Shown here one piece after another: positions 1 through 64,000 of a stretch of 64,000 nt of DNA. Location of the stretch: assembly GCF_003018255.1 (NCBI RefSeq), contig NZ_CP027440.1; one strand, given 5' to 3'. Source of the DNA: Escherichia coli. GTDB taxonomy: Bacteria > Pseudomonadota > Gammaproteobacteria > Enterobacterales > Enterobacteriaceae. Each line of letters begins with the position of its first letter. Positions within the stretch are counted from its first letter, which is position 1. The notes under the pieces are model-generated. The model did no database searches. It was given only the letters and a program-made list of their open reading frames with translations, and was not told the origin of the DNA. A program made the translations under genes and the position numbers.

Positions 1-274
1 GCGCCGCGATCACCTGGAAAACTTCGTTAAGAGCCTGGAAGCCAATCCGAAACAGTTCCCGGATTTTGGCCCACGTCTGGCGGAAATCAAAGCGCAAACC
101 CTGATTGTCTGGGGGCGCAACGACCGCTTTGTGCCGATGGATGCGGGTCTGCGTCTGCTGTCCGGCATTGCCGGTTCTGAACTGCATATCTTCCGCGACT
201 GTGGTCACTGGGCGCAGTGGGAACATGCCGACGCTTTCAATCAACTGGTGCTGAATTTCCTCGCACGCCCTTAA
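1..274 (+). CDS. mhpC: 2-hydroxy-6-oxonona-2,4-dienedioate hydrolase, C-terminal fragment (5' end outside window)
   Basis: Open frame from window edge to TAA 272-274; C-terminus ...[12 protein letters not shown] recognised as MhpC; mhpD starts 9 bp downstream. Confidence 0.85.
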
Positions 275-2036
<1,762 letters not shown>

Positions 2037-2040
<4 letters not shown>

Positions 2041-3050
2041 ACGGTAAAAAACTTTATATCTCGGACGTCACGTTGCGTGACGGTATGCACGCCATTCGTC
2101 ATCAGTATTCATTGGAAAACGTTCGCCAGGTTGCCAAAGCACTGGACGATGCCCGCGTGGATTCGATTGAAGTGGCCCACGGCGACGGTTTGCAAGGTTC
2201 CAGCTTTAACTATGGTTTCGGCGCACATAGCGACCTTGAATGGATTGAAGCGGCGGCGGATGTGGTGAAGCACGCCAAAATCGCGACGTTGTTGCTGCCT
2301 GGAATCGGCACTATTCACGATCTGAAAAATGCCTGGCAGGCTGGCGCGCGGGTGGTTCGTGTGGCTACGCACTGTACCGAAGCTGATGTTTCCGCCCAGC
2401 ATATTCAGTATGCTCGCGAGCTCGGAATGGACACCGTTGGTTTTCTGATGATGAGCCATATGACCACGCCGGAGAATCTCGCAAAGCAGGCAAAGCTGAT
2501 GGAAGGCTACGGTGCGACCTGTATTTATGTGGTGGATTCTGGCGGTGCGATGAACATGAGCGATATCCGTGACCGTTTCCGCGCTCTGAAAGCAGTGCTG
2601 AAACCAGAAACGCAAACCGGCATACACGCTCACCATAACCTGAGTCTTGGCGTGGCGAACTCTATCGCGGCGGTGGAAGAGGGCTGCGACCGAATCGACG
2701 CCAGCCTCGCGGGAATGGGCGCGGGCGCAGGTAACGCGCCGCTGGAAGTTTTTATTGCCGCCGCGGATAAACTGGGTTGGCAGCATGGGACCGATCTCTA
2801 TGCGTTAATGGATGCCGCTGACGACCTGGTGCGTCCGTTGCAGGATCGACCGGTACGAGTCGATCGCGAAACGCTGGCGCTGGGATACGCTGGTGTTTAC
2901 TCGAGCTTCCTGCGTCACTGTGAAACGGCGGCGGCGCGTTATGGCTTAAGCGCGGTGGATATTCTCGTTGAGCTGGGCAAACGCCGGATGGTTGGCGGCC
3001 AGGAGGATATGATCGTCGACGTGGCGCTGGATCTGCGCAACAACAAATAA
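2037..3050 (+). CDS. mhpE: 4-hydroxy-2-oxovalerate aldolase
   Basis: 337 aa; recognised as MhpE; ATGA-coupled to mhpF. Confidence 0.95.
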
Positions 3051-3097
3051 TGATGACTGCCGAGAACGTGCATTTTGTATGCCCATCCCAGCACGAC

Positions 3098-3132
<35 letters not shown>

Positions 3133-3225
3133 ATTTCGCCCGTAGGCAGTCATTAAATGGTTCTGATTACGCGGCTGACAATGTATCAGCCGCGATTCAC
3201 CTGCACTCGCAACGAGGTTCATCTT

Positions 3226-4437
3226 ATGTCGACTCGTACCCCTTCATCATCTTCAACCCGCCTGATGCTGACCATCGGGCTTTGTTTTTTGGTCGCTCTG
3301 ATGGAAGGACTGGATCTTCAGGCGGCTGGCATTGCGGCGGGTGGCATCGCCCAGGCTTTCGCACTCGATAAAATGCAAATGGGCTGGATATTCAGCGCCG
3401 GAATACTCGGTTTGCTACCCGGCGCGTTGGTTGGCGGAATGCTGGCGGACCGTTATGGTCGCAAGCGCATTTTGATTGGCTCAGTTGCGCTGTTTGGTTT
3501 GTTCTCACTGGCAACGGCGATTGCCTGGGATTTCCCCTCACTGGTCTTTGCGCGGCTGATGACCGGTGTCGGGCTGGGGGCGGCGTTGCCGAATCTGATC
3601 GCCCTGACGTCTGAAGCCGCGGGTCCACGTTTTCGTGGGACGGCAGTGAGCCTGATGTATTGCGGTGTCCCCATTGGCGCGGCGCTGGCGGCGACACTGG
3701 GTTTCGCGGGGGCAAACTTAGCATGGCAAACGGTGTTTTGGGTAGGTGGTGTGGTGCCGTTGATTCTGGTGCCGCTATTAATGCGCTGGCTGCCGGAGTC
3801 GGCGGTGTTCGCTGGCGAAAAACAGGCTGCGCCACCACTGCGTGCGTTATTTGCGCCAGAAACGGCAACCGCGACGCTGCTGCTGTGGTTGTGTTATTTC
3901 TTCACTCTGCTGGTGGTCTACATGTTGATCAACTGGCTACCGCTGCTTTTGGTGGAGCAAGGATTCCAGCCATCGCAGGCGGCAGGGGTGATGTTTGCAC
4001 TGCAAATGGGGGCGGCAAGCGGGACGTTAATGTTGGGCGCATTGATGGATAAGCTGCGTCCAGTAACCATGTCGCTACTGATTTATAGCGGCATGTTAGC
4101 TTCGCTGCTGGCGCTGGGAACGGTGTCGTCATTTAACGGTATGTTGCTGGCGGGATTCGTCGCGGGGTTGTTTGCGACAGGTGGGCAAAGCGTTTTGTAT
4201 GCCCTGGCACCGTTGTTTTACAGTTCGCAGATCCGCGCAACAGGTGTGGGAACAGCCGTGGCGGTAGGGCGTCTGGGGGCTATGAGCGGTCCGTTACTGG
4301 CCGGGAAAATGCTGGCATTAGGCATTGGCACGGTTGGCGTAATGGCCGCTTCTGCGCCGGGTATTCTTGTTGCTGGCCTGGCAGTATTTATTTTGATGAG
4401 CCGGAGATCACGAATGCAGCCGTGCGCCGATGCCTGA
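3226..4437 (+). CDS. mhpT: 3-hydroxyphenylpropionate MFS transporter
   Basis: ATG 3226 preceded by gagg SD; 403 aa (track ORF from 3157 is an upstream extension); multiple hydrophobic TM segments; recognised as MhpT. Confidence 0.9.
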   Translation: MSTRTPSSSSTRLMLTIGLCFLVALMEGLDLQAAGIAAGGIAQAFALDKMQMGWIFSAGILGLLPGALVGGMLADRYGRKRILIGSVALFGLFSLATAIAWDFPSLVFARLMTGVGLGAALPNLIALTSEAAGPRFRGTAVSLMYCGVPIGAALAATLGFAGANLAWQTVFWVGGVVPLILVPLLMRWLPESAVFAGEKQAAPPLRALFAPETATATLLLWLCYFFTLLVVYMLINWLPLLLVEQGFQPSQAAGVMFALQMGAASGTLMLGALMDKLRPVTMSLLIYSGMLASLLALGTVSSFNGMLLAGFVAGLFATGGQSVLYALAPLFYSSQIRATGVGTAVAVGRLGAMSGPLLAGKMLALGIGTVGVMAASAPGILVAGLAVFILMSRRSRMQPCADA

Positions 4438-4538
4438 CGCGCCTTATTAAGCAGGGGCGAAAGGGACTTGCCCCCAATACACCTACGGCGTTTACAGGTA
4501 TACTCGCTAAAAATTATTCAGCGGGTTTGGAAACAAAG

Positions 4539-5078
4539 ATGGCAAAACTTACCTTACAAGAGCAGTTGCTCAAAGCAGGATTAGTCACCAGCAAAAAAGC
4601 GGCGAAGGTCGAGAGAACGGCGAAAAAATCGCGCGTTCAGGCGCGTGAAGCTCGGGCGGCGGTAGAAGAAAATAAAAAGGCACAGCTTGAGCGTGATAAA
4701 CAGCTTAGCGAACAGCAAAAACAAGCGGCGTTGGCGAAAGAATATAAAGCCCAGGTGAAGCAGCTCATTGAAATGAACCGAATCACCATTGCCAATGGCG
4801 ATATTGGTTTTAACTTCACTGACGGCAATCTGATTAAGAAGATTTTTGTCGATAAGCTCACACAGGCGCAGTTGATTAATGGTCGTCTGGCGATTGCCCG
4901 CTTGTTGGTCGATAACAATAGCGAAGGTGAATACGCCATTATTCCCGCCAGTGTTGCCGATAAAATTGCTCAGCGTGATGCCAGCAGTATTGTGTTGCAC
5001 AGCGCGCTCAGCGCCGAAGAGCAGGATGAAGACGATCCGTATGCCGACTTCAAAGTGCCTGATGATTTGATGTGGTAA
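4539..5078 (+). CDS. yaiL: DUF2058 family protein YaiL
   Basis: ATG 4539 (MAKLTLQEQ...), 179 aa, Lys/Glu-rich N-terminus; track ORF from 4422 overlaps the mhpT 3' end. Confidence 0.85.
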   Translation: MAKLTLQEQLLKAGLVTSKKAAKVERTAKKSRVQAREARAAVEENKKAQLERDKQLSEQQKQAALAKEYKAQVKQLIEMNRITIANGDIGFNFTDGNLIKKIFVDKLTQAQLINGRLAIARLLVDNNSEGEYAIIPASVADKIAQRDASSIVLHSALSAEEQDEDDPYADFKVPDDLMW

Positions 5079-5091
5079 ACATAGATAAGCC

Positions 5092-5300
<209 letters not shown>

Positions 5301-5304
5301 ATGC

Positions 5305-6138
5305 TCAACGCATATTCAGTTTATTGGCGTGGTACGCAATATGCTCGCCAATAAAACTGGAGACAAAATAATAGCTGTGATCATAACCCTCGTGATAACG
5401 GATTAACGTTTTGATATTCATCTCCTGGCAGATCTTTTCAAGATTTGGAGTCCGCAGCTGTTCTGCGTAAAAATCATCACTCAACCCCTGATCAACCATT
5501 ATTTCCGCAACGCGTTGACCTTGTGAAATAAGACTCACCGGATCGTAATCCAACCAGGCATCTTTATTTTCACCAAGATATGCGGTAAAGGCTTGCTGTC
5601 CCCACGGTACTTGCGATGGGGAGACAATGGGCGCAAACGCCGAGACGCTGACATATTCATCTGGGTTACGTAACGCCAGCACCAGCGCGCCCAGCCCGCC
5701 CATAGAATGACCTGAGATAGACTTTCTGGTCGTTGCCGGAAAATGTTGCATCACTAAATCCGGCAGCTCGTTGCGGATATAGTCATACATTTTGTAATGT
5801 TCATTCCACGGCGCTTGCGTTGCGTTCAGGTAAAACCCGGCACCTTGCCCGAGATCGTAACGGTCGGCATCTGCGACATGACTGCCTCGCGGACTGGTGT
5901 CTGGCGCAACAACAATAATGTTGTGCTCAGCCGCGTAACGCTGCATCCCCGATTTAGTAATGAAATTCTGCTCGTTGCAGGTCAGGCCTGAAAGCCAGTA
6001 CAACACCGGCAATTTTTCATTTGCGGCTTTTGGCGGGAGATAGACGCCGACATTCATTTCACATTTCAGTGATGGGGAATAATGCCGATACACATTTTGC
6101 CAGCCGCCAAAGCTGGCATGTTTTTCAATGAGTTCCAT
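5305..6138 (-). CDS. frmB: S-formylglutathione hydrolase
   Basis: 277 aa; GHSMGG serine-hydrolase motif; recognised as FrmB. Confidence 0.95.
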   Translation of the reverse strand: MELIEKHASFGGWQNVYRHYSPSLKCEMNVGVYLPPKAANEKLPVLYWLSGLTCNEQNFITKSGMQRYAAEHNIIVVAPDTSPRGSHVADADRYDLGQGAGFYLNATQAPWNEHYKMYDYIRNELPDLVMQHFPATTRKSISGHSMGGLGALVLALRNPDEYVSVSAFAPIVSPSQVPWGQQAFTAYLGENKDAWLDYDPVSLISQGQRVAEIMVDQGLSDDFYAEQLRTPNLEKICQEMNIKTLIRYHEGYDHSYYFVSSFIGEHIAYHANKLNMR

Positions 6139-6229
6139 CAGTCATTATCTCACGGTTAATCCCCCGGACGGCTGCCCGGGGAGAGTATTAAGAACCCCGT
6201 CTGAACTGGACGGGTAAACCTGCGGGAAA

Positions 6230-7369
<1,140 letters not shown>

Positions 7370-7373
7370 TCAG

Positions 7374-7649
7374 CTATTTAAGATAGGCACGAACCAGTTC
7401 AATAGTGTCGTCAACGGATTGGCTGACTTCGCGGCTGTAGCAGTCATTTCGGTCAAACGTTTCCCGGATATGGCTTTCAAGCACTTCTGCCATCAGTCCG
7501 TTAGCCGCGCCCCGAACGGCAGCGATCTGTTGGAGTATGGCACGGCATTCGGCATCACCCTCCAGCGACCGTTCCAGAGCATCAATCTGCCCCCGAATAC
7601 GACGAACTCGAGTAAGGACCTTTTTCTTCTCTTCCGGAGTACTGGGCAT
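7374..7649 (-). CDS. frmR: formaldehyde-responsive repressor FrmR (CsoR/RcnR family)
   Basis: ATG at 7647-7649 ([10 protein letters not shown]...), 91 aa; track ORF extends 7 codons further upstream. Confidence 0.9.
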
Positions 7650-7672
7650 TTCGCACCTCATCATCTGCACGC

Positions 7673-7726
7673 AATATACTATAGGGGGGTATGTTATATG
7701 TCAATGCATACCCCCCTATAGTATAT
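7673..7726. promoter_or_regulatory. frmRAB promoter/operator inverted repeat
   Basis: Near-perfect palindrome tatactataggggggtat ... atacccccctatagtata directly upstream of frmR, with G/C tracts typical of CsoR/RcnR-family operators. Confidence 0.7.
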
Positions 7727-7833
7727 AACACTGGAGAATAAAATTTATCCGGTGAATGTAGTCGGATAACAAAAAGTAAAGAGGGGCCTAATCGACAGGG
7801 AAGGCCGCCCCGGATAGCGGGCGGCAGAAGGAA

Positions 7834-8607
7834 TCAGAATTTCCAGGTCAGATGGGCTGCAAGTTGCAGACCGTTATAATCATCGGTTGGGGTGTCGTAC
7901 CACACTTTACCTGCCGTCAGCCCGAGATTAAGTTGCTCAGTCAGCGGTTGAATACGTTGCAAACTGACGCTCTTCATGCTGCCGTAGCGTGTTTCTGGCG
8001 TCCAGTCATAGGTGTAAGCACCTGTTCCGCGGCTTAGCCATAGTTGCGTATAACCAGTGCCGCGCGGGTCATTCAGACGCACGGAAATCATATTGCTGTA
8101 ACTACCACCTGCATCGCTGGAGTCATAATGGGTATAGCGATAGCTGGTGATCACCGGGCCTGTATAGAGGGATACGCCGCCTTGCCAGGCATCGACTTCG
8201 ACATCATCGTAATATTTAGTGTAGCGATAACCGGTCGTGAAAAGCGTTTTTGGCAACAGGGCCAGGTTAATATCCTGACGAAAATCCTGGCGGGCAAAGA
8301 CCGGCGTATTATCCGCAAAGGCAATACCCGTTCGGGTTGTCAGCCAGTTATTCCATTTATACCAGACCGCACCCTGACCGCGAGTGGCATTGAAATGTTC
8401 AGTTTCATAATCACGACGCCCCTGGGAAAGATTAAAAAGCAGCGTTGCGTTTTCAACTTTCGCCACCAGTTCAGCATACGCTAAATTACGGTTGCCATGA
8501 TCGCCAGAATAATCGGTAAAATCGTAGCCCGCGGTAATGGAAGTTAACCCGGCATAAGCGGGCAATGTGCTAAATATTGCCGCCGCTAATAACGTCCGTT
8601 TTATCAT
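7834..8607 (-). CDS. yaiO: outer-membrane beta-barrel protein YaiO
   Basis: 257 aa; signal peptide MIKRTLLAAAIFSTLPAYA; alternating aromatic/hydrophilic strands; C-terminal ...HLTWKF. Confidence 0.85.
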   Translation of the reverse strand: MIKRTLLAAAIFSTLPAYAGLTSITAGYDFTDYSGDHGNRNLAYAELVAKVENATLLFNLSQGRRDYETEHFNATRGQGAVWYKWNNWLTTRTGIAFADNTPVFARQDFRQDINLALLPKTLFTTGYRYTKYYDDVEVDAWQGGVSLYTGPVITSYRYTHYDSSDAGGSYSNMISVRLNDPRGTGYTQLWLSRGTGAYTYDWTPETRYGSMKSVSLQRIQPLTEQLNLGLTAGKVWYDTPTDDYNGLQLAAHLTWKF

Positions 8608-8608
8608 T

Positions 8609-9319
8609 TTAATCTCCTGTACGGATAAGTTCTTGTCGGAGTGAATAAGTTCCGGTAGGTAAATTACGTTCTACAACCACGCGCGGGCCAAGTTGCGTGT
8701 TCGGGGAAATAATTCGCCCAGGCAAAATAATAACTTGTACGCCAAGGCGTGAACGCTGCCCGATATAACAACCTAATTTATCGCATCCGGTAGCGATAAT
8801 TCCCTCTGGAGTTCGAACAGACACGGGCTGTTCATCCAGACGATGATTACTGGTTCGTACTTGTGCGCCCAAATATGCCTGGTTTGCAACTACCGAGTCG
8901 GCAATAAAGCATTGCGGACCAATCGTTGCTTCCGCTTCAATAACCGCATTTTTAATTTCGGTGGCAAAACCAATTTTTACGCCATTGCTGATTATTGTGC
9001 CAGGACGAATAAACGCATAATTACCTATCAGGCAGTTTGCGCCAATCACTACCGGACCCTGAATAACGGCACCGTGGCAAATACGGGTATTCGCGCCGAT
9101 AACAACCTCACCGGCACTTTCATCAATAATCACCTGGTCTGCAATCTGAATATTTTTCTCTTTAACATTAAGCTTCAGATAGTTTTTCAGTTCCTGTGAC
9201 AGAAGGGTGGGAATAAGCGGTTGACGCTTCCACCAGTGCGGAATAGCGGGTGGGTTTGTCGCGCTGAGGTTCGCGTCCAGTAAAAAAGGCAATAAGTCCA
9301 TAAATAATCCAGATGGCAT
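8609..9319 (-). CDS. yaiX: hexapeptide-repeat (left-handed beta-helix) acyltransferase-like protein; start codon uncertain
   Basis: Uninterrupted 236-codon frame; repeated [LIV]-G-x-x-x-x-I hexapeptide units (VVIGANTRICHGAVIQGPVVIGANCLIGNYAFI...); upstream end overlaps the yaiP 3' end in another frame; candidate ATGs at 9319 and 9301 lack an obvious SD. Confidence 0.7.
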   Translation of the reverse strand: MPSGLFMDLLPFLLDANLSATNPPAIPHWWKRQPLIPTLLSQELKNYLKLNVKEKNIQIADQVIIDESAGEVVIGANTRICHGAVIQGPVVIGANCLIGNYAFIRPGTIISNGVKIGFATEIKNAVIEAEATIGPQCFIADSVVANQAYLGAQVRTSNHRLDEQPVSVRTPEGIIATGCDKLGCYIGQRSRLGVQVIILPGRIISPNTQLGPRVVVERNLPTGTYSLRQELIRTGD

Positions 9320-10364
9320 AAGCTAATAATACATACACAACGGAAAGCGGTGCTAAAGGCACCAACAACCAGCAACGATGAAACCAGGCGCTAAATGCAC
9401 CAATAACACAAACTACGCCGACCCAGATAAGCGGGAACATTGCCAACACCACACCATGTGGCCCGGTGGTGATGAATTCATTAAACCAGGTAGTGAGATA
9501 AATCCCAACGCCATAAAGCACAACCAACAGCATAGGAAATATACTGAAGATACCGAAGCGGCTAAATAAAAGTCTTTTATGCAGGCGCATACAGACCGCG
9601 TAGCCCACAATCCAACGCCGCCAGCGACGCCATTCCTCACGCGGGCTGTTGCATTCCTGTGGGTATACGATGCAGCGATTCGCCTGCCGAATACGATAGC
9701 CGTTTGCCACCAATGTCCAGGTGAGATCAAGGTCTTCGACTTTAGTACGATCAGAGAAACCGAACTTACGCAATACATCAGTACGGAACATCCCGCAGGC
9801 ACCGCTGATAATAAACGGTGCGCCGCCCAGGAGCTGCTGTAGCGTGCGCTTCATAACAATCATCGGCAACTTTACGGTCGCGCGGATGTGCGGTAACAGA
9901 CCCGCGCCTTTCAACGCAGTAGAGGGAATGCCGCCTACGGCATCAGCACCGCGCTCTATTTCTGCCAGCATATAGCCCATTCCGTCTTGATCGGGCGGAA
10001 CATAGGTGTCGGCATCATTTAAAAAAACCTGATCGCAGGTGGCGTAATTGAGGCCATTCATTAGCGCACCACCTTTACCGGTATTTTTTTGCGTGACGGC
10101 AATAAAGCGGTCGCCCCATTTGCGTTTGACTTCCGCCATGACCGCTTCGGTATTGTCCGTGGAGCCGTCGTTAACGCAAATTACCCGGCAGAAATAAGGG
10201 TTACGCAGCAGATTATCCAGTGACTGCGCCAGACACGGGCCTTCGTTATAAGCAGGTATAATGGCGTCAATACAGCCTTTCTTTTGGCTGGGCTTACGCC
10301 TTAACGTACTCAGAAACCATAGCAATATTGCTACGGCCATACATATAAAGATCCAGGTTTTCAT
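9168..10364 (-). CDS. yaiP: family-2 glycosyltransferase with N- and C-terminal membrane segments
   Basis: 398 aa; DxD-like NDAD motif, REEWRRWRRW resembling the QxxRW motif of processive GT2 synthases; hydrophobic C-terminal third. Confidence 0.85.
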   Translation of the reverse strand: MKTWIFICMAVAILLWFLSTLRRKPSQKKGCIDAIIPAYNEGPCLAQSLDNLLRNPYFCRVICVNDGSTDNTEAVMAEVKRKWGDRFIAVTQKNTGKGGALMNGLNYATCDQVFLNDADTYVPPDQDGMGYMLAEIERGADAVGGIPSTALKGAGLLPHIRATVKLPMIVMKRTLQQLLGGAPFIISGACGMFRTDVLRKFGFSDRTKVEDLDLTWTLVANGYRIRQANRCIVYPQECNSPREEWRRWRRWIVGYAVCMRLHKRLLFSRFGIFSIFPMLLVVLYGVGIYLTTWFNEFITTGPHGVVLAMFPLIWVGVVCVIGAFSAWFHRCWLLVPLAPLSVVYVLLAYAIWIIYGLIAFFTGREPQRDKPTRYSALVEASTAYSHPSVTGTEKLSEA

Positions 10365-10373
10365 GCAATTTGC

Positions 10374-11060
10374 TCAAAGAATCATTTTATGAATAACAAA
10401 ACCTTCACCCAGATCGCTATTGACCTGTTGCCCGCGAAATTGAGCAACTGCACGCAGACGCTCCGGGCGCATATAATCTCGCTGGCTCTGACTTTTATGT
10501 TTTTTTAACGCAGTCAGTTTAAGAGAAAAATATTCTTCTTTCACGGATTCAAAAACCTGAGGCATAAATGAAAGCCAGGTACTTGGTGTTTCATAGCCGA
10601 GAATTTGCGGAATAGCGCGACAGGCAACCATTGAGGCTTGATAGACTGCAAGATGATCCTGATGGCGGTCAGCATCATGCATGGTATATACACGTATAAT
10701 TTCAATATCAGAGGGAATTTGATTTTTTATGATATTTTCCAGGGCAGAAATCATATCATTGAGCTGTAAATGAGCGCGGGTGTCAGCAAAATTAAGATGA
10801 ATAGTTTGGTGGCACCCTAATATCTTTAGAGCGTTGCGTGATTCTTCGTGGCGATCGATTATTCCATCTACGCCAGAATTACCGGTAGTCATCACCACGG
10901 TAGCAATATAAATTCCTTTTTGCGCAAGGCGAGCTAGCGATGCGCCACAGCCTAATTCTATATCGTCAGGATGCGCGCCAATGGCAAGGATACCCTTTCT
11001 TTTATTTGCCGAAGAAAGGATCGCTGAATCTAAAACCTTATCCACTTTATGACACTCCAT
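10374..11060 (-). CDS. yaiS: PIG-L/LmbE-family deacetylase
   Basis: 228 aa; GAHPDDIELGCG zinc-deacetylase signature near N-terminus. Confidence 0.85.
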   Translation of the reverse strand: MECHKVDKVLDSAILSSANKRKGILAIGAHPDDIELGCGASLARLAQKGIYIATVVMTTGNSGVDGIIDRHEESRNALKILGCHQTIHLNFADTRAHLQLNDMISALENIIKNQIPSDIEIIRVYTMHDADRHQDHLAVYQASMVACRAIPQILGYETPSTWLSFMPQVFESVKEEYFSLKLTALKKHKSQSQRDYMRPERLRAVAQFRGQQVNSDLGEGFVIHKMIL

Positions 11061-11651
11061 TTTATTTATTATACTACAAGCACAACGACGCCCGCAGAGA
11101 CGTAACCTCTGACGCAGACAGATGCTAATTTTTAAGTGTTAAAAATAGCTGATAGCTGAAAAACAAGGGGCTGCCAGGTACGGGGATAAGACTGTATAAT
11201 CTTTATGTAGTTCATATGTTAAGTGTTTGTGTGTTTGGTTTGTATGGTTATTTTGTTTTATATATTGTATTTAAATGTGATTTAGTTTGTCAATTAATTG
11301 CATATTAAAAATATGTTCTATGCACAAATATGGGTTATATACATTATGTGAATGTATTATGTGGTTGATTGAGAATGATACAGTTATATATGCAATGTGA
11401 ATATAATGGTTTCATTATATGTATTGCTGTTAATAAAATAAAAGACATTATAATCTGCTTGTTTATGCATTAATAAAATGAAGTGCAGTAACTTACTGAA
11501 TTGTCAGAGTGGGTGTAATTGCATATTTAATCTTTCCTTTGCCACTTTTTCGCTAAGAATAAAATCATCTGTGCGATAACAACTAATTCTTTTAATGAAT
11601 GTTTTTATTCCTGAATACTGCTCCCATAACAAGACAGGGGAGCAGACAATC

Positions 11652-12614
11652 ATGGCAATTTCATCGCGTAACACACTTCTTGCCGCACTGGCATTCATCG
11701 CTTTTCAGGCACAGGCGGTGAACGTCACTGTGGCGTATCAAACTTCAGCCGAACCGGCGAAAGTGGCTCAGGCCGACAACACCTTTGCTAAAGAGAGCGG
11801 GGCGAGCGTTGACTGGCGTAAGTTTGACAGCGGAGCCAGCATCGTGCGGGCGCTGGCTTCTGGCGACGTGCAAATCGGTAACCTCGGTTCCAGCCCATTA
11901 GCGGTGGCAGCCAGCCAACAGGTGCCGATTGAAGTCTTCTTACTGGCGTCAAAACTGGGTAACTCCGAAGCGCTGGTGGTGAAGAAAACTATCAGCAAAC
12001 CGGAAGATCTGATTGGCAAGCGCATCGCCGTACCGTTTATCTCCACCACCCACTACAGCCTGCTGGCGGCGCTGAAACACTGGGGTATTAAACCTGGGCA
12101 AGTGGAGATTGTGAACCTGCAGCCGCCCGCAATTATCGCCGCCTGGCAGCGGGGAGATATTGATGGTGCTTATGTCTGGGCACCGGCGGTTAACGCGCTG
12201 GAAAAAGACGGCAAGGTGCTGACCGATTCTGAACAGGTCGGGCAGTGGGGCGCGCCGACGCTGGACGTCTGGGTCGTGCGGAAAGATTTTGCCGAGAAAC
12301 ATCCTGAGGTCGTGAAAGCGTTCGCTAAAAGCGCCATCGATGCTCAGCAACCGTACATTGCTAACCCAGACGCGTGGCTGAAACAGCCGGAAAACATCAG
12401 CAAACTGGCGCGGTTAAGCGGCGTGCCTGAAGGTGACGTTCCGGGGCTGGTGAAGGGGAATACCTATCTGACGCCGCAGCAGCAAACGGCAGAACTGACC
12501 GGACCGGTGAACAAAGCGATCATCGACACCGCGCAGTTTTTGAAAGAGCAGGGCAAAGTCCCCGCCGTGGCGAATGATTACAGCCAGTACGTTACCTCGC
12601 GCTTCGTGCAATAA
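11652..12614 (+). CDS. tauA: taurine ABC transporter periplasmic binding protein
   Basis: ATG 11652 (MAISSRNTLLAALAFIAFQAQA signal peptide), 320 aa; track ORF from 11595 is an upstream extension. Confidence 0.93.
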   Translation: MAISSRNTLLAALAFIAFQAQAVNVTVAYQTSAEPAKVAQADNTFAKESGASVDWRKFDSGASIVRALASGDVQIGNLGSSPLAVAASQQVPIEVFLLASKLGNSEALVVKKTISKPEDLIGKRIAVPFISTTHYSLLAALKHWGIKPGQVEIVNLQPPAIIAAWQRGDIDGAYVWAPAVNALEKDGKVLTDSEQVGQWGAPTLDVWVVRKDFAEKHPEVVKAFAKSAIDAQQPYIANPDAWLKQPENISKLARLSGVPEGDVPGLVKGNTYLTPQQQTAELTGPVNKAIIDTAQFLKEQGKVPAVANDYSQYVTSRFVQ

Positions 12615-12626
12615 AAGGAGGCGCAG

Positions 12627-13394
12627 ATGCTGCAAATTTCTCATCTTTACGCCGATTATGGCGGCAAACCGGCACTGGAAGATATCAACCTGACGCTGGA
12701 AAGCGGCGAGCTTCTGGTAGTTCTGGGGCCGTCTGGCTGCGGCAAAACCACCTTGCTGAATCTGATTGCCGGTTTTGTGCCTTATCAGCATGGCAGCATT
12801 CAACTGGCGGGTAAGTGCATTGAGGGACCGGGAGCAGAGCGGGGCGTGGTTTTTCAGAATGAAGGGCTGTTGCCGTGGCGTAATGTGGTAGACAACGTGG
12901 CGTTCGGCCTGCAACTGGCAGGTGTAGAGAAAATGCAGCGACTGGAAATCGCACACCAGATGGTGAAAAAAGTGGGGCTGGAAGGCGCAGAAAAACGCTA
13001 CATCTGGCAGCTTTCCGGTGGTCAACGTCAGCGGGTGGGGATTGCCCGCGCGTTGGCGGCAAATCCCCAGCTGTTATTACTCGACGAACCGTTTGGTGCG
13101 CTGGACGCCTTCACCCGCGACCAGATGCAAACCCTGCTGCTGAAACTCTGGCAGGAGACGGGAAAGCAGGTGCTGTTGATTACCCACGATATAGAAGAAG
13201 CGGTGTTTATGGCGACTGAACTGGTTCTGCTTTCACCCGGCCCAGGCCGTGTGCTGGAGCGGCTGCCGCTCAACTTTGCTCGCCGCTTTGTTGCGGGAGA
13301 GTCGAGCCGCAGCATCAAGTCCGATCCACAATTCATCGCCATGCGCGAATATGTTTTAAGCCGCGTATTTGAGCAACGGGAGGCGTTCTCATGA
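12627..13394 (+). CDS. tauB: taurine ABC transporter ATP-binding protein
   Basis: 255 aa; Walker [13 protein letters not shown] signature LSGGQRQR, Walker B LLLLDEP. Confidence 0.95.
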
Positions 13395-14218
13395 GTGTGC
13401 TCATTAATGAAAAACTGCATTCGCATCGGCTGAAATGGCGCTGGCCGCTCTCGCGTCAGGTGACCTTCAGCATTGGTACGTTAGCGGTTTTGCTCACTGT
13501 ATGGTGGGCAGTCGCGGCGCTGCAACTGATTAGCCCGCTGTTTTTACCGCCACCGCAACAGGTACTGGCAAAACTGCTCACCATTGCCGGGCCGCAGGGA
13601 TTTATGGACGCCACGCTGTGGCAGCATCTGGCAGCCAGCCTGACGCGCATTTTGCTGGCGCTACTCGCGGCGGTGTTGATCGGTATTCCGGTCGGGATCG
13701 CCATGGGGCTAAGCCCGACGGTGCGCGGCATTCTGGATCCGATAATCGAGCTTTATCGTCCGGTGCCGCCGCTGGCTTATTTGCCGCTGATGGTGATCTG
13801 GTTTGGTATTGGCGAAACCTCGAAGATCTTACTGATCTATTTAGCGATTTTTGCGCCGGTGGCGATGTCGGCGCTGGCGGGGGTGAAAAGCGCGCAGCAG
13901 GTTCGCATTCGTGCCGCCCAGTCGCTGGGTGCCAGCCGTGCGCAGGTGCTGTGGTTTGTCATTTTGCCCGGCGCGCTGCCGGAAATCCTCACCGGATTAC
14001 GCATTGGTCTGGGTGTGGGCTGGTCTACGCTGGTGGCGGCGGAGCTGATTGCCGCAACGCGCGGTTTAGGATTTATGGTTCAGTCAGCGGGTGAATTTCT
14101 CGCGACTGACGTGGTGCTGGCGGGGATCGCGGTGATTGCGATTATCGCCTTTCTTTTAGAACTGGGTCTGCGCGCGTTACAGCGCCGCCTGACGCCCTGG
14201 CATGGAGAAGTACAATGA
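13391..14218 (+). CDS. tauC: taurine ABC transporter permease
   Basis: 275 aa, polytopic; ATGA overlap with tauB and tauD. Confidence 0.95.
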
Positions 14219-15066
14219 GTGAACGTCTGAGCATTACCCCGCTGGGGCCGTATATTGGCGCACAAATTACGGGGGCCGACTTAACGCGCCCGTTAAGCGA
14301 TAATCAGTTTGAACAGCTTTACCATGCGGTGCTGCGCCATCAGGTGGTGTTTCTGCGCGATCAAGCTATTACGCCGCAGCAGCAACGCGCGCTGGCCCAG
14401 CGTTTTGGCGAGCTGCATATTCACCCTGTTTACCCTCATGCTGAAGGGGTTGACGAGATCATCGTCCTGGATACCCATAACGATAATCCGCCGGATAACG
14501 ACAACTGGCACACCGATGTGACATTTATTCAAACGCCACCCGCAGGGGCGATTCTGGCGGCGAAAGAGTTACCCTCGACCGGCGGCGATACGCTCTGGGC
14601 CAGTGGTATTGCCGCATATGAGGCGCTCTCTGTTCCCTTCCGCCAGCTGTTGAGCGGGTTGCGTGCGGAGCATGATTTCCGTAAATCGTTCCCGGAATAC
14701 AAGTACCGCAAAACCGAGGCTGAGCATCAACGCTGGCGTGAGGCGGTCGCGAAAAATCCACCGTTGCTACATCCGGTGGTGCGAACGCATCCGGTGACCG
14801 GTAAACAGGCGCTGTTTGTGAATGAAGGCTTTACCACGCGAATTGTTGATGTCAGCGAGAAAGAGAGCGAAGCCTTGCTGGGCTTTTTATTTGCCCACAT
14901 CACCAAACCGGAGTTTCAGGTGCGCTGGTGCTGGCAACCAAATGATATTGCGATTTGGGATAACCGCGTAACCCAGCACTATGCCAATGCGGATTACCTG
15001 CCACAGCGGCGGATAATGCATCGGGCGACGATTCTTGGGGATAAACCGTTTTATCGGGCGGGGTAA
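14215..15066 (+). CDS. tauD: taurine dioxygenase (alpha-ketoglutarate-dependent)
   Basis: 283 aa; recognised as TauD, with His-x-Asp metal-binding region WHTDVTF. Confidence 0.95.
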
Positions 15067-15073
15067 GGGGGAA

Positions 15074-15097
15074 ATGCCGGGTTGGATAACCCGGCAT
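15074..15097. terminator. bidirectional hairpin between convergent tauD and hemB
   Basis: atgccgggtt-ggat-aacccggcat perfect 10-bp stem in the 39-bp convergent spacer. Confidence 0.6.
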
Positions 15098-15105
15098 AAT
15101 GATCA

Positions 15106-16080
15106 TTAACGCAGAATCTTCTTCTCAGCCAAATCCAGCGCAAAGTAGCTGAAAATCAGATCCGCACCCGCACGCTTAATCGAACCTAAGCTTTCGAGCA
15201 CGACTTTCTCTTCATCTATAGCACCCGCCAGCGCGGCGAACTTAATCATCGCGTACTCACCGCTCACCTGATACGCGCCAATCGGCAATTCAGTACGTTC
15301 ACGCAGCTCACGCACGATGTCGAGGTATGCTCCGGCAGGTTTAACCATCAGGCAGTCTGCGCCCTGGGCTTCATCCAGCAGTGACTCACGAATCGCCTCA
15401 CGACGGTTCATTGGGTTCATCTGATAGCTTTTGCGGTCGCCTTTTAATGCGCTTCCGGCAGCTTCACGGAACGGGCCATAAAAGGAGGAGGCGAACTTGG
15501 TCGAATACGACATAATCGCCGTATCTTTAAAGCCCGCAGCGTCCAGCGCCTGGCGAATCGCCTGTACCTGACCATCCATCGCAGCGGAAGGGGCGATGAA
15601 ATCTGCGCCTGCAGCAGCTGCAACCACGGCTTGCTTGCCTAAATTTTCCAGAGTCGCGTCGTTGTCGACGCCATGCTCGCACAGCACACCGCAGTGACCG
15701 TGAGAAGTGTATTCACAGAAACAAGTGTCTGACATGACGATCATTTCTGGCACAGTCTGCTTGCAGATGCGCGACATACGCGCCACCAGTCCATCTTCCC
15801 GCCAGGCGTCGCTGCCGGTTTCATCGGTATGGTGAGAGATGCCGAAAGTCATCACGGAACGAATACCGGCGTTGGCGATGCGTTCAATTTCGCGTGCCAG
15901 ATGTTTCTCTGGAATGCGCATCACGCCTGGCATGGCTTCAACGGCTTTGTAGTCGTCAATTTCTTCTTCAACAAAGATCGGCAACACCAGGTCGTTAAGG
16001 CTAAGTGTTGTCTCTTCAAACATAGCGCGCAGCGCAGGAGATTTGCGCAGGCGACGAGGGCGTTGGATTAAATCTGTCAT
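15106..16080 (-). CDS. hemB: porphobilinogen synthase (delta-aminolevulinate dehydratase)
   Basis: ATG at 16078-16080 ([13 protein letters not shown]...), 324 aa; track ORF extends 11 codons further. Confidence 0.95.
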
Positions 16081-16606
16081 GGTCTGCCTGATGTTTGTGG
16101 AATCGAGGAGCATAGTATACCTGAAGCAGGCTGGGTGTGTTTTACGAAAGTTGTCGCGATGTTGACAAAAAGAGAATGAAAAAGAGGTCAGGACATCTTT
16201 GTAATAGAAATAGCAATAATTTCATATTCACTGAAAATATTTTTTAATTTTTATTTATAGCCATAGATTATTGTTTTTGGGGATTTGGTGACGTTTTCAA
16301 AAAGTGAATAACTTAAAGTTCATTGCTTATTGATACATTATTTGTCTGTTTTGGTTGTTTTATATTTTCATGGTCTATGTTTTAAAATTAACGCTTTCGT
16401 TAACGTATTGAAATATTGTGTTTTTGTTATTTCTTTCTTTGTGTGTGTTCACGTGCTTTATATATGTCCGCAATCGGACTTAGGGGAAAGAATAATTGAA
16501 CCATTCCTCTATAACGCCGCATAATCGTAAACGCGAAACATAATATGTTTTCTATGCATTGATAATTGATGGATCAACTTATTACGTCCCTGAGGAGGGA
16601 TGACAA

Positions 16607-19576
<2,970 letters not shown>

Positions 19577-19577
19577 A

Positions 19578-19636
<59 letters not shown>

Positions 19637-19637
19637 A

Positions 19638-20264
<627 letters not shown>

Positions 20265-21422
20265 TCAGGATGCGGGGATAACCAACGGTTTATTCCCGCT
20301 TAGCTCGGTCACCAGGTCATTGATGCCATCGCTCATATTTTTGAAGCGCGTCAATGGCGAACGAGTGACCACCACAAATGCGCCAATGTTCTTCTGCGGG
20401 ATCATCGCCATATAGGTAATGAAACCGCCACCACCACCTGTCTTCTGAATAATCCCTGGACGACCCTCTTTCGGGGCCATATATACCCAGCCTAAACCAA
20501 GCGCATCCGCTTTGCCGGGGACATCCATGCCAATCACTTTTGTAAACTGCGCGCGCTGATAAATCAACGTCTGCATGCGATCAGCCTGGTTACTGCGCTG
20601 ATAAAAATCAGATGACAAATACTGCTGCATCCAGCGCATCATATCGCCTGGCGTGGAATAGACGCCGCCGCTGCCAATTGCCGCCAGCGTGTTATTGCAC
20701 GGACTGGCACCGCGCTCAGCAACCATTAAACGGCGGCACTGATCCGGTGAGGGGGTGTAGGTGGTGTCTTTCATCCCCAACGGACGGGTAATCTGCTCTT
20801 CAAACAGCTGGGTATAAGGCTTGCCGGACGCATTCGCCAGTGCATCTGCCAGCAGATCGAATGCGAGGTTGGAGTACGCCGCCTGACTGCCTGGCGCGGC
20901 TTTCAGCTTCGCCGTAGAAAGGTATTTCCAGCGTTGCTCGCGCGTTGGCCAGACAAATACCGGACGATGTGCCGCGCCACCGGGCTGTTCACGGGGCAGG
21001 GCGCTGGTATGGGTTGCCAGATTCACCAGCGTAATGGGCGTCCCATTGTAGGTCGGTACACGTGCGCCTGGTGGAGCATATTTACTTAGCGGATCGTTTA
21101 ACTTCACGGTCCCCTGGTCGAGCAATTTCACCAGCATCTCACTGGTCATTAACTTGGTGAGGGAAGCAATACGTATGACGGAATCCAGCTGCGGGCGAAC
21201 GTTATTACCAGGTCGCGTTTCGCCATAACTGCGAAAGACGCGCTGGTTACCGTCGATAACAACCAGCGCCATCCCCGTGGCACCGCTGCCGTAAAAAATA
21301 TGATCGGCATAACGATCGACAATATCAGAGGCAAACTCCGGTTCAGTGATCGGCTGCGCCGCATGGACGGAGGTCAATGACGCCGCACACAGCACGGCAG
21401 AAAAAAGCAGACTACGTTTCAA
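20265..21422 (-). CDS. ampH: penicillin-binding protein AmpH (class C beta-lactamase fold DD-peptidase)
   Basis: 385 aa; TTG start at 21420-21422 read from the DNA; signal peptide; S-x-x-K motif (ASLTK); recognised as AmpH. Confidence 0.93.
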   Translation of the reverse strand: MKRSLLFSAVLCAASLTSVHAAQPITEPEFASDIVDRYADHIFYGSGATGMALVVIDGNQRVFRSYGETRPGNNVRPQLDSVIRIASLTKLMTSEMLVKLLDQGTVKLNDPLSKYAPPGARVPTYNGTPITLVNLATHTSALPREQPGGAAHRPVFVWPTREQRWKYLSTAKLKAAPGSQAAYSNLAFDLLADALANASGKPYTQLFEEQITRPLGMKDTTYTPSPDQCRRLMVAERGASPCNNTLAAIGSGGVYSTPGDMMRWMQQYLSSDFYQRSNQADRMQTLIYQRAQFTKVIGMDVPGKADALGLGWVYMAPKEGRPGIIQKTGGGGGFITYMAMIPQKNIGAFVVVTRSPLTRFKNMSDGINDLVTELSGNKPLVIPAS

Positions 21423-21773
21423 CGGTGGTGTCCATAGATTGAATGAAGGTAACTGAGCGTATTTATACTACTCATTGATGGATTGCAAAGGGCGAATTAG
21501 TGCAATAATAGTGTTAAAAACGTAACGGCGCGTAAACACGATCTTTTTCCTGCTCACCAATGCCTGCATTTGTGATCCTGCGCGTGTTAATCCGCTTACG
21601 TAAACAATCTTTGGTTTGTGAAATCCGTCGAAACAATTCTTATGCTCAGGCTGGCGAACTAAGCGCCTTGCTATGGGTCACAATGGGCGGTTTCATTTGG
21701 CTGACGCTTTGTAGCGGTCATGCGGTTAATACACAGCAGTTGTTAAAACGATAAGAAGTTAGCAGGAGTGCAT

Positions 21774-22994
21774 ATGTTTAAGTCTTTTTTCCCAAAGCCG
21801 GGACCGTTTTTTCTCTCGGCCTTTGTTTGGGCATTGATTGCCGTTATCTTCTGGCAAGCCGGTGGGGGGGATTGGGTGGCGCGTATCACCGGCGCTTCCG
21901 GGCAGATCCCGATTAGCGCCGCGCGTTTCTGGTCGTTGGATTTCCTGATTTTTTACGCTTACTACATTGTTTGCGTAGGAATTTTTGCATTGTTCTGGTT
22001 TATCTATAGCCCGCACCGTTGGCAATACTGGTCAATACTCGGTACTGCGCTGATTATCTTCGTCACCTGGTTTTTGGTGGAAGTCGGGGTTGCCGTCAAC
22101 GCCTGGTATGCGCCGTTCTATGATCTGATTCAAACGGCGCTAAGTTCGCCGCATAAAGTCACCATCGAACAATTTTACCGCGAAGTGGGCGTCTTTCTGG
22201 GGATTGCGCTGATCGCGGTGGTGATCAGTGTGCTGAACAACTTCTTTGTCAGTCACTACGTGTTCCGCTGGCGTACGGCGATGAACGAATATTACATGGC
22301 GAACTGGCAACAACTGCGTCATATCGAAGGGGCCGCGCAGCGTGTGCAGGAAGACACCATGCGTTTTGCTTCAACGCTGGAGAATATGGGCGTCAGCTTT
22401 ATCAACGCTATCATGACGTTGATCGCCTTCCTGCCGGTGCTGGTAACGCTCTCCGCACATGTGCCGGAGCTGCCGATTGTCGGGCACATTCCGTATGGTC
22501 TGGTGATTGCCGCTATCGTCTGGTCGCTGATGGGGACCGGATTACTGGCAGTGGTAGGGATCAAACTGCCGGGGCTGGAGTTTAAAAACCAGCGTGTAGA
22601 GGCTGCCTACCGTAAAGAGCTGGTTTATGGTGAAGACGATGCCACGCGCGCGACGCCGCCTACGGTACGCGAGCTGTTTAGCGCCGTACGGAAAAACTAT
22701 TTCCGCCTCTATTTTCACTATATGTATTTCAACATCGCCCGCATTCTCTATTTGCAGGTCGATAACGTTTTCGGTTTGTTCTTGCTGTTTCCGTCAATTG
22801 TTGCCGGTACGATTACGCTCGGCCTGATGACGCAGATTACTAACGTTTTTGGTCAGGTTCGCGGTGCTTTCCAGTACCTGATTAACTCATGGACCACACT
22901 GGTTGAGTTGATGTCTATCTACAAACGTCTGCGCAGCTTTGAACATGAGCTGGATGGTGACAAAATTCAGGAAGTAACCCATACCTTGAGCTAA
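21774..22994 (+). CDS. sbmA: peptide antibiotic/antimicrobial peptide importer SbmA
   Basis: ATG 21774 ([13 protein letters not shown]...), 406 aa, polytopic membrane protein. Confidence 0.95.
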
Positions 22995-23006
22995 AAAGGA
23001 GAAGTA

Positions 23007-24101
23007 ATGTCGCGCGTCAATCATCTATCTTCGCTGTCATTGTTGGCGGTTCTGGTTTTAGCGGGATGTAGTAGTCAGGCTCCGCAACCGTTGAAAAAGG
23101 GCGAAAAAGCGATAGATGTGGCGAGCGTCGTGCGGCAGAAGATGCCTGCGAGCGTGAAAGACCGCGATGCCTGGGCGAAAGATCTCGCCACCACGTTTGA
23201 AAGTCAGGGGCTGGCACCGACGCTGGAAAACGTCTGCTCGGTGCTGGCGGTGGCGCAGCAGGAGTCAAATTATCAGGCAGATCCGGCTGTTCCGGGCTTA
23301 AGCAAGATCGCCTGGCAAGAGATTGACCGTCGTGCTGAACGGATGCACATTCCTGCTTTTCTGGTGCATACCGCGCTAAAAATCAAATCGCCAAACGGCA
23401 AAAGCTATAGCGAACGGTTAGATTCGGTGCGTACTGAAAAGCAATTGAGCGCGATTTTTGACGATCTGATCAGCATGGTGCCGATGGGGCAGACGTTGTT
23501 TGGTTCGCTTAATCCGGTGCGCACCGGTGGGCCGATGCAGGTCAGCATTGCCTTTGCCGAACAGCATACCAAAGGGTATCCGTGGAAAATGGACGGTACA
23601 GTCCGTCAGGAAGTCTTCAGTCGTCGCGGCGGGTTGTGGTTTGGTACTTACCATTTACTGAATTATCCCGCCAGCTATAGCGCGCCGATATACCGTTTTG
23701 CTGATTTTAACGCTGGCTGGTACGCCAGCCGTAATGCCGCGTTTCAGAACGCGGTCAGTAAGGTCAGCGGCGTGAAGCTGGCACTGGACGGTGATTTAAT
23801 TCGTTACGACAGTAAAGAGCCCGGGAAAACCGAACTGGCAACGCGCAAACTGGCGGGAAAACTGGGGATGAGCGACAGTGAAATTCGCCGCCAGTTAGAG
23901 AAAGGGGACAGCTTCTCTTTTGAGGAGACGGCGCTGTACAAGAAAGTTTATCAACTTGCCGAAGCGAAAACGGGTAAATCACTACCCCGCGAAATGTTGC
24001 CTGGCATTCAACTGGAAAGCCCGAAAATCACCCGCAACCTGACTACGGCCTGGTTTGCGAAGCGCGTAGACGAACGGCGGGCGCGTTGTATGAAACAGTG
24101 A
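23007..24101 (+). CDS. yaiW: surface-exposed outer-membrane lipoprotein YaiW
   Basis: 364 aa; lipobox LAGCSS; 12 bp downstream of sbmA, so probably co-transcribed. Confidence 0.9.
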   Translation: MSRVNHLSSLSLLAVLVLAGCSSQAPQPLKKGEKAIDVASVVRQKMPASVKDRDAWAKDLATTFESQGLAPTLENVCSVLAVAQQESNYQADPAVPGLSKIAWQEIDRRAERMHIPAFLVHTALKIKSPNGKSYSERLDSVRTEKQLSAIFDDLISMVPMGQTLFGSLNPVRTGGPMQVSIAFAEQHTKGYPWKMDGTVRQEVFSRRGGLWFGTYHLLNYPASYSAPIYRFADFNAGWYASRNAAFQNAVSKVSGVKLALDGDLIRYDSKEPGKTELATRKLAGKLGMSDSEIRRQLEKGDSFSFEETALYKKVYQLAEAKTGKSLPREMLPGIQLESPKITRNLTTAWFAKRVDERRARCMKQ

Positions 24102-24158
24102 TCAAACAGGAATGTCATGCCAGATAAAGCGTTTTAGGTCCTATCTGGCAAGTAAATC

Positions 24159-24467
24159 TTACTGGCGGTGATGTCGCCAGTGCAGCCATAGCGCCACTAC
24201 TGCAAAAATGAGGCAGCCAACTAAAAACGGGATCAGCCCGAAAATGGTGCCGACACCTAAACCAATTTCCACCCGTGGGCGACCTGTTTCCTGGACCTGC
24301 ATTAAGCGCTCATAGACGCCGGGCGCATGCACTAACAGGTTCAGCAATTGCGCCCCAGCCCAAAAGCAAAACAGCACAAACAACGCATAGGCAATGTTGC
24401 CAGGCGTTGAAGAGGCATTGCGATATTTTCCGCTAAACAGCGATTTTGACAGGGTGAAATCAGCCAT
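24159..24467 (-). CDS. yaiY: small inner-membrane protein YaiY (DUF2755)
   Basis: 102 aa with hydrophobic segments; recognised as YaiY. Confidence 0.85.
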
Positions 24468-24726
24468 AAAAACCTCCGGAAGTCATCTGCTTCTCTTCTG
24501 GTGTGATACCAGCGGCTTATGGCAAGTCTGACAGGTCATTAAGATTGTCAATATCAGAATCATGGTAAATTGATGTTGGGAATATTCCCGAAGCGTGAAT
24601 CTTCGTCGTGAGTCACAAAATGACAACCTTAAGTTAAATTTATTAACAATTACGGAAATGTTGTCTACGCCACAGACGGATGTTGCAGAATATGCAAGGA
24701 TGTTGTTTTTCGTTAACGGAGCTGCC

Positions 24727-24939
24727 ATGAACTTGCCTGTAAAAATCCGCCGTGACTGGCACTACTATGCGTTCGCCATTGGCCTTATATTCATTCTTAA
24801 TGGCGTGGTGGGTTTACTGGGATTTGAAGCAAAAGGTTGGCAGACCTATGCCGTCGGTCTGGTGACGTGGGTGATTAGTTTCTGGCTGGCGGGGCTGATT
24901 ATTCGTCGTCGCGATGAAGAAACTGAAAACGCCCAATAA
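24727..24939 (+). CDS. yaiZ: small membrane protein YaiZ (DUF2754)
   Basis: ATG 24727 (MNLPVKIRRDWHYYAFAIG...), 70 aa; track ORF from 24595 is an extension. Confidence 0.8.
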   Translation: MNLPVKIRRDWHYYAFAIGLIFILNGVVGLLGFEAKGWQTYAVGLVTWVISFWLAGLIIRRRDEETENAQ

Positions 24940-24984
24940 CAGAGGATTGGGCGTTCTGGGGGCTGACAAAGTGCTCGTTGTTTT

Positions 24985-25087
24985 TGCCGGATGCGGCGCG
25001 AACGCCTTACCCTGCCTACAAAATCATGCAAAATCAGTATATTGCAATTATCTGGTAGGCCTGATAAGCAAAGCGCATCAGGCAATC
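24985..25087. repeat. REP pair (BIME) between yaiZ and ddlA
   Basis: gccggatgcggcgcgaacgccttaccctgcctac and gtaggcctgataagcaaagcgcatcaggc in inverted orientation. Confidence 0.7.
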
Positions 25088-25141
25088 TTACGTTTGCCAT
25101 CAGTCTTAAATGCCCAATAAAAGTTATCAGGCATTTAAAAA

Positions 25142-26236
25142 TTACATTGTGGTTTTCAATGCGTTATCCGCAGCGTGACGCTCCAGCGCCAGCTCAATCA
25201 AACGCGTGATCAGGTCGGTGTAACCCAGACCGCTGGCTTGCCACAGCTTCGGATACATACTGATGTTGGTGAAGCCAGGCAGTGTGTTGATCTCGTTGAT
25301 CACCACTTCGTTCTCTGGGGTTAAAAACACGTCTACACGCGCCATGCCTGCGCATCCCAACGTCTGATAAGCCTGAACGGCAATCGCCCGGATCTTATCG
25401 TTGATTTCTGGCGCAATGGCTGCCGGAACTACCACTTTCGCGCCATCTTCGTCAATGTACTTGGTGTCGTAGGCATAGAAATCGCTGGTGAGTACGATCT
25501 CGCCACAGGTGCTGGCTTGCGGATTGTCGTTGCCCAGAACTGCGCATTCGATCTCACGACCTTTTATCCCTTGCTCAACGATCACTTTATGATCGAACTC
25601 GAACGCCAGATCGACGGCAATTGCGTACTGTTCTTCGCTGGTTACTTTGCTGACACCAACAGAAGAGCCCTGATTAGCCGGTTTTACAAACAGTGGTAAC
25701 CCCAGTTTAGACTCTACTTCGGCAAAACTGATGTTGTTACGATTAGCGCGCGTCAGGGTAATAAATGGCGCAATGTTCAGCCCGGCATCGCGCAGCAGAC
25801 GTTTGGTGACATCTTTGTCCATACAGGCTGCTGAAGCCAGAACATCTGAACCTACAAACGGTAAATTGGCGACCCGCAGCATTCCCTGCAAGGAACCATC
25901 TTCGCCCAGCGTACCGTGGACAATCGGGAAAATGACATCCACCGTCGGCAACGGCTGACCGTTTTGCGCGTCGATAAGCTGATGCTCATGTTTACCTGGC
26001 ACTTGCGCAAGGCTGGTCGCCGAAGGGCGCAACGCAATATGGGCAGGATCGTCTGCATTTAGCAGATAATTGCTGGCATCGCTGACGTGCCATTGCCCTT
26101 GTTTATCAATGCCCAGCAGCACAACGTCGAAGCGACTTTTATCAATGGCATCGACAATATTTTTTGCCGATTGCAGAGACACTTCATGTTCCGCTGATTT
26201 ACCACCAAAAACGATTCCTACCCGCAGTTTTTCCAT
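25142..26236 (-). CDS. ddlA: D-alanine--D-alanine ligase A
   Basis: 364 aa; ATP-grasp fold; recognised as DdlA. Confidence 0.95.
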
Positions 26237-26698
26237 CTTAAAAACCTATCCCGTCTAACACAAAGTGCATACATTACCACGACAAAACGGGGGATTCGCG
26301 GCCTTCTGACAGAATGTTGCAATCTTCTGCTGACAAAGCGTGCAACGTACTGGTGAAGAAAGTGCGTTATCTCAATGATGTGCGCAAGATCACAAAAATG
26401 ATGAACGGGAAGCTAATTTATTCCTGGCTTGTATGGCCATGCAGTGAGTTTTTTTCTCTTAATTATAAGTTAACGAAGAGAATATATTTCATAACTTTTA
26501 TTTATAATAAAGGTTGATAATTAAAAGCCTATATTTTGTGTGGGTAATTATTAAAATAAGAGAAACGTTTCGCTGGTAATCAAACAAAAAATATTTGCGC
26601 AAAGTATTTCCCTTGTCATAAAAATAATACTTCCAGACACTATGAAGTTGTGAAACATAATGTTAACTTCTCCATACTTTGGATAAGGAAATACAGAC

Positions 26699-26959
26699 AT
26701 GAAAAATCTCATTGCTGAGTTGTTATTTAAGCTTGCCCAAAAAGAAGAAGAGTCGAAAGAACTGTGCGCGCAGGTAGAAGCTTTGGAGATTATCGTCACT
26801 GCAATGCTTCGCAATATGGCGCAAAATGACCAACAGAGGTTGATTGATCAGGTAGAGGGGGCGCTGTACGAGGTAAAGCCCGATGCCAGCATTCCTGACG
26901 ACGATACGGAGCTGCTGCGCAATTATGTAAAGAAGTTATTGAAGCATCCTCGTCAGTAA
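26699..26959 (+). CDS. iraP: anti-adaptor protein IraP (RpoS stabiliser)
   Basis: 86 aa ([30 protein letters not shown]...), coiled-coil-like. Confidence 0.9.
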
Positions 26960-26979
26960 AAAGTTAATCTTTTCAACAG

Positions 26980-26997
26980 CTGTCATAAAGCTGTCAC
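26980..26997 (+). promoter_or_regulatory. Pho box (PhoB binding site) of the phoA promoter
   Basis: ctgtcataaagctgtcac matches the direct-repeat CTGTCAT consensus; -10 tatagt at 27008-27013. Confidence 0.85.
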
Positions 26998-27058
26998 GGC
27001 CGAGACTTATAGTCGCTTTGTTTTTATTTTTAATGTATTTGTACATGGAGAAAATAAA

Positions 27059-28474
27059 GTGAAACAAAGCACTATTGCACTGGCACTCTTACCGTTACTG
27101 TTTTCCCCTGTAACAAAAGCTCGGACACCAGAAATGCCTGTTCTGGAAAACCGGGCTGCTCAGGGCGATATTACTGCACCCGGCGGTGCTCGCCGTTTAA
27201 CGGGGGATCAGACCGCCGCTCTGCGTGATTCTCTTAGCGATAAACCCGCCAAAAATATTATTTTGCTGATTGGCGATGGGATGGGGGACTCGGAAATTAC
27301 TGCTGCACGCAATTATGCCGAAGGTGCGGGCGGCTTTTTTAAAGGTATCGATGCATTACCGCTTACCGGGCAATACACTCACTATGCGCTGAATAAAAAA
27401 ACCGGTAAACCGGACTACGTCACCGACTCGGCTGCATCAGCAACCGCCTGGTCAACTGGTGTCAAAACCTATAACGGCGCACTGGGCGTCGATATTCACG
27501 AAAAAGATCACACAACGATTCTGGAAATGGCAAAAGCCGCAGGTCTGGCGACCGGTAACGTTTCTACCGCAGAGTTGCAGGATGCCACGCCCGCTGCGCT
27601 GGTGGCGCATGTGACCTCGCGCAAATGCTACGGTCCAAGTGCGACCAGTGAAAAATGTCCGGGTAACGCTCTGGAAAAAGGCGGAAAAGGATCGATTACC
27701 GAACAGCTGCTTAACGCCCGTGCCGATGTTACGCTTGGCGGCGGTGCAAAAACCTTTGCTGAAACGGCAACCGCCGGTGAATGGCAGGGAAAAACGCTGC
27801 GTGAACAGGCACAGGCGCGTGGTTATCAGTTGGTGAGTGATGCTGCCTCACTGAATTCGGTGACGGAAGCGAATCAGCAAAAACCCCTGCTTGGCCTGTT
27901 TGCTGACGGCAATATGCCAGTGCGCTGGCTAGGACCGAAAGCAACGTACCACGGCAATATCGACAAGCCCGCAGTTACCTGTACGCCTAATCCGCAACGT
28001 AATGACAGTGTACCGACCCTGGCGCAGATGACCGACAAAGCCATTGAATTGTTGAGTAAAAATGAGAAAGGCTTTTTCCTGCAAGTTGAAGGTGCATCAA
28101 TCGATAAACAGGATCACGCTGCGAATCCTTGTGGGCAAATTGGCGAGACGGTCGATCTCGATGAAGCCGTACAACGTGCGCTGGAATTCGCTAAAAAGGA
28201 TGGCAACACGCTGGTCATAGTCACCGCTGATCACGCCCACGCCAGCCAGATTGTCGCGCCGGACACCAAAGCGCCGGGCCTCACCCAGGCGCTAAATACC
28301 AAAGATGGCGCAGTGATGGTGATGAGTTACGGGAACTCCGAAGAGGATTCACAAGAACATACCGGCAGTCAGTTGCGTATTGCAGCGTATGGCCCACATG
28401 CCGCCAATGTCGTTGGACTGACCGACCAGACCGATCTCTTCTACACCATGAAAGCCGCCCTGGGGCTGAAATAA
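27059..28474 (+). CDS. phoA: alkaline phosphatase
   Basis: GTG start 27059; 471 aa; signal peptide; active-site DSAASAT region; recognised as PhoA. Confidence 0.97.
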
Positions 28475-28480
28475 AACCGC

Positions 28481-28517
28481 GCCCGGCAGTGAATTTTCGC
28501 TGCCGGGTGGTTTTTTT
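28481..28517 (+). terminator. intrinsic terminator after phoA
   Basis: gcccggcag-tgaattttcg-ctgccgggtgg followed by ttttttt. Confidence 0.75.
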
Positions 28518-28592
28518 GCTGTTAGCAACCAGACTTAATGGCAGATCACGGGCGCACACGCTCATGGTTAAAACATGAAGAGGGATGGTGCT

Positions 28593-28913
28593 ATGAAAAT
28601 AACATTACTGGTTACCTTGCTTTTCGGACTGGTTTTTTTAACCACCGTCGGCGCTGCCGAGAGAACCTTAACCCCGCAACAACAGCGTATGACCTCCTGT
28701 AATCAGCAGGCGACGGCGCAGGCGTTGAAAGGGGATGCTCGTAAGACCTACATGAGTGATTGCCTGAAGAACAGCAAGTCTGCGCCTGGTGAAAAAAGTT
28801 TGACGCCACAGCAGCAAAAGATGCGCGAATGTAATAATCAAGCAACGCAACAATCTCTGAAAGGGGATGATCGTAATAAGTTTATGAGCGCCTGCCTCAA
28901 GAAAGCCGCCTGA
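28593..28913 (+). CDS. psiF: phosphate-starvation-inducible protein PsiF
   Basis: ATG 28593 (agggatgg SD), 106 aa, signal peptide, two internal repeats ...LTPQQQ(R/K)M..CN.QAT.Q.LKGD.R. Confidence 0.9.
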   Translation: MKITLLVTLLFGLVFLTTVGAAERTLTPQQQRMTSCNQQATAQALKGDARKTYMSDCLKNSKSAPGEKSLTPQQQKMRECNNQATQQSLKGDDRNKFMSACLKKAA

Positions 28914-29014
28914 TACCTGATAGTGCTAACGGGTGAGCTACGAAAATGGCTCACCCGAAATTTCATACTTCTGCCTTTAGCCCCGTCTCTATAATTTGGG
29001 AAAATTGTTTCTGA

Positions 29015-30130
29015 ATGTTCCCAAAAATAATGAATGATGAAAACTTTTTCAAAAAAGCGGCGGCGCATGGGGAGGAACCTCCTTTAACTCCTCAAAACGA
29101 ACATCAGCGATCCGGGCTGCGCTTCGCCCGTCGCGTCAGACTACCCCGCGCGGTTGGCCTGGCTGGCATGTTCTTACCGATTGCTTCAACGCTGGTTTCG
29201 CACCCGCCGCCGGGCTGGTGGTGGCTGGTGTTGGTCGGCTGGGCGTTCGTCTGGCCGCATTTAGCCTGGCAGATAGCGAGCAGGGCCGTCGATCCGCTTA
29301 GCCGGGAAATTTACAACTTAAAAACCGATGCAGTATTAGCGGGAATGTGGGTAGGCGTAATGGGCGTAAACGTGCTGCCTTCCACCGCGATGTTGATGAT
29401 TATGTGTCTGAATTTGATGGGGGCAGGCGGCCCCCGTCTGTTTGTCGCGGGTCTGGTGTTGATGGTGGTTTCCTGCCTTGTCACCCTCGAACTGACGGGC
29501 ATCACCGTGTCGTTCAATAGTGCGCCGCTGGAATGGTGGCTCTCCCTTCCCATTATCGTCATTTATCCTCTGCTGTTTGGCTGGGTCAGCTACCAGACGG
29601 CGACTAAACTGGCGGAACATAAACGCAGGTTGCAGGTCATGAGTACCCGCGACGGTATGACGGGCGTGTATAACCGACGTCATTGGGAAACTATGTTACG
29701 CAATGAATTTGATAACTGTCGGCGGCATAACCGCGATGCGACATTACTGATTATCGATATCGACCATTTCAAGAGCATCAACGATACCTGGGGCCATGAT
29801 GTGGGCGATGAAGCGATTGTGGCGCTTACCCGACAGTTACAAATAACCCTGCGCGGTAGCGATGTGATTGGTCGGTTTGGCGGCGATGAGTTTGCGGTAA
29901 TCATGTCCGGTACGCCAGCTGAGAGCGCCATTACCGCCATGTTACGAGTGCATGAAGGGCTAAATACATTACGTCTGCCGAATACGCCACAGGTAACTTT
30001 ACGGATTAGTGTGGGGGTTGCGCCGCTGAACCCACAAATGAGTCACTATCGTGAGTGGTTGAAATCGGCAGATTTGGCGCTTTACAAAGCAAAGAAAGCC
30101 GGACGTAACCGCACCGAAGTGGCGGCCTGA
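29015..30130 (+). CDS. dgcC: diguanylate cyclase DgcC (AdrA/YaiC)
   Basis: 371 aa; N-terminal MASE2-like membrane domain; C-terminal GGDEF domain with RFGGDEF motif. Confidence 0.95.
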   Translation: MFPKIMNDENFFKKAAAHGEEPPLTPQNEHQRSGLRFARRVRLPRAVGLAGMFLPIASTLVSHPPPGWWWLVLVGWAFVWPHLAWQIASRAVDPLSREIYNLKTDAVLAGMWVGVMGVNVLPSTAMLMIMCLNLMGAGGPRLFVAGLVLMVVSCLVTLELTGITVSFNSAPLEWWLSLPIIVIYPLLFGWVSYQTATKLAEHKRRLQVMSTRDGMTGVYNRRHWETMLRNEFDNCRRHNRDATLLIIDIDHFKSINDTWGHDVGDEAIVALTRQLQITLRGSDVIGRFGGDEFAVIMSGTPAESAITAMLRVHEGLNTLRLPNTPQVTLRISVGVAPLNPQMSHYREWLKSADLALYKAKKAGRNRTEVAA

Positions 30131-30146
30131 CGTCCGGCAAAAATCA

Positions 30147-30956
30147 TCAGGATTTGCTGAGTTTTTCTGATTTTTCCATACACTTCGTCATCGCTTCGAT
30201 CACTGCGGCACGGAAGCCTTTCTCTTCCAGTACGCGTACCGCCTCAATGGTGGTGCCTCCCGGTGAGCAGACCATATCTTTCAGTGCCCCCGGATGTTCT
30301 CCCGTTTCCAGCACCATTTTTGCGGAACCCATTACCGCCTGAGCGGCAAATTTATACGCCTGGGCGCGAGGCATCCCGCCCAGCACGGCGGCGTCGGCCA
30401 TCGCTTCGATAAACATAAAGACGTAGGCTGGGGAAGAACCGCTCACACCGACCACCGGGTGGATCATCGGCTCGGCAATTACTTCCGCTTCGCCAAAGCA
30501 GCGGAAAATATTCAGCACATCAGCGGTATCTTCTGGGGTTACCAGCGCGTTTGGCGTTACGGAGGTCATCCCGGCATTAACCAGCGCGGGAGTGTTCGGC
30601 ATGGCGCGGATAATTTTCCGGTCATGGCCCAGCGCGCGGGCAAGCTGGTCGAGCGTGACGCCTGCTGCAATAGAAACGACCAGAGAGTCTTTATTCAGGC
30701 TGGAGGTGATTTCGCTAAGCACTTTAATCATGATGCCTGGTTTAACGGCGGCAAAAATGATGTCGGCGATTTGCGCCACTTCTTGCGCCGATTCTGCGGC
30801 GTTGATGCCGAACTGGTCATGCAGGGCGGCGACTTTATCCGGGGAGGGGGTATATACCCAGATTTGCCCTGGAAGCACCTGACCGCTGGCAATCAGACCG
30901 CCGAGAATGGCTTTTCCCATATTGCCGCAGCCAATAAAACCGATTTTCTTTTCCAT
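30147..30956 (-). CDS. proC: pyrroline-5-carboxylate reductase
   Basis: ATG at 30954-30956 ([14 protein letters not shown] Rossmann motif), 269 aa; track ORF extends 36 codons. Confidence 0.95.
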
Positions 30957-31075
30957 TGCCTCACTCCTGCCGTGAAATTCATTGTTTTGATAATCGCTGG
31001 CAGAAGCATAAACAGAACTATGCCGGAAGGCAAAAGCGCGACACAATAGAGGATTACCCAACAAAGGATGACTTT

Positions 31076-31534
31076 ATGACAATTTGGGTGGATGCCGACG
31101 CGTGTCCCAATGTAATTAAAGAGATTTTGTATCGCGCGGCGGAACGTATGCAGATGCCGCTGGTACTGGTAGCAAACCAGAGTTTACGCGTGCCGCCATC
31201 GCGATTTATTCGTACGCTGCGCGTCGCGGCAGGTTTCGACGTTGCCGATAACGAAATTGTCCGGCAGTGTGAAGCGGGCGATTTGGTGATCACCGCAGAT
31301 ATACCTCTGGCTGCTGAAGCCATCGAGAAAGGCGCGGCGGCGCTTAATCCTCGCGGCGAACGTTACACGCCAGCGACCATTCGTGAGCGCCTGACGATGC
31401 GCGATTTTATGGATACCTTACGTGCCAGTGGGATCCAGACCGGCGGACCAGATAGTCTTTCACAACGTGACCGCCAGGCCTTTGCCGCGGAGCTGGAGAA
31501 GTGGTGGCTGGAAGTGCAACGTAGTCGTGGCTAA
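31076..31534 (+). CDS. yaiI: UPF0178/DUF188 family protein YaiI
   Basis: ATG 31076 ([13 protein letters not shown]...), 152 aa. Confidence 0.85.
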
Positions 31535-31552
31535 ATGTAATTTATTATTTAC
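31535..31552 (+). promoter_or_regulatory. TyrR box upstream of aroL
   Basis: tgtaat-ttatta-tttaca fits TGTAAA-N6-TTTACA; aroL is a known TyrR-regulon member. Confidence 0.6.
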
Positions 31553-31635
31553 ACTTCATTCTTGAATATTTATTGGTATAGTAAGGGATGTATTGATATT
31601 TTCACCTTAAGTGGAATTTTTTCTTTACAATCGAA

Positions 31636-31653
31636 ATTGTACTAGTTTGATGG
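31636..31653 (+). promoter_or_regulatory. TrpR operator-like element / aroL promoter
   Basis: gtactagtt half-site resembling the TrpR operator core, next to -10-like tatgat (31654-31659). Confidence 0.45.
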
Positions 31654-31716
31654 TATGATCGCTATTCTCATGATACCGGCTTTCGCCGCATTGCGACCTA
31701 TTGGGGAAAACCCACG

Positions 31717-32241
31717 ATGACACAACCTCTTTTTCTGATCGGGCCTCGGGGCTGTGGTAAAACAACGGTCGGAATGGCCCTTGCCGATTCGCTTAACCGT
31801 CGGTTTGTCGATACCGACCAGTGGTTGCAATCACAGCTCAATATGACGGTCGCGGAGATCGTCGAAAGGGAAGAGTGGGCGGGATTCCGCGCCAGAGAAA
31901 CGGCGGCGCTGGAAGCGGTAACTGCGCCATCCACCGTTATCGCTACAGGCGGCGGCATTATTCTGACGGAATTTAATCGTCACTTCATGCAAAATAACGG
32001 GATCGTGGTTTATTTGTGTGCGCCAGTATCAGTCCTGGTTAACCGGCTGCAAGCTGCTCCGGAAGAAGATTTACGGCCAACCTTAACGGGGAAACCGCTG
32101 AGCGAAGAAGTTCAGGAAGTGCTGGAAGAACGCGATGCGCTTTATCGCGAAGTTGCGCATATTATCATCGACGCAACAAACGAACCCAGCCAGGTGATTT
32201 CTGAAATTCGCAGTGCCCTGGCACAGACGATCAATTGTTGA
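31717..32241 (+). CDS. aroL: shikimate kinase II
   Basis: 174 aa; Walker [10 protein letters not shown]; recognised as AroL. Confidence 0.95.
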
Positions 32242-32281
32242 TTTTCGAGCGCCTATACTTAACGTTCATCCCGTGAAATAA

Positions 32282-32482
<201 letters not shown>

Positions 32483-32739
32483 CCGCATCAGACTGCTCGG
32501 AAGGGATTCTGAGTGCCACCACAAGGGATCTGCGTCACATTTTTCACAATTCATGTTTTTCAAATAATTAGAATATTAAACAATAACAATCCATTACTGG
32601 AATCATTTGGAATCTTTACATTATGCCGTGCAGGTCTGCTGCTACGCTTTTTGTCATTTGTAGCACAGGTAAGTGTCAGCAGTGGTGCTTAGCGCTTGCC
32701 CGGTAATTAACGACGAAATAAAAGTAAGGTGGAAGAACA

Positions 32740-33417
32740 ATGAGTGCGTCGTTGGCGATCCTGACCATCGGCATTGTACCTATGCAGGAAGTTTTGCCGC
32801 TCCTGACAGAATACATTGACGAAGATAATATTTCCCATCATAGCCTGCTGGGGAAGTTAAGCCGCGAAGAAGTGATGGCGGAGTACGCGCCAGAAGCAGG
32901 CGAAGACACAATTCTCACATTATTAAATGACAACCAGCTGGCCCATGTTTCGCGTCGTAAAGTGGAACGAGACCTGCAAGGTGTGGTTGAAGTGCTCGAT
33001 AATCAGGGTTACGACGTCATTATATTAATGAGTACAGCAAACATTAGTAGTATGACCGCGCGTAATACGATCTTTCTTGAGCCGTCGCGGATATTGCCAC
33101 CGCTGGTTTCCTCTATTGTTGAAGATCATCAGGTGGGGGTTATCGTTCCGGTTGAGGAGATGCTGCCCGTTCAGACGCAAAAATGGCAAATTTTGCAGAA
33201 ATCGCCGGTATTTTCATTGGGTAACCCCATTCATGATTCAGAACAAAAAATCATTGATGCCGGGAAGGAATTACTGGCAAAAGGGGCTGATGTCATCATG
33301 CTGGATTGTTTAGGATTTCACCAACGTCATCGCGATTTACTGCAAAAACAGCTCGATGTTCCTGTCTTGCTCTCTAACGTATTGATTGCACGGCTGGCTG
33401 CGGAATTACTGGTGTAA
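32740..33417 (+). CDS. aroM: AroM family protein (function unknown)
   Basis: 225 aa; recognised as AroM. Confidence 0.9.
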
Positions 33418-33488
33418 TTTTGCGTGACAGCCAGCGCCTCTGGCCCCTATAGTGAAGTAGATGTTCAACTACCAGACAGGGCCAGTTT

Positions 33489-33773
33489 ATGCTTCAAAGT
33501 AATGAGTACTTTTCAGGCAAAGTGAAATCGATCGGCTTTTCCAGCAGCAGCACTGGTCGCGCCAGCGTGGGTGTTATGGTTGAAGGTGAATACACCTTCA
33601 GCACCGCTGAGCCTGAAGAGATGACGGTAATCAGTGGCGCGCTGAATGTGTTACTGCCTGACGCGACCGACTGGCAAGTGTATGAAGCCGGTTCGGTGTT
33701 TAATGTTCCCGGTCACAGCGAGTTTCATCTGCAAGTTGCCGAACCCACCTCTTATCTGTGCCGCTATCTGTAA
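33489..33773 (+). CDS. ppnP: pyrimidine/purine nucleoside phosphorylase PpnP (YaiE)
   Basis: 94 aa cupin-like ([17 protein letters not shown]...). Confidence 0.9.
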
Positions 33774-33980
33774 TTCCTCGCCTTCCCCTTGAACGGGAGG
33801 GCATTTTTCTGAAATGTCCTCTCTTTAACCCATAATAATATTTCCTTTGCTGGGATTTTTTCGATTTCCGATATATTCATAATTCATCAAGGTTGATATA
33901 AATATCAGCGAAGATCTCCAGATATTGTTGCGGAACTGGCGACGATAAAAGATAAATCAGATGATGAATGGTGGCGTGCA

Positions 33981-34259
33981 TTGCTGCAAAGTCGCAATGA
34001 TCATTTGCGCCAAACGGCATTGCACAACGCACATACCCCGGTGTTGTTAACGACATTGACTGAGTCTCAGGATCGGTCGCTGGCTATTAATAATCCACAG
34101 CTGGCTGCCGATGTGAAAACGGTGTGGCTAAAAGAGGAGCCATCATTACTTTTATTTGTCGATCAACCCGCTCTTTCGCAGTTACGGGATTTAGTGAAAA
34201 CCGGGGCAACGCGGAAAATTCGCAGTGAAGCGCGTCACCGGCTTGAGGAAAAACAATGA
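33981..34259 (+). CDS. hypothetical protein (possibly the K-12 ykiA-type ORF)
   Basis: 92-codon ORF in the ppnP-rdgC spacer; no recognisable motif; weak coding evidence. Confidence 0.3.
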   Translation: MLQSRNDHLRQTALHNAHTPVLLTTLTESQDRSLAINNPQLAADVKTVWLKEEPSLLLFVDQPALSQLRDLVKTGATRKIRSEARHRLEEKQ

Positions 34260-34364
34260 CACAACGCCCCTGGAGCAAGTTACAGCGTAAAACGCATAAT
34301 ATTGCTGCGCTAAAAATTATTGCCCGCCGTAGCGAATAATTATATGCCTGGTGTAGCTTCGTAC

Positions 34365-34398
34365 GCCGGATAAGACGCGGCAGGCGTCGCATCCGGCA
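34365..34398. repeat. REP palindrome
   Basis: gccggataagacgcggcaggcgtcgcatccggca between the hypothetical ORF and the rdgC 3' end. Confidence 0.7.
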
Positions 34399-34416
34399 TT
34401 AAAGGTAAATCAGCAA

Positions 34417-35328
34417 TTAACGTTGTGCTTCGCCACCTAATCCTTCAATCAGGTTTTGAATTAACGCTGCCAGTTCACCAGTCATCAGGATGAAATCGGC
34501 ATCAAAACGCTGGGCGAAATCTTCACGGTCGATATCTTCGTTTTGATCGCGCAGCTCGTCGCAGAACTTCAGACGCTTGAGCGAACCATCGTCGCACATC
34601 ACAAACTGAATGCGCTGCTGCCAGTCGAGCGCCAGTTTAGTCACCACTTTTCCGGCTTCGATGTGATTGGTGATCTCTTCGCTGGTCAGATCTTGTTTCT
34701 TCGCGCGGATCACTCCACCATCTTCCAGCAGCGATTTCAGCTCGGCTTCATCAAGCAGCTGGAAGCCCTGTGCCGCGCTGCCGGAGCGAACCCATTCGGT
34801 CAGCGTCAGTTCAATCGGGTTTTCCATGCTCAATGGTACAACCGGTAACGACCCCAGGCTTTTACGCAGCAGTGCCAGCGTATCTTCCGCTTTTTTGGCA
34901 CTGGCGCAGTCCACCATAATCAAACCGTTAACCGTGTCGATCCACATCATTGTCTGGCTAAAACGGCTGAAAGCACGCGGTAGCAGAGAGTGCAGCACTT
35001 CGTCTTTCAGCGAATCTTTTTCGGTTTTCTTCAGCTTACGCGCCTGTTCCGCTTCCAGTTTGGCGATTTTCGCTTCCAGCGCCTGTTTAATCACCGGAGA
35101 CGGGAGGATTTTTTCTTCTTTGCGCGCGCAGATAACAATTTGACCATTGGCAACGTGCGTTAACGCATCGCTGTGCGATCCCATCGGAGGAACCCAGCCC
35201 ATCTTCGCCATGTCCTGGCTGCCGCATGGGGTAAATGCCATCGAGGCTAGCTGTTTTTCCATCTCTTCTGCACGCAACGAAATCTCGCGGCTAAGACGGT
35301 AAACCATTAAATTTTTGAACCACAGCAT
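34417..35328 (-). CDS. rdgC: recombination-associated protein RdgC
   Basis: ATG at 35326-35328 ([12 protein letters not shown]...), 303 aa. Confidence 0.95.
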
Positions 35329-35452
35329 GATAATTTCCACGGCCTTGTCGTTAAATTTAGCGGGCATGATAACGAATTGTCGGCGGCCTTGCATTGCCAA
35401 TCCGGTTGTCCGTCTCTACGCTATTGATATTGAAAAAAATAAGGAGAGTACC

Positions 35453-36361
35453 GTGCGTATAGGTATCGATTTAGGCGGCACCAAAACTGAAGTGATTGCA
35501 CTGGGCGATGCAGGGGAGCAGTTGTACCGCCATCGTCTGCCCACGCCGCGTGATGATTACCGGCAGACTATTGAAACGATCGCCACGTTGGTTGATATGG
35601 CGGAGCAGGCGACAGGGCAGCGCGGAACGGTAGGTATGGGCATTCCTGGCTCAATTTCGCCTTACACCGGCGTGGTGAAGAATGCCAATTCAACCTGGCT
35701 CAACGGTCAGCCATTCGATAAAGACTTAAGCGCGAGGTTGCAGCGGGAAGTGCGGCTGGCAAATGACGCCAACTGTCTGGCGGTTTCAGAAGCAGTAGAT
35801 GGCGCGGCAGCGGGAGCGCAGACGGTATTTGCCGTGATTATCGGCACGGGATGCGGCGCGGGCGTGGCATTCAATGGGCGGGCGCATATCGGCGGCAATG
35901 GCACGGCAGGTGAGTGGGGACACAATCCGCTACCGTGGATGGACGAAGACGAACTGCGTTATCGCGAGGAAGTCCCTTGTTATTGCGGTAAACAAGGTTG
36001 TATTGAAACCTTTATTTCGGGCACGGGATTCGCGACGGATTATCATCGTTTGAGCGGACATGCGCTGAAAGGCAGTGAAATTATCCGCCTGGTTGAAGAA
36101 AGCGATCCGGTAGCGGAACTGGCATTGCGTCGCTACGAGCTGCGGCTGGCAAAATCGCTGGCACATGTCGTGAATATTCTCGATCCGGATGTGATTGTCC
36201 TGGGGGGCGGGATGAGCAATGTAGACCGTTTATATCAAACGGTTCCGCAGTTGATTAAACAATTTGTCTTCGGCGGCGAATGTGAAACGCCGGTACGTAA
36301 GGCGAAGCACGGTGATTCCAGCGGCGTACGCGGCGCTGCGTGGTTATGGCCACAAGAGTAA
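35453..36361 (+). CDS. mak: manno(fructo)kinase, ROK family
   Basis: GTG 35453 with aggagag SD ([14 protein letters not shown]...), 302 aa; zinc motif CYCGKQGC. Confidence 0.9.
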
Positions 36362-36386
36362 AAAAACCAGGCAATTGGTGCATCAT

Positions 36387-36472
36387 GCCTGATGCGACGC
36401 TTGCCGCGTCTTATCAGGCCTACAAAATGAGCAACCCGTAGGCCGGATAAGGTGTTCACGCCGCATCCGGCA
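36387..36472. repeat. REP pair (BIME) between mak and araJ
   Basis: gcctgatgcgacgcttgccgcgtcttatcaggcctac ... gtaggccggataaggtgttcacgccgcatccggca. Confidence 0.8.
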
Positions 36473-36499
36473 ATAAGCAACGTGCACCGTGACAGTAAT

Positions 36500-37684
36500 C
36501 TACCCCAGTGGTTTCGCCAGCACCGGACTATCCGCCGCTTGCTGGCGCTTATAGCGACCATACAGCAGCAACGACGACATCGCAGCAAACGAAAGCAGGG
36601 CGGCAGGTAGCGCCACGTAATTATATGCCAGCCCCAGCGTCAGCATCATACCACCGCAATATGCGCCGACGGCGCTACCGAGGTTAAACGCTATTTGCCC
36701 ACCTGCGGCACCTAATAACTCTCCGCCTTTGGCATTTTGCAGTAACAATATTTGCAGTGGTGCTGAAAGGGCAAATAATCCCGCGCAACAAATAAATGCA
36801 AAAATAAGCGACGTTGTTTTCATGCCGCCGAAGAAAAAGAGCATCAGCAGTGCCAGCACAATAATAAAGTCAGTTACTGCCGCAATGCGCAGTGGTGAAT
36901 AACGTCCTGAAATCCGGCCACTTAGCACATTCCCCAGCACCATCCCTAGCCCCACTAACATCATAATAAAGGTCATTGCCGTTTCCGAAAAACCGGAAAT
37001 AAACATCATGTATGGCTTTACGTAGCTGAACCAGGCAAATACACCTGCGTTGCCAAACATGGTGGCGGCGAAAATTAACCACGGGGCCGGGCTGCGCAAA
37101 AAGTGAAATTGTTCGCGCAGCTTTCCTTTCGCTTCGTCGCGAATATCCGGCACCCAAAAATAGACCGATGCCATCACCGCAATATTAAAAACAGCGATCA
37201 ATAAAAAGGTGTAACGCCAGCTAAATTCCTGACTTAAATACGTTCCCAGCGGAATGCCCAGCAAATTGGCGACTGTCATCCCGGAAACCATCCCCGCCAC
37301 GGCGGCGGTGACTTTTCCGGGTTTGATAATTTTTGATAACACGATCGCGCCGACGCCAAAAAATGCGCCATGCGGAAAGCCGGATACCAGCCGACCAATG
37401 GCGAGCATCAGGTAAGACGAAGAGAGCGTGAACATGGCGTTGCCAATGACGCACAACGCCACCAGAAACAATAAGATATGTTTGAGTGAGTAGCGGCTGG
37501 AAAAGAGTGCGATGATTGGCGCACCGACCACCACCCCCAGCGCATAATACGAGATCATATGCCCGGCAGCAGGAATCGAAATTCCTACGTTATGCGCCAG
37601 CTCCGTAAGCACGCCCATAATGCCAAATTCGGCCATCCCCAAACCAAACGTGCCCAGAGCCAAAGATAAAATGACTTTTTTCAT
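36500..37684 (-). CDS. araJ: MFS transporter AraJ
   Basis: ATG at 37682-37684 (MKKVILSLALGTFGLGMAEF...), 394 aa, 12-TM-like hydropathy. Confidence 0.9.
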   Translation of the reverse strand: MKKVILSLALGTFGLGMAEFGIMGVLTELAHNVGISIPAAGHMISYYALGVVVGAPIIALFSSRYSLKHILLFLVALCVIGNAMFTLSSSYLMLAIGRLVSGFPHGAFFGVGAIVLSKIIKPGKVTAAVAGMVSGMTVANLLGIPLGTYLSQEFSWRYTFLLIAVFNIAVMASVYFWVPDIRDEAKGKLREQFHFLRSPAPWLIFAATMFGNAGVFAWFSYVKPYMMFISGFSETAMTFIMMLVGLGMVLGNVLSGRISGRYSPLRIAAVTDFIIVLALLMLFFFGGMKTTSLIFAFICCAGLFALSAPLQILLLQNAKGGELLGAAGGQIAFNLGSAVGAYCGGMMLTLGLAYNYVALPAALLSFAAMSSLLLYGRYKRQQAADSPVLAKPLG

Positions 37685-37809
37685 ACCACCATCACAACCA
37701 CCAGAACGGCTACCAATCACCGTAGCCAATAAAGTGATAGCTTGCAGGATAACGACCAGCAAGGCCAAGAGATAATTCGCCCCTCTGTATTCATTATCCT
37801 GCTGAATAG

Positions 37810-40800
37810 TTATTTCACTGCAAACATACTTTCCAGTTTGCTGTAGCCCAGGCCGTTGATCTTTTTCACTTTGATCTGCACCGGAATACGCTCTTTCATC
37901 GCTTCTACGTGGCTAATCACACCGATGGTTTTGCCGCTGGCGTTCAGGGCATCCAGCGCATCAAGGGCGGTATCCAGCGTTTCGCTATCCAGCGTGCCAA
38001 AACCTTCATCAAGGAACAGCGAGTCAATACGCGTTTTATGGCTGACCAGATCCGAAAGCGCCAGCGCCAGCGCCAGACTGACGAGGAAACTTTCGCCGCC
38101 GGAAAGGGTACGGGTATCGCGTACCGCATCTGCCTGCCAGGTATCAACAACCTCGACTTCCAGCGCCTCGCTGGCTTTGCGCTGTAACAGATAGCGCCCG
38201 TGCAGCCGGGTAAGTTGCTGATTAGCGAGATGGACTAAATTATCCAGCGTCAGCCCCTGGGCAAACTTGCGGAATTTATCGCCCTCTTTGGAACCTATTA
38301 GCGAATTCAGATATCCCCAGTCCTCAACCTGCTGCGTCATTTGGGCAATTTGCTGCATTAAGGTTTGTTGTTGCTGACGGTTATCTGCATCCTGCTTCAG
38401 CTGCTGGCGAATCTCGCCTTGACTCGTGGTGTTTTCACGCAACTTTTGGTGAGTTTGCGCTAGCTCTTGCTGAATCTGCTCCATCGTCACAGTGAGAGAC
38501 AACCCGCCAGGTCGGTGTTGCTGATGCTGTGTCAGCGTTTCTGCTGTCTGAGTGACCAGCGTTTGCGCCTGACGGCGCTGGTTTTCCAGATTCTGCTTGA
38601 GCTGTTCCAGCTGCGTTAGTGTTTGTTCATCCATTAGCGCCGCAAGGAACGCCTGCTGATCGTCAAAGACGCTCGCCTGTAGCGCGGTGTCAAACTGCGC
38701 CTGGGCTTTTTGCAGACTTTGCGCCGCCAGAACATCCTGTTGCTGTAACGTCTGCTGCTGGCTGTGTAATGCGAGACATTGTTCATGAACCTGCCGCCAG
38801 TTTTCCAGCGCCACAGTTTCTTCGCTGTGCGGGAGCTCATCACTTTGCGGCAACGTTTCCAGAATCGGCGTCAGCTGCTGAATACGGTTTTGCAGCGCGG
38901 TTAATTCGTTCTGGCGTTGCTGCCAGCTCTGCGCTTCTTGCTGACGTGTCGCCAACCAGCTCTCTTCTTCATCTTCCTGTGGCAATGTCAGTGCATAACC
39001 CGCCAATGCCGTTAAGAGTTGCTGCTGGCGTTGTTCAATTTGCTGTTGATACTGGATAATTTGCTGATTATGTGCGGCAATCTGCCCTTGTAATTCATGT
39101 CGTTGGCTGAGTAACCGCAGCTGGCGTTCGTGCTCATCTTGTGCATCCAGCCACGGTTGAATATCGTCCTGTGGCTGCAAGGTGATATTGAGGCTGGCCG
39201 TGACGGCTTGCCATTGTTGAGTAAGTGCTTGCTCATCTTGTCGGAGGCTTTGCGCTTCGTTTTCATCGCGCTGAAGCTGCTTCGTTAATGCATCCAGTTG
39301 CCCGCGCAGCGCCGCACCTTCTTCGCCGAGCTTTTTCACTTCTTTTTCCAGCGTTAATAGCCGGGCCTGATTAACACCCGGTTCCAGCGCCTGATACGCC
39401 TCGACCGCTGGATGGCTGGTGGAACCACAAAGTGGACAAGGCTGACCCGCCTGTAACTGCGCGCGCTGGGCTTCCAGCGTTTTGATGCGCGCTTCCTGCT
39501 CGCAAATGGTTTTCACATCGGCAAGTTGCTGCGTCTTTTCTTTATAACGCTGGCGCATTTCGTTAAGTGCGGCATTACGTTGCGTCTGTTCCAGAGTGAC
39601 ATTCTGGATAGTGACCATTAACTGCGCCAGACGTTTTTGTTGGGGAACAATCTGCCCATGCAGCGCGACCAGGCGCTGACGCAGTGGGCGTTGCTCGGCA
39701 TGTTGCGCCAGGGCGCTAGCAACTTCATCGGCGGTTAACGTCAACGTGATCGCCGCAAGCGTATTAAGTTTTTGCTCAGCATGGGTTAACTGTTGCTGCC
39801 ATTGCCGCAGATGCTCGCGATCGCTGGTTTGTTGGGAGAACTGCGCACGCCAACCCGCCAGTTCGTTGTTCCACTGACGGAAGCGGTCGTGTTCCTGTAA
39901 CCAGGTATTCAGGCTTTGTTGCTGCTGCTGTAATTCTGCTGACTGCTTCGCCGCGTGGTGGCGAATGCTCGCGCGAAGCGCCATTGTGCTCTGTAAGCGA
40001 GTATTTACTTCTTCAATCTGCTGGCGAGTATGCGCCAGCGCCGCGCTGTGTTCTGCGATGCGTTCCCAGTGCGGACGAAGATTTCGTGCCGGTTGTGCCA
40101 GACTGAGCGCCGCCAGTTGAGGTTGCGCTTTTTCTTCTTCGGCTAACGCCTGTTGCAAGGCCTGCTGACGGCGGCTGGCTTCTTGCTGCAATTCGTCCAG
40201 ACGCGTTAACCAGTTTAGTGATTGTTGTTCTTGCTGCTGCGCGGTAATTAACTGTTTTTCTTCGTCAGTAAGTACCTGCAAACTCGCTGTCAGCGATTGC
40301 ACTTGTTCCGGCGTGAGCAACGCGACGCCGCTGGCCTGCGCTTGCAGCTTCTCCAGCTCTGTGCGGGCCGATTTGTGCTGCTCAAACACCATCGACGAGA
40401 TTTGTCCGTAGATTTCAGTGCCGGTTAACTCCTCGAGCAATTCCGCGCGTTCTTTGGGTTTGGCATTCAGGAAGGCAGCAAATTGCCCCTGCGAAAGCAG
40501 CATCGAACGGGTGAAGCGCCCGTAATCCAGTCCGGTTAACGTCGCCGTCAGTTCCAGCTTATCTTTCACTTTGTCGGCGAGAATTTTGCCATCGGCGCAG
40601 CGCGCCAGCTCTACGCGTGGCACCTGCAAATTACCGTCGGGCTGGTTACGCGCCCGATTCTGGCTCCAGAACGCACGGTACGCTTCACCTTTGACTTCAA
40701 ACTCCACTTCCGCCAGACATTCGGCGGTATCGCGGGTCATGAGATCATTTTGCGATTGTGAAACGTTAGAAAGGCGCGGAGTTTCGTGATACAGCGCCAG

Positions 40801-40953
40801 ACAAATGGCATCCAGCAGGGTCGTTTTTCCCGCGCCGGTTGGACCGGTAATGGCAAACAGCCCGTTGCTGGCGAACGGCTCGCGGGTGAAATCAATCTTC
40901 CATTCGCCTTTTAATGAGTTCAGGTTTTTCAGGCGCAGGCTGAGAATTTTCAT
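37810..40953 (-). CDS. sbcC: SbcCD nuclease ATPase subunit SbcC (SMC-like)
   Basis: 1047 aa; N-terminal Walker [10 protein letters not shown], very long Q/L-rich coiled coil with CPLCGS zinc hook, C-terminal LSGGE signature and Walker B. Confidence 0.95.
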
Positions 40954-42152
40954 GCTTCGTGTTCTCCTGCGAGGGTATGCAACGTTGTGGCGAAAAGATG
41001 CTGCAGACGTTGCTGCTGCGATTCATCCAGTTCTTCCAGTGCCAGACGGCGATTGAACACCTCTTCGACGCTGAGTTCGCTGAGGGTTTCACGCTGTTGG
41101 CTGGCTAACACACGCTCGCGCTGTTCACGACTCCGGCGTACCAGCAATACTTCGACAGGCAATGATTCGGTTAATGCCTGGATTTTGCGCTGAATATCAT
41201 GCAGATACTCATCAGTAGTGATTTCGATATCCAGCCAGACAGGTGGCTCCTGTGATACATCGCGCCACTGTTCCAGCTGTTCGGTAATCGACGCCAGATC
41301 GCCTTTCAGCACCGCCATGGGTTGCGTTACCGGTACGTTCAGGTTTTCCACGCTCTCTAATTTGCCGTTTGAAAATGTCACCAGATGGACATATTTACTC
41401 TTACCGCATTCATCAAAACTCAGTGGAATGGGGGAACCGCAATATCGAACATGTTCCATGCCGCCAATAATCTGTGCACGGTGAATATGCCCGAGCGCGA
41501 TGTAGTCGGCTGGTGGAAAGTTTTGTGCCGGAAACGCGTCCAGCGTGCCAATATAGATGTCACGCACGGCATCACTTTTACTGGCACCCACAGTTGTTAA
41601 ATGTCCCGTGGCGATGATGGGCAGAGGCTGATCGCCGCGCAGTTTGCAGGCATCGGCATAGTGTTGTTGATAATAATCAGTAATAGCCGCCAGCAAATGC
41701 TGCTGTTTTTCAATACCGTTAAGCCCCGCCTGGCTGGTAATAATGTCACGTGGGCGTAAAAACGGAATGGGGCACAGTACTGCGCCTGGTGTCCCGTCGC
41801 GACGAGGCAAGATTTGCGGCGCATGTCCGGCGCTGGCGACCACGGTTGTATTGAGGAACGCCATGATATCGCGCGATTCATTCAGCGTGGCGACCGAGTC
41901 ATGGTTTCCTGCCAGTACCACCAGATGACAGCCAGTTTGCTGTAAATTGACAACAAAACGGTTGTATAACGTGCGGGCGTAACTGGGCGGCGAGCCGGTA
42001 TCGAAAACATCACCGGCAACAATAATCGCATCCACCTGATGGGCTTGTGCTGTCTCCAGCAGCCAGTCAAGAAAAGCCTGATGTTCGGTTTCGCGGCTTT
42101 TACTGTAGAAGTTCTGGCCGAGATGCCAGTCTGAGGTGTGAAGGATGCGCAT
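40950..42152 (-). CDS. sbcD: SbcCD nuclease subunit SbcD (Mre11-like phosphoesterase)
   Basis: ATG at 42150-42152 ([12 protein letters not shown]...), 400 aa; calcineurin-like phosphoesterase motifs; 4-bp overlap with sbcC. Confidence 0.95.
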
Positions 42153-42260
42153 AACGGTTCCCTGGCGAAAAAGCATGGGCGCGATTATACCCAAACAGAT
42201 GTGCCATTTGCTTTTTTCTGCGCCACGGAAATCAATAACCTGAAGATATGTGCGACGAGC

Positions 42261-42310
42261 TTTTCATAAATCTGTCATAAATCTGACGCATAATGACGTC
42301 GCATTAATGA
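42261..42310 (+). promoter_or_regulatory. Pho boxes of the phoBR promoter
   Basis: ttttcataaatctgtcataaatctgacgcataatgacgtcgcattaatga: tandem CTGTCAT-type repeats ~35-80 bp upstream of phoB. Confidence 0.85.
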
Positions 42311-42341
42311 TCGCAACCTATTTATTACAACAGGGCAAATC

Positions 42342-43031
42342 ATGGCGAGACGTATTCTGGTCGTAGAAGATGAAGCTCCAATTCGCGAAATGGTCTGCTT
42401 CGTGCTCGAACAAAATGGCTTTCAGCCGGTCGAAGCGGAAGATTATGACAGTGCTGTGAATCAACTGAATGAACCCTGGCCGGATTTAATTCTCCTTGAC
42501 TGGATGTTACCTGGCGGCTCCGGTATCCAGTTCATCAAACACCTCAAGCGCGAGTCGATGACCCGGGATATTCCAGTGGTGATGTTGACCGCCAGAGGGG
42601 AAGAAGAAGATCGCGTGCGCGGCCTTGAAACCGGTGCGGATGACTATATCACCAAGCCGTTTTCTCCGAAGGAGCTGGTGGCGCGAATCAAAGCGGTAAT
42701 GCGCCGTATTTCGCCAATGGCGGTGGAAGAGGTGATCGAGATGCAGGGGCTAAGCCTCGACCCGACATCTCACCGGGTGATGGCGGGCGAAGAGCCACTG
42801 GAGATGGGGCCGACAGAATTTAAACTGCTGCACTTTTTTATGACACATCCTGAGCGCGTGTACAGCCGCGAGCAGCTGTTAAACCACGTCTGGGGAACTA
42901 ACGTGTATGTGGAAGATCGTACGGTCGATGTCCACATTCGTCGCCTGCGTAAAGCACTGGAGCCCGGCGGGCATGACCGCATGGTGCAGACCGTGCGCGG
43001 TACAGGGTATCGTTTTTCAACCCGCTTTTAA
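42342..43031 (+). CDS. phoB: phosphate regulon response regulator PhoB
   Basis: 229 aa; receiver domain plus OmpR-type winged helix; recognised as PhoB. Confidence 0.97.
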
Positions 43032-43088
43032 GGCCTTGCTCATCGGACGTAGAGCAGGGCTTATGATTTCTTAACTGGAGTATCTTAC

Positions 43089-44384
43089 GTGCTGGAACGG
43101 CTGTCGTGGAAAAGGCTGGTGCTGGAGCTGCTACTTTGCTGCCTCCCGGCTTTCATCCTGGGTGCATTTTTTGGTTACCTGCCCTGGTTTTTGCTGGCAT
43201 CGGTAACAGGACTGCTTATCTGGCATTTCTGGAATTTATTGCGCCTTTCATGGTGGCTGTGGGTGGATCGTAGTATGACCCCGCCACCGGGGCGTGGTAG
43301 CTGGGAACCGCTACTATACGGCTTACACCAGATGCAGCTGCGAAATAAAAAACGCCGCCGTGAACTGGGCAATCTGATTAAACGCTTTCGTAGCGGCGCG
43401 GAGTCGCTGCCCGACGCGGTGGTGCTGACCACGGAAGAGGGCGGTATTTTCTGGTGTAACGGTCTGGCGCAACAAATTCTTGGTTTGCGCTGGCCGGAAG
43501 ATAACGGGCAGAACATCCTTAACCTGCTGCGTTACCCGGAGTTTACGCAATATCTGAAAACGCGTGATTTTTCTCGCCCGCTTAATCTGGTGCTCAACAC
43601 CGGGCGGCATCTGGAAATTCGCGTTATGCCTTATACCCACAAACAGTTGCTGATGGTGGCGCGTGATGTCACGCAAATGCATCAACTGGAAGGGGCGCGT
43701 CGCAACTTTTTTGCCAACGTGAGCCATGAGTTACGTACGCCATTGACCGTGTTACAGGGTTACCTGGAGATGATGGATGAGCAGCCGCTGGAAGGCGCGG
43801 TACGCGAAAAAGCGTTGCACACCATGCGCGAGCAGACCCAGCGGATGGAAGGGCTGGTGAAGCAATTGCTGACGCTGTCGAAAATAGAAGCCGCACCGAC
43901 GCAGTTGCTCAATGAAAAGGTTGATGTGCCGATGATGCTGCGCGTTGTTGAGCGCGAGGCTCAGACTCTGAGTCAGAAAAAACAGACATTTACCTTTGAG
44001 ATAGATAACGGCCTCAAGGTGTCTGGCAACGAAGATCAGCTACGCAGTGCGATTTCGAACCTGGTCTATAACGCCGTAAATCATACGCCGGAAGGCACGC
44101 ATATCACCGTACGCTGGCAGCGAGTGCCGCACGGTGCCGAATTTAGCGTTGAAGATAATGGACCGGGCATCGCACCGGAGCATATTCCGCGCCTGACCGA
44201 GCGTTTTTATCGCGTTGATAAAGCGCGTTCCCGGCAAACCGGCGGTAGCGGATTAGGGTTAGCGATCGTGAAACATGCGGTGAATCATCACGAAAGTCGC
44301 CTGCATATTGAGAGTACAGTAGGAAAAGGAACACGTTTCAGTTTTGTTATCCCGGAACGTTTAATTGCCAAAAACAGCGATTAA
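43089..44384 (+). CDS. phoR: phosphate regulon sensor histidine kinase PhoR
   Basis: GTG start 43089; 431 aa; H-box [10 protein letters not shown]; HATPase N/G boxes. Confidence 0.95.
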
Positions 44385-44410
44385 TCCGCCTTTGTCATCT
44401 TTTATTGCCA

Positions 44411-44438
44411 TAAGCCAGCCGATGCTGGCTTATTTTCT
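44411..44438 (+). terminator. intrinsic terminator after phoR
   Basis: taagccagc-cgat-gctggctta followed by ttttcttt. Confidence 0.75.
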
Positions 44439-44790
44439 TTGCAGTCAAAATACGGGCGTTAGATTTTACAACGGTTGGTGATTTTTTGTTCGCATGATTA
44501 GCCATGTCTTTTTCACGGAAATAGTGTTTTATACTGGTTGGTGATTTCTTATCGCTATATACCTCTGGTTTTTAGATCCCTCCTTGCTTTAAAACGTTAT
44601 AAGCGTTTAAATTGCGCTTCAGGTGCTGTCATACTGACTGCATTAACGCGGTAAATCGAAAAACTATTCTTCGCCGCGCCTGGTTGGGAGTATTTCCCGC
44701 TAAAATTGTTTAAATATACCGCTGTATCATCCCCAGGGATTGGCACAAAAATTTAACGTTACAACACCACATCCACAGGCAGTATGATTT

Positions 44791-46110
44791 ATGACCCATC
44801 AATTAAGATCGCGCGATATCATCGCTCTGGGCTTTATGACATTTGCGTTGTTCGTCGGCGCAGGTAACATTATTTTCCCTCCAATGGTCGGCTTGCAGGC
44901 AGGCGAACACGTCTGGACTGCGGCATTCGGCTTCCTCATTACTGCCGTTGGCCTGCCGGTATTAACGGTGGTGGCGCTGGCAAAAGTTGGCGGCGGTGTT
45001 GACAGCCTCAGCACGCCAATCGGTAAAGTTGCTGGCGTACTGCTGGCAACGGTGTGTTACCTGGCGGTGGGGCCGCTGTTCGCTACGCCGCGTACAGCTA
45101 CCGTTTCTTTTGAAGTGGGGATTGCGCCGCTGACGGGTGATTCCGCACTGCCGCTGTTTATCTACAGCCTGGTCTATTTCGCTATCGTTATTCTGGTTTC
45201 GCTCTATCCGGGCAAGCTGCTGGATACCGTGGGCAACTTCCTTGCGCCGCTGAAAATTATCGCGCTGGTCATCCTGTCTGTTGCCGCAATTGTCTGGCCG
45301 GCGGGTTCTATCAGCACGGCGACTGAGGCTTATCAAAACGCTGCGTTTTCTAACGGCTTCGTCAACGGCTATCTGACCATGGATACGCTGGGCGCGATGG
45401 TGTTTGGTATCGTTATTGTTAACGCGGCGCGTTCTCGTGGCGTTACTGAAGCGCGTCTGCTGACCCGTTATACCGTCTGGGCTGGCCTGATGGCGGGTGT
45501 TGGTCTGACTCTGCTGTACCTGGCGCTGTTCCGTCTGGGTTCAGACAGCGCGTCGCTGGTCGATCAGTCTGCAAACGGTGCGGCGATCCTGCATGCTTAC
45601 GTTCAGCATACCTTTGGCGGCGGCGGTAGCTTCCTGCTGGCGGCGTTAATCTTCATCGCCTGCCTGGTCACGGCGGTTGGCCTGACCTGTGCTTGTGCAG
45701 AATTCTTCGCCCAGTACGTACCGCTCTCTTATCGTACGCTGGTGTTTATCCTCGGCGGCTTCTCGATGGTGGTGTCTAACCTCGGCTTGAGTCAGCTGAT
45801 TCAGATCTCTGTACCGGTGCTGACCGCCATTTATCCGCCGTGTATCGCACTGGTTGTATTAAGTTTTACCCGCTCATGGTGGCATAATTCGTCCCGCGTG
45901 ATTGCTCCGCCGATGTTTATCAGCCTGCTTTTTGGTATTCTCGACGGGATCAAAGCATCTGCATTCAGCGATATCTTACCGTCCTGGGCGCAGCGTTTAC
46001 CGCTGGCCGAACAAGGTCTGGCGTGGTTAATGCCAACAGTGGTGATGGTGGTTCTGGCCATTATCTGGGATCGCGCGGCAGGTCGTCAGGTGACCTCCAG
46101 CGCTCACTAA
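44791..46110 (+). CDS. brnQ: branched-chain amino acid transporter BrnQ (LIVCS family)
   Basis: 439 aa polytopic; recognised as BrnQ. Confidence 0.95.
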
Positions 46111-46128
46111 ATCACTGAACATTTGTTT

Positions 46129-46161
46129 TAACCACGGGGCTGCGATGCCCCGTGGTTTTTT
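46129..46161 (+). terminator. intrinsic terminator between brnQ and proY
   Basis: aaccacggggc-tgcgat-gccccgtggtt followed by ttttt. Confidence 0.8.
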
Positions 46162-46185
46162 ATTGTGTTGATGGGTTAGGAATTG

Positions 46186-47559
46186 ATGGAAAGTAAGAAC
46201 AAGCTAAAGCGTGGGCTAAGTACCCGCCACATACGCTTTATGGCACTGGGTTCAGCAATTGGCACCGGGTTGTTTTACGGTTCGGCAGACGCCATCAAAA
46301 TGGCCGGTCCGAGCGTGTTGTTGGCCTATATTATCGGTGGTGTCGCGGCGTATATCATTATGCGCGCGCTGGGGGAAATGTCGGTACATAACCCGGCCGC
46401 CAGCTCTTTCTCGCGTTATGCGCAGGAAAACCTCGGCCCGCTGGCTGGTTACATTACCGGCTGGACCTACTGCTTTGAAATCCTTATTGTCGCCATCGCC
46501 GATGTGACCGCTTTTGGTATCTATATGGGTGTCTGGTTCCCGACGGTGCCGCACTGGATTTGGGTACTGAGCGTGGTGCTGATCATTTGCGCCGTAAACC
46601 TGATGAGCGTGAAGGTATTCGGTGAGCTGGAGTTCTGGTTCTCGTTCTTTAAAGTCGCCACCATCATCATCATGATTGTCGCCGGTTTCGGCATCATCAT
46701 CTGGGGGATTGGCAACGGCGGGCAACCGACCGGTATTCATAACCTGTGGAGCAACGGCGGCTTCTTCAGTAACGGCTGGCTTGGGATGGTGATGTCGTTG
46801 CAAATGGTGATGTTTGCTTACGGTGGGATCGAAATTATCGGGATTACCGCCGGTGAAGCGAAAGATCCTGAGAAATCGATTCCGCGTGCGATTAACTCCG
46901 TGCCGATGCGTATTCTGGTGTTCTACGTCGGTACGCTGTTCGTCATTATGTCTATCTACCCGTGGAATCAGGTTGGCACTGCCGGTAGCCCGTTCGTACT
47001 GACGTTCCAGCATATGGGCATTACCTTTGCCGCCAGCATTCTTAACTTTGTTGTGCTGACCGCTTCGCTGTCGGCAATTAACAGTGACGTATTTGGCGTA
47101 GGCCGTATGCTCCACGGTATGGCAGAGCAGGGCAGCGCACCAAAAATTTTCAGCAAAACCTCGCGTCGCGGTATTCCGTGGGTTACGGTGCTGGTGATGA
47201 CTACCGCGCTGCTGTTTGCTGTGTATCTGAACTACATCATGCCGGAAAACGTCTTCCTGGTGATCGCTTCGCTGGCAACCTTCGCCACGGTGTGGGTGTG
47301 GATTATGATCCTGCTGTCGCAAATCGCCTTCCGTCGCCGTTTACCGCCAGAAGAAGTTAAGTCGCTGAAATTTAAAGTACCGGGTGGGGTAGCAACCACC
47401 ATCGGCGGTTTGATTTTCCTGCTCTTTATTATCGGGTTGATTGGTTATCACCCGGATACTCGTATCTCGCTGTATGTCGGTTTCGCGTGGATTGTTGTGC
47501 TGTTGATTGGCTGGATGTTTAAGCGCCGCCACGATCGTCAGCTGGCTGAAAACCACTAA
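46186..47559 (+). CDS. proY: proline-specific permease ProY (APC family)
   Basis: ATG 46186 ([30 protein letters not shown]...), 457 aa; track start 46183 is an in-frame TTG. Confidence 0.93.
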
Positions 47560-47717
47560 TCCTTGCGTTCTGTAAGCCGGTTCAGGAGGAAATCCTGATC
47601 CGGCTATTCCGAAAGTTATCCGCCCCCGTCCTCCTCCCCCAAATATCCTTCAGATGATGAGTGATCCTGCATTAGGCTATGGCAAGGTGATCAGATTTTC
47701 ATCACAGGGGAATTATG

Positions 47718-49532
47718 ATGTTAAATGCATGGCACCTGCCGGTGCCCCCATTTGTTAAACAAAGCAAAGATCAACTGCTCATTACACTGTGGCTGACGGG
47801 CGAAGACCCACCGCAGCGCATTATGCTGCGTACAGAACACGACAACGAAGAAACGTCAGTACCGATGCATAAGCAGCGCAGTCAGCCGCAGCCTGGTGTT
47901 ACCGCATGGCGGGCGGCGATCGATCTCTCCGGCGGACTACCTCGGCGGCGTTATAGTTTCAAATTACTGTGGCACGATCGCCAGCGTTGGTTTACACCGC
48001 AGGGCTTCAGCCGAATGCCGCCGGCACGACTGGAGCAGTTTGCCGTCGATGTACCGGATATCGGCCCACAATGGGCTGCGGATCAGATTTTTTATCAGAT
48101 CTTCCCTGATCGTTTCGCCCGTAGTCTTCCTCGTGAAGCTGAACAGGATCATGTCTATTACCATCACGCAGCTGGACAAGAGATCATCTTGCGTGACTGG
48201 GATGAACCGGTCACGGCGCAGGCGGGCGGATCAACGTTCTATGGCGGCGATCTAGACGGGATAAGCGAAAAACTGCCGTATCTGAAAAAACTTGGCGTGA
48301 CGGCGCTGTATCTCAATCCGGTGTTTAAAGCTCCCAGCGTACATAAATACGATACCGAGGATTATCGCCATGTCGATCCGCAGTTTGGCGGTGATGGGGC
48401 GTTGTTGCGTTTGCGACACAATACGCAGCAGCTGGGAATGCGGCTGGTGCTGGACGGCGTGTTTAACCACAGTGGCGATTCCCATGCCTGGTTTGACAGA
48501 CACAATCGCGGGACGGGTGGTGCTTGTCACAACCCCGAATCGCCCTGGCGCGACTGGTACTCGTTTAGTGACGATGGCACGGCGCTCGACTGGCTGGGCT
48601 ATGCCAGCTTGCCGAAACTGGATTATCAGTCGGAAAGTCTGGTGAATGAAATTTATCGTGGGGAAGACAGTATCGTCCGCCACTGGCTGAAAGCGCCGTG
48701 GAATATGGACGGCTGGCGGCTGGATGTGGTGCATATGCTGGGGGAAGCGGGTGGGGCGCGCAATAATTTGCAGCACGTAGCCGGGATCACCGAAGCGGCG
48801 AAAGAAACCCAGCCGGAAGCGTATATCGTTGGAGAGCATTTTGGCGATGCACGGCAATGGTTACAGGCCGATGTGGAAGATGCCGCCATGAACTATCGCG
48901 GCTTCACATTCCCGTTGTGGGGATTTCTTGCCAATACCGACATCTCTTACGATCCGCAGCAAATTGACGCCCAAACCTGTATGGCCTGGATGGATAATTA
49001 CCGCGCCGGACTTTCTCATCAACAGCAACTGCGTATGTTTAATCAGCTCGATAGCCACGATACTGCGCGATTTAAAACGCTGCTCGGTCGGGATATTGCG
49101 CGCCTGCCGCTGGCGGTGGTCTGGTTGTTCACCTGGCCTGGTGTACCGTGCATTTATTACGGTGATGAAGTGGGACTGGATGGTAAAAACGATCCGTTTT
49201 GCCGTAAACCGTTCCCCTGGCAGGTGGAAAAGCAGGATACGGCGTTATTCGCGCTGTACCAGCGAATGATTGCGCTGCGTAAGAAAAGTCAGGCGCTGCG
49301 TCGTGGCGGCTGTCAGGTACTGTATGCGGAAGATAACGTGGTGGTATTTGTCCGCGTGCTGTATCAGCAGCGTGTACTGGTGGCAATCAACCGTGGCGAA
49401 GCCTGTGAAGTGGTGCTACCCGCGTCGCCGTTGCTTAATGTCGCGCAATGGCAACGCAAAGAAGGTCACGGGCAACTGACAGACGGGATTCTGGCTTTGC
49501 CTGCCATTTCGGCTACGGTGTGGATGAATTAA
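47718..49532 (+). CDS. malZ: maltodextrin glucosidase
   Basis: ATG 47718 (second of two adjacent ATGs), 604 aa; GH13 alpha-amylase family motifs. Confidence 0.93.
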
Positions 49533-49536
49533 CGTC

Positions 49537-50118
49537 TTATAACGCCTTGCGTGACGCCTGCTCCATCATCCGCGGATAAAACTGCCAGAAGCGGGTTTCG
49601 AGAGCATCGTAATGGGCGTCTAAATCGTACCAGGAGTTACGCAGGGCATCCAGACGTGGGCGACGGCTTGCCATGCCGTTTAACACGCTCTGGATGAAAT
49701 CCATATCGCGATAGCGCACCAACCACTGCTCTGACCATAAGTAGTTGTTCAGATTGATAAAGCGTGGCGGTGAGTCTGGAAGAATAGTCATCACTTGCTC
49801 CCGGGCATAACAGGTAAATTCCTGTAGCGGAAAATCGGGCGACAGCTGCGACCAGTGGCGGGACAGAAAGTGATCCCACATCACATCCAGCGTAATAGGC
49901 GCGACACGGCGCGTTTCATTACGAAACCACTCCCGCGCTTCGCGGACTTCTGGCAGATTGTCGGTTAATACGTCGATTCGCCGATGCATATGAATGCCAG
50001 CCACGACGTCGGGCGGAAAACTTTCTTCAGGATTTCCGCGTACGAAATCAGCCAGTAAATTGCCGGAAAGCGAGCTTTCCGCGAGATGGGCTAAATGCAG
50101 GTGAGCTAAAAAATTCAT
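49537..50118 (-). CDS. acpH: acyl carrier protein phosphodiesterase
   Basis: 193 aa ([25 protein letters not shown]...); convergent with malZ across a 4-bp gap. Confidence 0.9.
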
Positions 50119-50210
50119 CGATTATATTCTATCCAAAGGGGGGTAAAGGTTGCAGGGAGAGCGCCCCGGCACTAGACTACCCGCCTCTTATTTTAGTCTG
50201 AGTCAGTGTC

Positions 50211-51281
50211 ATGCGCGTTACCGATTTCTCTTTTGAATTGCCCGAATCCCTGATTGCCCACTATCCCATGCCTGAACGCAGTAGCTGTCGTTTACTGTCG
50301 CTGGACGGGCCGACGGGCGCGCTGACGCACGGTACTTTCACCGATTTACTCGATAAGCTCAACCCCGGCGATCTTCTGGTTTTTAATAATACCCGCGTGA
50401 TCCCGGCGCGTCTGTTTGGGCGTAAAGCCAGCGGCGGCAAGATTGAAGTGCTGGTTGAGCGGATGCTCGACGACAAACGCATTCTTGCGCATATTCGCGC
50501 CTCGAAAGCGCCAAAACCTGGCGCAGAACTGCTGCTGGGCGATGACGAACGTATTAACGCAACAATGACCGCGCGCCACGGCGCACTGTTTGAAGTCGAA
50601 TTTAATGATCAACGTTCGGTGCTGGATATTCTCAACAGCATCGGCCATATGCCGCTGCCGCCGTACATCGACCGTCCGGACGAAGATGCAGACCGCGAAC
50701 TTTATCAAACGGTTTATAGCGAAAAACCCGGCGCGGTAGCAGCACCGACCGCCGGACTGCACTTTGACGAACCTTTGCTGGAAAAATTACGCGCCAAAGG
50801 CGTGGAGATGGCGTTTGTGACGTTGCACGTTGGTGCGGGCACCTTCCAGCCGGTGCGCGTCGACACCATTGAAGATCACATCATGCACTCGGAATACGCT
50901 GAAGTGCCGCAGGATGTGGTAGACGCGGTACTGGCGGCGAAAGCGCGCGGTAACCGGGTGATTGCGGTTGGTACCACCTCAGTACGTTCGCTGGAAAGTG
51001 CGGCTCAGGCAGCGAAAAACGATCTCATTGAACCGTTCTTTGACGATACCCAAATCTTTATCTATCCGGGTTTCCAGTACAAAGTGGTCGATGCGCTGGT
51101 GACGAACTTCCACCTTCCGGAATCGACGCTGATTATGCTGGTTTCGGCATTTGCTGGTTATCAACACACCATGAATGCCTATAAAGCGGCGGTAGAAGAG
51201 AAATATCGCTTTTTTAGTTACGGTGATGCGATGTTTATCACGTACAATCCGCAGGCAATTAATGAGCGCGTTGGGGAGTAA
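50211..51281 (+). CDS. queA: S-adenosylmethionine:tRNA ribosyltransferase-isomerase
   Basis: 356 aa; recognised as QueA. Confidence 0.95.
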
Positions 51282-51320
51282 TTCCGCGGCGCTGGTTTAA
51301 ACGTTGGACTGTTTTTCTGA

Positions 51321-52463
<1,143 letters not shown>

Positions 52464-52485
52464 TATTAATAATGAGGGAAATTTA

Positions 52486-52818
52486 ATGAGCTTTTTTATT
52501 TCTGATGCGGTAGCGGCAACGGGTGCACCGGCGCAAGGTAGCCCGATGTCTTTGATTTTGATGCTGGTGGTATTCGGTCTGATTTTCTATTTCATGATCC
52601 TGCGTCCACAGCAGAAGCGCACCAAAGAACACAAAAAGCTGATGGACTCCATCGCTAAAGGTGATGAAGTGCTGACGAACGGTGGCCTGGTCGGTCGCGT
52701 AACCAAAGTAGCGGAAAACGGCTACATTGCTATCGCGCTGAATGACACCACTGAAGTAGTTATTAAACGTGACTTCGTAGCTGCCGTTCTGCCGAAAGGC
52801 ACCATGAAGGCGCTGTAA
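52486..52818 (+). CDS. yajC: Sec translocon accessory subunit YajC
   Basis: ATG 52486 (MSFFISDAVAATGAPAQ...), 110 aa, single TM. Confidence 0.93.
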   Translation: MSFFISDAVAATGAPAQGSPMSLILMLVVFGLIFYFMILRPQQKRTKEHKKLMDSIAKGDEVLTNGGLVGRVTKVAENGYIAIALNDTTEVVIKRDFVAAVLPKGTMKAL

Positions 52819-52845
52819 TTAAAATTTTTCCCTAAGGGAATTGCC

Positions 52846-54693
52846 GTGTTAAACCGTTATCCTTTGTGGAAGTACGTCATGCTGATCGTGGTGATTGTCA
52901 TCGGTCTGCTGTATGCGCTTCCCAACCTGTTTGGTGAGGATCCGGCTGTTCAGATCACTGGTGCGCGCGGAGTCGCCGCCAGTGAGCAAACGCTGATCCA
53001 GGTCCAGAAAACGTTACAAGAAGAAAAAATAACTGCTAAGTCTGTGGCACTGGAAGAGGGCGCTATTCTTGCGCGCTTCGACTCCACTGACACCCAGCTG
53101 CGCGCTCGTGAAGCATTAATGGGCGTTATGGGTGACAAATACGTCGTGGCGCTTAACCTTGCCCCGGCAACGCCGCGCTGGCTGGCAGCTATTCACGCTG
53201 AGCCGATGAAGCTCGGCCTTGACCTGCGTGGCGGCGTTCACTTCCTGATGGAAGTGGATATGGACACCGCGCTTGGCAAACTCCAGGAACAAAACATCGA
53301 TAGCCTGCGCAGCGACCTGCGCGAAAAGGGCATCCCGTATACCACCGTTCGTAAAGAAAACAACTACGGCCTGAGCATCACTTTCCGCGATGCTAAAGCT
53401 CGTGATGAAGCCATTGCGTATCTGAGCAAGCGCCATCCGGACCTGGTGATTAGCAGCCAGGGCAGCAACCAGCTGCGTGCGGTAATGAGCGATGCTCGCC
53501 TGAGTGAAGCGCGTGAATATGCGGTGCAGCAGAACATTAATATCCTGCGTAACCGTGTAAACCAACTTGGCGTGGCGGAGCCGGTGGTTCAGCGTCAGGG
53601 TGCTGACCGTATCGTTGTTGAACTGCCAGGTATTCAGGACACAGCGCGTGCGAAAGAGATTCTGGGTGCGACGGCAACGCTGGAATTCCGTCTGGTAAAC
53701 ACCAACGTTGATCAGGCCGCTGCGGCATCCGGTCGCGTACCGGGCGACTCTGAAGTGAAACAGACCCGCGAAGGTCAGCCGGTTGTGCTGTACAAACGCG
53801 TAATTCTGACCGGTGACCATATCACCGACTCCACTTCCAGCCAGGACGAATACAACCAGCCGCAGGTTAACATCTCGCTCGATAGCGCGGGTGGTAACAT
53901 CATGTCTAACTTCACCAAGGACAACATCGGCAAACCGATGGCAACTCTGTTTGTGGAGTACAAAGACAGCGGTAAGAAAGATGCAAACGGTCGTGCGGTT
54001 CTGGTGAAACAGGAAGAGGTGATTAACATCGCCAACATCCAGTCTCGTCTGGGTAACAGCTTCCGTATTACTGGCATCAATAACCCAAGCGAAGCGCGTC
54101 AGCTTTCACTGCTGCTGCGTGCCGGTGCGTTGATCGCGCCGATTCAGATTGTTGAAGAACGTACCATTGGCCCAACCCTGGGTATGCAGAACATTGAGCA
54201 GGGGCTGGAGGCTTGCCTTGCCGGTCTGCTGGTTTCTATTCTGTTCATGATCATCTTCTATAAGAAGTTTGGTCTGATTGCGACCAGTGCTCTGATTGCC
54301 AACTTGATCTTGATTGTCGGTATTATGTCGCTGTTGCCAGGCGCAACGCTGAGTATGCCAGGTATCGCGGGTATCGTCTTAACCCTTGCGGTAGCGGTCG
54401 ATGCGAACGTACTGATCAACGAACGTATTAAAGAAGAGTTGAGCAACGGACGTACTGTTCAACAGGCAATTGATGAAGGTTATCGTGGCGCATTCAGTTC
54501 CATCTTCGATGCGAACATCACCACGCTGATTAAAGTCATCATCCTGTATGCAGTGGGTACCGGGGCAATTAAAGGGTTCGCGATTACTACCGGTATCGGT
54601 GTGGCGACGTCGATGTTTACCGCGATTGTCGGTACGCGTGCCATCGTAAACCTGCTATATGGCGGCAAGCGCGTCAAGAAGCTGTCAATCTGA
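52846..54693 (+). CDS. secD: protein translocase subunit SecD
   Basis: GTG start 52846; 615 aa; large periplasmic domain plus C-terminal TM bundle. Confidence 0.95.
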
Positions 54694-54703
54694 GGAGTGC
54701 GAT

Positions 54704-55675
54704 GTGGCACAGGAATATACTGTTGAACAACTAAACCACGGCCGTAAAGTCTATGACTTTATGCGCTGGGACTACTGGGCTTTCGGCATCTCTGGTCTGC
54801 TGTTAATCGCCGCTATCGTTATTATGGGCGTGCGCGGCTTTAACTGGGGGCTGGATTTTACCGGTGGTACGGTTATTGAAATTACGCTCGAAAAACCGGC
54901 TGAAATTGACGTAATGCGTGATGCATTGCAAAAAGCCGGTTTTGAAGAGCCGATGCTGCAAAACTTTGGTAGCAGCCACGACATCATGGTCCGTATGCCG
55001 CCTGCTGAAGGCGAAACCGGCGGTCAGGTGCTGGGCAGCCAGGTCCTGAAGGTGATTAACGAATCCACCAATCAGAATGCGGCAGTGAAGCGTATTGAGT
55101 TCGTCGGTCCGAGCGTGGGGGCAGACCTTGCGCAAACCGGTGCGATGGCGTTGATGGCGGCGCTGCTGTCTATCCTCGTGTACGTAGGTTTCCGCTTTGA
55201 GTGGCGACTGGCGGCAGGGGTTGTTATTGCGCTGGCGCACGACGTTATCATTACGCTGGGTATTTTGTCGTTATTCCATATCGAGATTGACCTGACCATT
55301 GTGGCATCGTTGATGTCAGTTATCGGTTACTCGCTTAACGACAGTATCGTGGTATCGGACCGTATTCGTGAAAACTTCCGCAAGATCCGTCGCGGTACGC
55401 CTTACGAAATCTTTAACGTGTCCTTGACCCAGACGCTGCACCGTACCTTGATCACATCCGGTACTACCTTGATGGTTATCCTGATGCTGTACCTCTTCGG
55501 TGGTCCGGTACTGGAAGGCTTCTCGCTGACCATGCTTATCGGTGTTTCCATCGGTACTGCATCTTCCATCTATGTGGCATCTGCGCTGGCTCTGAAACTG
55601 GGTATGAAGCGCGAACACATGTTGCAGCAGAAAGTGGAAAAAGAAGGGGCGGATCAGCCGTCAATTCTGCCTTAA
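54704..55675 (+). CDS. secF: protein translocase subunit SecF
   Basis: GTG 54704 ([15 protein letters not shown]...), 323 aa; track ORF from 54659 overlaps the secD 3' end. Confidence 0.93.
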
Positions 55676-55695
55676 TCAAGTTTCAGCTGATGTTG

Positions 55696-55728
55696 AAAAT
55701 CCCGGTCAGAAGATCGGGATTTTTTTTG
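55696..55728 (+). terminator. intrinsic terminator after secF
   Basis: aaaatcccg-gtcagaagat-cgggatttt followed by tttt. Confidence 0.8.
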
Positions 55729-55804
55729 ATGTAAGGTGATTGCGAAAATCCCCGCATCTTGGGAAACTGCGCGTAACCCTACATTTCATCCAGGTAACTT
55801 TTTC

Positions 55805-56152
55805 ATGGCTATCATCCCAAAAAACTATGCGCGGTTAGAAAGCGGCTATCGCGAAAAAGCATTAAAAATCTATCCGTGGGTCTGCGGTCGCTGTTCCCGC
55901 GAGTTTGTTTATTCCAACCTGCGTGAACTTACCGTTCACCACATTGATCACGACCATACTAATAACCCGGAAGATGGCAGTAACTGGGAATTACTTTGTC
56001 TCTATTGCCACGATCATGAGCATTCGAAATACACCGAAGCGGATCAGTATGGTACGACCGTTATCGCAGGGGAAGATGCGCAGAAAGATGTCGGTGAAGC
56101 GAAGTACAACCCATTCGCTGATTTGAAAGCGATGATGAACAAGAAGAAGTGA
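55805..56152 (+). CDS. yajD: small HNH-motif nuclease-like protein YajD
   Basis: ATG 55805 (MAIIPKNYARLE...), 115 aa; Cys pair CGRC, HHIDHDH, CLYCHDHEH consistent with HNH zinc finger. Confidence 0.88.
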   Translation: MAIIPKNYARLESGYREKALKIYPWVCGRCSREFVYSNLRELTVHHIDHDHTNNPEDGSNWELLCLYCHDHEHSKYTEADQYGTTVIAGEDAQKDVGEAKYNPFADLKAMMNKKK

Positions 56153-56157
56153 TAAAA

Positions 56158-56185
56158 AATGCCGGATATGAAATCCGGCATTCTC
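56158..56185 (-). terminator. intrinsic terminator of tsx (hairpin shared with convergent yajD)
   Basis: tgccggat-atgaa-atccggca; on the minus strand it is followed by atttttta. Confidence 0.75.
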
Positions 56186-56189
56186 ACAA

Positions 56190-57074
56190 TTAGAAGTTGT
56201 AACCTACTACCAGATAACCACCCCAGCCGGTAGAGCGAACGTTGAAGTTGCCGTTGCCGAAGTTCAGTTCTGCATCGTCATTCCACTGACCACCGTTATG
56301 CCAGTAACGGGCAACGACAGAGTAGTGCCAGTGATCGTAATTCAGCGCCAGAATATGGCTGGACGCAATAGAGTTATTGGTACGTGTTTTAATACCGTTG
56401 TTCGCATAACCGCTGTCATCGCCCAGGTCGGAACCCCAGTCGAAGTTGGTGAAGCCGATGTAGCTCAGCTGGCCGCCCCACAGATCGGTAATCGGCACAA
56501 AGTACTTCACTTTGAAACGGTAACCGTCCCACTCGTTTTCGTTCGCTGCGCCGTAGTTCTGCCACTGGTATTTCGCATAGACGTTCATGGACAGGCTCAT
56601 CGGCAGACCAGTATCGATGTCGGTACCCAGACCCATGTACCAGGTGCTCTGGCGGCCATCTTTATTACGACCCATGTCGTAAATGTAGTTGTTCGCGAAG
56701 TACCACTCTTTGAACGGACCAAAGCTAAGGTCAGTATTGGTCAGCTTGTCGATGGAGAAACGCGGTTCGATTTCCATAAACAGCGGAGAACCGTGGTTCC
56801 AGATACCTTTTGCATCGGAGTTACCGCCGAAGAATACCGGCGCATCCGCATAACCATAGAAGTCGAACCAGTCTTTTTTAGCGAATGCTTCGTACTCAAG
56901 GTAGGTATCGTTGCGGAGCTGCGGTCCGAAACGGGTGTGATAGCTTCCGACAACGTTAACGCTCTGGTGCCACCAGTCGGAAAGATACTGCGGTTTGTCG
57001 TTTTCAGCTGCGTTGACAGTAAAAGACGAAGAGAGCGCCAGTACCGCACCGGCTGCCAGTAATGTTTTTTTCAT
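56190..57074 (-). CDS. tsx: nucleoside-specific outer-membrane channel Tsx
   Basis: ATG at 57072-57074 ([22 protein letters not shown] signal), 294 aa, C-terminal ...VVGYNF. Confidence 0.95.
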
Positions 57075-57372
57075 ATGTATGCCACTGTTTGAAAATCCCT
57101 TGCGGGAGTGAAAAAGGCGCAAATTGCGTTTCTAAATATTTCGTATACAGAGGAGCCTATTATAAAAATCATTGCTCACAAAAATATGTTTCGTTTCACA
57201 GTTCTATCATTTACGTAATCGATTGCGTTCACGTTTACACACATTCGGGCGGGGATTGTACTGACTTTCACCCTTGTTGCAAACTTTTACTATCAATCCA
57301 GGTGATGTAAGCGGAGTAACAAAATGACGGAGAAAGATGTTGCGGGACGCACAATATCGCCCCGCAATACGT

Positions 57373-57912
57373 TTACTGCATAACAGGTTGAATGTCGTGG
57401 ATACGTACAAAGCCTAACTGATCCACAGACATACCCTTTAACTGTAACGGAATATCAACATCGCTGGGGGCGAGGACGCTGGCAGGTGCGTTAATCAATT
57501 GATTCTGCACATTGATTTCCTGAAAGTTGTCTATTGTTCCCTGAATTTGCCCATATTCAACGGTTCCGCTGAATGCGGGTAAAGGGTCATTGGATTCGCC
57601 CTGAATACGTAGCGTCAGGGTAGTGCCATCTGTGTCAGGCGTAATATTCACCAGCGACATACGTAAAGTACCGATCTGGCTTTCCAGTCTTGCTGGTGTT
57701 TTTGCTCCAGGCAGAAGGTAAACCCCACTGCTGGATTTTGCATTCAGCTTGTTTTGCTGAGTGATTTTGACCGTTTCTTTATTGAGTTGCGTCATCTCCT
57801 GGTTCAGCGTGCTGACGCTGTGTTTCATCTGTCGCACTTCACTTTGCTGCACACAGGCGCTAAGGCTGAACAGGCTTCCCAGCAGGAGCAGTCGAAAAAC
57901 GTTAGTATTCAT
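57373..57912 (-). CDS. yajI: lipoprotein YajI
   Basis: ATG at 57910-57912 (MNTNVFRLLLLGSLFSLSAC lipobox), 179 aa. Confidence 0.85.
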   Translation of the reverse strand: MNTNVFRLLLLGSLFSLSACVQQSEVRQMKHSVSTLNQEMTQLNKETVKITQQNKLNAKSSSGVYLLPGAKTPARLESQIGTLRMSLVNITPDTDGTTLTLRIQGESNDPLPAFSGTVEYGQIQGTIDNFQEINVQNQLINAPASVLAPSDVDIPLQLKGMSVDQLGFVRIHDIQPVMQ

Positions 57913-58026
57913 AGGTCGTCCCTTTCTCGTCGCAATTAGCCTAATGGTAGAGGGTAAAAGCAGTGAAAGCATCGATCCTTTATCTCAAAAGCGTTGCGCC
58001 TTTGTTGTATCGTCAGTTCAGGGTAA

Positions 58027-58512
<486 letters not shown>

Positions 58513-58515
58513 GCC

Positions 58516-59619
58516 GTGCAGGACGAGTATTACATGGCGCGGGCGCTAAAGCTGGCGCAACGAGGACGTTTTACCACGCATCCCAACCCGAATGTCGGGT
58601 GCGTCATTGTCAAAGATGGCGAAATTGTCGGTGAAGGTTACCATCAACGCGCGGGTGAACCGCATGCCGAGGTACACGCGTTGCGCATGGCCGGCGAAAA
58701 AGCCAAAGGCGCAACGGCGTATGTCACACTCGAACCCTGTAGCCATCATGGTCGTACGCCACCGTGTTGTGATGCATTAATTGCTGCGGGCGTGGCGCGC
58801 GTGGTTGCTGCAATGCAAGACCCCAATCCGCAGGTCGCTGGACGTGGACTTTACCGTCTGCAACAGGCTGGCATTGACGTCAGCCACGGGCTGATGATGA
58901 GTGAAGCTGAGCAATTGAATAAAGGCTTTCTCAAACGGATGCGCACCGGCTTTCCTTATATTCAGTTAAAACTTGGCGCATCGCTTGATGGTCGCACGGC
59001 GATGGCGAGTGGCGAAAGCCAGTGGATCACTTCACCTCAGGCGAGGCGCGACGTACAACGACTGCGCGCGCAAAGTCATGCCATTTTAACCAGCAGCGCC
59101 ACGGTGCTGGCGGATGATCCAGCCTTAACAGTGCGTTGGTCTGAACTGGATGAACAAACTCAGGGACTCTACCCGCAACAAAATCTCCGCCAGCCGGTAC
59201 GTATTGTGATTGATAGCCAAAATCGCGTGACGCCGGAACATCGCATTGTGCAGCAGCCCGGCGAAACCTGGTTCGCGCGTACGCAGGAAGATTCTCGTGA
59301 GTGGCCGGAAACGGTGCGTACCTTGCTGATTCCAGAGCATAAAGGTCACCTGGATCTGGTTGTACTAATGATGCAACTGGGTAAACAGCAGATTAACAGC
59401 ATCTGGGTGGAAGCGGGGCCAACGCTCGCTGGCGCATTGCTACAGGCGGGTTTAGTCGATGAGCTGATTGTCTATATCGCACCTAAACTATTAGGCAACG
59501 ACGCCCGTGGATTATGCACGCTGCCAGGGCTTGAGAAATTAGCCGACGCTCCCCAATTTAAATTCAAAGAGATACGTCATGTAGGCCCGGATGTTTGCCT
59601 GCATTTAGTGGGTGCATGA
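58516..59619 (+). CDS. ribD: bifunctional riboflavin biosynthesis deaminase/reductase
   Basis: GTG start 58516; 367 aa; CMP/dCMP deaminase zinc motif HAE...PCxxC. Confidence 0.95.
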
Positions 59620-59707
59620 TCTCCCGGCTCGAAAGGGAAGCAGCGCACGAAATATTATGCTAAAATCCGCCCCCCTGCGGGGCCATACTCGAACCCGAAG
59701 GAAGAAA

Positions 59708-60178
59708 ATGAACATTATTGAAGCTAACGTTGCTACCCCGGACGCTCGCGTCGCCATCACCATCGCGCGTTTCAACAACTTTATCAATGACAGCCTGCTG
59801 GAAGGTGCAATTGACGCACTGAAACGTATCGGTCAGGTAAAAGATGAAAACATTACCGTTGTTTGGGTGCCAGGTGCCTATGAGCTGCCGCTGGCGGCGG
59901 GTGCACTGGCTAAAACCGGTAAATACGACGCGGTGATTGCGCTGGGTACGGTTATTCGTGGTGGCACTGCCCACTTTGAATATGTCGCTGGTGGTGCAAG
60001 CAACGGCCTGGCGCATGTTGCCCAGGACAGCGAAATTCCGGTTGCTTTTGGGGTTCTGACCACTGAAAGCATTGAACAAGCGATCGAACGTGCTGGCACC
60101 AAAGCTGGCAACAAAGGTGCAGAAGCTGCACTGACCGCGCTTGAAATGATTAATGTATTGAAAGCCATCAAGGCCTGA
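59708..60178 (+). CDS. ribE: 6,7-dimethyl-8-ribityllumazine synthase
   Basis: ATG 59708 ([23 protein letters not shown]...), 156 aa (also called ribH); track ORF from 59612 is an extension. Confidence 0.95.
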
Positions 60179-60197
60179 AATTAGTAAGGGGAAATCC

Positions 60198-60617
60198 GTG
60201 AAACCTGCTGCTCGTCGCCGCGCTCGTGAGTGTGCCGTCCAGGCGCTCTACTCCTGGCAGTTGTCCCAGAACGACATCGCTGATGTTGAATACCAGTTCC
60301 TGGCTGAACAGGATGTAAAAGACGTTGACGTCCTGTACTTCCGTGAGCTGCTGGCCGGGGTGGCGACTAACACCGCATACCTCGACGGACTGATGAAGCC
60401 GTACCTGTCCCGTCTGCTGGAAGAACTGGGCCAGGTAGAAAAAGCAGTACTGCGCATTGCGCTGTACGAGCTGTCTAAACGTAGCGATGTGCCATACAAA
60501 GTGGCCATTAACGAAGCGATCGAACTGGCGAAATCGTTCGGCGCAGAAGACAGCCATAAGTTCGTCAACGGCGTACTCGATAAAGCAGCACCTGTGATTC
60601 GCCCTAACAAAAAGTAA
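60198..60617 (+). CDS. nusB: transcription antitermination factor NusB
   Basis: GTG start 60198; 139 aa; recognised as NusB. Confidence 0.95.
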
Positions 60618-60622
60618 TATCC

Positions 60623-60676
60623 AGGCCGGTAGATTCACGGAAGACCGTTCCATGATCGCCGGCCTTTTCTTTTTTA
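60623..60676 (+). terminator. hairpin plus U-tract between nusB and thiL
   Basis: ggccggtag...atgatcgccggcc imperfect stem followed by ttttcttttttt at 60665-60676. Confidence 0.6.
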
Positions 60677-60694
60677 CCTGCTGAGGCATAACGT

Positions 60695-61672
60695 ATGGCA
60701 TGTGGCGAGTTCTCCCTGATTGCCCGTTATTTTGACCGTGTAAGAAGTTCTCGTCTTGATGTCGAACTGGGCATCGGCGACGATTGCGCTCTTCTCAATA
60801 TCCCCGAGAAACAGACCCTGGCGATCAGCACTGATACGCTGGTGGCGGGCAACCACTTCCTCCCTGATATCGATCCTGCTGATCTGGCTTATAAAGCACT
60901 GGCGGTGAACCTAAGCGATCTGGCAGCGATGGGGGCCGATCCGGCCTGGCTGACGCTGGCATTAACCTTACCGGACGTAGACGAAGCGTGGCTTGAGTCC
61001 TTCAGCGACAGCTTGTTTGATCTTCTCAATTATTACGATATGCAACTCATTGGCGGCGATACCACGCGTGGGCCATTATCAATGACGTTGGGTATCCACG
61101 GCTTTGTTCCGATGGGACGAGCCTTAACGCGCTCTGGGGCGAAACCGGGTGACTGGATCTATGTGACCGGTACACCGGGCGATAGCGCTGCCGGGCTGGC
61201 GATTTTGCAAAACCGTTTGCAGGTTGCCGATGCTAAAGATGCGGACTACTTGATCAAACGTCATCTCCGTCCGTCGCCGCGTATTTTACAGGGGCAGGCA
61301 CTGCGCGATCTGGCAAATTCAGCTATCGATCTCTCTGACGGTCTGATTTCCGATCTCGGGCATATCGTGAAAGCCAGCGACTGCGGCGCACGTATTGACC
61401 TGGCATTGCTGCCGTTTTCTGATGCGCTTTCTCGCCATGTTGAACCGGAACAGGCGCTGCGTTGGGCGCTCTCTGGTGGTGAAGATTACGAGTTGTGTTT
61501 CACGGTGCCGGAACTGAACCGTGGCGCGCTGGATGTGGCTCTCGGACACCTGGGCGTACCGTTTACCTGTATCGGGCAAATGACCGCCGATATCGAAGGG
61601 CTTTGTTTTATTCGTGACGGCGAACCTGTCACGTTAGACTGGAAAGGATATGACCATTTTGCCACGCCATAA
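60695..61672 (+). CDS. thiL: thiamine-monophosphate kinase
   Basis: 325 aa; AIR-synthase-related fold; recognised as ThiL. Confidence 0.93.
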
Positions 61673-62168
61673 AGATGTCGCGAAAAGTCGCCTGAAAATG
61701 AGTAATCCGTGGCATCTGCTTGCTGTCGGATTCGGAAGTGGATTAAGCCCGATCGTTCCTGGCACGATGGGGTCGCTGGCGGCGATTCCCTTCTGGTATC
61801 TGATGACTTTTTTGCCCTGGCAGCTCTATTCGCTGGTGGTAATGCTGGGGATCTGTATCGGCGTCTATCTTTGTCATCAAACGGCGAAAGACATGGGCGT
61901 GCACGATCACGGCAGTATTGTCTGGGACGAATTTATTGGTATGTGGATTACGCTCATGGCGCTGCCGACCAATGACTGGCAGTGGGTTACCGCCGGATTT
62001 GTGATTTTCCGTATTCTGGATATGTGGAAGCCGTGGCCGATCCGCTGGTTTGATCACAATGTACATGGCGGCATGGGGATCATGATTGACGATATTGTCG
62101 CCGGGGTGATCTCCGCTGGCATCCTGTATTTTATCGGTCATCACTGGCCGCTGGGTATTCTGTCGTAG
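61650..62168 (+). CDS. pgpA: phosphatidylglycerophosphatase A
   Basis: 172 aa membrane protein; start overlaps the thiL 3' end by 23 bp. Confidence 0.93.
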
Positions 62169-62177
62169 TTGTGCACC

Positions 62178-62216
62178 GATGCCTGATGTGACGCTTGTCA
62201 CGTCTCATCAGGCCTG
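62178..62216. repeat. REP palindrome between convergent pgpA and yajO
   Basis: gatgcctgatgtgacgcttgtcacgtctcatcaggcctgc. Confidence 0.75.
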
Positions 62217-62221
62217 CATAC

Positions 62222-63196
62222 CTATTTAAATCCTACGACCGGATGCGGTTTATACGGCGTTTCCAGCTCGGCGATCTGTTCCGGCTTCAAGGTGATATCC
62301 ACCGCGTTTAGCAGTTCATCAAGCTGTTCCTCCCGAGAAGTTCCGATAATCGGTGCGGCAATGCCCGGTTTACTCAACAACCAGGCCAGCGCAACTTGTG
62401 CTCGCGTTGCACCAAGTTCTTCACTGACGCCCGTTAAGCGTTCTGCAATTTGTGCGTCATTTTCATTGCTTTCTTGGTAGAGATTTTTCCCCACTTCATC
62501 CGACACCAGCCGTGCGGTGGTTTCTCCCCAAGGACGCGTCAGACGGCCCCGCGCCAGCGGACTCCATGGAATCACCGCCACGCCTTCCTGATAACACAGC
62601 GGCAGCATCTCGCGCTCTTCTTCACGATAAATCAGATTGTAGTGATCCTGCATACTGACAAACTGCGCCCAGCCGTGCTGTTTTTGTAGTTCCAGTGCCT
62701 GAGCAAACTGCGAAGCGTGCATGGATGACGCGCCGATATAACGTGCTTTCCCGGCTTTTACCACGTCGTTCAGGGCTTCCAGCGTCTCTTCGATCGGCGT
62801 GTTGTAATCCCAGCGATGAATTTGCAGGATATCGACATAATCCATGCCGAGACGGAGCAGGCTGTCGTCGATAGAGCGCAAAATTTGTGCACGGGATAAT
62901 CCTTCCGGTAAATCACCAACGCGATGGAACACTTTGGTCGCAACGACCACGTCTTCACGACGGGCGAAATCCCGCAGTGCGCGACCGACGATCTCTTCGC
63001 TGCTGCCATCGGAATAGCTATTGGCGGTATCAAAGAAATTTATGCCGCCTTCCAGTGCGCGTTTAATGATGGGACGGCTGCTCTCTTCCGGCAGTGTCCA
63101 TGCGTGATTACCGCGATCTGGCTCGCCAAAGGTCATACAGCCGAGGCAAAGTCGGGAAACACGAAGGTCGGTTTTTCCTAAGGGGTTGTATTGCAT
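62222..63196 (-). CDS. yajO: aldo-keto reductase YajO
   Basis: 324 aa; AKR family (MQYNPLGKTDLRVSRLCLGCMTFG...). Confidence 0.93.
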   Translation of the reverse strand: MQYNPLGKTDLRVSRLCLGCMTFGEPDRGNHAWTLPEESSRPIIKRALEGGINFFDTANSYSDGSSEEIVGRALRDFARREDVVVATKVFHRVGDLPEGLSRAQILRSIDDSLLRLGMDYVDILQIHRWDYNTPIEETLEALNDVVKAGKARYIGASSMHASQFAQALELQKQHGWAQFVSMQDHYNLIYREEEREMLPLCYQEGVAVIPWSPLARGRLTRPWGETTARLVSDEVGKNLYQESNENDAQIAERLTGVSEELGATRAQVALAWLLSKPGIAAPIIGTSREEQLDELLNAVDITLKPEQIAELETPYKPHPVVGFK

Positions 63197-63250
63197 GCTG
63201 CCACTCCTGCCATGAATAATTTCTTAAGCATAGCAGGAGTAGAGTAGGGA

Positions 63251-64000
63251 TTATGCCAGCCAGGCTTTGATTTTGGCTTCCATACCGGTGGCATCGAGGC
63301 CGAGTTCGGCGCGCATTTCTTCCTGAGTTCCTTGTGGAATAAAGAAGTCCGGCAGACCAATGTTCAGCACGGGTACTGGTTTACGATGGGCCATCAGCAC
63401 TTCGTTCACGCCGCTGCCTGCACCACCCATAATGGCGTTTTCTTCTACGGTAACCAGCGCTTCATGGCTGGCGGCCATTTCCAGAATTAACGCTTCATCA
63501 AGCGGTTTCACGAAACGCATATCGACCAGCGTAGCGTTCAGCGATTCAGCGACTTTCGCCGCTTCTGGCATCAGCGTACCAAAGTTAAGGATCGCCAGTT
63601 TCTCACCACGACGCTTCACAATGCCTTTGCCAATTGGCAGTTTTTCCAGTGGCGTCAGTTCCACGCCAACTGCGTTGCCGCGCGGGTAGCGCACCGCGGA
63701 CGGGCCATCGTTATAGTGATAGCCGGTATAGAGCATCTGGCGACATTCGTTTTCATCGCTCGGGGTCATAATGACCATTTCCGGTATGCAGCGCAGGTAA
63801 GAGAGATCAAAAGCGCCCTGGTGGGTTTGACCGTCAGCACCAACAATGCCCGCACGGTCGATGGCGAACAGGACCGGAAGCTTTTGAATCGCCACGTCAT
63901 GCAGCACCTGATCATAGGCGCGTTGCAGGAAGGTGGAGTAGATCGCAACAATGGGTTTGTAGCCTCCAATCGCCAGACCCGCAGCAAAGGTCACTGCGTG
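63251..64000 (-). CDS. dxs: 1-deoxy-D-xylulose-5-phosphate synthase, C-terminal ~250 codons (5' part outside window)
   Basis: Frame open to window edge; C-terminus ...[16 protein letters not shown]; transketolase-like C-terminal domain. Confidence 0.93.

Follow-up and report, generated by a model that had tools for sequence, protein, structure and literature searches.

The perfect inverted repeat upstream of frmR in the Escherichia coli DNA analysed here (contig NZ_CP027440.1; the whole 64,000-nucleotide stretch is called the window) consists of two 17-bp FrmR sites in mirror orientation that bracket the predicted −35 hexamer and overlap the predicted −10 hexamer of the frm promoter (Pfrm). 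These two sites very probably form the frmRAB operator, occupied until formaldehyde releases FrmR. The palindrome is the published FrmR operator of E. coli Pfrm; the element, its repressor, the inducer chemistry and its biosensor use were already known. Binding, release and repression, in vitro and in vivo, are taken from published work; this analysis adds the hexamer positions, the conservation of the sites and the taxa in which the second one occurs.

Geometry and significance of the palindrome

The arms of the repeat (7674–7693, ATATACTATAGGGGGGTATG, and 7707–7726, CATACCCCCCTATAGTATAT) are 20 nt each and 100% complementary, and are separated by 13 nt (7694–7706) that vary among E. coli strains. 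The repeat lies between frmR and yaiO, 26 nt upstream of the frmR ATG (7648, minus strand). The original prediction of a perfect palindrome upstream of frmR described a real element with slightly wrong dimensions: its arms measure 20 nt (18 proposed), its gap 13 nt (about 16 proposed), and its first base is 7674 (7673 proposed). The 18-nt arms that it proposed sit 15 nt apart. The G6 and C6 cores were found as described, at 7684–7689 and 7711–7716, and the assignment to the frmRAB promoter directly upstream of frmR agrees with both the distance to the ATG and the predicted −35 and −10 hexamers, which fall within the palindrome.

By arm length the palindrome ranked first among the perfect close-range inverted repeats of the window. 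The runner-up, at 19594–19623 (TAATGCCCGTCAA / TTGACGGGCATTA), has 13-nt arms and a 4-nt loop. Since shuffling the window 40 times under a first-order Markov model gave longest arms of 9–15 nt, and a back-of-envelope chance expectation is 64,000 x 41 x 4^-20, or about 2e-6, the palindrome is far beyond chance.

FrmR sites and promoter anatomy

Each arm contains a full 17-bp quasi-palindromic unit, ATAC-N9-GTAT, located at 7676–7692 in the frmR-proximal arm, where it holds the G6 tract, and at 7708–7724 in the frmR-distal arm, where it holds the C6 tract. ATAC and GTAT flank both tracts with zero mismatches, and the two unit centres are 32 bp apart. Because each arm is a complete 17-bp site, the palindrome was read as two operators in mirror orientation. 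Both units have the make-up of type I operators of the CsoR/RcnR family, namely a G/C tract of 3–8 bp, AT-rich inverted-repeat flanks and a position over the promoter, and the first gene of the downstream operon encodes a member of that family, FrmR (curated equivalog). The proposed resemblance to CsoR/RcnR-family operators was thus confirmed, both arms having been described as type I sites in Denby et al. 2016. It had also been argued that the long arms imply more than one repressor tetramer; multiple tetramers are indeed the published model, but arm length per se is not what implies them.

A promoter scan placed a consensus −35 hexamer of Pfrm (TTGACA, 7699–7704, minus strand) in the spacer and a −10 hexamer (TAGTAT, 7676–7681, minus strand) inside the proximal arm. 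This arrangement, TTGACA-17 nt-TAGTAT with 10/12 matches, was the sole promoter-like site on the frmR strand in 7550–7900. As the arms are perfect mirrors, each with a −10-like TAGTAT, the −35 hexamer in the short spacer alone would give Pfrm its direction. The predicted transcription start, near 7669 (minus strand), falls between the palindrome and frmR, and the frm mRNA is therefore expected to lack the repeat; the start is given as predicted, no mapped frmR transcription start having been found in the FrmR literature examined. A Shine-Dalgarno sequence for frmR (GAGGTG, 7654–7659, minus strand), read from the sequence, is kept in the Escherichia alignment. A search of 7550–7900 for intrinsic (Rho-independent) terminators returned none; the stems are AT-rich outside G6, and no T-run comes after them.

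The frmRAB operon and the FrmR protein

The first gene of the operon, frmR (7374–7648, minus strand), encodes the formaldehyde-responsive, autoregulated repressor of the CsoR/RcnR family. It is followed on the same strand by frmA (6230–7339; S-(hydroxymethyl)glutathione dehydrogenase, TIGR02818, 743 bits) and frmB (5305–6138; S-formylglutathione hydrolase, TIGR02821, 399 bits). The 91-aa FrmR scored 189 bits against NCBIfam equivalog NF008464 (cutoff 133) and just 68 bits against the RcnR model. Its top PDB match was the full-length EcFrmR chain 5LBM (E 4e-55), and the residues of the formaldehyde-sensing subgroup of DUF156 / CsoR-RcnR proteins, namely the sensing Pro2 and Cys35 (in GDAEC35) as well as His60 (in ESH60), are all present in the translation.

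The upstream neighbour of frmR is yaiO (7834–8607). Beside it lies an apparently uninterrupted ORF of 236 aa (8609–9319) in the position of yaiX, which in K-12 MG1655 is a pseudogene split by IS2A; in the window this ORF looks intact.

Published evidence and proposed mechanism

The large inverted repeat over E. coli Pfrm was described by Denby et al. 2016 (Sci Rep 6:38879, PMC5146963) as tandem type I FrmR sites, and the definition of the type I operator, including the G/C tract of 3–8 bp, was taken from the same paper. EcFrmR bound Pfrm with a Kd of ~220 nM, compared with ~3600 nM for control DNA; formaldehyde dissociated the complex, and in vitro transcription was repressed by FrmR and then relieved by formaldehyde (Denby et al. 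2016, PMC5146963). The binding experiments with and without formaldehyde that had been suggested for this element are therefore largely in print, with in vitro transcription in addition. The BLItz data in that study were fitted to a 1:1 model, and the model drawn in its Fig. 6 has two tetramers on the operator; Pro2-Cys35 methylene bridges were reported to widen the separation of the basic patches from ~35 to ~45 angstroms (Denby et al. 2016, PMC5146963). The published experiments used MG1655 DNA, from which the window differs at 7670, 7693 and 7694, all outside the 17-bp sites.

With the Salmonella protein, two FrmR tetramers bound a 33-bp single-site probe, and binding was abolished by mutating one of the flanking T/A-rich repeats (Osman et al. 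2015/2016). In a 2024 study, promoter J23100 was given two ATACN9GTAT sites, one upstream of its −35 and the other in its spacer, and then showed FrmR-dependent repression with 40-fold induction. When native PfrmR was shortened in the same study so that both sites were kept and the upstream DNA was gone, repression was lost, which implies that the sites alone may not suffice natively and that flanking DNA or wrapping may matter. The FrmR literature examined yielded no footprint or stoichiometry for the E. coli double site. Neither the PDB entries matching FrmR in sequence (E up to 1e-5) nor the searched passages of a 2024 review showed a CsoR-family/DNA co-structure.

According to the mechanism proposed here, FrmR tetramers would sit on both sites when formaldehyde is absent and would keep RNA polymerase off Pfrm, the sites flanking the predicted −35 hexamer in the spacer and the frmR-proximal site overlapping the predicted −10. 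We infer a minimum of one FrmR tetramer for each of the two E. coli sites. Formaldehyde would cross-link Pro2 to Cys35 between subunits and so spread the DNA-binding patches apart; FrmR would then leave the DNA, and frmR, frmA and frmB would be transcribed, frmR itself included.

Distribution of the operator across species

One genome per species was surveyed, giving 80 loci with FrmR relatives at 52–100% identity; a frmA homologue lies directly downstream in 75 of them. An exact ATAC-N9-GTAT was present within 100 nt before the start codon in 65/80 species loci (83 hits, 10.4 per kb), compared with 5 hits in the other 398 kb of those loci (0.0125 per kb), an enrichment of ~800-fold. The site consensus across the surveyed loci is ATACTCCCCTATAGTAT, and the G/C tract faces either way relative to the gene (26 vs 7 distinct sites). 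Sites close to the start codon were found in alpha-, beta- and gamma-proteobacteria, and in these three classes ATAC-N9-GTAT marks frmRA promoters almost universally. In loci of the Brucella/Ochrobactrum type the near-start site directly abuts TTGACA.

Most species of the survey have one FrmR site only. Among the 80 loci a second site 32–35 bp upstream was restricted to Escherichia, several other Enterobacterales (some of them plasmid-borne), Aeromonas and Deefgea, and in other two-site species, too, a TTGAC-like hexamer lies between the sites. The second site is not always a mirror copy: in Erwinia endophytica (L017) the two sites, ATACTGGGATATAGTAT and ATACTGGTGTATAGTAT, are 33 bp apart with their G tracts on the same strand, so that they are direct copies and form no palindrome. 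This distribution points to the proximal site as the primary, ancestral operator and to the distal site as an auxiliary copy, and suggests that the palindrome arose through the addition of a mirror copy upstream of the −35.

Two groups of loci in the survey deserve separate mention. Near-identical loci were found in unrelated genera, in a Citrobacter MAG (L007), Klebsiella grimontii (L010) and Maribrevibacterium (L012), with an FrmR-like protein that is 91% identical. They have no frmA next to it; an iron-containing alcohol dehydrogenase lies ~690 nt further on. The ATAC-N9-GTAT scan found no distal site in these loci; by eye, their distal site appears to be an N10 variant, ATAC-N10-GTAT. The three loci resemble a mobile FrmR module whose cargo differs. 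The other group (L008, L009, L011, L013, L014 and L019) comprises frmRAB loci in Pantoea, Edwardsiella (plasmid), Enterobacter, Providencia and Morganella. A stretch of ~100 nt upstream (CCTTCCGAC...ATCACAGCC...) is common to all six, and the operators of L009, L011 and L019 are nearly identical, suggesting that promoter and operon have spread horizontally as one unit.

Variation within Escherichia

The 81-bp operator region was found as a single occurrence in 5,393/5,426 complete E. coli genomes. A repeated or mobile element (REP/BIME, MITE or IS ends) was considered and rejected: the core motif occurs only at the palindrome locus in the window, and the median number of places per E. coli genome holding the 81-bp region was one. 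Across 13 aligned Escherichia sequences the arms were invariant save for one proximal-arm base in E. albertii, and substitutions were confined to the spacer and to the region downstream. The majority of the 13 carry GC at 7693–7694, giving 21-nt arms and an 11-nt spacer; K-12 has TC there, giving 19-nt arms and a 15-nt spacer. The allele of the window (GT) is rare, 4/5,393 E. coli genomes matching the 81-bp region at 99% or more.

In one isolate, FJ_Ec_21 (L085, NZ_CP143627.1), the 15-nt spacer equivalent to 7693–7707 is the exact reverse complement of that of K-12 (GCATTGACATATAGA vs TCTATATGTCAATGC), and the arms around it are intact. The −35 is thereby gone from the frmR strand, and TTGACA-17-TAGTAT is rebuilt pointing to yaiO. 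Two queries, the sequence of FJ_Ec_21 and a synthetic flipped form of the commonest allele, were run against the E. coli genomes; among ~5,390 genomes no other with a flipped spacer was found, FJ_Ec_21 alone matching over the full length at high identity. An assembly error could account for the flip, as could a genuine hairpin-templated inversion.

On the yaiO side, the match ends at about window position 7752, 26 nt past the distal arm, in roughly 1,000 of 5,416 E. coli genomes. EcPF18 (L089), the single strain looked at, lacks yaiO and the genes around it, and its frmR is divergent from tauA. From these partial matches and from EcPF18 it follows that the yaiO-side block is a variable island with an edge beside Pfrm. 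The breakpoint lies within a small hairpin, TTATCCG-N11-CGGATAA (7741–7765).

Alternative explanations

The main rival to separate occupation of the two sites is that one tetramer of FrmR, or an assembly of higher order, grips both arms with its two faces and wraps or loops the −35 DNA. Bridging was raised by Denby et al. 2016 (PMC5146963) because the sites are further apart than those of RcnR, which is reported to wrap DNA in work that they cite, and the repression lost with the upstream DNA in the 2024 study hints at contacts beyond the sites. From established DNA mechanics, however, ~32 bp would be far too short for a loop without extreme bending. Among species the distance between site centres also drifts within 32–35 bp, roughly one third of a helical turn, which is more than a rigid bridge would accommodate; for the same reason tetramers probably bind the two sites largely independently. 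With direct rather than inverted sites in Erwinia, a single site in most species, and Salmonella FrmR saturating one site at two tetramers, bridging was judged very unlikely. That the palindrome works as a nucleic-acid structure, either as a DNA cruciform or as an RNA hairpin terminating yaiO read-through or insulating frmRAB, is hardly credible. Its perfect symmetry does go beyond the strict need of two 17-bp sites, and as single-stranded DNA it folds into a very stable hairpin (−19.1 kcal/mol, z = −6.6 vs shuffles) that draws Rfam matches of a generic hairpin type (miRNA precursors). Those matches, however, are far under the gathering scores (30 vs 90 bits), no T-run follows either arm as a terminator would have it, and the predicted start leaves the palindrome outside the frm mRNA. 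The unit conserved in 65 species is, moreover, the 17-bp site, usually single, and where only one site is present the long hairpin cannot form. A known structured RNA was likewise rejected as a candidate, the only Rfam hits being to miRNA models at 19–30 bits, with gathering scores of 80–139.

Because both arms carry a mirror TAGTAT, a flip of the spacer would rebuild TTGACA-17-TAGTAT on the other strand, and recombination or template switching between the arms could make the −35 spacer an invertible cassette, with frmRAB off and a mirror promoter firing towards yaiO. The exact reverse complement of a K-12-type 15-nt spacer between intact arms in FJ_Ec_21 is what such a cassette would produce. 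It is nevertheless exceedingly improbable, since the flipped form occurs in just 1 of ~5,390 complete E. coli genomes, in a single assembly that could be in error, and no recombinase is adjacent, the neighbours being frmRAB and yaiO. A phase-variable flip at the population level was rejected, FJ_Ec_21 being the sole full-length match at high identity in the E. coli genomes. As a recurrent, reversible mutational switch, silencing frmRAB and firing the mirror promoter towards the upstream neighbour, hairpin-templated inversion of the spacer is highly improbable. A related, milder idea is that concerted, hairpin-templated evolution, and not selection for FrmR binding alone, might maintain the identity of the two arms. 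Differences between the two arms within a species number 0–4/17 and are similar in size to those between orthologous arms, and by eye the same two substitutions in both arms separate E. coli from the plasmid-type lineage (L009). Judged from the sequences, these paired substitutions do not distinguish gene-conversion-like repair from selection by FrmR.

Significance

As a discovery the palindrome carries little weight: the observation was confirmed and its interpretation supported, and the element had already been characterised experimentally. Its known uses are in formaldehyde and methylglyoxal biosensors. Variants of Pfrm were reportedly engineered by Sort-seq by Rohlhill in 2017. The value added here is comparative, in that the proximal site is widespread while the mirror second site is lineage-restricted and its spacing not strictly fixed. 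The residual novelty lies in this comparative picture and in the one isolate with a flipped spacer. The comparative points could aid the design of FrmR-based sensors, and they bear on independent versus cooperative binding of the two sites.

Comparison with known operators

The E. coli Pfrm operator of Denby et al. is the same element at the same locus, with two ATAC-N9-GTAT type I sites over the promoter. In their K-12 Pfrm the arms are 19 nt, with TC at 7693–7694, whereas those of the window are 20 nt, with GT at these positions. The distance between site centres was measured here as 32 bp in both K-12 and the window; Denby 2016 gives 31. The frmRA operator of Salmonella likewise has a C6 tract in a T/A-rich inverted repeat that is bound by FrmR, and binding is weakened by formaldehyde (Osman et al. 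2015/2016). By description it is one C6 site, studied on a 33-bp probe that takes two tetramers, whereas E. coli has two sites.

The RcnR operators of E. coli belong to the same repressor family and share the half-site geometry, with TAC(T)...(A)GTA enclosing a G tract, and the number of two sites per promoter. In the K-12 rcnR-rcnA region TACT-G6/7-N-AGTA was found twice, as direct repeats 20 bp apart, whereas the FrmR sites of the window are mirror images 32 bp apart. The G6-7 tract is centred in the RcnR sites; in the FrmR sites it is offset to one side, with TATA on the other. The inducers differ as well, RcnR responding to Ni/Co and FrmR to formaldehyde.

Follow-up and report, generated by a model that had tools for sequence, protein, structure and literature searches.

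Which product do the four genes yaiS, yaiP, yaiX and yaiO of Escherichia coli make, and does the machinery they encode belong to one of the known exopolysaccharide systems? A preliminary description of the locus, made from the DNA alone, had noticed four co-directional minus-strand genes with short or negative spacers at 7834-11060 of the window (the whole stretch of 64,000 nucleotides analysed here). The ORF coordinates bear this out, and all four genes are intact: yaiS (longest ORF 10374-11060 with ATG 11060, 228 aa; likely 10374-11045, 223 aa), yaiP (9168-10364, 398 aa), yaiX (8609-9319, 236 aa) and yaiO (7834-8607, 257 aa). In the ORF list of the window, 9 nt lie between the stop of yaiS and the start of yaiP and 1 nt between the stop of yaiX and the start of yaiO, and the 3' end of yaiP overlaps yaiX by 134-152 nt, depending on whether ATG 9301 or ATG 9319 is taken as the yaiX start; the invariant WW pair of YaiX lies upstream of the CTG starts called by PGAP. 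The yaiS-yaiP-yaiX-yaiO ORFs are translationally coupled. The true start of yaiS is most likely GTG 11045 (223 aa), since in most E. coli the longer frame is interrupted by a stop at its codon 5, and the GTG has a GGAG in front of it. PGAP often calls yaiS a pseudogene, a label with which the open frame of 223 codons conflicts. The motifs quoted earlier all occur in the translations, namely NDAD (D117/D119), REEWRRWRRW, AHPDD, a signal peptide cleaved between LPAYA and G, and the C-terminal TWKF.

All four ORFs are intact in 11 out of 11 sampled non-K-12 genomes, and dN/dS values of 0.04-0.16 across the four genes indicate purifying selection. At least 80% of a query made of the cassette and flanking sequence is kept in 4801 of 5426 complete genomes; the cassette is present in ~88% of complete E. 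coli genomes, and most of it is missing in ~11%. An intact yaiX, and an intact cassette, is the norm among E. coli and not special to the window. As had been stated, yaiX is split by IS2 in K-12, whereas it is one frame here, and yaiS of K-12 is damaged too, with an amber TAG where the window has CAG. These two independent lesions may have kept the product of the cassette invisible in K-12, and it is largely because this reference strain is broken twice that the product has gone unrecognised. The earlier statement that neither product nor phenotype is assigned to the cluster holds for the product, but not for the phenotype. According to a statement in EcoGene 3.0 (PMC3531124), whose source is a meeting abstract cited there, K-12 with a repaired yaiX clumps in a yaiP-dependent manner, and a 2026 paper reports drug tolerance upon overexpression of a 71-aa YaiX fragment. 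Since the clumping of K-12 was seen with a truncated yaiS, YaiS may be dispensable for it.

The gene order yaiS-yaiP-yaiX-yaiO is found amid unrelated flanks in Citrobacter, Stenotrophomonas, Pseudoxanthomonas, Acinetobacter and metagenome bins, and in every ortholog-bearing locus outside E. coli that was examined (nine loci; a further one of this set ends within yaiX). The co-occurrence check came out positive, with the four genes strictly linked and their order kept across distant Gammaproteobacteria; YaiP retains 60-69% identity across Stenotrophomonas, Pseudoxanthomonas and Acinetobacter. Within E. coli, the cassette has a second chromosomal site; conjugative IncF plasmids carry it too, one of them together with cnf2, and so does an island of ST131 and related strains. 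The four genes are a horizontally mobile cassette. A profile search of genome contigs with the YaiP alignment yielded at least four true orthologous loci among the matches listed; the other GT2 matches listed are unrelated (25-40% identity) and served only as outgroups in the alignment. A locus of Mumia quercus was rejected as the same cassette, as its PgaC-like GT2 and a 41%-identical PIG-L protein lie on opposite strands, ~3 kb apart. None of the four proteins was matched by PADLOC, and an anti-phage defence reading was dropped for this reason. The words "yaiP" and "yaiO" in papers on Methylobacterium are names of strains and not of genes.

Profile and structure searches recovered the expected GT2 (YaiP), PIG-L (YaiS), LbH (YaiX) and outer-membrane barrel (YaiO). 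YaiP matches PF00535, PF13641 and PF13632 of Pfam, and its best curated family is PgaC_IcaA (TIGR03937), with 100.2 bits (E 1.2e-28) over residues 23-286 only and a cut-off of 422.3. The second-best curated family reaches 42 bits; the NodC equivalog TIGR04242, whose cut-off is 550, reaches 29.2 bits. Pfam GT21 is matched weakly (2.2e-7). In the structure model, a single N-terminal TM helix precedes the GT-A domain, which is followed by an RWRRW interface helix, three TM helices in the C-terminal part and a disordered tail, and YaiP is predicted to be an inner-membrane, synthase-like GT2 glycosyltransferase. In the alignment with distant PgaC-like enzymes, D117/D119, E210/D211 and R250/W251 are invariant, and a conserved loop past the last TM helix falls into the column of their W-x-T-R motif. 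Of the membrane GT2 with DxD and QxxRW-like motif described earlier, the family, the fold, DxD and RW (R250-W251) stand, but an invariant Arg, R247, takes the place of the Q. In fold, the best matches are HAS and BcsA, over ~340 residues with interface and TM helices included, whereas ArnC, GtrB and DPMS superpose on the GT-A domain only. With a GT-A domain bearing DxD, ED and (Q/R)xxRW and an overall fold that includes the membrane part, YaiP falls into the HAS/CesA/CHS/PgaC/NodC-type superfamily; it has neither the fold with two C-terminal TM helices nor the equivalog-level match of the polyprenyl-phosphate GT2 enzymes (ArnC/GtrB/DPMS). By family and fold it sides, as had been proposed, with processive-type membrane-integrated GT2 synthases. 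The motif is no proof of processivity, since RxxRW is also found in non-polymerising lipid glycosyltransferases/glucosyltransferases (GT21). Moreover, a near-equal fold match is PcManGT (PDB 6yv7), a "minimal cellulose-synthase-like" archaeal mannosyltransferase of N-glycan biosynthesis with lipid-linked acceptors, so that the fold alone is no proof of polymer translocation. Given this match and only four TM helices, processive elongation coupled to translocation through a transmembrane channel is for YaiP a candidate function only.

The assignment of YaiS to a carbohydrate de-N-acetylase family, PIG-L/LmbE with AHPDD, is sustained by a match to PF02585 (3.2e-24) and by intact zinc motifs, as both metal and catalytic motifs of PIG-L enzymes, AHPDD and HQDH, are found in its translation. 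The best NCBIfam match, BshB1 (4.7e-22), lies under the cut-off, and no equivalog cut-off (BshB1/BshB2/MshB/Mca) is reached. Its best sequence match in the PDB is, over the full length, an archaeal diacetylchitobiose deacetylase (3e-12), an enzyme that removes the N-acetyl group from the non-reducing GlcNAc of chitobiose. YaiS is predicted to be a cytoplasmic PIG-L/LmbE de-N-acetylase, a family that is CE14 of CAZy; to our knowledge, the characterised PIG-L enzymes take small or lipid-linked GlcNAc conjugates or disaccharides as substrates, and not polymers. YaiX has Hexapep/LbH matches in Pfam, matches the TIGR03992 C-terminal domain (1.6e-37) and the LbH domain of ST0452 in the PDB (8e-23), and bears the closest resemblance to the GlcN-1-P acetyltransferase domain found in GlmU-type enzymes of archaea. 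Invariant in the alignment are W29W30, GPQ134-136, VRTSNHRLD154-162 and LPGR. The catalytic His of GlmU/ST0452 (H363/H308) aligns with P135 inside the invariant GPQ, and the invariant N158-H159-R160 lie one coil beyond it. As no catalytic His is aligned, acyltransferase activity is not certain; the hexapeptide-repeat acyltransferase of the preliminary description keeps its LbH fold, but not this His, and YaiX appears to be a cytoplasmic left-handed beta-helix protein and putative N-acyltransferase. Neither translation, YaiS or YaiX, contains a signal peptide, and both proteins are therefore cytoplasmic and unable to edit an extruded polymer like PgaB/IcaB (CE4) or WssFGHI/AlgIJFX-type enzymes.

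For YaiO, family models (TIGR04390, 184.3 bits against a cut-off of 32; PF19413, 4.7e-26) and the structure model agree with the earlier view of an outer-membrane barrel with signal peptide, cleaved after AYA19, and TWKF end with its terminal Phe. It is confidently modelled as an open-looking 14-strand beta-barrel, and the model contains neither a TPR domain or scaffold nor a FadL-type hatch domain. The closest fold is the oligosaccharide channel CymA, and in fold comparison YaiO is nearer to general 14-strand channels than to known polysaccharide porins. Judged by strand alternation, the lumen would be of mixed charge and rich in Tyr, Thr and Gly (7 acidic and 12 basic residues), with several strand phases ambiguous. 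With 175 representatives in an exhaustive profile search the family is a small one, and the best relatives in a word-based homology search share only ~33% identity. Elsewhere, YaiO-domain proteins are encoded directly downstream of UDP-GlcNAc 2-epimerase genes.

Upstream of the operon, the yaiS-tauA intergenic region (11061..11594) is AT-rich (~30% GC) and is likely its silenced promoter region. The best predicted sigma-70-like site lies there on the minus strand at 11293-11264 (TTGACA-18-TACAAT, 11/12 matches), and a published table of H-NS-bound "promoter islands", a class tied to genes of horizontal origin, includes the same interval of K-12 (PMC3661553, Table 1). Downstream, 9 nt past the yaiO stop codon, a GC-rich hairpin on the minus strand (7804..7825; stem GCCGCCC...GGGCGGC; region-wide folding z-score -2.25) is a possible operon end; it has no U-run, and a terminator scan called none downstream of yaiO. 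An Rfam search of 7300-11700 returned zero RNA families.

We tentatively propose, at somewhat less than an even chance, that this self-contained mobile operon of four genes builds a GlcNAc-derived glycan and moves it across both membranes. Gene integrity, families, folds, motifs, conserved linkage, mobility and purifying selection are shown here; the donor sugar, the chain length, the sequence in which the tailoring steps follow each other and the part played by YaiO are inferred. By family, fold and motifs, YaiP would be a minimal GT2 of the HAS/PgaC/BcsA type whose donor at the cytoplasmic face is a UDP-HexNAc, and polymerisation of the sugar would most likely go along with passage of the chain through the inner membrane. 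YaiS and YaiX, being cytoplasmic, would do their work ahead of export; the most plausible arrangement is a pair that removes an N-acetyl group and then re-acylates, on a precursor, a primer or a cytoplasm-exposed sugar; this pairing is modelled on the family logic of LpxC/LpxD, MshB/MshD, NodB/NodA and the teicoplanin deacetylase/acyltransferase. YaiO, by fold and linkage, would be the 14-strand passage through the outer membrane, and the product may stick cells together, as the report on repaired yaiX suggests. Behind its AT-rich, H-NS-bound region the E. coli operon is probably silent in the laboratory, and in K-12 it is put out of action as well by IS2 in yaiX and the amber codon in yaiS. 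It is possible, though we consider it rather doubtful, that the cassette represents a previously unrecognised minimal class of mobile envelope-spanning pathways, in which a four-TM GT2, a TPR-less 14-strand porin and cytoplasmic N-editing by PIG-L and LbH proteins would put on most E. coli a normally H-NS-silenced glucosamine polymer or oligomer that is N-deacetylated or carries an alternative N-acyl group. An adhesive amino-sugar glycan would join cellulose, PNAG, colanic acid and curli among the matrix or surface components of E. coli, and it would have a bearing on aggregation, biofilm, phage and immune recognition. The cassette would also serve as a model, very small and portable, of glycan transport across two membranes by a synthase-type GT2 and a simple barrel, and of cytoplasmic N-acyl editing.

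Three other readings have to be weighed against this one. YaiP might add only one or a few GlcNAc residues to a membrane lipid (diacylglycerol, phospholipid or polyprenyl phosphate), YaiS would then de-N-acetylate at the cytoplasmic face, YaiX would N-acylate the amine and YaiO would help in surface delivery, following the logic of PIG-A/PIG-L, HpnI/HpnK, ArnC/ArnD and LgmA/LgmC. The RxxRW motif and GT21 match of YaiP, its few TM helices, its nearness to PcManGT and the small or lipid aglycones that, as far as we know, carry the GlcNAc taken by characterised PIG-L enzymes are all consistent with such a glycolipid, and so is the absence of a flippase or exporter from the cassette at the ortholog-bearing loci examined. 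However, pathways of the Arn/Lgm type require a GT-C transferase or flippase, and none is linked at these loci; YaiO has no FadL-type hatch domain, and the best family (PgaC) and best folds (HAS/BcsA, membrane part included) of YaiP argue against it, with ArnC, GtrB and DPMS covering GT-A only, so that we regard a glycolipid as unlikely. Alternatively, YaiP could make a short cytoplasmic GlcNAc oligomer whose terminal residue is deacetylated by YaiS and re-acylated by YaiX before it leaves via YaiO, similar to a Nod factor. This we consider quite improbable: the NodC equivalog model gives 29 bits against 550, NodA and NodB homologues are absent among the cassette proteins, the loci examined have no linked inner-membrane exporter of the NodIJ kind, and the cell clumping, as relayed from the abstract, is more typical of a polymer, even though YaiP has the size and the modelled 1+3 TM layout of NodC, YaiS and YaiX are both cytoplasmic, the best solved relative of YaiS acts on the non-reducing GlcNAc of chitobiose and YaiO is closest in fold to an oligosaccharide channel.

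That the E. coli genes are instead a decaying or functionless remnant, silent relics whose overexpression phenotypes are artefacts, would fit the AT-rich, H-NS-bound upstream region (PMC3661553), the two lesions tolerated in K-12, the loss of most of the cassette in ~11% of complete genomes, the frequent pseudogene label of yaiS and phenotypes obtained from an overexpressed 71-aa fragment. Yet the label is contradicted by the open yaiS frame, and the intact ORFs in all 11 sampled non-K-12 genomes, the low dN/dS, the 60-69% identity of YaiP in three distant genera and the keeping of the cassette on plasmids and islands make a remnant highly improbable.

Coming back to the proposed envelope-spanning glycan pathway, the preliminary description had compared the genes with the parts list of Pga/Ica/cellulose systems. 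This holds as a functional analogy for GT2 synthase, deacetylase and outer-membrane barrel, but not as homology, and PgaD, BcsB, PilZ, a c-di-GMP module, TPR and an exported deacetylase are missing. Pga/Ica PNAG systems share the membrane GT2 core, a de-N-acetylation step, a dedicated outer-membrane barrel, an aggregation-type phenotype and a compact operon. In contrast to them, YaiP stays under the TIGR03937 cut-off (100.2 against 422.3 bits) and is no PgaC/IcaA equivalog, and no extra ORF for a PgaD/IcaD partner accompanies the four genes, either in the window or at the ortholog-bearing loci of other genera examined. The sole deacetylase of the cassette is a predicted cytoplasmic PIG-L protein, whereas PgaB/IcaB are periplasmic or extracellular CE4 enzymes; YaiO has 14 modelled strands and no TPR, whereas PgaA has 16 strands plus TPR; the LbH protein YaiX is added, and no c-di-GMP link is evident. 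From Bcs cellulose synthesis the cassette differs by the lack of a BcsA C-terminal PilZ, of BcsB and of a BcsC TPR porin. YaiP resembles class I HAS and BcsA in its fold over ~340 residues, DxD, ED, (Q/R)xxRW and the conserved post-TM loop, but it has only 4 TM helices in 398 aa, Arg for Q, no PilZ or BcsB and a putative channel. PcManGT, for its part, has no operon partners of the YaiS, YaiX or YaiO kind. With NodC-NodB-NodA the cassette would share the logic of a GT2 HexNAc synthase, a cytoplasmic de-N-acetylase and an N-acyltransferase, as well as the NodC-like size and 1+3 TM layout of YaiP; it differs in having PIG-L YaiS instead of CE4 NodB, LbH YaiX instead of NodA, and the barrel YaiO but no NodIJ. 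In ArnC/ArnD, Bordetella LgmA/LgmC, Francisella FlmF2/NaxD, hopanoid HpnI/HpnK and GPI PIG-A/PIG-L, a membrane acceptor likewise receives its N-acyl amino sugar from a glycosyltransferase before a deacylase acts at the cytoplasmic face, and YaiS is of the PIG-L family; however, YaiP is synthase-type and not ArnC/GtrB-type, no GT-C transferase or flippase is linked, and YaiO and YaiX are present. The cassette is a distinct compact variant and not a member of the Pga/Ica/cellulose systems.

The cassette yaiS-yaiP-yaiX-yaiO is one conserved, mobile unit. In the window it stands between frmRAB and tauABCD on the minus strand, with yaiO at 7834-8607 (257 aa), yaiX at 8609-9319 (236 aa), yaiP at 9168-10364 (398 aa) and yaiS at 10374-11060 (longest open reading frame, 228 aa). 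The yaiS stop is followed after 9 nt by the yaiP start, yaiX overlaps the 3' end of yaiP, and 1 nt lies between the yaiX stop and the yaiO start, which bears out the tightly spaced, co-directional arrangement proposed in the preliminary description. Orthologs of YaiP with 60-69% identity to the window protein are present in Pseudoxanthomonas, Lysobacter, Stenotrophomonas, Acinetobacter and a Pseudomonas. The order PIG-L, GT2, LbH, YaiO with tight spacing is shared by all ortholog-bearing loci examined outside E. coli, namely those of Citrobacter (L003), S. maltophilia (L004), two metagenome bins (L005, L006), Pseudoxanthomonas (L081), Acinetobacter (L083, L084) and the loci L085 and L086, and thereby the question of co-occurrence raised earlier is answered in favor of a common unit. 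The flanking genes differ and are unrelated between these genomes. No fifth gene is conserved among these loci, and none was found for a PgaD-like protein, a TPR scaffold, a flippase, an ABC exporter, a polymerase or a c-di-GMP protein.

Within E. coli, the cassette occupies a second chromosomal site in ST131 and related strains, adjoining an IS66 remnant, a PfkB kinase gene and ibrAB, and the frmR-tauA site of strains WGS1363 and ST131 5392 is devoid of it. In these two strains, YaiS of the second-site cassette is only 63% identical to that of the window, whereas YaiP, YaiX and YaiO are 94-97% identical, which makes the 5' end of this cassette a mosaic. Between E. coli alleles, yaiS diverges to an unusual degree, with a dS of 0.35 versus 0.05-0.10 in yaiP, yaiX and yaiO (3-7x), and the GC content of yaiS is 43% (GC3 34%) versus 46-50% in the other three genes. 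Conjugative IncF plasmids carry the cassette as well, e.g., the 127-kb conjugative IncF plasmid NZ_AP024124.1 of a bovine E. coli, which harbors a complete, ~90% identical copy ~4 kb from cnf2. Among 56 plasmid records with a cassette match, the top five of which are 1.2-4.9 Mb in size and look like mislabelled chromosomal records, 41 have 80% or more of the cassette, and the typing assigns 38 to conjugative plasmids.

Of 5426 complete E. coli genomes, 4801 cover at least 80% of a query made up of the cassette and flanking sequence, and all four reading frames are open in each of 11 non-K-12 genomes sampled across the BLAST ranking. The K-12 operon has two lesions. Alignment with the window confirmed the IS2 interruption of yaiX noted before, and a second lesion was found in yaiS, where K-12 has an amber codon (TAG) instead of CAG at codon 186 counted from GTG 11045 (window 10485-10487). 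Among the genomes compared, the amber codon was seen in K-12 only, the window and all 11 sampled genomes having CAG. It deletes the conserved last 38 residues of YaiS, which line up with the ends of PIG-L enzymes of known structure and are retained even in a YaiS allele that is 63% identical overall. In most of these genomes, the NCBI pipeline (RefSeq) tags yaiS as a pseudogene ("incomplete") despite an open 223-codon frame; since this frame is open and conserved, the label is probably an artefact that the annotation took over from K-12. RefSeq also annotates a ykiC-like open reading frame of 39 codons on the plus strand (10389-10508), antisense to the yaiS 3' end.

YaiS most likely comprises 223 aa starting at GTG 11045, because the longest frame has a stop at codon 5 in most E. 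coli strains and a GGAG stands just upstream of this GTG. At 11046-11060, the window allele and its closest relatives H1 and H2 keep the frame open back to an ATG (MECHK...). For yaiX, the invariant residues W29-W30 are located upstream of the CTG starts chosen by the pipeline, inside the yaiP overlap, and the Acinetobacter product begins with M-W-W; judging from these residues, the E. coli start must be ATG 9319 or 9301. No Shine-Dalgarno sequence is evident for the yaiX start in the overlap with yaiP. This overlap (9168-9319) spans 134-152 nt in E. coli, whose YaiP has an additional disordered tail of ~24 residues, versus 14 nt in Acinetobacter.

Every motif cited in the preliminary description is present, and family searches returned the labels proposed for all four proteins. 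YaiP matches PF00535, PF13641 and PF13632, and its top curated family is PgaC_IcaA with 100 bits, followed by the next family with 42 bits and NodC with 29 bits, all of these scores being far under the equivalog cut-offs. When YaiP orthologs are aligned with distant PgaC-like enzymes, D117, D119, E210, D211, R250 and W251 are invariant, and the Q position of QxxRW is taken by an invariant arginine, R247. Moreover, the loop after the last TM helix (G363...R368-D-K-P-T-R373-Y) is conserved and falls into the same column as the W-x-T-R motif of the PgaC-like enzymes. The AlphaFold model (pLDDT 83.6, pTM 0.80) places a single TM helix before the GT-A domain, followed by an interface helix that carries the RW motif, three C-terminal TM helices and a disordered tail, and Foldseek aligns it to hyaluronan synthases with TMq 0.60-0.68. 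By sequence and fold, YaiP falls within the processive-type GT2 synthase superfamily.

The partner proteins YaiS, YaiX and YaiO likewise fall into the PIG-L, LbH and YaiO families, respectively. YaiO is assigned to PF19413 and TIGR04390 (184 bits versus a cut-off of 32), a small family with 175 representatives among 1.84 billion proteins. Some members are longer and carry the barrel C-terminally. Two such proteins, encoded on metagenome contigs (L099, 1587-3221; L100, 4176-5351), have an N-terminal extension, one of them with a weak SPOR match. In both of these unrelated contigs, a gene for a UDP-GlcNAc 2-epimerase (PF02350) immediately precedes the long YaiO-family gene. YaiS (PF02585) has the AHPDD and HQDH motifs, and its closest solved relative is an archaeal diacetylchitobiose deacetylase. 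YaiX gives hexapeptide/LbH matches, and its closest match (8e-23) is the LbH domain of the Sulfolobus amino-sugar-1-phosphate N-acetyltransferase ST0452. In this alignment P135 stands at the position of the catalytic His of ST0452, and an invariant block, VRTSNHRLD, lies one coil beyond; YaiX is thus a putative acyltransferase. Neither YaiS nor YaiX has a signal peptide. The actinobacterium Mumia quercus (L007, 8001-8741 and 12059-12649) encodes a PgaC-like GT2 and a PIG-L protein ~3 kb apart on opposite strands, the GT2 having a true QRVRW motif and sharing 31% identity with YaiP, and the PIG-L protein sharing 41% with YaiS.

The 530-bp region upstream of the operon has ~30% GC, and its K-12 counterpart is an H-NS-bound "promoter island" tied to foreign genes (PMC3661553), which agrees with the earlier designation of the cluster as cryptic. 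In a study of RyhB (PMC4666370), the promoter of an antisense RNA inside yaiP served as negative-control reporter; such a promoter would fit spurious transcription in a region of the H-NS type. The statement that no phenotype is assigned needs correction, as K-12 with repaired yaiX is recorded to show vegetative clumping that requires yaiP (EcoGene 3.0, PMC3531124, with a meeting abstract as primary source). This is the only operon-level experiment on record, and it was done in a background with truncated YaiS. A 2026 paper reports that an overexpressed 71-aa YaiX fragment raises drug tolerance and silkworm virulence, the 236-aa form acting more weakly; it deals with YaiX overexpression and not with the operon or a substrate (PMC13058169). 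Our literature searches turned up no publication that names the product or deals with the four genes as one system.

The best-supported reading, which we hold with moderate strength, is that the cassette is self-sufficient in producing a surface glycan derived from GlcNAc. YaiP would be the synthase at the inner membrane and YaiO would provide passage through the outer membrane, whereas YaiS and YaiX would work in the cytoplasm and hence act before export. Pairs of a de-N-acetylase and an acyltransferase are known from LpxC/LpxD, MshB/MshD, NodB/NodA and teicoplanin tailoring: GlcNAc enters first, as its donor UDP-GlcNAc is at hand, and the acetyl group is then removed to leave an amine that stays free or is re-acylated. 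By analogy, YaiS and the LbH protein YaiX may repeat this logic. An adhesive product would fit the yaiP-dependent clumping recorded in EcoGene.

Two serious rivals are that the cassette makes a tailored glycolipid or a Nod-factor-like acylated oligosaccharide. We keep the surface-glycan claim moderate for several reasons. The TM helices of YaiP number only four, and its fold is matched almost as well by the "minimal cellulose-synthase-like" enzyme PcManGT as by BcsA. RxxRW is found in GT21 lipid glucosyltransferases too, and Pfam GT21 matches YaiP weakly. To our knowledge, the substrates of characterized PIG-L enzymes are disaccharides or GlcNAc conjugates that are small or lipid-linked. Catalysis by YaiX is uncertain, and the clumping was seen with truncated YaiS. 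That the cassette is a decaying relic is unlikely because of its conserved linkage and because all four genes are under purifying selection (dN/dS 0.04-0.16 within E. coli and versus Citrobacter).

The cassette is a near-universal, mobile candidate for a surface-glycan pathway in E. coli, and intact alleles such as that of the window allow direct testing. Compared with known systems, the cassette falls outside Pga/Ica in every membership test run (synthase cut-off, PgaD, CE4 deacetylase, TPR porin) and also outside Bcs and NodABC, and it is not an enzyme system of the ArnC/GtrB type. The analogy to Pga/Ica/cellulose-type secretion drawn in the preliminary description is partly supported. In outline, the cassette appears to operate as synthase-dependent secretion systems do, but its components are different and fewer.

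Follow-up and report, generated by a model that had tools for sequence, protein, structure and literature searches.

Where translation of yaiX begins is a question that the public annotation of Escherichia coli answers in several ways. The window analysed here, a stretch of 64,000 nt, includes the E. coli segment frmA-frmR-yaiO-yaiX-yaiP-yaiS-tauA, whose genes are read from the minus strand. Its yaiX is intact, while the K-12 copy is split by IS2. At least 80% of the query is present in 4463 of 5426 genomes, and the gene is missing or partial in some strains. For the same intact E. coli gene RefSeq uses three starts, GTG 9133, CTG 9190 and CTG 9202, depending on the genome sampled; the ENA gene calls begin at ATG 9301 and give 230 amino acids (P0001), and the PGAP feature for the K-12 pseudogene begins at ATT 9244. 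The literature searched for yaiX and yaiP (profiling, toeprinting and N-terminal peptides) contained no experimental mapping of the yaiX start, and the TRAINSPOTTER N-terminomics supplements make no mention of either gene. Several of these candidates would place the beginning of yaiX inside the upstream gene yaiP, and in prokaryotes most long annotated same-strand overlaps are regarded as start-site mispredictions. The coordinates of the locus are collected in Table 1.

Table 1. Features of the yaiP-yaiX junction and its surroundings, in window coordinates.
Feature	Position	Strand	Description
yaiP	9168..10364	-	Family-2 glycosyltransferase, PgaC-like, 398 aa; Pfam PF00535, E=1e-27; RefSeq annotation
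yaiP stop TAA	9170..9168	-	ORF list
Longest yaiX ORF	9319..8609	-	236 aa; ORF list
yaiX, proposed form	8609..9301	-	230 aa from ATG 9301; Pfam Hexapep, E=7e-19; ATG conserved 16/16
Probable dual-coding overlap, 134 nt	9168..9301	-	yaiP codons 355-398 and stop; yaiX codons 1-45 (230-aa form), +1 frame
Block of low synonymous variation in yaiP, codons 353-365	9270..9308	-	ATG 9301, 6 nt upstream and the codons of yaiX M-[D/E]-L-L-P-F-L-L-[D/E]-x-N; AU-rich, unstructured
Upstream in-frame ATG, M1 of the 236-aa ORF	9317..9319	-	Escherichia lineage and L029 only; no Shine-Dalgarno
Trp-Trp codons, W29-W30 of the 236-aa frame	9230..9235	-	Equivalent to the YaiX N-terminus (M/V-W-W) in distant homologues
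Remnant of ancestral initiation region	9236..9248	-	Arg373 CGC, outgroup AGG (Shine-Dalgarno); His28 CAC, outgroup ATG/GTG
YaiP C-terminal tail, 19 codons (380-398)	9171..9227	-	Ancestral TGA at codon 380 lost; weakly conserved in the yaiP frame
Three RefSeq starts	9131..9202	-	CTG 9202 (197 aa), CTG 9190 (193 aa), GTG 9133 (174 aa)
yaiX-yaiO junction	8605..8618	-	AGGAG, yaiX stop TAA, A, yaiO ATG; Shine-Dalgarno -7.4 kcal/mol; ordinary coupled layout
Best promoter-like site of the yaiS-yaiP-yaiX-yaiO operon	11264..11293	-	TTGACA-18-TACAAT; consensus scan only

A sequence-only reading of this locus had described yaiP and yaiX as sharing about 150 bp in different frames, with the longest yaiX frame opening at ATG 9319 and yaiP stopping at 9168-9170. 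Both coordinates were reproduced in the list of open reading frames, and the shared segment measures 152 nt (9168..9319), with yaiX in the +1 frame relative to yaiP. The absence of an in-frame ATG past the yaiP stop also holds, since the 236-aa translation of the yaiX frame has only two methionines, M1 (9319) and M7 (9301), and both lie upstream of that stop. Neither has a recognisable Shine-Dalgarno sequence, as the same reading had noted: the anti-Shine-Dalgarno duplex energy is +0.9 kcal/mol for ATG 9319 and -3.1 kcal/mol for ATG 9301, where it comes from a bare GGA and is matched by 41% of positions inside yaiP. Each of the two frames is open and encodes a member of a conserved protein family. 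As evidence, the openness of a frame is weak in one genome and informative across lineages only. When E. coli yaiP was randomised with the amino-acid sequence and codon usage of YaiP kept, 16% of the synonymous randomisations contained an ATG followed by an open +1 frame as far as the Trp-Trp codons of yaiX. The overlap seen in the single sequence is thus within chance, and its significance comes from the comparative data.

The junction set used for this comparison consisted of 15 loci from a scan of a genome collection and 11 from contigs encoding specific homologues. Seven outgroup loci with yaiP upstream, from Pseudomonas viridiflava, Acinetobacter, Sphingomonas and several MAGs, have a common junction, ...AGG-TAY-NNN-N[A/G]TG-TGG-TGG-NNN-TGA, in which YaiX begins with Met/Val-Trp-Trp and YaiP ends in ...DKPTRYxxVVx. 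The yaiP stop there lies 8 nt beyond the first Trp codon, and the two genes overlap by 14 nt. The Arg codon of DKPTRY is AGG in 6/7 outgroup loci and AGA in the seventh, and in three GC-rich outgroup genes it is the sole AGG of the whole gene, which argues that it is an embedded Shine-Dalgarno sequence, 7 nt before the yaiX start. With this element in yaiP and a start 11 nt before the yaiP stop, the outgroup junctions have the layout of short-overlap coupled pairs of the ATGA/TAATG type, as does the yaiX-yaiO junction of the window; E. coli yaiX differs in that 131 nt separate its proposed start from the yaiP stop downstream and no Shine-Dalgarno sequence precedes this start. In two CPR loci without yaiP upstream, YaiX also starts with M/V-W-W, after an intergenic GGA-rich Shine-Dalgarno sequence, so that Trp-Trp is a feature of YaiX itself and not a shadow of yaiP. 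At the position equivalent to 9301 the outgroup codon is ATG in only 3/7 loci, and stop codons interrupt the stretch in 3/7.

The enteric arrangement is different. Sixteen enteric junctions were compared (E. coli, E. whittamii, four Citrobacter, four Salmonella, two Enterobacter, Superficieibacter, an Ignatzschineria MAG, a second E. coli paralogue and one Logan contig), and these sequences form one clade in the YaiP tree. The Arg codon of the motif is CGC, CGT or CGA and in 0/16 AGG or AGA, so the Shine-Dalgarno sequence has been lost; the E. coli start before Trp-Trp has been lost as well, to CAC at 9238..9236. The ancestral yaiP stop is gone from all 16, and YaiP is extended by a tail of 2, 7, 19, 21 or 24 residues. 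Trp-Trp is nevertheless kept in the yaiX frame of every enteric junction. Read in the yaiX frame, the stretch from Trp-Trp to the yaiP stop has a mean pairwise identity of 0.57; read in the yaiP frame, it has one of 0.38, which marks the YaiP tail as the passive frame of the two. An identity figure for the yaiX-only codons 51-110 was set aside, since indels had not been aligned in its calculation. From lineage to lineage the overlap takes sizes of 14 nt, 83-95 nt and 134-149 nt, with the intermediates present in living lineages. YaiX very probably includes Trp-Trp (9235..9230), and on that ground the three RefSeq starts would be excluded and the overlap would be at least 68 nt.

Those three starts, CTG 9202, CTG 9190 and GTG 9133, would give proteins of 174-197 aa with little or no overlap, and with re-initiation after yaiP as a possible mode of translation. 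They are the starts that RefSeq and PGAP use, Citrobacter carries a GTG at the position of CTG 9190, and the Pfam and NCBIfam domain matches in YaiX begin only near residue 48-55. GTG 9133 lies 34 nt past the yaiP stop, which is a plausible range for re-initiation. However, CTG is a very poor start codon, none of the three has a usable Shine-Dalgarno sequence, and the choice of three different starts for one gene indicates that there is no clear signal at any of them. In relatives the codon at 9133 is GTC, TGC, GCG or ATA, and that at 9202 is mostly not a start codon. From the yaiP stop to GTG 9133 the relatives differ by substitutions and whole-codon indels only, and all three starts would remove the Trp-Trp segment, whose conservation reaches from E. 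coli as far as CPR bacteria and which is under constraint in the yaiX frame. They also leave the trough in synonymous diversity around 9301, described below, without explanation. We consider initiation at one of these codons improbable, and the RefSeq starts are probably truncations. The same evidence disfavours the proposal in the sequence-only reading of a non-ATG start near the yaiP stop, which would delete the conserved Trp-Trp and for which the candidate codons are not conserved as starts. A mini-ORF of 12 codons, which opens at the TAATG of the yaiP stop and closes with a TGA overlapping GTG 9133, was considered separately as a relay and rejected as a chance arrangement; E. whittamii has ATA in place of its ATG, and Citrobacter lacks both ends.

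The near-cognate codon ATT 9244 (Ile26), two codons before Trp-Trp, would yield about 211 aa and an overlap of 77 nt. AUU is a proven rare start codon in E. coli (infC, pcnB), the PGAP feature for the K-12 pseudogene begins here, and Salmonella, E. bugandensis and Superficieibacter have ATG at this place (AMPWW, AMPPRWW). Yet several other relatives have ATA or ACA, the Shine-Dalgarno energy is +0.4 kcal/mol, and the codon sits in the most structured context among the candidates (-17.5 kcal/mol). A start at this codon would again not account for a constraint that is centred on 9301, and we give it very little credence.

The alignment of orthologue N-termini, which the sequence-only reading had proposed as a check, separates the two ATG codons of the frame: Trp-Trp and ATG 9301 are conserved, and ATG 9319 is not. 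ATG-GA is found at the 9301 position in 16/16 enteric junctions. It arises from the YaiP Tyr/His-Gly codons, with TAT in 13 and CAT in three loci followed by GGA for Gly356 in all 16. Synonymous sites elsewhere in yaiP are saturated (pairwise identity of 0.31 at four-fold third positions), and invariance is seen in 0/70 of the well-conserved four-fold control columns and in 1/73 of the two-fold ones. When synonymous codon diversity is scaled for each amino acid and computed in 10-codon windows along yaiP, the gene as a whole gives 0.97 ± 0.13. Its only deep trough, with a value of 0.30, covers codons 355-365, which correspond to ATG 9301 and the next ten codons. An equally deep trough was found in 0/5000 column permutations. 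The overlap therefore carries the excess of synonymous-site constraint that is expected of real same-strand dual coding.

The Tyr349 codon that supplies ATG 9319 is TAT in seven and TAC in nine of the enteric loci, and this variation identifies ATG 9319 as an addition of the Escherichia lineage and not as a conserved start. It was rejected in the latter role, since outside Escherichia it occurs in a single close relative and the Tyr codon that supplies it varies freely; in E. coli it may be used besides ATG 9301. Each of the two ATG codons can be removed by a change that is silent in yaiP.

How far YaiP alone could account for the conserved ATG was estimated for each lineage from its own YaiP sequence and codon usage. 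The probability of an ATG followed by an open frame to Trp-Trp ranges from 0.07 to 0.71, and the product of the per-lineage chances over 11 diverged lineages is about 5e-5. The ATG arose only once in the enteric lineage, so its presence in 16/16 junctions reflects retention and not repeated gain. These figures bear on whether the enteric yaiX has simply lost its start and is a decaying gene, poorly translated or untranslated, whose upstream ATG and open frame follow incidentally from the YaiP sequence. The IS2 disruption in K-12, the strains in which yaiX is missing or partial, and the 16% chance of an ATG and open frame for E. coli alone would all agree with such decay. On the other hand, the enteric clade is deeply diverged and yet retains the full beta-helix ORF without interruption, dozens of its residues being invariant. 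Constraint on YaiP alone would not be expected to produce the synonymous trough or the unvarying ATG-GA, and repair of yaiX yields a phenotype (PMC3531124). Decay is a highly improbable account of the locus. To judge from the sequence comparisons, the overlap probably represents a genuine 134 nt of dual coding, from 9301 to 9168.

Synonymous constraint could in principle serve another function at the nucleotide level. An Rfam scan of 8000..11500 gave no credible match, and a 121-nt stretch around 9301 is less stably folded than 190/200 of its shuffled versions; a conserved RNA structure was rejected as the cause on the latter ground. An internal promoter or leaderless mRNA was likewise rejected, as a consensus scan found no promoter-like site inside yaiP and codons 345-352 vary normally.

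The constrained block also contains a T6 run (GCC TTT TTT ACT, 9287..9282), at which ribosomes reading yaiP would slip by +1, with perfect tRNA-Phe re-pairing, continue in the yaiX frame and so produce a YaiP-YaiX fusion. The geometry permits this shift, the Phe codons are TTT in 13/16 and 14/15 loci, and yaiX is without a good independent start signal. The run is, however, broken in 5/16 enteric loci (L004, L019, L021, L022 and L026), while ATG-GA is intact in 16/16. The site also lacks the features of programmed +1 frameshifting of the prfB kind, as the A site holds neither a stop nor a rare codon and a stimulating Shine-Dalgarno sequence is absent upstream. Among the 120 matches listed there was no fused GT2-LbH homologue, and the ancestral arrangement is clearly one of independent initiation. 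A frameshifted fusion is accordingly very doubtful.

We place the probability that yaiX is translated from ATG 9301 inside yaiP, as a derived enteric arrangement independent of a Shine-Dalgarno sequence, at about 70%. The conserved third positions around 9301 are nearly all A or T, and in E. coli the segment from -20 to +30 ranks at the 96-97th percentile of yaiP for weak folding and for AU content; it is also high in most relatives. The yaiS and yaiP starts are likewise without Shine-Dalgarno sequences. From the AU-rich, unstructured context of 9301 and from these neighbouring starts we infer that initiation would be independent of Shine-Dalgarno pairing. Correct genome-wide initiation in E. 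coli without such pairing has been reported (PMC7043885). Ordinary termination-reinitiation is excluded for ATG 9301, because it lies 131 nt upstream of the yaiP stop. Of the unusually long overlap with translational coupling suggested in the sequence-only reading, the overlap is supported, at a likely 134 nt from ATG 9301 and not 152 nt, and initiation independent of a Shine-Dalgarno sequence fits better than the coupling. Ribosomes translating yaiP would occlude an internal start, and the Shine-Dalgarno-like element at this site is a GGA of background strength; both points count against a start at 9301.

The history that these observations suggest has several steps. In the ancestor, the AGG of YaiP DKPTRY would have served as the Shine-Dalgarno sequence for an ATG or GTG just before Trp-Trp, with a 14-nt overlap. 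On the enteric stem the Shine-Dalgarno sequence, the start and the stop would all have been lost. Initiation of yaiX would have shifted 22 codons upstream, to an ATG formed by the YaiP Tyr/His-Gly codons (xAT GGA), and readthrough past the lost stop would have given YaiP its tail of 2-24 residues. The new site would initiate without Shine-Dalgarno pairing on an AU-rich unstructured stretch, kept by selection at yaiP synonymous sites. Its predicted product of 230 aa would consist of a new leader of about 22 residues, mostly disordered and with an MDLLPFLLD tip, followed by Trp-Trp and the beta-helix domain, and the last 44 yaiP codons and the stop (134 nt) would encode parts of both proteins.

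YaiX scores 67.1 bits with the PF00132 profile (cut-off 27, E=7e-19), which identifies it as a hexapeptide-repeat protein. An AF2 model built from an 80-sequence alignment has a mean pLDDT of 86.5, with values of 95-99 over the repeats, and its top PDB matches are the LbH domains of ST0452, GlmU and LpxD, as for a left-handed parallel beta-helix. On this model YaiX is predicted to be a left-handed beta-helix acetyltransferase. The best structural match to its LbH domain is that of ST0452 from Sulfolobus tokodaii, of the archaeal GlmU type (Foldseek E=5e-12, 34% identity, about 185 columns), and it matches the C-terminal 160 residues of TIGR03992 (profile positions 233-393 of 393). Enzymes of this type are bifunctional, acting as sugar-1-phosphate nucleotidylyltransferase and as amino-sugar-1-phosphate N-acetyltransferase. 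Unlike the bifunctional GlmU and archaeal-type proteins (TIGR03992, NF041173), YaiX has no nucleotidyltransferase domain, and with 129 bits against a cut-off of 292 it falls outside those families. The confident part of the model begins at Trp-Trp, from where pLDDT is 73, then 89, then 98. Residues 9-19 have pLDDT below 50 and are predicted to be disordered.

Within the new leader, the constrained block fixes the yaiX peptide M-[D/E]-L-L-P-F-L-L-[D/E]-x-N, and the next 11 or so residues vary freely. Because of this variation and the AF2 disorder, the leader between the tip and Trp-Trp is without support at the protein level. The tip itself, whose codons overlap those of the last membrane helix and the FFTGRE motif of YaiP in the +1 frame, may have been conserved for its peptide or for the initiation region that encodes it. 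It seems to us unlikely that overprinting has created M-[D/E]-L-L-P-F-L-L-[D/E] de novo as a peptide with a function of its own, beyond being a side effect of the relocated start. In that case the tip could, for instance, tether a soluble acetyltransferase to the membrane or to YaiP, and the overlap would be a selected device coupling both enzymes, with intermediate stages in Salmonella and Enterobacter.

In profile searches, yaiS encodes a PIG-L deacetylase and yaiO an outer-membrane beta-barrel. Together with the PgaC-like GT2 YaiP (TIGR03937, 100 bits), these make the operon similar to the PgaABCD/IcaADBC cassettes for exopolysaccharide of the poly-beta-1,6-GlcNAc (PNAG) type. It differs from them in that none of its scores reaches an equivalog cut-off, its deacetylase belongs to another family than PgaB, and the acetyltransferase YaiX is added. 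Repair of the K-12 yaiX pseudogene leads to YaiP-dependent clumping (PMC3531124), and a 2026 paper speaks of a '236-aa variant' of YaiX (PMC13058169); the phenotypes reported for the locus are drug resistance and clumping (PMC3531124, PMC13058169).

By the sequence evidence, the enteric yaiP-yaiX pair is a well-supported further example of the rare long same-strand overlaps that are really dual-coding. It is like other long same-strand overprinted pairs in having two frames, synonymous constraint in the older frame and a de novo N-terminal extension. It differs from them in that both partners are ordinary, widely conserved enzymes, and in that a shift of both start and stop enlarged the overlap from 14 nt to 83-149 nt. 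The yaiX locus is intact in about 4,500 complete E. coli genomes, and the sampled RefSeq starts all drop the conserved N-terminal segment. One ATG start, giving 230 aa, would allow consistent annotation and guide the design of expression constructs, for instance in work on the clumping and drug-resistance phenotypes. The junction also has a readable history, which suggests that a compact gene junction can become dual-coding once its Shine-Dalgarno sequence, start and stop are lost.

The start of yaiX is not annotated consistently. RefSeq/PGAP gives the intact E. coli gene three differing starts across genomes (L001, L002, and L030-L032, all loci related to the window); none is an ATG, and two of the three are CTG. 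Start calls for yaiS disagree as well: the longest open reading frame in the window encodes 228 aa, RefSeq lists a protein of 223 aa for one strain and one of 185 aa for K-12, and yaiS is annotated as a pseudogene in H1, the closest genome. No Shine-Dalgarno sequence was found before either yaiS or yaiP.

Features of the yaiS-yaiP-yaiX-yaiO cassette (window coordinates unless a related locus is named)
Feature	Position	Strand	Detail
RefSeq/PGAP yaiX starts	9133, 9190, 9202 (within 9131..9202)	minus	GTG, CTG, CTG
Mini-ORF	9129..9167	minus	12 codons, third frame
T6 run	9282..9287	minus	GCC TTT TTT ACT
Terminator-like hairpin	9348..9364	minus	within yaiP; ATG 9319 follows after about 30 nt
yaiS, longest ORF	10374..11060	minus
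Antisense gene, 120 nt	about 10389..10508	plus	opposite yaiS 3' end, directly upstream of yaiP
Same gene, L001	1413..1532
Same gene, L003	681..800
yaiX-yaiO overlap, L021	2141..2226		86 nt; called yaiX, 241 aa

Several elements lie within or at the end of yaiP. A +1 slip on the T6 run would shift ribosomes from the yaiP frame to the yaiX frame with perfect re-pairing; the run is disrupted in 5 of the 16 related loci with enteric-type yaiP-yaiX junctions. The mini-ORF opens with the ATG of a TAATG at the yaiP stop and closes with a TGA that overlaps the annotated GTG 9133 (GTGA). It resembles a re-initiation relay but is unconserved in E. whittamii and Citrobacter, and was rejected as such. The terminator-like hairpin is probably a chance occurrence, since the scan returned three such sites against 3.6 expected.

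The 120-nt gene antisense to yaiS is named ykiC in K-12 and is a 'hypothetical protein' in H1. An antisense RNA within yaiP served as a control in one study (PMC4666370).

A second putative long overlap within the same cassette was seen in Enterobacter sp. PGRG2 (L021), where a long C-terminal extension of the called yaiX overlaps yaiO by 86 nt.

Some genomes hold a diverged second copy of the entire cassette, among them Citrobacter braakii ATCC 51113 (L005 and L008) and E. coli (L023/L024), and one homologous protein (P0051) is labelled plasmid-borne. A near relative was found in an Ignatzschineria MAG, which suggests that yaiS-yaiP-yaiX-yaiO has spread horizontally.

Follow-up and report, generated by a model that had tools for sequence, protein, structure and literature searches.

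The gene yaiX of Escherichia coli has been described in more than one form. In a survey of 58 KEGG E. coli genomes (Hongu et al., 2026; PMC13058169), strains were sorted into groups with a 236-aa product, with a 71-aa product (K-12) and without yaiX, and overexpression of either YaiX form was found to raise ampicillin resistance; the gene was also noted to be without a Shine-Dalgarno sequence. In the annotation of MG1655 (NC_000913.3), yaiX (b4579) is a two-piece pseudogene, with the 1,331-bp element IS2A (381260-382590, carrying insC1/insD1) between the two pieces, as an earlier note on the DNA studied here had stated. Both the intact 236-aa gene and the truncated K-12 form are, in other words, already published (PMC13058169). 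With regard to the neighboring genes yaiO, yaiP and yaiS, which together with yaiX form a four-gene cassette, a search of a literature collection returned lists and promoter surveys only and no characterisation. Among described operons, the one with which this cassette can be compared in outline is pgaABCD, which is responsible for poly-beta-1,6-GlcNAc: in both, a membrane GT2 glycosyltransferase related to PgaC/IcaA, a deacetylase and an outer-membrane barrel are encoded in one operon.

The DNA analysed here, a 64-kb stretch of an E. coli genome (hereafter, the window), carries the intact form of yaiX. In the list of window open reading frames (ORFs) with their translations, yaiX begins with ATG, contains no internal stops and runs unbroken for 236 codons, and the translated product matches the Pfam Hexapep model (PF00132) in two stretches with 67.1 bits (gathering score 27), which bears out the continuous hexapeptide-repeat frame seen in the earlier note. 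The locus is flanked by frmRAB on one side and by tauABCD on the other, and yaiO, yaiP and yaiS lie on the same strand as yaiX (Table 1). The gene is the same, and of the same length, as the one encoding the 236-aa YaiX of Hongu et al. (2026), whose phenotypes come from overexpression only; the window represents one more instance of it, with nothing substantive that is different, and the presence of an intact yaiX is thus a correct but ordinary, documented strain difference. Taking all the evidence below together, we are highly confident that the window derives from a natural E. coli strain outside the K-12 lineage, with an ancestral, never-interrupted yaiX; that IS2 entered codons 99-101 of this gene in the K-12 lineage, duplicating ATTAC; and that the intact product, of approximately 230-236 aa, is a predicted standalone left-handed beta-helix (LbH) acyltransferase encoded by the third gene of yaiS-yaiP-yaiX-yaiO.

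Table 1. Features of the window discussed in the text (window coordinates).
Feature	Position	Strand	Description and basis
yaiO	7834..8607	-	Outer-membrane beta-barrel, last gene of the cassette; Pfam YaiO PF19413; NCBIfam TIGR04390, 184 bits
yaiX (maximal ORF)	8609..9319	-	236 aa plus stop; predicted standalone left-handed beta-helix (hexapeptide-repeat) acyltransferase
ATTAC	9020..9024	.	Unoccupied IS2 target site, codons Gly99-Asn100-Tyr101 of yaiX; junction comparison
yaiP	9168..10364	-	Membrane GT2 glycosyltransferase, distantly PgaC/IcaA-like; Pfam Glycos_transf_2, 97 bits
yaiS	10374..11060	-	PIG-L family deacetylase, first gene of the cassette; Pfam PIG-L PF02585, 86.8 bits; 228-codon full-length ORF
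yaiT/ehaB	16607..19555	+	Autotransporter; continuous 982-codon ORF, IS3B absent; annotated as ehaB in neighboring genomes

Among proteins of known structure, YaiX is closest to the C-terminal LbH domain of ST0452 from Sulfolobus tokodaii, an amino-sugar-1-phosphate acetyltransferase domain of the archaeal GlmU type (2ggo, 5z09; E=8e-23, residues 69-224), and further homologues among the solved LbH proteins include GlmU, QdtC and PerB-type N-acetyltransferases, so that the kinship with LbH domains is unambiguous from sequence. With the LbH domain of ST0452 and GlmU, YaiX shares a hexapeptide-repeat beta-helix that is alignable over 156 residues; unlike these enzymes, it shows no N-terminal nucleotidyltransferase domain, given that the models of archaeal-type bifunctional GlmU enzymes, the best NCBIfam matches of YaiX, align with their C-terminal part only, that all scores are far under the equivalog cut-offs (NCBIfam TIGR03992, Arch_glmU: E=1.6e-37, model positions 233-393 of 393, 129 bits with a cut-off of 292; NF041173: model positions 228-400 of 405, 121 bits with a cut-off of 600), and that the entire protein comprises only 230-236 aa. 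Judging from these matches, YaiX is predicted to be a standalone LbH acyltransferase devoid of the nucleotidyltransferase domain. With respect to the active site, Asn331 of ST0452 aligns with the invariant Asn158 of YaiX, and His308 and Tyr311 of ST0452 align with the invariant Pro135 and Phe138, respectively, in a pairwise register that is uncertain in a repeat protein. His308 is the residue that we take to be the catalytic histidine of the acetyltransferase site. This conserved histidine has no equivalent at the aligned position of YaiX, where Pro135 is invariant across 17 homologues, so the chemistry of YaiX may differ from that of the GlmU-type enzymes. The invariant Ser-Asn-His-Arg at residues 157-160 (residues 135-160 correspond approximately to window 8840-8917) may supply a catalytic histidine.

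A database search yielded 530 YaiX homologues; among them are proteins from Citrobacter, Salmonella and Enterobacter with lengths of 193-233 aa, as well as a metagenomic family of approximately 205 aa with about 50% identity. An alignment of 17 of these sequences, reaching down to 49% identity, contains 52 invariant columns, among them G134-P135, C137-F138 and T156-S157-N158-H159-R160, whereas W29-W30 is nearly invariant. The distant members of the family begin with 'MWW...' and the enteric ones with 'MDLLPF...', which corresponds to Met7 of the window ORF. Because the enteric homologues start at this methionine, the true start of yaiX is likely to be the ATG at 9301, giving 230 aa in agreement with the MG1655 annotation, rather than that at 9319. 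The 197-aa version with a CTG start that PGAP chose for the human isolate JNE23-011 was rejected as too short, as it would drop the nearly invariant tryptophan pair. Relative to the distant homologues, enteric YaiX proteins are about 21 aa longer at the N-terminus, and the DNA coding for this extension lies inside yaiP.

The maximal yaiX ORF shares 152 nt with the 3' end of yaiP (window 9168-9319), or 134 nt when counted from the ATG at 9301, and none of the candidate starts of yaiX in the window sequence is preceded by a Shine-Dalgarno sequence; for these reasons, yaiX may be expressed weakly or in a manner coupled to yaiP. A programmed frameshift at GAA-AAA-CTA, by which translation would pass from yaiP to yaiX, was considered in thought only and was set aside as unnecessary, because distant homologues have an ordinary ATG and an overlap of 14 nt. 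These features of the gene start, namely the missing Shine-Dalgarno sequence, the ambiguity that leads annotators to pick 197, 230 or 236 aa, and the 134-152 nt shared with yaiP, combined with the proline in place of the GlmU/ST0452-type histidine and with the doubts about native expression also voiced in PMC13058169, could be taken to imply that the yaiX ORF, although unbroken, does not function as a gene, being untranslated or catalytically dead and kept only by the short time elapsed or by the overlap with yaiP. We consider this unlikely. The window and K-12 versions of yaiX differ synonymously at 9 codons and non-synonymously at 3 (dN/dS ~0.11), and outside the yaiP overlap by 9 synonymous and 2 non-synonymous changes (dN/dS ~0.07), small numbers that are nevertheless consistent with purifying selection. 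Moreover, the family is kept down to about 50% identity with its 52 invariant positions, the S-N-H-R motif among them, and the four-gene order is kept in a distant genome in which the overlap is 14 nt only. Furthermore, the start of yaiO is coupled to the stop of yaiX: the yaiO ATG lies 1 nt past the yaiX TAA, and the AGGAG Shine-Dalgarno sequence of yaiO is located within the 3' end of yaiX.

As for the origin of the intact allele, the window is colinear by BLAST with MG1655 371,832-439,064 across its full 64 kb, and the earlier note had named a gap of ~1.3 kb at yaiX as the expectation and a gapless alignment at this position as the result that would speak against it. The alignment does break at IS2A: window 3092-9024 corresponds to MG1655 375327-381259 and window 9019-15066 to MG1655 382590-388646, so that IS2A is skipped exactly and the gap amounts to 1,336 bp, that is, IS2A plus one 5-bp target duplication. 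At the junction, MG1655 reads ...CATAATTAC[IS2A]ATTACCTATCAGG and the window ...CATAATTACCTATCAGG. The ends of IS2A in MG1655 lie between duplicated copies of ATTAC (CATA-ATTAC-TAGACTGGCCCC...GGGGCAAATCCA-ATTAC-CTATCAGG), whereas the window has CATA-ATTAC-CTATCAGG at the same point, with a single ATTAC. None of the hallmarks of IS2, namely an element of ~1.33 kb, InsC/InsD, a 5-bp duplication and terminal inverted repeats, is present at yaiX in the window. The two genomes share the locus and its neighbors (frmR-yaiO on one side and yaiP-yaiS-tauA on the other), with flanking DNA that is 94.6-97.5% identical, and differ in the element and in the copy number of ATTAC. When IS2A and one ATTAC are removed from MG1655, a 236-codon yaiX ORF results, the product of which differs from the window protein by 3 aa; because this deletion regenerates a continuous frame, IS2A is the sole lesion in the K-12 yaiX. 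The duplication of ATTAC in MG1655 as opposed to the single ATTAC in the window is the signature of transposition into K-12, not of loss in the window.

The distribution of the two alleles points in the same direction. Of 5,426 complete E. coli genomes, 4,461 have an uninterrupted yaiX site as detected with a 200-bp probe spanning the empty target, and their alleles share 96.5-100% identity with that of the window; a 200-bp probe for the MG1655 yaiX/IS2A junction detected 362 genomes, and a stricter 70-bp probe 367, with a single copy per chromosome; approximately 500-590 genomes had no match at the yaiX locus. These classes match the three groups of Hongu et al. (2026). Sixty of the 367 junction-bearing genomes were looked at by name, and all of the 120 junction rows inspected had either names typical of K-12 or chromosomes of a K-12-like size (MG1655, W3110, BW25113, DH5alpha, C600, J53, MC4100, O16:H48 and others), a few of them with field-sounding labels. 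Thus, yaiX::IS2 is a derived allele of the K-12 lineage, and intact yaiX is the ancestral and common state. The earlier note had held that the absence of the element restores a potentially functional gene, which inverts the polarity: given the single ATTAC and the excess of intact over IS2-bearing genomes, nothing has been restored. A true restoration would have occurred if the source lineage had once carried IS2 in yaiX and had lost it by precise excision, an event that is expected to leave a single ATTAC as well, so that the target site alone cannot decide the matter. Precise excision of IS2 is rare. Given, in addition, that the occupied allele is found in only about 367 genomes, those sampled being K-12 derivatives, against 4,461 with the empty site, and that the window is not close kin of K-12, we regard such a history as very improbable and retain the never-interrupted ancestral yaiX as the preferred reading. 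In two non-K-12 genomes (NZ_CP074576.1 and NZ_CM143910.1), the yaiO-yaiP query matches in two pieces, and ISVsa5, which is IS4-like, is annotated at that match; other IS can evidently strike the cassette independently.

Neither IS2A nor the other element considered, IS3B, has a counterpart anywhere in the 64-kb window: sensitive blastn searches with both sequences gave a best E of 0.25, with no match touching the IS2 ends, and tblastn searches with their four transposase ORFs gave a best E of 0.37. Hidden copies of other IS families were likewise rejected, as all window stretches of at least 40 bp align to MG1655 except for a single one of 1,533 bp (16701-18233) that is situated inside the continuous yaiT/ehaB ORF. 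The searches and the alignment coverage hence agree with the earlier note, which had seen no transposase-like ORF or IS terminal repeat in the window. In MG1655, yaiT (b4580) is annotated as split by IS3B (391709-392966). The window YaiT and the reconstructed K-12 YaiT, which are 64% identical at the amino acid level, form one full-length blastp alignment that runs unbroken across codon 486, the site of IS3B in K-12, so that the second gap anticipated in the earlier note, of ~1.26 kb at yaiT, is established from the protein alignment and not from nucleotides, because the alleles are too divergent there for blastn. The yaiT/ehaB of the window is a strongly divergent allele, with a central 1.5 kb that is unalignable to MG1655 at the DNA level.

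Over its full length, the window is 92.9-98.0% identical to MG1655, and the closest complete genomes are those of the human isolates JNE112863 and JNE23-011, with 99.6% identity over 25 kb. Although a 64-kb window without any IS, in which both MG1655 IS sites are empty, is what an engineered or evolved IS-free K-12 of the MDS42 type with IS2A removed from yaiX would offer, this origin is barely conceivable and is effectively excluded by the 93-98% identity to MG1655 where ~100% is expected of a K-12 derivative, by the different yaiT allele with its 64% amino acid identity, and by the natural human isolates that are its nearest genomes. Thus, where the earlier note had left the choice between an IS-free and a non-MG1655 lineage, the second stands and the first, in the sense of an engineered K-12, falls.

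The identity to MG1655 is uneven along the window: it is 94.6% for yaiX-yaiP-yaiS-tauABCD (window 7800-15066), 92.9% from hemB to the 5' end of yaiT, and 97-98% in the remainder. For yaiO-yaiP, 84 of 4,958 matching records are at least 99% identical to the window. The allele in the window is a minority one and may have been obtained through recombination. Where the window and MG1655 differ slightly in length, the differences coincide with REP/BIME-like extragenic repeats (window 3092-3131, 5088-5304, 24940-25107, 36370-36477, 56157 and 63212). MG1655 is about 365 bp longer in the mhpE-mhpT interval, in a tandem array of ~100-bp units, and contains, near tsx and yajO, segments of 137 bp and 123 bp that the window lacks.

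Contextual information suggests that yaiX belongs to a coherent gene group. In the window, all four cassette genes are arranged head to tail on one strand, with the start of yaiP 9 nt from the stop of yaiS. A metagenome-assembled genome (L005) shows the order PIG-L, GT2, LbH, YaiO around a YaiX homologue of 52% identity, where genes overlap by 4 and 14 nt, and a YaiO gene also follows a second homologue (L007). Because the complete order recurs in the former and the LbH-YaiO pair in the latter, yaiS-yaiP-yaiX-yaiO can be considered a conserved unit. In K-12, yaiX is not the only member of this unit that is damaged. Relative to the 228-codon ORF of the window, the K-12 yaiS (MG1655 383936-384631) is interrupted by TAA at codon 5 and by TAG at codon 191, along with small compensating indels around codons 191-201. 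The second stop costs K-12 a C-terminal segment of 38 residues, which is conserved in the PIG-L protein of the distant genome L005 (4249-4881; 51% identity). The yaiS stops add to yaiX::IS2, so that the K-12 cassette is damaged in two genes, whereas all four genes of the window are intact. In JNE23-011, the PIG-L gene (L004 5884-6261, corresponding to window 10683-11060) is marked by PGAP as a partial pseudogene; this call is probably an annotation artefact, because the DNA is 100% identical to the uninterrupted 228-codon ORF of the window.

As for the function of the cassette, several hints are offered by the families of its products, from which we infer roles for YaiS, YaiP, YaiX and YaiO on a GlcNAc-containing product. 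YaiP, which matches the PgaC_IcaA model TIGR03937 with E=1e-28 and 100 bits (equivalog cut-off 422), would make this product; deacetylation by YaiS would free its amino group; YaiX might use acyl-CoA to acylate or acetylate the amino sugar freed by YaiS; and YaiO could handle the product at the outer membrane. The proposed sequence of steps resembles the deacetylate-then-reacylate logic of LpxC/LpxD. The parallel with pgaABCD is one of resemblance only: the cassette contains a PIG-L/LmbE deacetylase rather than the CE4 enzyme PgaB and a YaiO barrel rather than PgaA, it is without PgaD and has an extra LbH acyltransferase, and its GT2 enzyme falls short of the PgaC/IcaA equivalog, so that every one of the components by which pgaABCD would be recognized is missing. 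We tentatively suggest, as an idea that could well prove wrong, that the intact cassette may encode an uncharacterised envelope pathway, kept from E. coli to distant bacteria, in which a PgaC-like GT2 enzyme, a PIG-L deacetylase, an LbH N-acyltransferase and a barrel of its own would deacetylate and then reacylate a GlcNAc-containing glycan or glycolipid. Two lesions in the K-12 copy, IS2 in yaiX and a nonsense codon in yaiS, may explain why such a pathway would have gone unstudied.

For a genome scan, the intact yaiX matters little: the window is non-K-12, and the K-12 pseudogene is a lineage-specific IS casualty that is already on record. With respect to the biology of E. coli, K-12 is a poor reference for yaiS-yaiP-yaiX-yaiO, as two of the genes are damaged there, whereas in most natural E. 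coli all four appear to be undamaged and subject to purifying selection. Whatever the product of the cassette may be, it would be better sought in a strain like that of the window than in K-12.

Follow-up and report, generated by a model that had tools for sequence, protein, structure and literature searches.

The 591-bp spacer that separates the divergent genes yaiS and tauA is a control region of E. coli of an ordinary kind, described before, and not a new gene or RNA. Within the 64,000-nucleotide stretch of DNA that we analyzed, referred to here as the window, it probably acts as a divergent control region that is made up of two parts and borders on an accessory gene cassette; the distal part would be silenced by H-NS and the proximal part would be the promoter of tauABCD. 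We hold this view with good confidence. It is carried by the composition of the spacer, its promoter motifs, its conservation pattern, the polymorphism of the cassette, and the homology of the tauA promoter, all of which we observed in this allele and its relatives.

Extent and composition of the spacer

The limits given for the region in an earlier sequence-only reading of this DNA are right, being set by the yaiS open reading frame (ORF; 10374-11060, minus strand) on one side and the tauA ATG at 11652 on the other. With the yaiS start annotated in K-12, a GTG at about 11045, the spacer would measure about 606 bp.

11061-11651, no strand: yaiS-tauA divergent intergenic spacer, 591 bp, non-coding, GC 0.308

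No feature is annotated in the spacer of the RefSeq genome of strain 2014C-3338, which is 100% identical over 10900-11800, nor in that of MG1655 and the 4362 matching E. coli genomes. In the same identical genome and in B2-type strains, yaiS itself is listed as a PGAP pseudogene (10683-11060), yet in the window its ORF of 228 codons is uninterrupted. The 3' half of the gene (10250-10750) shows only 89% identity to K-12, and the small-protein ORF ykiC is present at 10389-10508 (plus strand).

The strong AT-richness that had been noted was confirmed. At 30.8% GC, against a GC of 0.514 in the whole 64-kb window, the spacer belongs to the lowest ~0.1% of same-size segments (only 0.11% of equal-length windows are as low), and its core, 11181-11500, falls to 25% GC. 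TpA steps have a frequency of 0.144 in spacer DNA of GC 0.25 to 0.31, compared with 0.046 in the window, so that both signs by which xenogeneic DNA is recognized, a GC content far below that of the host genome and many TpA steps, are found. Elsewhere in the window, the hemB-ehaB spacer (within ~15961-16840; minimum GC, 0.33) and a region at ~26.4 kb (within 26121-27040; GC 0.29 over 320 bp) are similar in composition to the yaiS-tauA spacer; further low-GC or promoter-dense segments of the window lie at 19701, 33781, and 36651.

The description of the spacer as repeat-laden did not survive. Repeated 6- to 10-mers in the core are as frequent as in dinucleotide shuffles (p ~0.4), and among the motifs counted, TGTGAATGTA and TTGTATGGTT occur once each, TGTGAAT and GTGTTT twice, and ATATGT three times. 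The whole spacer has a weak excess of repeated k-mers over shuffles (p 0.02 to 0.04), which we attribute to its mixed composition. TRF reported only a 2-copy 7-mer, and the best repeats consist of two copies of 15 to 23 nt that are 78 to 93% identical; a real repeat structure is ruled out by the repeat search, TRF, and the k-mer test against shuffles. As for the proposed check of skew and curvature, the core carries a strong G-over-C skew on the plus strand (G 59, C 21), and A-tract phasing is lacking. Helical phasing of AA/TT dinucleotides (9.5 to 11.5 bp) in the spacer did not rise above shuffles, and there is therefore no sign of strong intrinsic curvature. The high-affinity H-NS motif TCGATAAATT has one match with 2 mismatches in the spacer and is not enriched, which is uninformative.

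Conservation within the spacer

The E. coli alleles of the spacer fall into at least three tiers of identity to the window (at least 99%, ~95%, and ~84%), and K-12 belongs to the last, with only 84% identity. An alignment of six alleles, including that of E. whittamii, divides the spacer into segments of unequal column conservation:

11061-11206: yaiS-proximal leader, 68% invariant columns
11207-11303, minus strand: conserved block of 97 bp, comprising the yaiS promoter and ~50 nt (C/A-rich) from the beginning of the predicted leader, 91% invariant columns
11304-11513: distal AT-rich part, 65% invariant columns
11514-11613, plus strand: tauA promoter, that is, the upstream region of the tauABCD promoter in its 'yaiS-linked' lineage, identified by its match to a 64-species consensus, 80% invariant columns
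11614-11661: -10 element, 5' untranslated region (UTR), and start of tauA, 94% invariant columns

The block at 11207-11303 thus stands out from the flanking spacer segments (91% against 65 to 68%), and it is nearly intact in E. fergusonii, whose remaining spacer is ~70% identical. In several unrelated E. coli genomes (L004, L005, L089, L090, and H8), IS1 has inserted into the AT-rich spacer or beside it, in some cases with adjacent deletions that reach yaiP or tauD, and the spacer is disrupted in ~280 of the 4362 genomes. Such repeated insertion implies that much of the spacer is dispensable.

The yaiS promoter and its predicted leader

The conserved block holds the one strong promoter of the distal part, and a second site faces the other way:

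11264-11293, minus strand: yaiS sigma-70 promoter, near-consensus (11 of 12 consensus positions)
11180-11257, minus strand: predicted start of the yaiS leader, rut-like (first 78 nt; C 26%, G 5%)
11369-11396, plus strand: secondary promoter-like site facing tauA (TTGAGA, 16-bp spacer, TGCAAT; TACAAT in K-12)

The yaiS promoter is composed of a -35 element TTGACA (11293-11288), an 18-bp spacer, and a -10 element TACAAT (11269-11264), and its hexamers are conserved in the six alleles and in E. fergusonii. From its position, yaiS transcription is predicted to start near 11257, which would give a leader of ~200 nt. Promoter predictions for K-12 list TTGACA-18-TACAAT toward yaiS and TTGAGA-16-TACAAT toward tauA (Shimada 2014, PMC3946193); at the latter site, the -10 element is weaker in the window allele than in K-12.

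The beginning of the predicted leader is of unusual composition, with a C-minus-G skew in the top 1.4% of 78-nt windows. Its folding energy, -1.9 to -8 kcal/mol per 120 nt (z ~0), marks the leader as essentially unstructured. C-rich, G-poor, and unstructured RNA over ~80 nt of nascent transcript is what defines a rut site, and the predicted leader has these properties, on which basis we hypothesize that its start may resemble a Rho loading (rut) site.

The promoter island and H-NS

Promoter islands of E. coli were reportedly described by Shavkunov in 2009. As used by the Ozoline laboratory, the term denotes a stretch of at least 300 bp with an exceptional density of start points predicted by PlatProm; further criteria are bound RNA polymerase with little full-length transcript, occupancy by H-NS, and horizontally acquired genes. 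The K-12 spacer between yaiS (minus strand) and tauA (plus strand) is listed as promoter island 383994_309 (Panyukov & Ozoline 2013, PMC3661553, Table 1), which starts 154 bp from the yaiS start and stops 154 bp before the tauA ATG (PMC3661553). Mapped by the same 154-bp offset from the flanking gene starts, its equivalent in the window is as follows:

11199-11497, no strand: equivalent of K-12 island 383994_309

The sequence-only reading had proposed H-NS nucleation in the spacer and a lookup of H-NS chromatin immunoprecipitation (ChIP) data. The lookup was favorable, as the island is marked 'A', meaning that it was H-NS-bound in all of the ChIP studies compiled, and three predictors link it to foreign genes (PMC3661553). 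According to genomic SELEX, the K-12 spacer also contains H-NS sites and has a peak for the RpoD holoenzyme (Shimada 2014, PMC3946193), and a SELEX peak for the RpoS holoenzyme has been reported as well (PMC5493296). Low transcript output has been reported for promoter islands as a class. Nucleation by H-NS is thereby supported by way of the K-12 allele and its literature (PMC3661553, PMC3946193). Three of the 78 published promoter islands adjoin genes of the sulfur-starvation regulon, namely tauA, ssuE, and cysB (the K-12 islands ssuE/elfA, cysB/ymiA, and yaiS/tauA), which may be a coincidence (PMC3661553).

In a proxy scan, which is not PlatProm, the 320-bp core of the spacer contained 8 promoter-like sites against a mean of 1.69, placing it in the top 1.6% of windows; the density of such sites is that expected from base composition (3 found, 3.4 in dinucleotide shuffles). 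For the window allele, binding of RNA polymerase and H-NS, low output, and Cbl/CysB dependence rest on publications about K-12, and we infer that all of them extend to this 84%-identical relative. We regard the surroundings of the yaiS promoter as a likely platform for H-NS silencing on account of their base composition, the binding reported for K-12, and the accessory status of the adjoining genes.

The tauA promoter

That the spacer might be the Cbl/CysB-dependent tauA promoter had also been suggested. This is supported for the proximal ~140 bp only, where in-register homology extends over 64 species. The best-conserved part of the promoter is next to the gene:

11614-11651, plus strand: tauA -10 element AATACT (11614-11619), 5' UTR, and Shine-Dalgarno sequence, at least 95% conserved family-wide

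Transcription is predicted to start near A11626, leaving a 5' UTR of ~26 nt. Upstream lie two conserved blocks, TTGCC..TTTTT..CTAA.AA (11538-11561) and TAATTC.TTTA (11584-11594), the second of which overlaps a weak -35 element, TTAATG (11592-11597). Over the proximal 95 nt, 52 positions match the 64-species consensus in an ungapped register, compared with 28 +/- 4 in shuffles and 19 to 33 in other registers, and homology to the family tauA promoter can be detected upstream to about 11514-11535. In BLAST comparisons, the sequence becomes nearly identical to that of O157:H7 and other Escherichia precisely from 11614 on, where the putative -10 element starts. The hard junction at 11614 that this first picture suggested was abandoned, as the in-register comparison shows weaker homology further upstream.

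The region accordingly has what a tauA promoter should have: a -10 element, a -35 element, an upstream dyad of the LysR type, and conservation among tauA-bearing species. A similar T-rich/A-rich dyad upstream of K-12 ssuE is suggestive only. The K-12 tauABCD promoter is said to depend on Cbl and CysB, with footprints for both proteins, according to van der Ploeg et al. in 1997. We take the block at 11538-11561 to be the putative Cbl site and the downstream block to be the -35/CysB region. This assignment of the conserved blocks to Cbl and CysB, which draws on that literature and on the ssuE dyad, is putative.

The 'yaiS-linked' promoter type is common to E. coli, E. whittamii, and E. fergusonii and forms one of two deep tauA promoter lineages, with near-identity between the types starting exactly at the -10 element. 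Cassette-adjacent tauA promoters (those of E. whittamii, E. fergusonii, and ~80% of E. coli genomes) differ from the family type at ~45% of positions. The divergence comprises 16 to 19 GC-to-AT changes against 9 to 12 AT-to-GC changes, a difference too weak to claim an AT bias.

An inverted repeat, CTGCTCCC (11618-11625) and GGGGAGCAG (11637-11645), could render the Shine-Dalgarno sequence of tauA inaccessible. Since the -10 element and the predicted start overlap with the 5' arm of the repeat, the hairpin would be limited to transcripts with a more upstream start, such that it could prevent read-through RNA from the island from being translated. In the 3' arm the sequence is conserved throughout the family, no compensatory changes were seen in the repeat (11618-11645), and the folding z score for 11531-11650 is -2.4.

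An accessory cassette at the frmR-tauA hotspot

Comparison with other genomes shows that the distal spacer belongs to a larger accessory segment:

7742-11513, no strand: accessory segment with yaiO, yaiX, yaiP, yaiS, and the distal spacer, delimited by its junctions against other genomes

The left junction lies at 7741-7751 (against O157 and empty-site genomes). The right-hand limit falls inside the spacer, where homology to the tauA promoter sets in (from about 11514-11535). Of 5426 E. coli genomes, 4362 (~80%) carry the yaiOXPS cassette together with the spacer, and 1077 have the family-type tauA promoter instead of the yaiS-linked one. Among these 1077, 451 match our query at full length, including the regulator gene, and carry the regulator/kinase/uhpC/ABC cassette. 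In the other ~600 the match is confined to the promoter-proximal ~100 bp of the query; the one inspected (L096) has an empty frmR-tauA junction. The frmR-tauA locus of E. coli is thus a hotspot with three states: yaiOXPS (~80%), an alternative cassette (~8%), and empty (~11%, an apparent value that extrapolates from the one genome inspected).

The alternative cassette, as in O157:H7, consists of genes for a response regulator, a MASE1 kinase, a UhpC-like protein, and an ABC transporter. In a set of TauA-anchored regions from 80 enterobacterial species, it precedes tauA in 33 other species. The empty junction, of ~305 bp, is found in E. albertii, Escherichia sp. E1V33, and some E. coli. Of the 80 species, E. 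coli and E. whittamii alone have a spacer of the window type with yaiS next to tauA, and the remaining species have 41 to 68% GC at -600 to -150 from tauA.

A search for YaiS homologues located the four-gene cassette next to tauA in E. fergusonii as well. In Citrobacter sp. S-77 the yaiS cassette lies among IS110, reverse-transcriptase, and ParDE genes, and it is also present in an assembly labelled Yersinia enterocolitica. In E. fergusonii, Citrobacter S-77, and the 'Yersinia enterocolitica' assembly, ~300 bp of 17 to 31% GC lies directly upstream of yaiS, whether tauA is adjacent or not. The AT-rich DNA is therefore the cassette's own upstream region. By this distribution (4362 of 5426 E. 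coli genomes, alternative and empty states, other contexts), the island is linked to horizontally acquired genes, as the promoter island definition has it. The idea of an old acquisition boundary at this place has likewise proved sound, since the cassette and spacer are replaced or missing in the other E. coli genomes and are absent beside tauA in 78 of the 80 species.

No integrase, tRNA, direct repeats, target duplication, or mobile-element homology was found at the cassette junctions. A mobile-element origin was considered and dropped: there was no phage match, the "plasmid" matches were chromosome-sized records (1.2 to 4.9 Mb), and there were no convincing terminal repeats. As for the cassette products, they comprise a PIG-L deacetylase, a family-2 glycosyltransferase, a hexapeptide acyltransferase, and the YaiO outer-membrane barrel, and yaiS-yaiP-yaiX-yaiO looks like a small module for exopolysaccharide synthesis and export.

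Proposed mode of action and alternative explanations

We propose that the distal part of the spacer (about 11061-11513) would serve as upstream control DNA of yaiS-yaiP-yaiX-yaiO, offering one strong and conserved sigma-70 promoter for these genes amid many weaker promoter-like hexamers. H-NS would polymerize along the AT-rich distal DNA and hold RNA polymerase in unproductive complexes, and the cassette would as a result stay largely silent, a case of xenogeneic silencing. A transcript that escapes would begin with the C-rich, G-poor, and unstructured leader and could recruit Rho, which might add a second layer of silencing. The proximal part (about 11514-11651) would be the sulfate-starvation promoter of tauABCD, with a T/A dyad block ~75 bp upstream of the predicted start as a putative Cbl site, a weak -35 element, and the -10 element AATACT.

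Most of the spacer might instead be inert insertion-junction DNA, AT-rich through relaxed selection and mutational bias, in which only the gene-proximal promoters matter. Such an origin would fit the fast evolution of the segments outside the conserved block (65 to 68% invariant columns; 78 to 79% identity between the window and K-12), the IS1 insertions and deletions in several genomes, the absence of the whole spacer from about 20% of E. coli genomes, and the level of repeats and promoter-like sites, which is the one predicted by composition. H-NS binding, however, requires no specific sequence, and fast sequence evolution is therefore compatible with function. Moreover, the occurrence of comparably AT-rich DNA over ~300 bp upstream of yaiS in unrelated contexts suggests that the composition is maintained, and binding of both H-NS and RNA polymerase is reported for the K-12 allele (PMC3661553, PMC3946193). 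We rate inert junction DNA as rather unlikely and prefer a silenced control region.

A transcript or a peptide of its own is less probable still. An unannotated small RNA, which the sequence-only reading had allowed for, or a cis-acting structured RNA could be imagined behind the strong conserved yaiS promoter with its long non-coding leader, the first ~50 transcribed nt of which are conserved, and long spacers of this kind might hide small RNAs (Shimada 2014, PMC3946193). Yet what would identify a small RNA gene, a family match or an unusual or conserved structure with a terminator, was not found: a permissive Rfam scan of the spacer gave chance-level matches only (best score, 15 bits against a gathering score of 50), sliding-window folding of both strands across the spacer stayed within z +/-1.5, the spacer has one weak terminator-like site only (3 G-U pairs, poor T run), and MG1655 lists no feature there. 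An RNA gene thus appears improbable. Even less credit is due to a small protein, for which two ORFs exist, and the judgment that the spacer holds no credible ORF is upheld, as both candidates fail conservation as proteins. The hydrophobic 30-codon ORF at 11216-11308 (plus strand) is intact in six Escherichia alleles but shows ~7 non-synonymous changes against 1 synonymous change, a variable stop position, and no Shine-Dalgarno sequence, and in E. fergusonii it has a stop at codon 11 though the DNA block is conserved. With mainly non-synonymous changes and a broken frame in E. fergusonii, this ORF does not account for the conservation of the block at 11207-11303, which is not coding. The 64-codon antisense ORF at 11504-11698 (minus strand), which overlaps the tauA promoter, had rightly been called spurious: it has in-frame stops in A1_136 and E. 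whittamii and lacks a start codon in E. fergusonii.

Relation to known systems and implications

The spacer shares its locus, genes, and composition with island 383994_309, as well as an AT-rich core of ~300 bp dense in promoter-like sites and foreign-looking accessory genes. It differs from that island in sequence, the window allele being 84% identical to that of K-12. H-NS is said to silence AT-rich acquired DNA as xenogeneic, as put forward by Navarre, Lucchini, and Oshima in 2006. In line with this, the spacer has a GC content over 20 points lower than the genome average and heads a strain-variable cassette, and by analogy with K-12 its strong promoter would nevertheless be poorly expressed. 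In contrast to typical H-NS-silenced islands, the cassette genes have a nearly normal GC content (41 to 58% in 200-bp windows), and strong AT-richness is limited to the ~450 bp upstream. The proximal ~140 bp, directly upstream of tauA, is 94 to 100% identical to the Cbl/CysB promoter of K-12 tauABCD; as an account of the whole spacer that promoter falls short, since it makes up only a quarter of it. Chromosomal replacement islands in E. coli, O-islands against K-islands, were reportedly described by Perna in 2001. Like other integration hotspots of E. coli, the frmR-tauA locus holds alternative cassettes or nothing, with sharp breaks in homology, but unlike them it has no integrase, tRNA, direct repeats, or mobile-element homology that we could find at the junctions.

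Given a documented island bound by H-NS and RNA polymerase beside a well-studied promoter, what we describe is therefore known biology rediscovered. What is new is evolutionary detail only, namely, the hotspot with its three states, the assignment of the AT-rich DNA to the cassette, and the existence of two lineages of the tauA promoter. These comparative results are of modest value, and the region is of little importance in itself. A more speculative notion, possible in our opinion but doubtful, is that the yaiS cassette brought or caused the second tauA promoter lineage; should H-NS spread from the adjacent AT-rich island as far as this promoter, the Cbl/CysB regulation known from K-12 would be a derived condition shaped by silencing. 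If so, strains with the family-type promoter would regulate taurine use differently. The promoter type of K-12 and the window differs at about half of its positions from the type in other Enterobacteriaceae and ~20% of E. coli genomes; hence, the K-12 tauA promoter, which has served as the model for regulation by Cbl, is not typical of the family. The strains in their different states offer a natural test of the effect that a silenced island has on a neighboring activator-dependent promoter.

Follow-up and report, generated by a model that had tools for sequence, protein, structure and literature searches.

EhaB and SeaB are conserved adhesins that have been studied as virulence factors, and SeaB also as a vaccine candidate. 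The phenotypes of both have been observed on artificial overexpression only and, therefore, the practical bottleneck is to learn what silences the native gene. The closest described regulatory system is that of yaiU in Salmonella, where binding of H-NS to the promoter was demonstrated by EMSA, ITC, and ChIP-qPCR (PMC10657408). By ITC, the four promoters examined, PyaiU among them, gave dissociation constants of 0.29-0.46 uM (PMC10657408). The same authors regard yaiU as a gene already reported to be repressed by H-NS, with c-di-GMP relieving the repression and preventing the binding, and they followed its expression by qRT-PCR in a mutant carrying hns(K107A) (PMC10657408). This gene, also known as seaB, is a positional ortholog that adjoins hemB and lies upstream of iprA (bioRxiv 10.64898/2026.01.14.699485). 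A SoxS ChIP peak is also found in Salmonella at hemB<>yaiU, with no site identified. In the literature searched, no paper was found that joins H-NS with yaiT or with its older locus tags.

The locus studied here lies in a window of 64 kb of Escherichia coli DNA, which is the whole stretch that was analyzed. The gap between hemB and ehaB occupies positions 16081-16606 and is among the five longest gaps of the window. It had been described, in a reading made from the sequence only, as an AT-rich region of about 525 bp, which agrees with the 526 bp and the GC content of 0.331 determined here, versus 0.514 for the window. Segments with a GC content of 0.25 or less make up 0.3% of all 200-bp segments of the 64 kb and occur in two places, the gap and 11191-11291, upstream of tauA. 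The hemB product is 100% identical to the WP_001295337.1-type HemB protein. The product of ehaB contains a Pfam Autotransporter beta-domain (E 1e-46) and, among the matches listed, is 94-99% identical to proteins named EhaB; in near-identical genomes, RefSeq names the two genes hemB and 'autotransporter adhesin EhaB'. In K-12, the counterpart of ehaB is the IS3-disrupted pseudogene yaiT, according to RefSeq and curated annotation. The product of iprA matches the NCBIfam equivalog family (E 3e-137) and the winged helix-turn-helix domain HTH_46 of Pfam (PF15977, E 6e-31), and the curated MG1655 genome lists it as a putative regulator. The GC contents of ehaB and iprA are 0.47 and 0.40, and those of the flanking hemB and ampH are 0.54 and 0.55, which makes ehaB-iprA a module of low GC relative to these two genes. 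No feature is annotated inside the gap in curated MG1655 or by PGAP, and the covariance models of Rfam 15 gave no match at E<=10 on either strand of 15000-17500. The features of the locus are the following.

15106-16080, minus strand: coding sequence of hemB (porphobilinogen synthase), from the ORF list and the RefSeq annotation of near-identical genomes
16081-16160, minus strand: hemB-proximal conserved block, with column identities that average 59-90% in bins of 20 bp over 43 loci
16081-16103, minus strand: hemB leader and ribosome-binding site, inside the conserved block
16119..16114, minus strand: -10-like TATACT, candidate hemB promoter, a putative assignment
16137-16155, in the minus-strand block: box GTGTTTTACGAAAGTTGTC, conserved across genera
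16161-16259, no strand: left AT-rich block, GC 0.22, conserved within Escherichia only
16260-16457, no strand: hypervariable AT-rich core of 198 bp (GC 0.29), rich in T and G on the sense strand of ehaB; proposed silencing platform of the H-NS type
16330-16524, plus strand: 64-codon ORF starting with TTG, unannotated, spanning the core and the conserved promoter; not a gene
16466-16479, no strand: 14-bp dyad GTCCG-CAAT-CGGAC, candidate transcription-factor site
16496-16525, plus strand: predicted sigma70-type ehaB promoter, from a consensus scan
16532-16606, plus strand: predicted 5' leader of ehaB, about 75 nt, counted from the predicted start
16555-16609, plus strand: closing helix of UGCAUU (16555-16560) and AAUGCA (16604-16609), present in the MFE and centroid structures, predicted to pair the start codon
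16566-16578, plus strand: box TTGATGGATCAAC, short hairpin whose loop presents (A)UGGA, a candidate site for CsrA
16585-16602, plus strand: anti-SD/SD hairpin CGUCCCU-GAGG-AGGGAUG, 7 bp, predicted to sequester the Shine-Dalgarno (SD) sequence
16607-19555, plus strand: ehaB (yaiT), intact autotransporter adhesin of 982 aa, from the ORF, Pfam, and RefSeq naming
19641-20264, plus strand: iprA (yaiV), winged-helix putative regulator directly 3' of ehaB, from NCBIfam and Pfam

Two regulatory regions are combined in the gap, the larger part of which belongs to ehaB. It is fairly probable that the upstream region of ehaB is of the ordinary H-NS-silenced kind and ends in an unusually conserved, previously uncharacterised promoter and leader, a degree of confidence that applies jointly to the whole explanation, that is, to the hemB part, the AT-rich H-NS platform, the promoter with its dyad, and the closed leader.

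The gap was aligned with that of three other E. coli and with 43 hemB-linked loci from Escherichia, Citrobacter, Kluyvera, Trabulsiella, Pseudocitrobacter, Yokenella, Leclercia, Lelliottia, Pluralibacter, and others. The counts for the promoter and the dyad refer to 52 homologous loci from more than 15 genera, and the columns of the leader to 50 sequences. The 4-fold degenerate sites of hemB, compared with those of the window, served as the neutral yardstick; they are 93-94% identical in K-12 and O157 and about 49% identical in other genera. Against this yardstick, the gap falls into three zones: a hemB-proximal zone (16081-16160), an AT-rich middle (16161-16457), and an ehaB-proximal zone (16458-16606). 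The last of these is 90-100% identical within Escherichia and contains long runs with more than 90% identity across genera, and a 183-bp segment with the promoter, the leader, and the signal peptide is at least 95% identical in 5378 of the 5426 E. coli genomes. In the hemB-linked loci the spacer measures 370-620 bp, with a GC content of 0.31-0.44 (0.31-0.39 in 43 of the 44).

The contribution of the gap to hemB is confined to the first ~50-80 bp, which contain the leader, TATACT, and the conserved box. From its sequence and position, TATACT would be the -10 element of the hemB promoter. In E. coli strain 4848, an IS1-associated deletion has removed the gap beyond ~16131 together with nearly all of ehaB, and left hemB with ~50 bp of native upstream DNA; the end of the IS1 brings the hexamer TTGGCA to a position 18 bp upstream of TATACT. 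Given this deletion, the AT-rich core is dispensable for hemB. The description of the gap as a divergent control region is true in a loose sense only and overstates the hemB share, since only ~80 bp are conserved with hemB.

The AT-rich middle behaves differently in its two blocks. The left block (16161-16259) is 84-94% identical among Escherichia alleles and 35-52% identical across genera. The core is 63-81% identical between Escherichia alleles for which hemB is 94-98% identical. When searched with a 206-bp query in the 5426 E. coli genomes, the core was found at 95% identity or more in 1506, at 80-95% in 438, and at 60-80% in 1197, with no match in ~2285. Between genera its identity is 0.50-0.60, versus 0.54 ± 0.02 for shuffled sequences, which is the random level. 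A GC content of about 0.25 with a skew of T over A on the ehaB sense strand is found in the core of 41 of 44 loci, and across more than 15 genera the length, the AT content, and the skew of the AT-rich stretch are kept while its sequence is not. As judged from these alignments, the stretch is constrained in composition and length and not in sequence. The same composition accompanies ehaB to other places in the chromosome. In Buttiauxella, the ehaB homolog is downstream of proB-proA and is preceded by 405-493 bp of AT-rich DNA with the same promoter and leader, and in Atlantibacter, Leclercia, and an isolate of C. freundii the upstream neighbor is not hemB, and the AT-rich DNA, the T>A skew, and the promoter are kept. 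The AT-rich part is assigned to ehaB because the relocated loci keep it, its composition persists, and the hemB of strain 4848 lives without it.

With respect to motifs, the repeated GTTTT and TTGTT and the long T and A tracts that had been pointed out in the gap fared unequally against shuffled sequences. GTTTT is enriched, with 8 copies versus 2.8 ± 1.4 in dinucleotide shuffles (0 of 1000 shuffles reach 8), all of them on the plus strand and with no AAAAC. For TTGTT there is no enrichment (3 versus 2.9 expected), and runs of four or more T or of four or more A in the gap are not above the number that the composition predicts. The longest pure A/T run measures 26 nt (16234-16259) versus 14.2 ± 2.9 expected (P=0.003), and TpA steps in the gap are below the composition prediction. 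No excess Fourier power was found at 10-11.5 bp for the A/T tracts of the gap (P=0.98), showing no helical phasing. As a separate observation, the six GTTTT copies of the core appear in phase in an uncorrected hand calculation. The high-affinity nucleation motif of H-NS, TCGWTWAATT, has no match in the gap with one mismatch or less, and its looser matches are not enriched (6 with up to two mismatches versus 4.2 ± 2.0 in composition-matched shuffles). Such a motif is not obligatory in H-NS targets. The marbox AYNGCACNNWNNRYYAAAY, recognized by MarA, SoxS, and Rob, has no match with up to three mismatches inside 16081-16606.

The ehaB-proximal zone contains a predicted sigma70-type promoter with the -35 element TTGAAC (16496-16501), a spacer of 18 bp, and the -10 element CATAAT (16520-16525). 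The A-rich AAAGAATAA, also conserved, precedes this promoter. The combination TTGAAC-18-CATAAT is exact in 46 of the 52 homologous loci, from more than 15 genera. From the position of the -10 element, transcription of ehaB would start near 16532; a search of the Cappable-seq supplement with the expected coordinates gave no hit. In 48 of the 52 loci a distance of exactly 16 bp separates the -35 element from an upstream dyad, whose consensus is GTCYG-N4-CRNAC, with conserved arms and a variable spacer; the dyad occurs once in the window. Its center would be near -60 from the predicted start, which is the position of a class I activator. The proposal of the sequence-only reading that the gap carries the regulatory logic of the autotransporter is borne out by this promoter, the dyad, and a structured leader, conserved in 46-48 of the 52 loci. 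That earlier reading does not mention the leader, where conservation in the gap is highest, or the combination of promoter, dyad, and leader, which is the most constrained element.

Within Escherichia the leader is 98.7-100% identical, which is above the identity of the hemB coding DNA. Its predicted fold has a free energy of -16.6 kcal/mol for 58 nt (z -2.9), and the start region of ehaB is predicted to be the third most structured of the 59 in the window. In the box at 16566-16578, the columns T16566, T16567, A16569, and G16571 are invariant among the 50 sequences and G16572 and A16573 are kept in at least 90%, the GGA of the loop being kept in 49 of the 50. The loop is predicted to be unpaired, with a pairing probability of 0.02-0.08, and the stem shows one compensatory change, from G-C to U-A. 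At the DNA level the box is also a palindrome, TTGAT-GG-ATCAA. The anti-SD/SD hairpin has a predicted free energy of -9.8 kcal/mol, is predicted to be stable from 20 to 45 C, and is the only structure retained by RNAalifold; its anti-SD sequence UCCCU is invariant or nearly so in the 50 sequences, and the one-sided changes are mostly compatible with wobble pairing (G-U/A-U). In the closing helix, 81% of the cells are paired in a set of 36 distinct sequences and double changes are absent, and the AUG has a predicted pairing probability of 0.92-0.99. Over the leader structure, 83% of the cells are paired versus 34-46% in slid controls. Covariation lends the leader structure little support, since changes in the key helix are rare, and the pattern of conservation is, for a predicted structure, suggestive. 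An RNA thermometer was considered and rejected in silico, given that the predicted pairing of the SD stays at 0.71 and that of the AUG at 0.92-0.99 from 20 to 45 C, whereas a thermometer would melt between about 30 and 42 C. No paralogous leader was found elsewhere in E. coli among the 5426 genomes.

Several other explanations can be weighed for the gap as a whole. A gene for a small protein or an sRNA hidden in it, or a phase-variation switch of the invertible, Dam/OxyR, or repeat-slippage type, is very improbable. ORFs of 31-64 codons are indeed present, one of which, with 36-40 codons at 16137-16247, is kept in Escherichia, and many adhesins are phase variable, which speaks for a switch. 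The ORFs are nonetheless unconserved beyond Escherichia, with differences that are mostly non-synonymous, and have no Rfam match and no annotation. In K-12, O157, and other alleles the 64-codon ORF is either interrupted or replaced, in keeping with the earlier statement that the gap has no credible ORF. An inversion of the fimS/UpaE type is rejected by the alleles, which are colinear and in the same orientation only, and flanking inverted repeats in the gap do not exceed 71-91% over 10-24 nt. A Dam/OxyR switch of the agn43 type is rejected by the single GATC in the 526 bp, at 16572, and slippage by the lack of a long simple repeat in the gap. A repeated or mobile element is likewise rejected, with one copy per genome in the E. 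coli genomes. It is also unlikely that only the ~150 bp of promoter and leader are functional and that the 300 bp of AT-rich DNA are neutral filler produced by mutational bias, to which H-NS would bind incidentally. The identity of the core between genera, at the random level, and its lack of specific motifs are what filler would give, and a viable clinical isolate, strain 4848, has lost the core along with ehaB. Neutral filler is, however, expected to shrink under deletion bias, which counts against this explanation, and the spacer of 370-620 bp, the GC content of about 0.25, and the T>A skew persist in more than 40 species and follow ehaB to new contexts. Furthermore, H-NS is bound in vivo to the AT-rich promoter fragment of Salmonella, and a response of the gene is seen (PMC10657408).

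The remaining explanations concern the factor that would act on the promoter or on the leader. IprA (YaiV) could be a dedicated regulator that binds GTCCG-N4-CGGAC at about -60 and activates or counter-silences ehaB, which on the sequence features available is improbable. In its favor are the synteny with ehaB, which is constant also where hemB is not the neighbor, the winged helix-turn-helix domain, and the fixed distance of the dyad from the -35 element in 48 of 52 loci, to which can be added that IprA is cited as influencing fim expression in Salmonella. Synteny alone is nevertheless no proof of regulation, and the single dyad in the window gives no sign of autoregulation at iprA. Less improbable, although still unlikely, is post-transcriptional control by CsrA as the main layer acting on the conserved leader. 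In this model a CsrA dimer would link the AUGGA loop (16569-16573) to the SD and its GGA motifs (16594-16600), and block the ribosome or remodel the SD hairpin. CsrA leaders are expected to have two or more A(N)GGA motifs at a distance of 10-63 nt, one of them overlapping the SD and another in a hairpin loop, and the ehaB leader has AUGGA in a loop predicted to be unpaired and AGGA and AGGGA at 16593-16600. These three motifs, one in the hairpin loop and two at the SD, fall within 32 nt, a distance of 23 nt separates the first two GGA, and the loop GGA is invariant or nearly so in the 50 sequences, with a stem pair that covaries. The sequence-based CSRA_TARGET lists yaiT among its 159 predicted E. 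coli targets, and a later table of the supplement, most likely for Salmonella, contains yaiU and yaiV; the table flags no experimental support for yaiT, yaiU, or yaiV (PMC4066749). Against this model, CsrA binding is a prediction only, the palindrome of the box could be a protein operator, and the SD is already sequestered without protein, which makes the direction of the effect ambiguous. The envelope-stress sRNA MicA would pair with the translation start of ehaB and repress this outer-membrane protein as it does ompA, a possibility that is distinctly doubtful. Nucleotides 10-21 of MicA (GCAUUUGUUAUC) can form 12 contiguous pairs with GAUGACAAAUGC (-9 to +3), and the predicted duplex, computed with the 5' 30 nt of MicA as the one sRNA tested, has an energy of -21.3 kcal/mol versus -23.2 for ompA in the same calculation (P=0.013 versus shuffles). 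On the other hand, a score as good is reached by 3 of 64 background start regions, the fold predicted for the leader base-pairs the target site, and the supplementary files of the EPEC Hfq interactome do not name ehaB or yaiT. The pairing is, for these predictions, a weak lead. In the literature searched, no paper was found joining ehaB with CsrA, Hfq, or MicA.

The preferred explanation is the silencing of ehaB by H-NS, which by homology and composition is the best-supported mechanism and probably operates here. The conserved promoter and leader are found in Citrobacter and more than 15 other genera and, therefore, are very likely shared with Salmonella, from which we infer that the Salmonella promoter would be homologous to that of ehaB. 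In the mechanism proposed, the ~300 bp of AT-rich DNA would most likely be a platform for the binding and spreading of H-NS, keeping the adhesin off in most conditions, and the dyad near -60, at a fixed distance from the promoter, would be the seat of an activator or an anti-silencer. In the transcript, a stable structure would lock the SD and the start codon, and a hairpin loop beside it would expose a GGA. Given that both would be locked, the translation of ehaB would require, or be further blocked by, an RNA-binding factor, with CsrA as the leading candidate. In all the loci whose sequence extends far enough, the relocated ones included, iprA is directly downstream of the ehaB homolog. It is conceivable, although quite unlikely, that ehaB-iprA is a self-contained relocatable module, in which a composition-only H-NS silencer swapped as a cassette between lineages, a dyad-dependent promoter with the co-inherited IprA as activator or anti-silencer, and a leader closed by default and opened or clamped by CsrA act together, with MicA as a second input. 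If such a three-layer module were true, the synthesis of the adhesin would be tied to c-di-GMP, Csr, and envelope-stress signaling. The analysis does not overturn the current understanding. It narrows the search to a silencer-like stretch of ~300 bp, a 14-bp dyad near -60, and a closed leader of 75 nt, and the hypervariable silencer-like DNA versus the invariant promoter and leader offers a clean natural case of composition-constrained versus sequence-constrained regulatory DNA.

When compared with known systems, the yaiU/seaB gene of Salmonella Typhimurium (STM0373) is the most similar, with the same layout of hemB, autotransporter, and iprA and with an AT-rich promoter fragment. It differs from ehaB in that the binding of H-NS, the repression, and the relief by c-di-GMP were measured in Salmonella, and the passenger domains are only ~50% identical. 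H-NS-silenced adhesin promoters of E. coli, such as that of the intimin-like FdeC, share with ehaB the long AT-rich upstream DNA, the low-GC gene, the low expression in laboratory strains, and an adhesin phenotype that shows on overexpression only, and surface-adhesin promoters silenced by H-NS form a class that extends beyond FdeC. What sets ehaB apart from this class in general is the hypervariable silencer-like DNA beside a promoter and leader that belong to the best-conserved non-coding DNA of the locus.

Intergenic segments of E. coli can be switched horizontally, through the transfer of regulatory regions. The gap resembles such switched or horizontally replaced regions in having a sharply bounded segment with discrete allele classes, whose divergence far exceeds that of the flanking genes and of synonymous sites, and differs from them in that only the AT-rich core is replaced. 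Given that the core promoter and the leader are constant, the identity of the promoter is not switched. With regard to the leader, CsrA is able to activate, as in ymdA, by opening an SD hairpin. The CsrA leaders of pgaA, glgC, and cstA (CSRA_TARGET Table S1) have, like that of ehaB, GGA motifs around the SD, one of them in a short loop, with a spacing compatible with a dimer. The ehaB leader, for which CsrA binding is predicted only, is unlike the classical CsrA-repressed targets in that its SD would already be closed by the hairpin of -9.8 kcal/mol.

The AT-rich core of the hemB-ehaB intergenic region (16260-16457, 198 bp) was compared between the window and the homologous loci L001, L003, L004, L031, L034, and L037. 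Between E. coli strains the core is 63-74% identical, against 93-94% at the hemB four-fold sites of the same strains, which serve as a neutral yardstick. The divergent core has sharp borders, and its allele classes do not follow the ehaB passenger allele: the window and L004 are 64% identical in the core and 93% in the passenger, while for the window and E. whittamii the values are 81% and 48%. Judging from these alignments, the core looks like an exchanged cassette or else an ancient polymorphism. On the ehaB sense strand, window segment 16200-16460 and the homologous cores in 51 loci have more T than A and usually also more G than C, an asymmetry that is retained although the sequence has fully turned over. 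A second gap of this kind in the window, also long and very AT-rich, lies ahead of tauA, where the flanking genes diverge (11061-11594, 534 bp, GC 0.30, with a minimum of 0.215 per 200 bp).

The ehaB allele of the window (16607-19555) was compared with loci L005-L053. The window EhaB is 82-85% identical to Citrobacter homologs, but identity drops to approximately 61-62% for the homologs from E. whittamii, E. albertii, and one Escherichia sp.; the K-12-type passenger is approximately 50% identical at the DNA level. These values suggest that the ehaB alleles are old lineages, common to or exchanged between genera.

Two features were found on the hemB side of the gap:
Locus L060 of E. coli strain 4848 (NZ_CP103596.1), positions 4181-4300, corresponding to window 16081-16131: IS1-associated deletion
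Window 16137-16247, + strand: open reading frame of 36-40 codons with a GTG or ATG start

Strain 4848 has lost most of the gap and almost the whole of ehaB through the IS1-associated deletion. hemB is an essential gene, and in this strain the IS1 end contributes a TTGGCA that precedes TATACT, the -10-like element of hemB, by 18 bp; together the two look like a hybrid promoter for hemB. The open reading frame is open in all Escherichia alleles examined and not in Citrobacter. It is probably not a gene, given that the differences among alleles are mostly non-synonymous and that it overlaps the hemB promoter block. On the other flank of hemB, the tauD-hemB spacer (15067-15105) measures 39 bp in the window and strain 2014C-3338 versus 106 bp in K-12 and O157, indicating that the window lineage is without an element of approximately 67 bp.

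Downstream of ehaB, one feature was noted:
Window 19556-19640: ehaB-iprA spacer with a strong conserved hairpin, AATGCCCGTCAAGGATTTGACGGGCATT

This terminator-like hairpin lies approximately 25 nt upstream of the iprA Shine-Dalgarno sequence AAGGA. In Escherichia and Citrobacter its loop contains GGA, and its counterparts in several other genera are followed by a T-run. A constitutive promoter described in the literature (TTCACT-18-TTTAAT) lies just upstream, as does a predicted CyuR site.

Follow-up and report, generated by a model that had tools for sequence, protein, structure and literature searches.

The intergenic region between ddlA and iraP of Escherichia coli raises the question of whether it holds a gene, a small RNA or solely regulatory DNA. 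A sequence-only reading of the window (the whole stretch of DNA analysed, 64,000 nucleotides in length) had favoured the view that the region is the promoter region of iraP, and had regarded the two open reading frames in it as doubtful. The question bears on RpoS-stability control by anti-adaptors, a well-studied circuit in which iraP has been regarded as answering mainly to ppGpp. The analysis described here supports the favoured view with two strong plus-strand transcription start sites (TSSs), at 26632 and 26676. In all likelihood, the spacer is a non-coding regulatory mosaic left by the loss of two genes, and its open reading frames are chance frames.

Genomic context and base composition of the spacer

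The gene order in the window is ddlA (minus strand), iraP (plus strand) and phoA (plus strand). The features framing the spacer and its most AT-rich part are the following:

25142-26236, minus strand: ddlA, left flank of the spacer
26685-26689, plus strand: Shine-Dalgarno (SD) sequence of iraP, AAGGA
26699-26959, plus strand: iraP coding sequence (Pfam PF10796, E=3.6e-34; NCBIfam NF007598; Ribo-RET initiation peak at the ATG)
26441-26698: truly AT-rich stretch with 27% GC, containing block C (26482-26693), defined by composition and homology

The boundaries assigned to the spacer (26237-26698) were confirmed, with 462 bp lying between ddlA and iraP. Its GC content is 34.6% as compared to 51.4% for the whole window, and only 1.3% of 462-bp segments are equally AT-rich. 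The earlier description of the spacer as AT-rich is therefore correct overall, but the bias is unevenly spread: the left 204 bp have a GC content of 44%, the right 258 bp one of 27%.

Origin of the spacer from three ancestral intergenic regions

In Escherichia alone, ddlA and iraP lie 450-464 bp apart; they are separated by about 600 bp in three Citrobacter and by 1.6-2.5 kb elsewhere. In most Enterobacteriaceae an Extensin-like_C gene and a gene for an MdtG-like MFS transporter are located between ddlA and iraP; both genes were present in 52 of the loci with intervening genes, the MFS gene only in 12 and the extensin-like gene only in one. The spacer shows homology in three blocks with sharp edges:

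26237-26318: block A, the 82 bp adjacent to ddlA, comprising the ddlA 5′-UTR and probably its promoter (homology)
26279-26271, minus strand: predicted extended -10 element TGGTAATGT for ddlA (sequence only)
26319-26374: 56 bp of filler separating block A from block B, site of the lost extensin-like gene
26375-26437, plus strand: block B, promoter region orphaned by the loss of the mdtG-like MFS gene
26482-26693: block C, upstream control region of iraP

Block A shares 70-87% identity with positions 1-82 before ddlA in almost every genus and is nearly invariant within Escherichia, and the homology stops sharply at 26318; the ddlA promoter probably lies within it, as judged from the extended -10 element. 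Block B is homologous to the spacer between the extensin-like and the MFS gene (ext-MFS spacer) of Salmonella and Citrobacter. The counterpart of block C in Salmonella is the stretch from 80 to 291 of the 296-bp spacer between the MFS gene and iraP; in most genera, DNA upstream of iraP is homologous to it as well. The spacer is thus a mosaic in origin. The Escherichia lineage has most probably lost the extensin-like and the mdtG-like MFS gene, and this loss fused a ddlA-proximal piece (A), the promoter of the transporter gene (B) and the iraP control region (C).

The filler is variable within Escherichia. Its alignment to the flanks of the Salmonella extensin-like gene revealed no significant similarity (score -11; shuffle mean -8.4), and no remnant was found at the protein level: tblastn searches of the Escherichia and Citrobacter spacers with the lost extensin-like and MFS proteins returned no significant match (all E > 0.25). 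The locus is a clean case of gene loss fusing regulatory fragments, with an orphan promoter still under constraint.

Evaluation of the two open reading frames

Both open reading frames were found at the positions given for them previously:

26314-26517, plus strand: 67-codon ORF, PGAP hypothetical protein WP_001317654.1, judged spurious
26551-26814, minus strand: 87-codon antisense ORF with TTG start, judged spurious

The 67-codon ORF is present in PGAP/RefSeq records and missing from the curated MG1655 annotation NC_000913.3. The sequence-only reading had noted that it lacks a convincing SD sequence, and indeed no SD-like sequence precedes it, whereas iraP has AGGA. The product had also been called hydrophobic, which does not hold: its GRAVY is -0.02, its pI 9.9 and its best 19-residue Kyte-Doolittle window reaches only 0.56, hence no membrane segment is expected. 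When the spacer was shuffled 2000 times with its dinucleotides preserved, 14.4% of the shuffles contained a complete ORF of 67 codons or more, so that the length of the frame lies within chance.

It could still be argued that the frame encodes a real, young small protein, basic and specific to E. coli and Shigella, which arose de novo on the deletion scar. About 99.7% of 5426 E. coli genomes have the frame open, with either start allele, it is annotated by PGAP, and its homologues, restricted to Escherichia/Shigella, form 56 protein clusters in databases. Against this, the start codon is polymorphic, being ATG in 1818 of the 5426 genomes (33.5%) and TTG in 3593 (66.2%). In the six other Escherichia lineages the frame is cut by stops at codons 18, 18, 24, 44, 52 and 52, and indels of 1-2 nt occur within it. 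Variable sites are distributed over the three codon positions as 28/31/28, in contrast to 11/9/37 in iraP and 27/8/169 in ddlA. The ORF thus has no third-codon-position bias, i.e. no signature of purifying selection, and its four differences from K-12 are all non-synonymous, with no synonymous one. Moreover, the frame spans both junctions of the fused blocks, and its sole conserved core is made up of promoter DNA and the CRP site, both of which are also conserved in genera with a closed frame.

Expression data point in the same direction. Profiling of initiation with retapamulin and mapping of TSSs had been suggested as checks. The Ribo-RET list of initiation peaks is a permissive one for the plus strand of BL21 in rich medium; among its entries the iraP ATG is called and nothing in the spacer, a negative result for the 67-codon ORF. 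As iraP itself reaches only 4.3 RPM in this list, a product specific to other conditions is conceivable. Among the plus-strand Cappable-seq entries for glucose-grown cells, no TSS is listed between positions 398889 and 400543 of U00096.2 (v2), i.e. none upstream of 26632 and none that could serve the 67-codon ORF. Antisense read-through from upstream is halted by Rho according to Term-seq, and no RNA 3′-end was found by this method within the spacer on either strand. Searches of Pfam and NCBIfam gave no match for either ORF, and the 67-codon ORF is absent among the listed entries of the Enterobacteriaceae microproteome supplements. A young protein is therefore hardly credible, and the 67-codon ORF is very probably not a gene. 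It is typical of spurious automatic calls of hypothetical proteins in AT-rich intergenic DNA, being made by the pipeline only and not in curated K-12, and the PGAP call tracks any open frame at this locus, even one running into an IS1 insertion. WP_001317654.1 is carried by thousands of RefSeq E. coli genomes, and the grounds against it are sufficient to warrant suppression of the annotation.

The 87-codon antisense ORF is judged to be a chance reading frame as well. It is devoid of an SD sequence, in other Escherichia it comprises 25, 60, 87 (there ending in a frameshifted tail) or 99 codons, and its conservation is confined to the overlap with iraP.

Transcription start sites and promoters of iraP

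Two promoters were assigned upstream of iraP on the basis of Cappable-seq data:

26614-26632, plus strand: distal promoter P2, conserved TCATAAAAATAATAC block as -10 region, TSS at 26632
26661-26676, plus strand: proximal promoter P1, extended -10 element TGTTAACTT at 26661-26669, TSS at 26676

The distal TSS (U00096.2 position 400543, Cappable-seq score 297.7) is located 67 nt upstream of iraP and the proximal TSS (U00096.2 position 400587, score 167.6) 23 nt before the ATG. Both are sigma-70 promoters, with mapped primary 5′-ends and fitting, conserved -10 elements TCATAAAAATA and TGTTAACTT. The motif TGnTAACnT is found at -38 from the iraP ATG in most genera with a mean identity of 0.79, and the core promoter together with the 5′-UTR is invariant across Escherichia. 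The best plus-strand match of the promoter scan, CAGACA-16-CATAAT, misfits the mapped TSSs, and its CATAAT is not conserved in Salmonella; TGTTAACTT was preferred.

The E. coli iraP promoter is reportedly activated by ppGpp and DksA, as is said to have been described by Bougdour and Gottesman in 2007 and by Girard et al. in 2017. This promoter lies at the same locus and is presumably identical to the proximal one. The weak -35 region and the extended -10 element at TSS 26676 fit a promoter in need of activation, and this promoter is conserved across genera. To this known promoter the present analysis adds the second TSS at 26632, which is the stronger one in glucose, the origin of the DNA upstream as a deletion scar, and two sites conserved within that DNA.

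The start sites also bear on the notion that the spacer is the gene for a stable small regulatory RNA. The spacer is long, conserved in patches and equipped with strong TSSs, as such a gene might be; however, these TSSs, at 23 and 67 nt before iraP, are accounted for as starts of its mRNA. A scan of positions 25900-27200 against Rfam with E-values up to 10 gave only noise (best E = 0.31, eukaryotic families), and no intrinsic terminator was found in a terminator scan. With Term-seq, as described above, showing no 3′-end in the spacer, it contains neither a promoter of its own combined with a 3′-end or terminator nor a member of a known RNA family, and a small RNA is very improbable.

A further candidate element was taken from a published FITBAR prediction and set aside:

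26530-26552, minus strand: predicted NagC-type site (doubtful; PMC3098098 Table 2)

This site, listed at 400463 under 'iraP ddlA' (PMC3098098 Table 2), is poorly conserved even in Escherichia and has a mean identity of 0.37 across genera.

A conserved candidate RbsR operator upstream of iraP

The first of the two conserved upstream sites is located in block C:

26557-26576: RbsR-type (LacI-family) operator TAAGAGAAACGTTTCGCTGG with the palindrome GAAACGTTTC, identified by sequence match

Compared with the K-12 rbsD operator TCAGCGAAACGTTTCGCTGA, TAAGAGAAACGTTTCGCTGG is identical at 17 of 20 positions overall and at 16 of 17 in the core. It is the sole match in the 64-kb window at up to two mismatches, where 0.04 are expected. 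The site is invariant in Escherichia, Salmonella and Citrobacter, is found in many genera between -123 and -140 relative to the start codon of iraP, and forms an island of conservation with a mean identity of 0.80 as compared to 0.37 and 0.35 in its flanks. By its sequence it is a candidate RbsR site that has apparently not been described before. The palindrome with a central CG is common to both operators, and the iraP site differs by an A for a C in one half-site. The two differ in their placement: the rbsD operator overlaps promoter and leader and represses, whereas the centre of the candidate site (26566.5) is located at -65.5 from TSS 26632 and at -109.5 from TSS 26676. Such a distance would be more typical of activation or anti-silencing.

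The core AAACGTTT is common to LacI-family operators, with GCAAACGTTTGC as the PurR consensus and TGAAACGTTTCA as the Cra consensus. The palindrome might accordingly serve PurR, Cra or another regulator of the family, or be conserved for an unrelated reason. This is rather unlikely. In genera other than Escherichia, Salmonella and Citrobacter, the left half-site has diverged to GAAAAAC or GCAAAAC, with its right counterpart CGAAAC remaining fixed, and the literature searched contained nothing linking RbsR to iraP; an apparent link in PMC11237923 was a false match to a primer name. On the other hand, the core match to the rbsD operator is better than that to the PurR or Cra consensus, and in Salmonella the phenotype of a ΔrbsR mutant mimics that of a ΔiraP mutant: both deletions reduce RpoS protein and lead to the same Succ+ phenotype (PMC10965054). 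RbsR has no effect there at the level of rpoS transcription, and the mechanism was left open, with Wenner et al. favouring an rbsD-mediated route (PMC10965054).

RbsR is the most likely LacI-family regulator to provide an upstream input at the predicted operator. In the absence of ribose, RbsR bound to it would activate iraP directly or relieve its silencing, more IraP would be made, and RpoS would be shielded from RssB/ClpXP. We put forward only tentatively, from the operator match and its conservation, that RbsR, bound at 26557-26576, is a direct activator of iraP or an anti-silencer; the proposal is quite possible, if somewhat short of probable. If true, it would supply the missing mechanism for the RbsR-dependent rise of RpoS and the block of growth on succinate reported for Salmonella in 2024, and connect the supply of sugar with the general stress response via an anti-adaptor. 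The published question of how RbsR raises RpoS post-transcriptionally thereby becomes directly testable.

A retained CRP/FNR site and the proposed orphan promoter of block B

The second conserved upstream site lies in block B, together with a promoter-like element:

26379-26394, plus strand: CRP site TGTGCgcaagaTCACA, centre 26386.5 (one mismatch to the consensus)
26414-26419, plus strand: -10-like TAATTT of block B at class II distance from the CRP site, predicted TSS at about 26426-26428

Both half-sites of the CRP site are invariant in Escherichia, and the region 26390-26425 is almost invariant across the genus. In vitro Footprint-seq yielded a Kd of 1.2 nM for the site (centre at K-12 401077; PMC12871828). 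An FNR ChIP-seq peak was reported at v2 400,328, which corresponds to 26417 in the window, about 30 bp from the CRP site; iraP was de-repressed in a Δfnr strain, and the known TSS lay outside the FNR peak (PMC3688515). In genera that retain the MFS gene, the ext-MFS spacer contains the conserved TGTGAcnnnnTTCACA, followed after 18 nt by GATAAAA, and the geometry of block B is the same as in these genera.

The promoter of block B might still be active and give rise either to an iraP mRNA with a long leader (5′-UTR of about 270 nt) or to an interfering non-coding transcript. We consider this doubtful. It would agree with the retention of the class II geometry and the near invariance of 26379-26425 in Escherichia despite the gene loss, with the nanomolar CRP affinity, and with the FNR peak and the Δfnr effect; moreover, the predicted folding of the hypothetical leader is somewhat more stable than that of shuffled sequences (z = -2.4). 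The Cappable-seq entries for glucose-grown cells show no TSS at the -10-like hexamer, but CRP-dependent starts would be missed in a culture on glucose. The missing 3′-ends, intrinsic terminators and Rfam families noted above speak against such activity, and the first T of the hexamer (26414) is replaced by G in two lineages, E. albertii and one cryptic clade. The CRP site could also work from afar, with ddlA or the mapped promoters as its targets, and not as part of a promoter.

CRP and FNR may provide an input to iraP via 26379-26394, and repression of iraP by FNR could be exerted through this region. The conserved RbsR-type operator and the retained CRP/FNR site suggest that carbon-source and oxygen signals reach the RpoS-stability node. 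An active orphan promoter would render iraP responsive to cAMP-CRP and oxygen, and would mean that a CRP/FNR-dependent promoter has survived the loss of its gene and been recruited for the modulation of iraP. Block B differs from class II CRP promoters (site near -41.5) in that the gene it served is deleted, its TSS is unseen in the glucose data, and FNR, not CRP, was seen there in vivo. It is like them in the arrangement of TGTGC-N6-TCACA, 19 nt and a TAnnnT hexamer, a layout for which strong conservation is likewise seen before the mdtG-like gene of other genera.

Locus and comparative data

The 462-bp spacer between ddlA and iraP (26237-26698) was analysed together with its neighbouring genes:

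25142-26236, minus strand, ddlA
26699-26959, plus strand, iraP (Pfam PF10796, E = 3.6e-34; NCBIfam NF007598)
27059-28474, plus strand, phoA

The ddlA-iraP region was found in 5422 of 5426 complete E. coli genomes, and strain DETEC-S792 showed 100% identity to this locus across 662 bp. K-12 positions were converted as window = NC_000913.3 - 374,687 = U00096.2 - 373,911, which was checked against the FITBAR site. For the comparison across species 80 iraP loci were used, one per species and with ddlA located in each; gene contents and motifs were counted over 82 loci. The positions previously read from the sequence were all correct for the spacer, for a 67-codon ORF (26314-26517, plus strand) and for an 87-codon antisense ORF starting with TTG (26551-26814, minus strand). 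The description of the spacer as AT-rich held overall, at 34.6% GC (51.4% in the window), a value matched by just 1.3% of equally long stretches, but not as a uniform property: the left 204 bp have 44% GC and the right 258 bp 27%. A REP-like palindromic unit, gcctgataagcaaagcgcatcaggc, was observed in the yaiZ-ddlA gap (25040-25100).

Origin of the spacer

The distance between the start codons of ddlA and iraP was 450-464 bp in Escherichia only, about 600 bp in three Citrobacter and 1.6-2.5 kb elsewhere. Most other genera, Salmonella and Enterobacter among them, have two plus-strand genes in the gap, here called ext and MFS. The first encodes an Extensin-like_C (PF06904) protein of 227 aa, the second an mdtG-like transporter of ~400 aa that scored 543 bits against the MdtG model, slightly below the model cut-off. 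Both genes were present in 52 of the 82 loci, the transporter alone in 12 and the extensin-like gene alone in 1; Escherichia carried neither. Three pieces of the E. coli spacer were each homologous to separate ancestral intergenic DNA:

26237-26318, block A, homologous to positions 1-82 of the 107-bp ddlA-ext spacer, homology stopping sharply at 26318
about 26375-26437, block B, homologous to the middle of the ext-MFS spacer
26482-26693, block C, homologous to positions 80-291 of the 296-bp MFS-iraP spacer

No protein-level remnants of ext or MFS survive in the spacer, and no placement was found for the 56 bp separating blocks A and B. This deletion-scar origin is new relative to the literature searched.

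Genes seem to have been lost repeatedly at the ddlA-iraP site, which resembles a hotspot for such loss. With spacers of ~600 bp, Citrobacter sp. NCU1, Awk 4 and R56 lack both genes and retain more of the transporter leader than Escherichia does; C. amalonaticus S646 is missing only the transporter, other C. amalonaticus carrying both genes. In E. coli O121 strain 201805972 (NZ_CP119441.1), IS1A and a partial IS1 interrupt the AT-rich portion of the spacer (equivalent to ~26478-26850) and iraP is cut down to a 3' pseudogene fragment, so that the iraP promoter and the N-terminus are lost in that strain; PGAP still annotates a 61-codon "hypothetical protein" extending into the IS. A typical Enterobacteriaceae ddlA-ext-MFS-iraP locus (IraP identity 67%) also occurred in CACSKA010000001.1, labelled Chryseobacterium sp. 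18061 (Bacteroidota), an assembly that is probably contaminated or carries the wrong label.

Reading frames in the spacer

PGAP, the NCBI pipeline, annotates the 67-codon ORF in almost all RefSeq E. coli, a K-12 derivative included, as a "hypothetical protein" (WP_001317654.1 and variants); the curated MG1655 record has no annotation at this position. The ORF starts four bases ahead of the first block junction and spans both junctions and, judged from this layout, is a reading frame put together by deletion. Chance could account for an ORF of this size: when the spacer was shuffled with dinucleotides preserved, 14.4% of the shuffles held a complete frame of 67 codons or more. A convincing SD had been found lacking in the sequence-only reading, and indeed none lies upstream of the start. 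The product had also been called hydrophobic, which was not confirmed (GRAVY -0.02, pI 9.9, nothing resembling a membrane helix), and Pfam and NCBIfam searches gave no match.

Homologues of the 67-codon ORF are confined to Escherichia and Shigella and have many different lengths; elsewhere in Escherichia, six lineages that include E. albertii, E. whittamii and cryptic clades have the frame closed after 18, 18, 24, 44, 52 and 52 codons, with indels of 1-2 nt inside it. The start codon is ATG here and TTG in K-12, TTG being the majority allele (3593 of 5426 genomes) and ATG the minority (1818); all four further differences from K-12 change an amino acid, none being silent. Variable sites are spread evenly over the three codon positions (28/31/28), the counts in the same genomes being 11/9/37 for iraP and 27/8/169 for ddlA. 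The sole conserved stretch, residues around KITKMMNGK, is block B DNA that is conserved also in genera with that frame closed. The antisense ORF likewise lacks an SD. In relatives its length is 25, 60, 87 (the tail being frameshifted) or 99 codons, and its conservation is limited to the overlap with iraP.

Public translation and transcription data, from rich or glucose-based media, were compared with these frames. The Ribo-RET peak list for E. coli BL21 (Stringer et al. preprint, Table S1), which is deliberately permissive (retapamulin peaks, floor ~0.6 RPM), holds a peak of 4.3 RPM on the iraP ATG; among its entries no plus-strand initiation peak was found from yaiZ to iraP, which speaks against the suggested small protein from the 67-codon ORF. 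The plus-strand primary 5' ends listed by Cappable-seq for MG1655 at U00096.2 400543 (score 298), 400561 (3) and 400587 (168) map to 26632, 26650 and 26676 (PMC4782308). As none is listed from 398889 to 400543, and hence none upstream of or within the 67-codon ORF, these data give no plus-strand start for it. Plus-strand read-through from upstream does not enter the spacer, given a Rho-dependent (bicyclomycin-sensitive) plus-strand 3' end antisense within ddlA at ~25654 (K-12 v3 400341); in Term-seq, both strands are free of RNA 3' ends from the ddlA terminator to inside phoA (both Adams et al. preprint). The sRNA that had been entertained is unsupported, the spacer showing no Rfam family, terminator or 3' end. 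Both ORFs failed every gene criterion tested and are best treated as artefacts of annotation. The Rho-dependent end also implies antisense transcription into ddlA from the yaiZ side.

iraP promoters and an RbsR-type operator

The expectation that the spacer holds the iraP promoter was borne out by the mapped starts at 26632 and 26676, the promoter region of iraP being already known. The proximal start (26676) lies 23 nt ahead of the ATG and has an extended -10, TGTTAACTT, at 26661-26669, whose counterpart in most genera, TGnTAACnT, lies at -38 relative to the iraP ATG. The distal start (26632) lies just after a conserved TCATAAAAATAATAC block and scored higher in glucose minimal medium (298, proximal 168). 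Transcription of iraP is reportedly activated directly by ppGpp/DksA, presumably at the proximal promoter.

All Escherichia share one sequence at 26558-26575, as does Salmonella, and this stretch includes the perfect palindrome GAAACGTTTC. The element at this site, TAAGAGAAACGTTTCGCTGG, matches the K-12 rbsD operator, TCAGCGAAACGTTTCGCTGA, at 17/20 positions overall and 16/17 in the core, and the operator pattern has no second match with at most two mismatches in the 64-kb window (0.04 expected). Over the 82 loci the motif occurred at a fixed -123 to -140 from the iraP ATG in Escherichia, Salmonella, Citrobacter, Enterobacter, Lelliottia, Kosakonia, Phytobacter, Pluralibacter and others, as a conservation island with a mean identity of 0.80 where the flanks have 0.37 and 0.35, comparable to the -10 (0.79) and the SD (0.90); its left half-site drifts beyond the Escherichia/Salmonella/Citrobacter group. 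The operator centre is -65.5 bp from the distal and -109.5 bp from the proximal start, which suits activation or anti-silencing better than simple occlusion.

In Salmonella, deletion of rbsR or iraP each results in a gain of fast growth on succinate and in less RpoS protein; rpoS transcription is not the target of RbsR, whose route was left open as "indirect ... post-transcriptional or post-translational", with rbsD pointed to (Wenner et al., PLoS Genet 2024, PMC10965054). We hypothesize from the operator likeness that RbsR directly activates iraP, which would economically explain these data; PurR or Cra could instead be the real ligand of the conserved operator. No paper linking RbsR with iraP was found in the literature searched, relative to which this conserved candidate operator is new. 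An RbsR-type operator at this position makes the published question of the route from RbsR to RpoS directly testable.

In Salmonella (loci L013/L016), GGTTTA...CGTTTA-type repeats were seen ~20-60 bp upstream of the operator, E. coli having unrelated AT-rich sequence there. Control of iraP by PhoP is reported for Salmonella and is not known from E. coli; the repeats may correspond to this control.

Block A and a candidate orphaned promoter in block B

Conservation of the spacer within Escherichia is patchy, as usual for regulatory DNA. Block A, which is close to invariant, must contain the ddlA 5' UTR and probably the ddlA promoter, an extended -10, TGGTAATGT, being predicted on the minus strand at 26279-26271. 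Block B contains the following site:

26379-26394, CRP site, TGTGCgcaagaTCACA

This was reported as a novel site with a Kd of 1.2 nM in a 2026 Footprint-seq preprint (PMC12871828). In the homologous spacer of transporter-retaining genera a strongly conserved TGTGAcnnnnTTCACA is followed after 18 nt by GATAAAA, which puts the centre of a CRP site ~41 bp ahead of the implied start, as in class II promoters. E. coli has kept this layout, with TAATTT at 26414-26419, and 26379-26384 and 26390-26425 are almost invariant in Escherichia despite the loss of the transporter gene. An FNR ChIP-seq peak at U00096.2 400,328 corresponds to 26417; iraP was classed as directly FNR-repressed, its known TSS lying outside the peak (Myers et al. 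2013, PMC3688515). The CRP/FNR-type site in block B is the obvious target of this peak. The sole TSS map for block B comes from glucose-grown cells. Its sequence features point to block B as an orphaned, still-constrained candidate CRP/FNR promoter, again new relative to the literature searched.
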